Positions 1 through 16,360 of a stretch of 16,360 nt of DNA are shown here, one piece after another. Location of the stretch: NCBI GenBank assembly GCA_003135555.1, contig PLCF01000054.1, forward strand, positions 1-16,360, written 5' to 3'. Each line of letters starts with the position of its first letter. The first letter of the stretch is position 1. The stretch comes from Vulcanimicrobiota bacterium. Lineage in GTDB: Bacteria > Vulcanimicrobiota > Vulcanimicrobiia > Vulcanimicrobiales > Vulcanimicrobiaceae. The notes beneath the pieces are model-generated. The model saw only the letters and a list, made by a program, of their open reading frames with translations. It made no database searches and had not been told where the DNA came from. The position numbers and the translations under genes were made by a program.

Positions 1-978
1 GGCGGCTCGTTCGTCACCTACGTCAAGGTCGTCGAGGAGGTCTCGAAGGCGTGCGCTTCGTCGGCGCTGATCATCGCGGTGCAAGAGCTGGGCGCGCTGC
101 CGATCCTCATCGGCGGCAGCGACGCGCAAAAACGGCGCTGGATCCCCGATCTCGCCAGCGGCAAGACGATCGGCGCCTACGCGCTGACCGAACCCGGTTC
201 CGGCTCCGACGCCGCCGGTTCGATGCGCACCAAGGCGCGGCGCGACGGCGACGACTACGTCCTGGACGGCTCGAAGATCTGGATCACCAACGGCAGCGTC
301 GCCGACGTCGTAACGGTGTTCGCCGTCACCGAACCGGGCAAAGGCGCCAACGGGATCAGCGCGTTCGTGCTCGAGAAGGGCACCCCCGGCTTCGGCATCG
401 GCAAGCTCGAGAAGAAAATGGGGATTCGCGGTTCACCGACCGTCGAGCTCGTCTTCGAGAACTGCCGTGTCCCCGCCGCGAACATGCTGGGCGCCGAAGG
501 GCAAGGCTTCAAGATCGCGATGAAGGTGCTCGACAAGTCGCGCCCCGGGATCGCCGCGCAAGCGCTCGGCATTGCGCAGGGCGCGCTCGACTACGCGACC
601 GAGTACACGAAGCAGCGCGTCGCGTTCGGGAAGCCGATCTCGCAGCAGCAAGGCCTGCAGTTCATGCTGGCCGACATGCGCACCGAAGTCGAAGCGGCGC
701 GGTTGCTGCTGTATGAAGCCGCGCGCAAATGCGACGCGGACGCTCCCGACGTCACGGCCTGGGCGGCGATGGCGAAGCTCAAATGCGGCGATACCGCGAT
801 GAGCGTTACCACCGATGCGGTGCAGCTCCTGGGCGGTTACGGCTACTCGACTGAATACCCGGTCGAGCGGATGATGCGCGACGCCAAGATCACGCAGATA
901 TACGAAGGGACGCAGCAGATCCAGCGGATCGTTATCGCGCGGTCGATGGTCGGGAAGTGGAGTCCGCCGAAGCCGTGA
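1..978 (+). CDS. Acyl-CoA dehydrogenase family protein (butyryl-CoA/short-chain type), 5'-partial
   Basis: Frame 1 is open from base 1 (GGSFVTYVKVVEEVSKACASSALIIAVQELG...), so the gene starts upstream of the window. ACAD motifs: AYALTEPGSGSDA, GSKIWITNG, KMGIRGSPT, QLLGGYGY and RDAKITQIYEGTQQIQR (catalytic Glu in IYEGT). Confidence 0.95.
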   Translation, partial: GGSFVTYVKVVEEVSKACASSALIIAVQELGALPILIGGSDAQKRRWIPDLASGKTIGAYALTEPGSGSDAAGSMRTKARRDGDDYVLDGSKIWITNGSVADVVTVFAVTEPGKGANGISAFVLEKGTPGFGIGKLEKKMGIRGSPTVELVFENCRVPAANMLGAEGQGFKIAMKVLDKSRPGIAAQALGIAQGALDYATEYTKQRVAFGKPISQQQGLQFMLADMRTEVEAARLLLYEAARKCDADAPDVTAWAAMAKLKCGDTAMSVTTDAVQLLGGYGYSTEYPVERMMRDAKITQIYEGTQQIQRIVIARSMVGKWSPPKP

Positions 979-1008
979 CCGCGGCGGCGTTGTGCTGACG
1001 CACGGCGC

Positions 1009-2880
1009 GTGAACGCCGAAGCCGCGTCGCTCCCGCAGGTCCATCTCAACCGGTCGCAGACGATCCGGCTGATTGTGGTCGGCCTCCTCGTCTGCCTGGC
1101 GCTCGTACGCGTCGTACCGGACTTCGTTCGGCTGGCCTACCCGCACCATATCTTCGGTTACCGAACCGACGGCGACGCCGTGGTCATCCGGGTCCCTCCG
1201 CCGCCGGCGCCGAGAACGCCCAACGCGGTGGCGCGGGCGGTCGAGGCCGTCACGACATTCGTGCGGGGCGGCAAGAAAGCGGCCAGCGCGCCCGTTCCGG
1301 TGCAAGCGGCGAGCGATCCGATCGTACTCGGCGACCGGGTGCGCATCGACCGCATCCAGCCGTTCGATCGCAAGCCCGGCCTCGCCGGCCTCCCCTACAG
1401 CTTCGACGACCCGATCCGATATCTGCCGGTCGACCGGAACGGCCGCGAGCGCGTGCTCCACTTGACCTCGCACGTCGAGTCGGACACGGTGCGTTTCACC
1501 GACATGCTGCGCATCGTGCTGTGCATTGCGGCGGTGATGCTCGGCGCGATGCTATTTCTCGTAAAGCCGAGCATCGCGACGGCGGCGTTCTTCGTCTTCA
1601 CGCTCGCCGCCGTCGAAGCGCCCGCCAGCTACCTGGACATACTGGTTACGCAGCCCTGGCGCCCGGTATTGCCGTGGATCCACGACACGATGCGGGGTGC
1701 GGTCCGTCCCGCACTGCTGCTCTTCGCGCTGTGCCTGATCGACGGCGACGCCGACGCTCCGCGCGAGCGGATCTTCGCGTGGATCGCGGCGTTCCTCGCG
1801 CTCGTCCTCGGGACGCTGAATGCCTACGCGCAATGGGCTCTCAACTATGCGGCACTCCCGGCAGAGCAGCTCGATCGCGCCCTCACGGACGCTTCGTACG
1901 CGGTCAGCACGCTGACGGTGATTGCGCTCGTCGTCGCGTTCGTGCGCGCACCCCACAACGACCGGCATCGGATCAGCTGGATCGCCGCGGCATTCATCTT
2001 CGCCGGGCTGGCGCGGCTGCTCTCCGACACGCTCTTTCCGATCGGCAAGATCAGCTTGTGGCAGAACAGCCTGTTGGTTTCGTGCAGCATCGTGCCGATC
2101 GCGACGATCTGGATCGCGGTCATACGGCACCGCTTCTTCAACGTCGACTTCGTCGTGAGCCGGGCCGTCGTCTACGTCGCGCTCACCGCCGCGTTCTTCC
2201 TCACCGTCTCCATATTCGAAGAGCTCGGCACGTACTTCCTGATCAACAACACGAACATCGCGTACCTCGTCTTCAGCGCGGTCGCGCTTGCCGCCGGAGC
2301 GTTCTTCGGCAAGATCGTCGAGTTTCTCAACTACGGCGTCGATCGCTTCATCTTCCGCGACCGGCTCCAGCAGCGCAAAGCGCTGGAGTTCATCGCGGGG
2401 TACATCCTCGACGCCGAAACGGTCGAGGACGTCTATCGCGCGCTGCTCCAGGACGCCGCCCATGCGCTCAAGCTGACGTTCGGCGGGATCCTCGGTCGTC
2501 AGCCCGACGGAAGCTACAAGCTCGTCCAAAGCTACGACTGGCCCGAAGCCGTGACGATCAAGCTCGGCCCCGACGACGAGCTGACCCGCGCCATCACGCG
2601 CACGCGCGGCGCGCTGACCTTCTCGGGCAAAGACACGCGCTTGATCCAGCAGTCGTTTCCGAACGAGGGGCTCACCTTCGCCGCGCCGCTCCTGTTCGAC
2701 CGCAGCGTGAGCGGGATCGTCGTGTACGGGCACAACGTCAGCGGCCTGGACCTCGATCCCGAGGAGCGCGAGCTCCTCGTGCGCGTCGTGGCGCATGCGT
2801 CGATCGCGCTGAACACGATCGAGCTGTCGCGCTATCGCAGCGCGAGCGCCGCACCGGCAGCGCTCCCCGCCCCGACCTGA
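1009..2880 (+). CDS. Integral membrane protein: N-terminal TM, extracytoplasmic (PDZ-like?) region, about 7-8 further TM helices, C-terminal GAF-like domain; no output domain
   Basis: 623-aa ORF with GC-rich third positions and many hydrophobic segments. The juxtamembrane motif RHRFFNVDFVVSRAVVY resembles that of 7TM-GAF sensor proteins. The C-terminus has GAF-like LAAPL..GIVVYG..LDPEERELL..VAHASIAL character (FAAPLL here). The GTG start is uncertain and domain calls are by eye. Confidence 0.7.
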   Translation: MNAEAASLPQVHLNRSQTIRLIVVGLLVCLALVRVVPDFVRLAYPHHIFGYRTDGDAVVIRVPPPPAPRTPNAVARAVEAVTTFVRGGKKAASAPVPVQAASDPIVLGDRVRIDRIQPFDRKPGLAGLPYSFDDPIRYLPVDRNGRERVLHLTSHVESDTVRFTDMLRIVLCIAAVMLGAMLFLVKPSIATAAFFVFTLAAVEAPASYLDILVTQPWRPVLPWIHDTMRGAVRPALLLFALCLIDGDADAPRERIFAWIAAFLALVLGTLNAYAQWALNYAALPAEQLDRALTDASYAVSTLTVIALVVAFVRAPHNDRHRISWIAAAFIFAGLARLLSDTLFPIGKISLWQNSLLVSCSIVPIATIWIAVIRHRFFNVDFVVSRAVVYVALTAAFFLTVSIFEELGTYFLINNTNIAYLVFSAVALAAGAFFGKIVEFLNYGVDRFIFRDRLQQRKALEFIAGYILDAETVEDVYRALLQDAAHALKLTFGGILGRQPDGSYKLVQSYDWPEAVTIKLGPDDELTRAITRTRGALTFSGKDTRLIQQSFPNEGLTFAAPLLFDRSVSGIVVYGHNVSGLDLDPEERELLVRVVAHASIALNTIELSRYRSASAAPAALPAPT

Positions 2881-2904
2881 CGCCGCGGGTCGGCGGGCCT
2901 GCTG

Positions 2905-3720
2905 CTAGTGGCCGACACCTGAGTAACGGTTGAGGCCGAAGCGCCAAAAGAGATAGGCCGCCGCGACAAAGAGCACTCCGATCGCGGGCGTGAACAGGCC
3001 GGCGGCCGCGGGCAGCATCGCTCCTTCGTGCGCCTTGTGCAGAAAGTAGCGCGCCGGAAAGTAGTTCATGAACGCGAACGGGACGACGAAGGTGAGCAAG
3101 AGCCGGACGCCGCGCGAGTAGATCGTGATCGGGTATCGGGTGAACTCCTGTTCGAGCTGGATCACGATCCACCGCAGCGCGTCGACGCGCACGAACCAAA
3201 AGGCGACCGTCGAGATGAAGAGGTTGAAGGCCAGGTCGATCATCGCGCCGCCGAGCACGATGAGCGGAACGAAGACCACGAAGGTCGCGTCGACGGTGGC
3301 GCCGCTGTACCACGTGACCACGCCGAAGTAGAGCAGCGCCAAGATCAGCTCGTCGGGAAAGACCTGCCCGGGCGTCGCGATGGCCTGGAACAGCGTGTCG
3401 AGCGGCCGCACCAGCAGCCGGTCGAACTCGCCGTCGCGGATGTGGTCCGGAATGTCGCCCACCGTCGAGAAAAACGTGTTGTGCACCGCGTGCGCCAGCA
3501 TCCACAGCCCGTACAAGAACGCCATGTCGCGGAACGTCCAGCCGTTCATCTCCGGGAAGCGGTTGAGCACGATCCACAGCGCGGTGATCGCCGAACCGTG
3601 GTAGATGAACGTGAAGGCGAACCAGATGAGAAAGTTCTCGCGGTACTCCAGCGTGGTGAGGATGTTGATGCGCCAGTACTGCTTGTAGACGCTCCACATG
3701 ACGCGCAGGCGGTTCAGCAC
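2905..3720 (-). CDS. ABC-2 family exporter permease (ABC2_membrane_6/DUF990, COG3694-like)
   Basis: Motifs LEYRENF, GWTF, IRDGEFDRLLVRPL, YPITIY, VVPFAFMNYFP and GLNRYSGVG, plus multiple TM helices. GTG at 3720 lies 1 nt after the upstream TAG (3722-3724), so it is a better start than the ORF-track 3828. Confidence 0.88.
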   Translation of the reverse strand: MLNRLRVMWSVYKQYWRINILTTLEYRENFLIWFAFTFIYHGSAITALWIVLNRFPEMNGWTFRDMAFLYGLWMLAHAVHNTFFSTVGDIPDHIRDGEFDRLLVRPLDTLFQAIATPGQVFPDELILALLYFGVVTWYSGATVDATFVVFVPLIVLGGAMIDLAFNLFISTVAFWFVRVDALRWIVIQLEQEFTRYPITIYSRGVRLLLTFVVPFAFMNYFPARYFLHKAHEGAMLPAAAGLFTPAIGVLFVAAAYLFWRFGLNRYSGVGH

Positions 3721-3721
3721 A

Positions 3722-4552
3722 CTAGCCGCCCTGCACGATGACGCGCTTTGCCCCGGCGCGCCAGATGATCGTTGCGGCGAATCCCAGCACGACGAGCCAG
3801 AAGACTTGCAGGCCCAGCGCGGCCGCATAGCCCGCAGGTTTGATGTGGCCGATGTAGATCAGCAGCGGCGTCGAGAACATCGCGGCGAACGGGAGCGCGA
3901 AGGCGACCTTCTGCAGGAACGCCGGAAAGATCACCAGCGGGATGATCTCGCCGCCGAAAAGGTCGGTCACCCACGTCACGATCAGTCGAGCCGCATGGAT
4001 CTCGAGCGTCCAGAACGCGATGCAGTTCAGGATGAAGTTGATGCAGAACCCGACCATGTAGCCCAAAAAGCAGCTCAGCGCGAAGGCCGCCAACACCAGC
4101 GGGCCCGGGACGTCTATCTGGACGATGAGCAGCGAGAACAGCAGCGACGGGACGATCAGGATCGCGTGGAAAAGCACCTCGCCCGTTCCGTCGCTGAAAA
4201 AGTAGAGCGGAACGATGATCGGCTTCATGAAGTCGGTCGCGATCGTTCCGCTGTGTAAGTTGTCGTGGAGGATGCGCGTCTGGTCGATGTCCATGACCAG
4301 GCCCATCAGCAACGCCACGGTGGAGTAGGTGATGATCGCATGCAGCGGCAGGTCGGTGGGAGCAGCGTTGCGCAGGTAGAGCGCGACCCACACCATGCGC
4401 AAGAGGTAGACTCGCACGAGGACCGATGCGACCGTCGTGAAGACGTCGAAGCGGTAGGTGGCCTCGCGTGCCATCGCCTTCTGAGCAAATTGGAAGTAGG
4501 GCTCGAGGCGAAAACGGACCTTTGGCGTGACGAGATCGCCGAGTGCGCTCAC
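3722..4552 (-). CDS. ABC-2 family exporter permease (COG4587-like)
   Basis: Motifs TYRFD, GTIATDFMKP, GEIIPL..FP, LPFAAMFSTP and C-terminal VIVQGG, with about 6 TM helices. The GTG start overlaps the ATPase TGA (GTGA, 4552-4549). Confidence 0.88.
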   Translation of the reverse strand: MSALGDLVTPKVRFRLEPYFQFAQKAMAREATYRFDVFTTVASVLVRVYLLRMVWVALYLRNAAPTDLPLHAIITYSTVALLMGLVMDIDQTRILHDNLHSGTIATDFMKPIIVPLYFFSDGTGEVLFHAILIVPSLLFSLLIVQIDVPGPLVLAAFALSCFLGYMVGFCINFILNCIAFWTLEIHAARLIVTWVTDLFGGEIIPLVIFPAFLQKVAFALPFAAMFSTPLLIYIGHIKPAGYAAALGLQVFWLVVLGFAATIIWRAGAKRVIVQGG

Positions 4553-5556
4553 GACGGGGCGCCTACCGTGCCGTCGTGATAGCCTTCGAGGTAGATGCGC
4601 CGCACGATCGATTCGATGTCCGGTTCGATGATCGAGACGTCGGTGATGCGATAGCGCTCGGTGACGCGGCGGATCAGCGCCTCGGCGGTGAGCTCGCGCC
4701 GGTTGAAGCGCAGTCGGATGACCGCGCCTTCGCGGCTCTGGAGCTCGGCGCCGGGGACCGCGATCTCGGCATACGTCTCGGCGAGCGACACGACGAGGAT
4801 CCGGTGCGTGCCGTACTCCTCACGCAGGCGCTCGAGCAGGCCGTCGAAGATGACGGTCCCTTCGTCGATGAGGATGATGCGGGGCGTGAGCCGTTCGACG
4901 TCCGCGAGGTCGTGCGTGGTCAGGATGACCGTCGTTCCACGCTCGCGGTTGATCGTGCCGATGAACTCGCGGATTGCCTCCTTGGCCACCACGTCCAGAC
5001 CGATGGTGGGCTCGTCGAGGTAGACGATCCGCGGGTCGTGCAACATCGCCGCGGCGAAGTCCCCGCGCATCCGCTCGCCCAGCGACAGCTGGCGAACGGG
5101 GGTCCCAAGAAAGCGGTCCAGGTCGAGGATCTCCGCGAAGTGCTTCATGTTCTGCAGATAGCGGTCGCGCGGCACGTCGTAGATCGACCGCAGCAGCTCG
5201 AACGACTCGCGCAGCGGGAGGTCCCAGTACAGCTGGCTGCGCTGTCCGAACACGACGCCGATATTCGCCGCGTTGGCCATGCGGTGGGTGTACGGGACGA
5301 TCCCGGCGACCCGCAGCACGCCCGCGGTCGGGACTAGGATGCCGGTGAGCATCTTGATGGTGGTCGACTTCCCGGCCCCGTTGGGGCCGATGTAGCCCAC
5401 CAGTTCACCCGGCTCGAGCGTGAAGTTGACGTCGTCGACGGCGACCTTCTCCTCGTAGGTCCGCGAGAAGAGTGCCGCGATGGCCCCACCGATCCCGGGG
5501 TCGCGCTCGAGCGACCGAAAGACCTTGCGCAGCCCCGCCGCCTCGATGATCGCCAT
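4549..5556 (-). CDS. ABC transporter ATP-binding protein (COG4586/EvrA-like)
   Basis: Walker A GPNGAGKST, Q-loop VVFGQRSQL, signature LSLGERM, Walker B VYLDEPTIGLD and H-loop TTHD. The ATG at 5556 (MAIIEAAGLRKVF) fits the family N-terminus better than the upstream GTG at 5586. Confidence 0.93.
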   Translation of the reverse strand: MAIIEAAGLRKVFRSLERDPGIGGAIAALFSRTYEEKVAVDDVNFTLEPGELVGYIGPNGAGKSTTIKMLTGILVPTAGVLRVAGIVPYTHRMANAANIGVVFGQRSQLYWDLPLRESFELLRSIYDVPRDRYLQNMKHFAEILDLDRFLGTPVRQLSLGERMRGDFAAAMLHDPRIVYLDEPTIGLDVVAKEAIREFIGTINRERGTTVILTTHDLADVERLTPRIILIDEGTVIFDGLLERLREEYGTHRILVVSLAETYAEIAVPGAELQSREGAVIRLRFNRRELTAEALIRRVTERYRITDVSIIEPDIESIVRRIYLEGYHDGTVGAPS

Positions 5557-5661
5557 GCTCGGCCAGCCTTTTCCCGCGAGCCACACGCCGCCTTTACGAA
5601 CGGCACAGGTCAGGAACTCGGCTGGGGGGAACCGCGCGATACCAACCGACGTTGGAGGGAT

Positions 5662-5689
5662 AGATTCGGTGCCTTCCGGTACCGGATCT
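5662..5689 (+). promoter_or_regulatory. 12-bp stem-loop in the leader of micropeptide copy 1
   Basis: AGATTCGGTGCC-TTCC-GGTACCGGATCT pairs fully on the + strand transcript (10 Watson-Crick plus 2 G-U). A smaller hairpin CCAAC-CGAC-GTTGG lies at 5642-5655. Function unknown. Confidence 0.5.
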
Positions 5690-5719
5690 CAAACTGACTA
5701 AGTAAGGGGGTGAGTATAC

Positions 5720-5779
5720 ATGGCAGCGAAGAAAAAGGGCGGCAAGAAGAAGCCCAGCAAGAAGGGCAAGAAGAAGTAA
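5720..5779 (+). CDS. Lysine-rich micropeptide 1, MAAKKKGGKKKPSKKGKKK (19 aa)
   Basis: ATG...TAA read directly from the sequence. SD GGGGGTGA at 5706-5713 lies 6 nt before the ATG. 11 of 19 residues are Lys and none is acidic. Paralogous to two downstream copies with synonymous divergence. Confidence 0.85.
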   Translation: MAAKKKGGKKKPSKKGKKK

Positions 5780-5833
5780 GCCGGTCCCGATTTAGATAGA
5801 CTCCGTTTTTCTCAGTCATCATCCAGACCATAT

Positions 5834-5865
5834 GAGCGCGGCCGGCAACGACCGCGCTCTTTTTA
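5834..5865 (+). terminator. Rho-independent terminator after micropeptide 1
   Basis: GAGCGCGG-C-CG-GCAA-CG-A-CCGCGCTC followed by TTTTTA: a GC stem with GNRA loop and U-tract. Confidence 0.8.
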
Positions 5866-5875
5866 TCCGGCCCCG

Positions 5876-5909
5876 GCGCAGGGAGGCCGGCGCGCCGACG
5901 CAAAAACGC
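5876..5909 (+). promoter_or_regulatory. Conserved 34-nt promoter-like box upstream of micropeptide 2
   Basis: GCGCAGGGAGGCCGGCGCGCCGACGCAAAAACGC is 30/34 identical to 6102-6135. It lies between a terminator and the next SD and ends 44 nt before the ATG. The promoter role is inferred. Confidence 0.45.
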
Positions 5910-5952
5910 TGCTCCAGCGACTTTTTCCTAGAGAGGGGGTGAGTGAAGCATC

Positions 5953-6009
5953 ATGGCAGCCAAGAAGAAAGCCCCGAAGAAGAAACCGTCCAAGAAGGGC
6001 AAGAAGTAA
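5953..6009 (+). CDS. Lysine-rich micropeptide 2, MAAKKKAPKKKPSKKGKK (18 aa)
   Basis: ATG...TAA, with SD GGGGGTGA at 5935-5942. 10 of 18 residues are Lys. Confidence 0.85.
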   Translation: MAAKKKAPKKKPSKKGKK

Positions 6010-6062
6010 GCTCTTTCCGATCGAGATAGACGATTTCTCAGTCATCATCCATATCAAGTCCT

Positions 6063-6095
6063 GAGCGCGGCCGGCGACGACCGCGCTCTTGTTAT
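6063..6095 (+). terminator. Terminator-like hairpin after micropeptide 2
   Basis: GAGCGCGG-C-CG-GCGA-CG-A-CCGCGCTC followed by TTGTTAT. The GNRA loop is retained (GCGA versus GCAA). Confidence 0.7.
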
Positions 6096-6101
6096 CCTCC
6101 C

Positions 6102-6135
6102 GCGCAGGGAGGCCGGGGCGCCGGCGCCAAAGCGC
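6102..6135 (+). promoter_or_regulatory. Conserved 34-nt promoter-like box upstream of micropeptide 3
   Basis: GCGCAGGGAGGCCGGGGCGCCGGCGCCAAAGCGC is the paralog of 5876-5909 and ends 43 nt before the ATG. Confidence 0.45.
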
Positions 6136-6177
6136 GCCCACCGACTCCGGCTCAGAGAGGGGGTGAGTGAACACATC

Positions 6178-6234
6178 ATGGCTGCAAAGAAGAAAGCCCC
6201 GAAGAAGAAACCGTCCAAGAAGGGCAAGAAGTAG
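6178..6234 (+). CDS. Lysine-rich micropeptide 3, MAAKKKAPKKKPSKKGKK (18 aa)
   Basis: ATG...TAG, with SD GGGGGTGA at 6159-6166. The peptide is identical to copy 2, with only 3 nt differences, all silent (GCA/GCT, GCC/GCA, TAA/TAG). Confidence 0.85.
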   Translation: MAAKKKAPKKKPSKKGKK

Positions 6235-6270
6235 CCCGTACCGGTCTCTGTCTTCATCTCATTCGATTCC

Positions 6271-6300
6271 AGCGCGGCCGGCAACGGCCGCGCTCCTCTT
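6271..6300 (+). terminator. Hairpin after micropeptide 3, between convergent genes
   Basis: Perfect 10-bp stem AGCGCGGCCG-GCAA-CGGCCGCGCT (6271-6294) with a weak tail CCTCTT. It abuts the stop codon of the convergent SRPBCC gene. Confidence 0.6.
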
Positions 6301-6736
6301 ATGCCGGGCCGGGCTCGCCGCCCGCCGCTCGTAGGGCCAACCGCTCGAGGTTGGCCGGCATCGCGACGGCCATGCGGTCCGCGGCGCGGCGCAAGAACGG
6401 ACCAGCCAGCGGCCCCGCGATCCCGATCGTCCCCGCGATCGAGGTGCCCGTGCCGGCCGCCGCGAGCTCCCACCGAAAACGCAGCGCCGCCACCGGCCCG
6501 AAGCGGACCACCAGCGACAGCAGCCGCTGGGGGACGACCGCCTCGATCCGAAACGCCGTCTGCGGCCCGCGCTTGGGCTTCAACGTCAGGCGCGTCCCGG
6601 GCTCGAGCGGCCCCTCGAGCACCATCCAGTCGACGCCGCGATTCCACAGCGCCCAGCGCCGGCCGTCGAGCAGGACGTCCCAGACGCGCTCCGGCGCGGC
6701 GGTCGAGGTCGCGGCGGCGGTCCGTTCCCAGCTCAT
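6299..6736 (-). CDS. SRPBCC (polyketide cyclase/dehydrase-like) family protein
   Basis: 145 aa from ATG 6736: MSWERTAAATSTAAPERVWDVLLDGRRWALWN...LEGPLEPGT...C-terminal helix MPANLERL. This matches the typical A-P-E-x-V-W...D...W..W SRPBCC pattern. The ORF-track extension to 7114 overlaps the opposite-strand gene. Confidence 0.8.
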   Translation of the reverse strand: MSWERTAAATSTAAPERVWDVLLDGRRWALWNRGVDWMVLEGPLEPGTRLTLKPKRGPQTAFRIEAVVPQRLLSLVVRFGPVAALRFRWELAAAGTGTSIAGTIGIAGPLAGPFLRRAADRMAVAMPANLERLALRAAGGEPGPA

Positions 6737-6752
6737 CGCGAATCGGTGTTCC

Positions 6753-7250
6753 ATGGACGAGCCGCAGAACCCGATCGTCGCCATGGCGCAGAAGCTGCGG
6801 GCCCGGCGCGACCTGGGCGCGGCGATCGACTCCGCGACCGCCGGCACCGCGTCGCCGCGCGGGGATGACGCGGCGAGCCGCTTCGCCGCGCTCGCCGAGG
6901 TGCTCGCGATCGGGGTGAAGCGGCTCAACTCGATCCTGGGCAAGCGCACCGGGGTGACCTTCGTGCGGCTCGACGATCCGCCGCGGCTGCGGCTGCGCTT
7001 CCGCGAGCGGCGCATCGCCCTCGACCTCGATGCCGCCCGGCAGCTGGTCCTCGTCAGCGGCGAGGGGCTCGAGGGCGAGTACCAGTTTCTCGACGCCGAT
7101 CTCCCCGCGCTCATGAACCTCTCGAAGTTCTCGACCGACGCCGGCTACCGCGACGCCCTGACCGGCTCCGAGCTGCTCAAGACGATCGCGGCCGACGCCC
7201 AGCTGCCGCGCCCCGCCCATCTGGACGAACCCGGCCCGATGCGCTTTTAG
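6753..7250 (+). CDS. Hypothetical protein (165 aa)
   Basis: MDEPQNPIVAMAQKLRARRDL...GPMRF, with strong GC third-position bias and normal composition. It fills the gap between SRPBCC and nth. No family recognised. Confidence 0.7.
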   Translation: MDEPQNPIVAMAQKLRARRDLGAAIDSATAGTASPRGDDAASRFAALAEVLAIGVKRLNSILGKRTGVTFVRLDDPPRLRLRFRERRIALDLDAARQLVLVSGEGLEGEYQFLDADLPALMNLSKFSTDAGYRDALTGSELLKTIAADAQLPRPAHLDEPGPMRF

Positions 7251-7920
7251 GCGCGCGTCGCGCTCGAGCCACAATCGGGCGCGACGGGCACATCGTCACC
7301 GGGCAGCGCTCGCACGCCGGCGTCGGTGCCTTGCAGACCTCGCGGCCGTGAAGGATCAGCCAGTGGTGCGCGTGGCGCCACTGCTCGCGCGGCACGAGCT
7401 TGGTCACATCGTCCTCGACGCCCCGCGGCGTCGCCGCCAACGTCAGGCCGAGCCGGTGCGCGACCCGGAACACGTGCGTGTCGACCGCGAAGGCCGCCTC
7501 TCCGAACGCGACCGACATCACGACGTTCGCGGTCTTGCGCCCCACGCCGGACAGCGCTTCGAGCGACTCCCGGTCGGGGGGAACCGCGCCGCCATGCTCG
7601 GCGACGAGCCCGCGTGCGGCGTTGATGATGTTCTTCGCCTTCGTCCGGAAAAAGCCGCACGACTTGATGATCGTTTCGATGTCGGCCTGGTCGGCGCGCG
7701 CCAGCGACGCCGCATCGGGATATCTCGCGAACAAGTACGGCGTCGTGAGGTTCACGCGAGCGTCGGTGCATTGCGCGCTCAGGATCACCGCCACGAGCAG
7801 CTCGAACGGGCTATCGTAGTCGAGCGCGGTGACCGCGTGCGGGTACGTCCGCTCGAGGATCGCGAGCTCCTCGGCCGCGACCGCGCGCGAGACCTTCTTG
7901 CGAGGGAACGGGATCGTCAC
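7177..7920 (-). CDS. nth: Endonuclease III (HhH-GPD DNA glycosylase/AP lyase)
   Basis: FELLVAVILSAQCTDARVN, HhH LSGVGRKTANVV (catalytic Lys), AVDTHVFRV (catalytic Asp), HHWLILHGR and a C-terminal Cys cluster CKAPTPACERCPVTMC. Confidence 0.95.
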   Translation of the reverse strand: MTIPFPRKKVSRAVAAEELAILERTYPHAVTALDYDSPFELLVAVILSAQCTDARVNLTTPYLFARYPDAASLARADQADIETIIKSCGFFRTKAKNIINAARGLVAEHGGAVPPDRESLEALSGVGRKTANVVMSVAFGEAAFAVDTHVFRVAHRLGLTLAATPRGVEDDVTKLVPREQWRHAHHWLILHGREVCKAPTPACERCPVTMCPSRPIVARARRAPKSASGRVRPDGRGAAAGRRPRSS

Positions 7921-7961
7921 GAGGCGGAACCTTCGGGTAGCGGCCGCGAATCCTATCCTGC

Positions 7962-8558
7962 ATGCCGTTCCTCAAGCAGAAGGACCCGACCGTGCCGCCC
8001 GGCCAGACCGTCACCGACGGCTTCCCGGTGCTGCACGTCGGCGACGTCCCGCAGATCGATCCGCGGACGTGGTCGCTGCGCATCTTCGGCGCGGTCGAGC
8101 AGCCCTTCGAGCTGTCCTACGACGAGCTGCGCGCGCTGCCGGCGGCCGAGTACCGCGGCGACATTCACTGCGTCACCCGCTGGTCGAAGAAGAACACCTA
8201 TTGGGTCGGCGTCACGTTCTCCACGCTGGTCGCCCGCGCGAAGCCGCTTCCAACGGCGGCGTTCGTCGTGCAGCACGCCGACAACGAGTACACGACCAAC
8301 GTACCGCTGGCGGTGATGCTCGACGCCGACGTGCTCGTCGCGTACGAGTTCGACGGCCGGCCGATCGAACCGATCCACGGCGGACCCGTCCGGATGCTCG
8401 TGCCCAAGAAGTACTTCTGGAAGAGCGCGAAATGGCTGCACGGCATCGAGTTCCGCGACGCCGACCAGAAAGGCTTCTGGGAAGTGCGCGGCTACAACAA
8501 CGACGCGGACCCCTGGAAAGAGGAACGGTACGCCGACCTGCCGGCCTGGTTCAGCTGA
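7962..8558 (+). CDS. Sulfite oxidase-family molybdopterin-binding oxidoreductase (YuiH-like, cytoplasmic)
   Basis: PPGQ...FPVLH, DIHCVTRWS (Mo-ligating Cys), YTTNVPL, HGGPVRMLVP..YFWKSAKWL and GFWE.RGY. No Tat or Sec signal is visible. Confidence 0.9.
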   Translation: MPFLKQKDPTVPPGQTVTDGFPVLHVGDVPQIDPRTWSLRIFGAVEQPFELSYDELRALPAAEYRGDIHCVTRWSKKNTYWVGVTFSTLVARAKPLPTAAFVVQHADNEYTTNVPLAVMLDADVLVAYEFDGRPIEPIHGGPVRMLVPKKYFWKSAKWLHGIEFRDADQKGFWEVRGYNNDADPWKEERYADLPAWFS

Positions 8559-8578
8559 CGCCCCAACGCTAACACGCG

Positions 8579-8821
8579 CTAGAGCGTGTCGAACGTCCCG
8601 ACGAGCGCGACGCTCGCGTTGCACGCGACACCCGGCAGCGACGCCACCGCGGCCGCGGTGCAGTCGATCGCGAACAGCGAGGTGCCGGCGGTGTTGGGGA
8701 AGTCGAGCGCACCGGCGGTGTCGGGCTGTTGCGTCGATCCCGAGGCGAACAGCGCGCTCGCGTTGAGCGAGGCCTGCGCGGGGAACGTCGGGGCACACGG
8801 AAACGCAGCGCATCCGCGCAT
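8579..8821 (-). CDS. Small hypothetical protein or gene remnant (80 aa, 4 Cys)
   Basis: MRGCAAFPCAPTFPAQASLNASALFASGSTQQPDTAGALDFPNTAGTSLFAIDC...ACNASVALVGTFDTL. Third positions are mostly G/C in this frame. The start is uncertain, as the frame is open to 8905. Confidence 0.45.
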   Translation of the reverse strand: MRGCAAFPCAPTFPAQASLNASALFASGSTQQPDTAGALDFPNTAGTSLFAIDCTAAAVASLPGVACNASVALVGTFDTL

Positions 8822-8831
8822 TGTTACGCCA

Positions 8832-8859
8832 GTCGCCCCTTCGACAAGCTCAGGGTGAC
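8832..8859 (-). repeat. Short palindromic REP-like element, copy A
   Basis: Minus strand reads GTCACCC-TGAGCTTGTCGAA-GGGGCGAC. The arms pair around the TGAGCTTGTCGAA core. It lies 17 nt after the mutY stop. Confidence 0.75.
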
Positions 8860-8876
8860 GGGAATCCGATGTGGTG

Positions 8877-9782
8877 TCAGGCCAGACGTACTTCCTGTGA
8901 ATCACAGGTCACGATTCCGTCGCGCACCAGCATGTCTACGACGTTCGGTATTTCGTGCAGGCGGTCGCCCGGAACGCTTGCGGCCAGATCGCGCAGCAAC
9001 GTCGCGAGCGGCAGCGCTTCACGCGGCGCGAGATCGCGCAATCGGTCGACGATGCGCCCGCGCAGGTACCGCGTCGAGCGCTCGAACGGTATGCCGCTTT
9101 GCGGCGACTTGGCCGGCGCGTGCGCGCGGGCGCGCGTAGTCAGCTCGACGGGGTCGACGGGAGCGGCGACGCACGCGTCGCGCAACGGACAGATCAGACA
9201 CTTCGGCGCGCGCGCGGTACAGATCGTGGCGCCGAGATCCATCAGCGCGGAGTTCCAATCGTGCGCAGCGCCGTGCGGGACGGCGGCGATTGCGAGCGTA
9301 TCCAGCGTGCGGTCGTCCGCGAGCCGCGGATGCTCCAGACCCAACGCGACGCGATGGATCACCCGCCGCACGTTGACGTCGACCGCGGCGTCATCGAGCT
9401 CGAAGGCGAAAGCCCGCAGGGCGGACGCGGTGTAGGCGCCGATCCCCGGCAGCGCGCGCAGCGCGGCCGGGTCGGCCGGAAGCAGCCCGCCGTGACGCGC
9501 CTGCACGGCACGGGCGAGCGCGTGCAACCGAACCGCGCGGCTGTTGTAGCCGAGCCCGCGCCAGGCCCGCACGACGTCGGCGGCCTCGGCGGCGGCGAGC
9601 GCGGCGAATCCCGGCCAGCGCGCGACGAACGCTTCGTAGTGGGGGACCACCCGTTCGACCTGCGTTTGCTGCAGCATCAGCTCGCTCACCAGGATTCGGT
9701 ACGGGTCGCGCGTCGAGCGCCACGGCAGATGCGCGCGACCGTGGCGCGCATACCATTTCAACAGCGCACGCGTCGGGAACAG
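8877..9782 (-). CDS. mutY: A/G-specific adenine glycosylase, short form lacking the NUDIX-like C-terminal domain; start uncertain
   Basis: LLKWY...R..LPWR...DPYRILVSELMLQQTQVERV, WRGLGYNSRA, HhH LPGIGAYTA, VDVNVRRV and Fe-S motif C-X6-C-X2-C-X5-C (CTARAPKCLICPLRDAC). The first canonical start is TTG 9761, but the frame continues upstream through FPTRAL to CTG codons at 9782 and 9809. Confidence 0.9.
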   Translation of the reverse strand: MFPTRALLKWYARHGRAHLPWRSTRDPYRILVSELMLQQTQVERVVPHYEAFVARWPGFAALAAAEAADVVRAWRGLGYNSRAVRLHALARAVQARHGGLLPADPAALRALPGIGAYTASALRAFAFELDDAAVDVNVRRVIHRVALGLEHPRLADDRTLDTLAIAAVPHGAAHDWNSALMDLGATICTARAPKCLICPLRDACVAAPVDPVELTTRARAHAPAKSPQSGIPFERSTRYLRGRIVDRLRDLAPREALPLATLLRDLAASVPGDRLHEIPNVVDMLVRDGIVTCDSQEVRLA

Positions 9783-9810
9783 CCTGTCCTGAGCTCGTCG
9801 AAGGATCAGG
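9783..9810 (+). repeat. Short palindromic REP-like element, copy B
   Basis: CCTGTCC-TGAGCTCGTCGAA-GGATCAGG has the same core as copy A. It spans the junction between the MocR stop and the mutY start. Confidence 0.75.
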
Positions 9811-11251
9811 TCGCGGCCTCCCCGATCCGCCGGATCCCTTCCTCGATCGCACCGCGCGGCACCGGCGTGAGCGCGAGCCGGAAGTTGTGGTCGCCGCCGG
9901 ATTGTGCGAAGAACGCTTCTCCGAACAAGAACGACGCGCCGCGCCGCTCGGCACCGGCGAGCAGCGCGCGGGCGCGCGTTTCACGCGCCGCCGTCGCCCA
10001 CAAGTAATATCCGTCGCCGCCGCGGGTCACCCGCATCGCCGGCGGCCAGTACCGCTCGATCGCGGCGTACGCGAGGGCGCGCCGCTGCGTCAGCTCGGCG
10101 CGCAGCGCGGCGAGGTGGTCGTCGTAACGGGTCTCGAGATAGTCGCGAACCCCGGCCTGGATGTACATCGACGTTGCCATGTCGATCGATTGCTTGCGCA
10201 GCAGCAGGCGTTCGTAGATCGTGCGCGGAGCGACCAGCCAGCCGAGTCTCAGCGACGGCGCGATGGTCTTGGAAAACGACGAGAGGTAGATCACGTACTC
10301 GGCGCCGCGCGCAAGCAGCGGGGTCGAGCGCGGCGCCGCCAGCTCGCCGTACGGATCGTCCTCGACGACCGGAACGCCGAACCGCTTCGCCAGCGTCACC
10401 AGGCGATCGCGGCGGTCCGCGTTCATCGTTACGCCGGTCGGATTGTGGATCGACGGCATCGTGTAGATGAAGCGCGGGCGGCGCGTGCGCAGGATCGCCT
10501 CGACGTGATCGACGCGCATTCCGCCGTCGTCGACGGGGACGGTGATGGCGCGCAGGCCCGCGATCTGAAAGATCTGCAGCGCCCCGGGGTAGGTCGGCGC
10601 TTCGACGACGATCTCGTCGCCGGGCTCGGCCAGCGACTGCGCGACCAGGGTGATGCCCTGCGTCGAGCCCGTCAGCACCAGAACGTCGCGCGCGTCGACG
10701 TCGCAGCCGCGCGTGCGCATGCGTGCCGCAATCGTCTCGCGCAGCGGCGCATAGCCCTCGCTGTCACCGTACGTCAACACGAACTTCTCGTCGCCGCCGG
10801 CCCGCCCGAACGACCTCGAGAGGTCACCCAGCGGCGATGGTTCCGCGGGCGGCACGCCTTGCACGAACGCGATGAGGTCACCGTGTTCGCTCGCGGCGAG
10901 CTCGCCGAGCACGGCGGGAAACTGGCCGACCCGCCAGGGCGGCAGCGTGACCCACCACGGCACCGCCGGCGAGCGATCGGGGCGGCCGCCGTCGAGTGAG
11001 GCAACCCGGGAACCGGACCCGACCCGCTGCGAGATCAGGCCGTCCGCCGCCAGGTCGCGGTAGGCGTGAACGACGGTCGAACGGTTGACGCGCAGTCGCT
11101 CGGCGAGGGTCCGCTCGGGCGGCAAGCGCGTCCCTTCGGGCAGCGCACCGGCCAAGATCTGCTCGCGCAGCCGCTCGTAGAGCTGGCGGTAGATGGGCAC
11201 GATACTCCCCCGGTCGAGCTCGAGCGCGAGTTCCGACGAGCCAGTCCGCAT
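9806..11251 (-). CDS. MocR/GabR-family transcriptional regulator (GntR wHTH plus PLP aminotransferase-like domain)
   Basis: N-terminal PIYRQL...G.LPEGTRLPPERTLAERLRVNRSTVVHAYRDL..DGLI...GSGSRV. AAT domain YGDSEGYAPLR, HNPTG, VEDDPY and SSFSKTIAPSLRLGW (PLP Lys). Likely start is ATG 11251 (or 11257). Confidence 0.93.
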   Translation of the reverse strand: MRTGSSELALELDRGSIVPIYRQLYERLREQILAGALPEGTRLPPERTLAERLRVNRSTVVHAYRDLAADGLISQRVGSGSRVASLDGGRPDRSPAVPWWVTLPPWRVGQFPAVLGELAASEHGDLIAFVQGVPPAEPSPLGDLSRSFGRAGGDEKFVLTYGDSEGYAPLRETIAARMRTRGCDVDARDVLVLTGSTQGITLVAQSLAEPGDEIVVEAPTYPGALQIFQIAGLRAITVPVDDGGMRVDHVEAILRTRRPRFIYTMPSIHNPTGVTMNADRRDRLVTLAKRFGVPVVEDDPYGELAAPRSTPLLARGAEYVIYLSSFSKTIAPSLRLGWLVAPRTIYERLLLRKQSIDMATSMYIQAGVRDYLETRYDDHLAALRAELTQRRALAYAAIERYWPPAMRVTRGGDGYYLWATAARETRARALLAGAERRGASFLFGEAFFAQSGGDHNFRLALTPVPRGAIEEGIRRIGEAAT

Positions 11252-11253
11252 GA

Positions 11254-11337
11254 CCATCCACTTCTTCGGATTGCCGCTCCAATCCCGGCAAAATCCCCGG
11301 AACGGCCTGCAATTGGATGGTTCACTCGCTGGAATGG
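11254..11337. promoter_or_regulatory. Candidate MocR operator: cluster of GGAT(T/G)G / C(A/C)ATCC hexamers
   Basis: Perfect inverted repeat GGATTG-N6-CAATCC at 11268-11285. Related hexamers: AAATCC at 11291 (11 nt after CAATCC), CCATCC at 11254, GGATGG at 11315 and GGAATGG at 11331. Confidence 0.45.
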
Positions 11338-11363
11338 CGGACGGGAGCGGCCGCGGCACGCGC

Positions 11364-11369
11364 TATGAT
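11364..11369 (+). promoter_or_regulatory. Possible sigma70 -10 box (TATGAT) for aceEF
   Basis: 5/6 match to TATAAT in GC-rich context, about 48 nt before the aceE ATG. No recognisable -35. Confidence 0.4.
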
Positions 11370-11386
11370 GATCGCGACCGAGCCTT

Positions 11387-11408
11387 GTCCTGAGCTTGTT
11401 CGAAGGAC
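11387..11408 (+). repeat. Short palindromic REP-like element, copy C (overlaps aceE RBS)
   Basis: GTCC-TGAGCTTGTTCGAA-GGAC, with a 1-nt insertion in the core. Its AAGGA (11403-11407) lies 9 nt before the aceE ATG at 11417. Confidence 0.7.
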
Positions 11409-11416
11409 CCACGCCC

Positions 11417-14128
11417 ATGATCGACGCGTCCACCCAAGCCACCCCGGCTACGAACGGCAGCGCCGCCAAAGCCGGCGCGGCGCCCGACCCGCAGGAGACC
11501 CGCGAGTGGCTCGACGCGCTCGACGGCGTGATCGACGCGGAAGGGGCTGGGCGCGCCAGCGAGCTGGTGCGGGCGATCGTGGAGCGCGCGGCAACGCGCG
11601 GCGTGCGCACGCCGGCGGCGCAGACGACGCCCTACGTCAACACGATCTCGGCCGAAGAACAAGCCCACTTCCCCGGCGACGACTCGATCGAGTCCAAGAT
11701 CCGGCACTACGTCCGCTGGAACGCGATGGCGATGGTCGTGCGGGCGCAGAAAGACCACAGCGATCTGGGCGGTCACGTCGCCAGCTTCTCCTCCGCGGCG
11801 ACGCTGTACGACGTCGGGTTCAACCATTTCTGGCGCGCGCCCGGTCACGCCAGCGGCGGCGATCTGGTCTACTTTCAGGGCCATTCGGCGCCCGGCGTGT
11901 ACGCGCGCGCGTTCATCGAAGGCCGGTTCACCGAAGAACAGCTCGTCAACTTCCGGCGCGAGGTCGACGGCGGCGGACTCTCGTCGTATCCGCACCCCTG
12001 GCTCATGCCGGACTTCTGGCAGTTCGCAACGGTATCGATGGGGCTCGGGCCGCTGCAAGCCGTCTACCAAGCGCGCTACATGCGCTACCTTCAGGACCGT
12101 GGTCTCGCCGACACGTCGGCGCGCAAGGTGTGGTGTTTCGTCGGCGACGGCGAAGCCGACGAGCCGGAGTCGCTGGCCGCGCTCGGCATCGCCGCGCGCG
12201 AGAAGCTCGACAACTTGATCTTCGTCGTCAACTGCAACCTGCAGCGGCTCGACGGCCCGGTACGCGGCAACGGTAAAATCATCCAGGAGCTCGAGGGAAT
12301 CTTCCGCGGCGCGGGCTGGAACGTGATCAAAGTCATCTGGGGTTCGCGCTGGGATCCGCTGCTCGCCGCCGACCACACCGGCACGCTCGTCAAGCTCATG
12401 GCCGAGACGCTCGACGGCGACTACCAAACGCTCAAGTCGCGCGACGGCGCCTACGTGCGCGAACACTTCTTCGGCAAGTACCCCGAGACGCGCGCGCTCG
12501 TCGAGCGCTTGACCGACGACGAGATCTGGGAACTCAACCGCGGCGGCCACGACCCCTATAAGGTGTACGCGGCGTACAAGGCCGCCGCCGACCACACCGG
12601 TTCGCCGACCGTCATCCTGGCCAAGACGATCAAAGGGTACGGGATGGGCTCCGCCGGCGAGGGGATGAACATCGCGCACCAGCAGAAAAAACTGCTCGTC
12701 GAGCAGCTGCGCTTCTTCCGCGACCGTTTCTCGATCCCGATCTCCGACGCCGAGCTCGAGCACGTGCCGTTCATCAAGCCGCCGGCTGAGAGCCGCGAGT
12801 CTGACTACCTCAAGGAACGCGTCGCCAAGCTGGGCAGCGTGCCGGCCCGTCGCCGCAACGTCGAGAAGCCGCTCGCCGTCCCCGAACGCAGCGCGTTCGG
12901 CGCGTTGCTGGAGTCCAGCGGCGAGCGCGAGATCTCGACGACCATGGCGTTCGTCCGGGCGTTGTCGACGCTCTTGCGCGACAAGACCGTCGGCCCGCGC
13001 GTCGTCCCGATCGTCGCCGACGAGTCGCGCACCTTCGGGATGGAAGGGATGTTCCGCCAGCTCGGCATCTACTCGAGCGTCGGTCAGCTCTACCGCCCGC
13101 AAGATGCCGACCAGCTCATGTGGTACCGCGAGGACAAGGCCGGTCAGATTCTGCAGGAAGGGATCACCGAAGCCGGCGCCATCTCGTCGTGGATCGCGGC
13201 CGGTACGTCGTACTCCACGCACGGCGTCCAGACGTTGCCGTTCTACATCTTCTACTCGATGTTCGGGTTCCAGCGCGTCGGAGATCTGGCTTGGGCCGCA
13301 GGCGACATGCGCACGCGCGGCTTCTTGCTGGGTGGGACCTCGGGCCGCACCACGCTCAATGGCGAAGGGTTACAGCACGAGGACGGACACTCGCATCTTT
13401 TCGCGGCGGCGGTTCCCAACTGCGTCCCGTACGATCCGACCTACGCGTACGAGGTCGCGACGATCGTGCAGGACGGCGTGCGCCGCATGCTCGCCGAACA
13501 GGAAGACGTCTACTATTACATCACGCTGCTCAACGAGAACTACGGGCATCCTGCGATGCCCGCCGGCGCCGAAGACGGGATCGTGCGCGGACTCTACTTG
13601 TTACGCGACGGCGGGCGGGCGCAGGCCGGTCAACCGCGCGTGCAACTGATGGGCAGCGGCTCGATCCTGCGCGAAGTGCTCGCTGCGGCGGAGCTGTTGC
13701 GCGACGACTTCGGCGTCGTCGCCGACGTCTGGAGCGCGACGAGCTTCACGCTGCTGCACCGTGACGGGGAAGCGGCCGCGCGTTGGAATCTGCTGCATCC
13801 GGACGAGACGCCACGGCGCGCCTACGTCGCGGCGCAACTCGACGGTCACGCTGGACCCGTCGTCGCGGCAACGGACTACGTCAAGACCTTCGCCGAGCAG
13901 ATTCGCCCCTTCGTCGACCGCCGTTTCCACGCGCTGGGAACCGACGGCTTCGGACGCAGCGACACGCGCAAGCAACTGCGCGCGTTCTTCGAGGTTGACC
14001 GGCGCTGGGTCGTGCTCGCGGCGTTGGGCGCGCTCGCCGGCGACGGCGCCGTTGCGCGCACGAAGGTCGCCGAGGCGATCGCCAAGTACGGCCTCGACCC
14101 TGCCAAGCCCGAACCGACGACCGTTTGA
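11417..14128 (+). CDS. aceE: Pyruvate dehydrogenase E1 component, homodimeric type
   Basis: DPQETREWLDAL, YFQGHSAPGVYARAF, LSSYPHPWLMPDFWQF, ThDP motif GDGEADEPES...NCNLQRLDGPV, DESRTFGMEG and NGEGLQHEDG. ATG 11417 follows AAGGA. Confidence 0.95.
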   Translation: MIDASTQATPATNGSAAKAGAAPDPQETREWLDALDGVIDAEGAGRASELVRAIVERAATRGVRTPAAQTTPYVNTISAEEQAHFPGDDSIESKIRHYVRWNAMAMVVRAQKDHSDLGGHVASFSSAATLYDVGFNHFWRAPGHASGGDLVYFQGHSAPGVYARAFIEGRFTEEQLVNFRREVDGGGLSSYPHPWLMPDFWQFATVSMGLGPLQAVYQARYMRYLQDRGLADTSARKVWCFVGDGEADEPESLAALGIAAREKLDNLIFVVNCNLQRLDGPVRGNGKIIQELEGIFRGAGWNVIKVIWGSRWDPLLAADHTGTLVKLMAETLDGDYQTLKSRDGAYVREHFFGKYPETRALVERLTDDEIWELNRGGHDPYKVYAAYKAAADHTGSPTVILAKTIKGYGMGSAGEGMNIAHQQKKLLVEQLRFFRDRFSIPISDAELEHVPFIKPPAESRESDYLKERVAKLGSVPARRRNVEKPLAVPERSAFGALLESSGEREISTTMAFVRALSTLLRDKTVGPRVVPIVADESRTFGMEGMFRQLGIYSSVGQLYRPQDADQLMWYREDKAGQILQEGITEAGAISSWIAAGTSYSTHGVQTLPFYIFYSMFGFQRVGDLAWAAGDMRTRGFLLGGTSGRTTLNGEGLQHEDGHSHLFAAAVPNCVPYDPTYAYEVATIVQDGVRRMLAEQEDVYYYITLLNENYGHPAMPAGAEDGIVRGLYLLRDGGRAQAGQPRVQLMGSGSILREVLAAAELLRDDFGVVADVWSATSFTLLHRDGEAAARWNLLHPDETPRRAYVAAQLDGHAGPVVAATDYVKTFAEQIRPFVDRRFHALGTDGFGRSDTRKQLRAFFEVDRRWVVLAALGALAGDGAVARTKVAEAIAKYGLDPAKPEPTTV

Positions 14129-15423
14129 TGGCACAGATCGAGCTCACCGTCCCTGATCTGGGCGGCTTCAGCGACATCCCCGTCATCGAAGTCCTCGTCA
14201 CGCCCGGTGAGGCTGTGGCCAAGGATGCGCCGCTCGTTACGCTCGAGTCCGACAAGGCGACGATGGAAGTCCCCGCCTCCGCCGCCGGCGTCGTCAAGGA
14301 CGTACGCGTGAAGGTCGGCGACAAGGTCTCGCAAGGCAGCGTCCTGGCGACGTTGGAGTCCGCCGAGGCGCCGCCCGCGCCGCCCGCGGCGGCCGCGCCG
14401 GCCGATGCTCCGGTTGCGAAGGCGGACGTCCCCGCCGATGCGCCGCCGGTCAACGGTCGCGCCGAAACCACCGTCCCAACCGCACCGGCCGCGGCAGGTG
14501 CCGCGTCGAGCGCGCCGGTGCATGCATCGCCGGCGATCCGGCGCTACGCGCGCGAGCTCGGCGCGGACCTCGCGCACGTCGGGGGCAGCGGCCCCAACGG
14601 CCGCATCACGCGCGAAGACGTCGCGGCCTTCGTGAAGTCGGCACTCACGTCGCGGAGTGCCGGGAACGGCGCCCCCGCGGCGGGCGCCGGTATCGGCCTG
14701 GGCTTGCCGCCGTGGCCCAAAGTCGACTTCGCCAAGTTCGGTCCGATCGAACGCGTCGCGCTGACGCGCATTCAGAAGATCAGCGGGCCGGTACTGGCGC
14801 GCAATTGGGTGATGATCCCGCACGTCACCCAGAACGACGACGCCGACGTGACCGAGCTCGAGGCGTTCCGCAAGCAGATCAACGCCGAGCGCAAGGACGG
14901 CAAGGTGACGATGCTCGCCTTTTTGATGAAGGCGGCGGTCGCGGCGCTCAAGCGTTACCCGCAGTTCAACGCTTCGCTCGACGGCGAAGAACTGGTGCTC
15001 AAGAAGTACTATCACCTCGGCTTCGCCGCCGACACGCCCAACGGTTTGCTGGTACCGGTCATCAAGGACGTCGACACGAAAGGGATCGTGGAGATCGCGG
15101 CTGAGACCTCGGAGCTCGCCGCGAAGGCTCGCGACGGCAAGCTCGGGCCGGCCGAGATGAGCGGCGCCACGTTCACGATCTCCTCGCTGGGCTCGATCGG
15201 CGGCACCTATTTCACGCCGATCATCAACGCACCCGAGGTCGCGATCCTAGGCGCATGCCGGGCCGACACTCGCCCCGTCTGGGACGGTGCCGCGTTCGTG
15301 CCACGGCTGATCCAGCCGCTGAGCCTGTCGTACGATCACCGGGTGATCGACGGCGCGAACGCCGCCCGCTTCACCGTCGAGATCAAAAACGCGCTGAGCG
15401 ACCTGCGCCGCGTGCTGCTCTAA
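14128..15423 (+). CDS. aceF: Dihydrolipoamide acetyltransferase (PDH E2), single lipoyl domain
   Basis: Lipoyl site LESDKATMEVP, Ala/Pro linker, PSBD HASPAIRRYARELG...GSGPNGRITREDV and catalytic SYDHRVIDGA. The ATG overlaps the aceE stop (TGATG). Confidence 0.95.
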   Translation: MAQIELTVPDLGGFSDIPVIEVLVTPGEAVAKDAPLVTLESDKATMEVPASAAGVVKDVRVKVGDKVSQGSVLATLESAEAPPAPPAAAAPADAPVAKADVPADAPPVNGRAETTVPTAPAAAGAASSAPVHASPAIRRYARELGADLAHVGGSGPNGRITREDVAAFVKSALTSRSAGNGAPAAGAGIGLGLPPWPKVDFAKFGPIERVALTRIQKISGPVLARNWVMIPHVTQNDDADVTELEAFRKQINAERKDGKVTMLAFLMKAAVAALKRYPQFNASLDGEELVLKKYYHLGFAADTPNGLLVPVIKDVDTKGIVEIAAETSELAAKARDGKLGPAEMSGATFTISSLGSIGGTYFTPIINAPEVAILGACRADTRPVWDGAAFVPRLIQPLSLSYDHRVIDGANAARFTVEIKNALSDLRRVLL

Positions 15424-15450
15424 GCGCACGCGACGCAGGCCGGAACCGCG

Positions 15451-16359
15451 TCAGTGGGAACGGGCGGCGGTGATCTCGGAGACGATTCGGTCGGCGTGGT
15501 AGACCTTCGCGAACGCATCCAGGAGCACGCGGCTGTCGACGGCGATCGCGCGGTTGCGGTTGGCATCGTACCCGTAGTCACCGCCGAGCGAGAAGATGTT
15601 TCCATCGAAGATCAGCCCGACGACCTCGCCGCGGGCGTTCACCAGCGGGCTACCCGAGTTTCCTCCGATGATGTCGTTGGTAGTCGAGAGGTTCATCGGC
15701 AGCGCGAGGTTGAGCGCCGGCTTCGCGTCGAGCCAACTGCGCGGCAAGACGTACGGCGGCGCGCCGGTGGCGCGCTCGAAAAGGCCGCCGATCGTCGTGT
15801 ACGGCGGCACCTGGGTTCCGCCGAGATCCGCGAAGCCTTTCACGGCGCCGTAGCTCAGGCGCAGCGTGAACGTGGCGTCCGGATCGATCTTCGTGCCGTA
15901 GACCGCGAACCGCGCTTTGGCGATCTGCTCCGCCGCGGCGCGTGACGGCGCCCCGATGCGATCCTCGTCGTCCTTGCGCAACGCGCGCAGCTGGGGGTCG
16001 AGTGCGCGCGCGAACACGATCATCGGGTCGGTGGACGCCGCGACCGCCTCCTTGCCGCCGTCGTAGAGCGCTTTGCGCACCGCGGGATCGCCCAGCTTCG
16101 TGCCCGCGACGAGCCGCTGCGCGAGCTGGTCGGGCGACTCGGTGCCCAGGAACGCCTTCACCAGCGGATCGTCCGTCCCCAGCGTCTCGCGCAGCTTCGA
16201 GAATCCGAACGCCAGCCCGATCTCCTCGAGATCCGGATAGAACGGCGTCCGCACGGCGATCGTGCGCGCGAGCCGCGCCAAGTTCGCATCGCTGAACTCG
16301 GGCAGCCGCTGCGCGTTCGGTTTCGTGCGCTCGTCGGCGACCCGCACCAGCGTCAGCGC
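15451..16359 (-). CDS. S46 family dipeptidyl peptidase (DPP7/DPP11-like), 5'-partial
   Basis: PDATFTLRLSYG.VKG, TNDIIGGNSGSP (catalytic Ser), GLIFDGN and NRAIAVD. The frame is open to the window edge. Confidence 0.9.
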   Translation of the reverse strand, partial: ALTLVRVADERTKPNAQRLPEFSDANLARLARTIAVRTPFYPDLEEIGLAFGFSKLRETLGTDDPLVKAFLGTESPDQLAQRLVAGTKLGDPAVRKALYDGGKEAVAASTDPMIVFARALDPQLRALRKDDEDRIGAPSRAAAEQIAKARFAVYGTKIDPDATFTLRLSYGAVKGFADLGGTQVPPYTTIGGLFERATGAPPYVLPRSWLDAKPALNLALPMNLSTTNDIIGGNSGSPLVNARGEVVGLIFDGNIFSLGGDYGYDANRNRAIAVDSRVLLDAFAKVYHADRIVSEITAARSH

Positions 16360-16360
16360 C

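Follow-up and report, generated by a model that had tools for sequence, protein, structure and literature searches.

Do three very short reading frames, each more than half lysine and set one behind the other, amount to genes at all, and if so, what might such peptides do in the cell? The question arises from a 16,360-nt stretch of DNA (the whole of it is called the window here) belonging to a 3.57-Mb Eremiobacterota MAG (84% complete, 68% GC) of an uncultured peat-bog bacterium. The firm part of the answer is how the genes are built, that they are conserved and that their substitutions are of the kind seen in coding sequence; we infer the class of the promoter, that the genes are expressed and translated, and what the peptide binds and does. 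The locus is best explained as a real protein-coding micro-gene in three tandem copies, whose product may be a translated, stress-induced polycation binding cellular polyanions, an explanation that we think has about an even chance of being right.

Every element of the three tandem cassettes described in the initial annotation, namely a Shine-Dalgarno (SD) sequence, an ORF and a GNRA-loop hairpin, is present in the sequence (Table 1), the hairpins being rich in G and C, and a repeat search of the window sets the three copies 233 nt and 225 nt apart. Each ORF carries 10-11 Lys among its 18-19 codons, and a whole-genome ORF scan found no others of 10-45 aa that reach 40% Lys. SD-like words such as GGGGGTGA are common in the genome, where it occurs 80 times (vs 21 for the reversed word); as an SD it is strong, though not exclusive to the micro-genes. 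Exact unitigs from four peat-metagenome runs, belonging to four studies, span the junctions between copies 1 and 2, between copies 2 and 3, and between copy 3 and the gene downstream, so the array is no assembly artefact.

Table 1. Features of the micro-gene locus and its neighbours, in window coordinates
Feature	Position	Strand	Basis or remark
Divergent ABC-2 exporter operon	2908-5556	-	Pfam, NCBIfam; conserved neighbour
DrrA-like ATPase; ABC2_membrane_6 permeases	4552-5556; 3725-4552 and 2908-3828	-	Pfam, NCBIfam
ECF-sigma-type promoter motif: GGAAC (5628-5632), 17-nt spacer, CGTT (5650-5653)	5628-5653	+	copy 1 only; putative function
Dyad CCAAC-N4-GTTGG overlapping -10 element	5642-5655		retained in several relatives
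5' stem-loop, a few nt past the predicted transcription start	5663-5688	+	covariation, centroid folds
Tandem array of three cassettes	5706-6294	+	each with SD GGGGGTGA, ORF and GNRA-loop hairpin
SD GGGGGTGA, copy 1	5706-5713	+	invariant in genus alignment, retained in other genera
Micro-ORF 1, copy 1	5720-5779	+	ATG 5720, TAA 5779; MAAKKKGGKKKPSKKGKKK, 19 aa
3'UTR boxes, copy 1	AGATAGA 5794-5800, TCTCAGTCATCATCC 5810-5824	+	conserved across genus
Terminator-like hairpin 1, GCAA loop, T-run	5834-5859, with T-run to 5866	+	MFE and centroid folds; stem invariant in genus
SD GGGGGTGA, copy 2	5935-5942	+	sequence and repeat search
Micro-ORF 2, copy 2	5953-6009	+	ATG 5953, TAA 6009; MAAKKKAPKKKPSKKGKK, 18 aa
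3'UTR boxes, copy 2	AGATAGA 6024-6030, TCTCAGTCATCATCC 6036-6050	+	sequence and repeat search
Hairpin 2, GCGA loop, weak U-tract	6063-6088, with U-tract to 6095	+	sequence and repeat search
SD GGGGGTGA, copy 3	6159-6166	+	sequence and repeat search
Micro-ORF 3, copy 3	6178-6234	+	ATG 6178, TAG 6234; MAAKKKAPKKKPSKKGKK, 18 aa
Hairpin 3, GCAA loop	6271-6294 (element to 6302)		4 nt past stop of convergent gene
Convergent SRPBCC (Polyketide_cyc2) gene	6302-7114	-	conserved downstream neighbour

The initial annotation had proposed a search of related genomes and had named frameshifted orthologues as grounds for refutation. Of 32 genus genomes, 31 contain the start pattern, as do 82 of the 401 genomes of the phylum (the reversed pattern, used as a control, gave about a dozen matches), and gene order is kept in all genus loci. 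The ORF, with its ATG, SD and stop, is intact at each of the 20 genus loci fetched and likewise in another 16 copies from the genus, and all three elements are invariant in the genus alignment. The 36 genus ORFs encode 21 distinct peptides, none of which contains Arg, Asp, Glu or an aromatic residue; their 366 Lys codons (326 AAG, 40 AAA) show only A or G at the third position, never C or T, and never G at the second. Variable columns in the 19-aa class of the genus number 6, 6 and 14 at codon positions 1, 2 and 3, respectively, and the substitution pattern as a whole looks protein-coding.

Comparison within the array points the same way. Copies 2 and 3 had been said to differ only silently between clearly diverged flanks, and this is borne out: 3 of 57 ORF positions differ, all silently when the TAA/TAG exchange is counted, and the flanks are identical at 125 of 176 positions (71%; Fisher p = 1e-4), the probability that three random substitutions would all be silent being 0.007. 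AAG-repeat slippage could be an alternative source of in-frame indels. The syntenic gene in seven other genera has diverged in sequence, yet its product still has 15-23 residues, no less than 40% of them Lys, and both SD and terminator are retained; paralogues in genome G100 carry K-to-R and K-to-H changes, conservative for a protein and not for an RNA. Charge, small residues and length appear to be selected, not the exact sequence. The intact genus ORFs, the Lys-codon pattern, the silent changes between copies 2 and 3 and the charge-keeping orthologues together uphold the earlier proposal of selection at the level of the peptide. Amplification by copy number, also proposed there, agrees with the recurrence of tandem arrays in several genomes (two copies in G009, G091 and G361, three in G000 and G100), copy number ranging from 1 to 3.

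Beyond the three cassettes, the locus has two new features, an ECF promoter motif and, after it, a covarying 5' hairpin. GGAAC and CGTTG are invariant across 20 aligned genus cassettes, and GGAAC...CGTT is found in all 16 further genus copies fetched and in 9 of 11 other-genus cassettes, 38-70 nt upstream of the ATG (spacers of 17 or 18 overall). The -35 GGAAC and -10 CGTT are separated by a distance within the 16-18 nt of the ECF (group 4) sigE/sigH/EcfG type; GGAAC-N17/18-CGTT is the sigH/sigE consensus of C. glutamicum (PMC10012870) and the EcfG general-stress consensus (PMC7083833). Promoters of tRNA genes in the same genome read TTGACA-N17-TAnnnT, so the cassette promoter would belong to another class. 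The motif lends indirect support to a stress role for the peptide. It is not enriched genome-wide (64 matches vs 44 in the control; 7 vs 5 upstream of ORFs, with gene starts called crudely) and lies upstream of none of the 15 Sigma70_r2 sigma-factor genes in this 84%-complete genome with its crude gene starts, so no regulon can be defined. The dyad that overlaps the -10 element has arms that are changed or shifted in relatives (e.g. ACCGGC/GCCGGT, ACCCAAC/GTTGGGT), and RNAalifold on its pairs gave G-U and no double changes. The covarying dyad counts against the preferred reading, as the stretch could be transcribed RNA instead of promoter.

The 5' stem-loop is paired in 85.6% of cells vs 78.2% in shuffles (0 of 500 shuffles reach 85.6%), with compensatory changes at five of its eight pairs in the genus alignment. 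This hairpin and the terminator are the only structures stable in centroid folds; in folding energy the transcript is not significantly more stable than shuffles (z = -1.2 and -1.4), and RNAalifold on the genus alignment gave no competing helix with covariation. The terminator hairpin and T-run lie about 55 nt past the stop of ORF 1. U-tracts are weak after the hairpins of copies 2 and 3, and a simple terminator scan flagged none of the three hairpins because their stems are bulged; hairpin 3 could serve as a bidirectional terminator. No GGAAC...CGTT motif stands upstream of copy 2 or copy 3, and neither has a recognisable promoter. The description of the cassettes as self-contained genes is supported by the comparison of genomes, but, with the motif confined to copy 1, the three copies are not equivalent as self-contained units.

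A further element of the RNA is the 3'UTR UCAUCC, which pairs with GGGUGA of the SD in 98% of cells of the genus alignment (RNAalifold). In this it recalls the icaR-type mRNAs of S. aureus, in which 3'UTR and SD region base-pair; it differs in that the pairing extends over 6 bp only and has no covariation, and in that the conserved boxes are missing from copy 3 and from other genera, where the ORF persists. The other conserved box, AGATAGA, was considered as a supply of out-of-frame stops for ribosomes slipping on Lys codons and was rejected: both stops occur before the terminator in 13 of 35 cassettes vs 11.7 ± 2.7 shuffled.

On the preferred reading, then, copy 1 would be a complete transcription unit under an ECF-sigma-type promoter (GGAAC-N17-CGTT), its RNA opening with a stabilising stem-loop and continuing through an 8-nt SD and an ORF of 19 codons into a conserved 3'UTR and then an intrinsic terminator. 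Since copies 2 and 3 have no promoter motif, they would depend for expression on an unrecognised promoter or on transcripts that read through the leaky terminators before them. The predicted product is an unstructured peptide of 18-19 residues with a Lys charge of about +10 to +11, which would be made under envelope, heat or oxidative stress. It would be a gene-encoded polycation of the cytoplasm, a "peptide polyamine," binding and neutralising RNA, ribosomes, DNA or polyphosphate at a dosage set by copy number. High translation, as the initial annotation had it, is suggested solely by the SD and the 5' hairpin. Counting against this reading is the strictness of Lys over Arg in a 68%-GC genome, which simple charge neutralisation leaves unexplained.

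The unannotated status claimed for the array withstood comparison with the databases. Seven peptides of 20-23 aa matched 0 Pfam or NCBIfam families at E <= 10 and phmmer against PDB gave 0 hits at E <= 10, short length and low complexity limiting sensitivity in both; eight exact relatives of 20-22 aa are absent from a 15-billion-protein collection by exact look-up only. In the literature searched, whose coverage stops short of subscription journals and supplementary files, we found neither a description of bacterial polylysine micro-genes nor the string MAAKKK.

Similar free-standing micro-genes are found in many phyla. A scan of one genome per species yielded at least 120 loci, at least 82 of them with micro-ORFs of 45 aa or fewer, and the matches listed include Acidobacteriota, Alphaproteobacteria, Planctomycetota, Actinomycetota, CPR bacteria and DPANN archaea. 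Among the matches listed, an SD-like word accompanies 62 of 76 micro-ORF loci and a terminator-like site 47 of 76 (vs about 8 in shuffles), and near-consensus sigma-70 promoters are frequent. The 79 flanking ORFs scanned in other phyla are heterogeneous in function (SecA in three CPR loci, a sigma-54 activator in two Eisenbacteria loci), and no functional theme common to them was found. We suggest, tentatively, that bacteria and archaea could widely encode free polylysine peptides, a class of gene products missed by annotation that would be the counterpart of polyamines made on ribosomes; the Eremiobacterota gene would then have been wired to an ECF stress sigma and repeatedly tandem-amplified to flood the cytoplasm with a Lys polycation, protecting or silencing ribosomes, RNA or nucleoid in stress or dormancy.

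The peptide might instead be a ribosomal or ribosome-hibernation micro-subunit seated in an rRNA pocket, which we consider unlikely. bS22, bL37, bTHX and eL41 are very short, unstructured and strongly basic, and are encoded by stand-alone genes often missed by gene callers; the micro-gene peptides resemble them in size, charge and unstructured nature, and the sigma-70 promoters, SDs and terminators seen among the matches listed from other phyla would fit an abundant housekeeping product. These known subunits, however, mix Arg and Lys, whereas the micro-gene peptides are Lys-only within the genus and have no profile match in Pfam or NCBIfam and no PDB sequence match at E <= 10. Their fast evolution, with sequence unconserved between genera, and their copy number of 1-3 sit poorly with a fixed rRNA pocket, which would constrain both sequence and stoichiometry. 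The promoter motif is of stress type, not housekeeping type, and no ribosomal-gene linkage was found at the locus or in the 79 neighbouring ORFs of other phyla.

Gene neighbourhood invites another possibility, that the divergent ABC-2 (DrrA-like) exporter secretes the peptide and that its place of action is outside the cytoplasm, either as an antimicrobial polycation or as a coat altering envelope charge. In all genus loci the micro-gene lies between the divergent ABC-2 operon and the convergent SRPBCC gene; it has a 163-nt divergent control region in common with the operon, which also adjoins it in the seven other genera that carry it, and envelope stress is a common trigger of ECF sigma factors (PMC10012870). 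At 20 of the 29 family loci, however, this ABC operon is present and the micro-gene is not, so the exporter is older and independent, and simple inheritance may account for linkage inside a single family; among the scanned loci of other phyla with a similar micro-gene, an ABC neighbour occurs at only one. The peptide itself lacks hydrophobic residues as well as any signal or leader sequence. The identity of the exporter adds little: the NCBIfam DrrA-like hits are sub-threshold, its homologues and its substrate are named only generically in the sources, and the literature on a "viologen exporter" yielded nothing usable on the substrate. We regard export as improbable.

It is more doubtful still that the ORF is a sensor whose product is irrelevant, ribosome slowing on Lys codons or on the polybasic chain driving a lysine- or translation-responsive attenuator or riboregulator. 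In its favour, codons of one amino acid (10-11 Lys in 18-19) saturate a short ORF that a terminator follows at about 55 nt, an arrangement shared with amino-acid leader peptides and polycysteine short-ORF attenuators, and the conserved 3'UTR box is able to pair with the SD; polycysteine short ORFs are reported to attenuate in mycobacteria (10.1101/834739). Leader peptides regulate a downstream gene, however, and the micro-gene has no co-directional one: the gene that follows runs toward it, at this locus as in the genus loci, so the micro-ORF is no leader peptide. In single-sequence folds the terminator has no stable competitor (z = -1.2 and -1.4, as above), the 3'UTR box is gone from copy 3 and from other genera where the ORF stays, and the K-to-R and K-to-H changes in G100 preserve charge, not Lys codons, which suggests that selection acts on charge and not on the codon.

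Least probable is that the transcript acts mainly as RNA, as an Hfq-binding sRNA or sponge through (AAG)n = (A-R-N)n and a terminator U-tail or as a dual-function RNA, for although it combines purine triplet repeats with a terminator and conserved non-coding boxes and the genome encodes Hfq, Lys codons within the genus vary only between A and G at the third position and never have G at the second (A-R-N would allow both), ATG, SD and stop are invariant, excess folding energy is lacking, and Rfam gave 0 matches at the gathering score (permissive best 21 bits vs a 41-bit cut-off). ARAGORN found no tRNA-like gene in the window.

Should the peptide of the preferred reading be made, current annotation has entirely missed a protein class, its members being below gene-caller length limits, yielding tryptic fragments that are too small and being masked by low-complexity filters. 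To such a class the locus would add three handles, namely a recognisable stress promoter, copy-number variation from 1 to 3 and a series of charge-keeping orthologues. A stress-controlled encoded polycation would bear on nucleoid compaction, ribosome parking and polyanion buffering in dormant uncultured soil and peat bacteria.

Other basic gene products offer partial parallels to such a polycation. The E. coli tpr gene (b1229), annotated "protamine-like protein" with function not established, is a 29-codon basic ORF within the tyrT-tyrV-rttR transcript; its product is Arg-rich with acidic residues and has no sequence or compositional similarity to the polylysine peptides, and, unlike the copy 1 micro-gene, it has neither its own promoter nor an SD-ORF-terminator cassette. 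Histone H1 tails, chlamydial Hc1/Hc2, the HupB tail and AlgP have the same Lys/Ala/Pro composition, but there it takes the form of long K+R repeats inside larger proteins, whereas the micro-gene product would be a free peptide of 16-23 residues with no other domain. Larger K/A/P-rich ORFs, of 140-688 aa, are also encoded in the same genome.

The micro-genes combine a conserved, self-contained anatomy with substitutions of the coding type and with tandem amplification that recurs. All elements described in the initial annotation (three tandem cassettes, each with a Shine-Dalgarno [SD] word, an ORF and a GNRA hairpin) were found in the sequence, as direct repeats spaced 233 and 225 nt apart (see table). 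The encoded peptides are MAAKKKGGKKKPSKKGKKK (one ORF) and MAAKKKAPKKKPSKKGKK (two ORFs), and when the entire genome (3.57 Mb, 84% complete, 98 contigs) was scanned, no other ORF in the 10-45 codon range reached a Lys content of 40%. The array is no assembly artefact, because all its junctions are bridged by exact unitigs (four peat-metagenome runs from four studies).

Features of the micro-gene array and its surroundings in the window (positions listed for copies 1, 2 and 3 where there are three)
Feature	Position	Strand	Remark
SD GGGGGTGA	5706-5713, 5935-5942, 6159-6166	+	one per copy
ATG-initiated micro-ORFs	5720-5779, 5953-6009, 6178-6234	+	
GC-rich hairpins	5834-5859, 6063-6088, 6271-6294		GCAA or GCGA tetraloop
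ECF-type promoter motif, copy 1 (predicted)	GGAAC 5628-5632, CGTT 5650-5653	+	17-nt spacer; genus alignment
Dyad CCAAC-N4-GTTGG	5642-5655		overlaps predicted -10 element
5' stem-loop	5663-5688		few nt past predicted transcription start; covariation
DrrA-like ATPase gene	4552-5556	-	first gene of divergent ABC-2 exporter operon
SRPBCC/Polyketide_cyc2 gene	6302-7114	-	convergent with array

ORFs 2 and 3 differ at 3/57 positions, and every change is silent (chance for three random substitutions, 0.007), while the flanks of these copies have diverged as claimed: 125/176 positions are identical (Fisher p = 1e-4, ORFs versus flanks), with 22/25 in the SD region, 45/60 in the upstream spacer, 28/54 in the 3'UTR and 30/37 in the hairpin. 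Within the genus, a DNA search matched 23/24 genomes, and the ORF is intact in all 20 loci fetched, with the form MAAKKK-xx-KKKP-x-KKG(G)KK and a length of 17-20 aa; frameshifted orthologues, which would speak against a peptide gene, number 0/20. The start pattern ATGGCNGCNAARAARAAR occurs in 31/32 genus genomes and 82/401 phylum genomes, its reversed control giving about a dozen matches. Unpublished genomes enter the tally of the DNA search (G036), that of the start pattern (G250 and G292) and that of the ABC-followed loci below (G264, G292 and G256); none of the sequences given here comes from these genomes, and no conclusion rests solely on them. The 36 genus ORFs encode 21 distinct peptides built from K, A, G, P, M and S, besides which V occurs twice and T and H once each; Arg, Asp, Glu and aromatic residues are absent from all 36, and the 366 Lys codons comprise 326 AAG and 40 AAA. 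In the 19-aa class, variable columns at codon positions 1/2/3 number 6/6/14, with position-1 and -2 changes mainly at the small-residue spacer positions 7, 8, 13 and 17. In these alignments the gene changes as protein-coding genes do. It is likely that the gene is real and translated.

Other genera of the family were reached by following the ABC ATPase (29 loci). A Lys-rich micro-ORF stands at the same place in 9/29, covering seven other genera and the genus itself; these nine head the ranking of ABC matches, at 72-79% identity to the ATPase of the window, and none of the remaining 20 (67-73%) has a micro-ORF there. Orthologues in other genera have diverged in sequence (e.g., MAMKKAKKKATAKKKK and MPAKKKVAKKKAAAKKKK) and retain charge, a length of 15-23 aa, SD and terminator. 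The initially proposed amplification of copy number finds a counterpart in an independent triple tandem array in G100, a genome of another genus (L195:440-1440). Two G100 paralogues have exchanged Lys for Arg and His (codons AGG, AGA, CGC, CAC and CAT), one paralogue is the alternating His-Lys peptide MAAKRKHKHKHKHKSRGKHKGK, and in the middle copy the promoter motif no longer has its CGTT. Orthologues that keep charge and paralogues that replace K by R or H argue that selection maintains positive charge and small size, rather than a sequence or an RNA word. The proposed selection on the peptide is thus borne out by the coding-type substitutions, and beyond the genus it extends to charge and size and not to sequence. 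Genome G021 has a pair of almost identical 33-aa ORFs (contigs C3 and C5, loci L174 and L175), MAAKKKASKYSRPHKGGKKGKKSFRLRTRRLHD and its Q-for-H variant, with a micro-peptide-like start followed by an Arg-rich tail; they come without cassette SD, promoter motif or terminator and could be derived or chance relatives.

Across an alignment of 20 genus cassettes, GGAAC and CGTTG are invariant, 16-18 nt apart and ~65-70 nt before the ATG; GGAAC..CGTT recurs in every further genus copy fetched and in 9/11 cassettes of other genera, where spacer and surroundings vary. The C. glutamicum sigH/sigE consensus is reported as GGAAC-N17-18-cGTT, with dnaK, dnaJ2, clgR and sigB in the regulon (PMC10012870), and that of the EcfG general-stress sigma as GGAAC-N16-CGTT (PMC7083833). 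The copy 1 motif is this published ECF consensus and marks a predicted promoter, different in class from those of the tRNA genes of the source genome since the latter use classical TTGACA-N17-TAnnnT promoters. Upstream of copies 2 and 3 in the window the motif is absent; their spacers, with GGGAGG where GGGAAC is expected and CGCT or CGCG for CGTT, look like degenerate versions of it. The array thus does not consist of equivalent self-contained units. The dyad is retained in relatives with changed or shifted arms (ACCGGC/GCCGGT, CACCGGCA/TGCCGGTG, ACCCAAC/GTTGGGT), the changes being compensatory in several; some of the pairs are G-T on the + strand. The dyad may serve as an operator or may form a hairpin, either in RNA or in DNA.

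Bacterial mRNA can be stabilised by a hairpin at its extreme 5' end. In the 5' stem-loop, 85.6% of cells are paired versus 78.2 ± 1.6% in shuffles, 0/500 of which reach this percentage or the covariation score; 5/8 pairs have changed in a compensatory way, and pairing in slid controls is 23-59%. By these comparisons the covariation is real. Two 3'UTR boxes, AGATAGA and UCUCAGUCAUCAUCC, are conserved in the genus. RNAalifold pairs the 3'UTR UCAUCC with the SD GGGUGA (98% of cells), a pairing that is unproven because both sides are invariant; the SD-pairing box is absent from copy 3 and from other genera.

The array fills the gap between the start of the ABC-2 operon, which also holds two ABC2_membrane_6 permeases, and the stop of the SRPBCC gene. 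An ABC ATPase match adjoins the micro-ORF in 19/20 genus loci (the exception is L016) and at two more loci, L096 and L059; an SRPBCC match accompanies it in 16/20 genus loci and in L096. No same-strand gene follows the array, the neighbour on that side being convergent here as in the genus loci, so a leader peptide was ruled out.

Our preferred reading, a translated, stress-induced polycation peptide that binds polyanions by charge, is as a whole about evenly balanced between right and wrong. Stress would lead an ECF sigma factor to turn on copy 1, the 5' hairpin and strong SD would yield a stable, well-translated message, copies 2 and 3 would be expressed via read-through or some other promoter, and the peptide, of charge +10 to +11, would bind polyanions. 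Lys is strictly preferred over Arg despite the 68%-GC genome, which may point to a lysine-specific property such as acetylation, polyphosphate chemistry or a weaker binding that is more easily reversed. That the peptide is instead a dedicated ribosomal micro-subunit seems unlikely, and its export through the neighbouring ABC-2 pump less likely still; a translation sensor is quite improbable, and a function at the RNA level has the slightest chance. An (A-R-N)n RNA may bind Hfq, which the genome encodes, but this model predicts free third and A/G second positions, neither of which is observed in the genus ORFs.

Searches of Pfam and NCBIfam (seven peptides of 20-23 aa) and PDB (two peptides of 20-23 aa), all with 0 matches at E <= 10, speak against membership of a profiled protein family, the sensitivity being limited for such short, low-complexity queries. 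A literature search found no description of such polylysine micro-genes; the nearest named precedent, E. coli tpr, is annotated 'protamine-like protein', and its product (29 aa, Arg-rich with acidic residues) is unrelated. A known RNA was rejected, the locus giving no Rfam match, no ARAGORN tRNA gene and no excess folding energy. Scanning one genome per species with MAAKKKxxKKK gave at least 120 loci. Among the 120 matches listed, 82 are ORFs of at most 45 aa, from many phyla; among these listed matches, 62/76 loci with enough flank have an SD-like word, 47/76, against a mean of 8 and a maximum of 13 in shuffles, have a terminator-like hairpin no more than 130 nt away, several have near-consensus sigma-70 promoters, and neighbour genes are heterogeneous.

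Some further observations concern the surroundings. A box CTTTACG (5593-5599), which precedes the ABC ATPase start by 37 nt and is conserved in the genus alignment, may be a promoter or leader element of the divergent operon. The SRPBCC ORF is unbroken in the window (271 aa). In most relatives the tblastn match falls into two reading frames, with the break near residue 124, which suggests either a frameshift or a fusion here of what are two overlapping genes in those relatives. Two HhH-GPD (endonuclease III/glycosylase-like) genes lie <2 kb apart (7180-7920 and 8880-9761, -), the second carrying the EndIII 4Fe-4S motif. Elsewhere in the same genome, contig C83 (48687-50222) holds ~17 ARAGORN tRNA genes head to tail in 1.5 kb, one labelled tRNA-Pyl, bordering a run of N; this array might be mobile or phage-derived.
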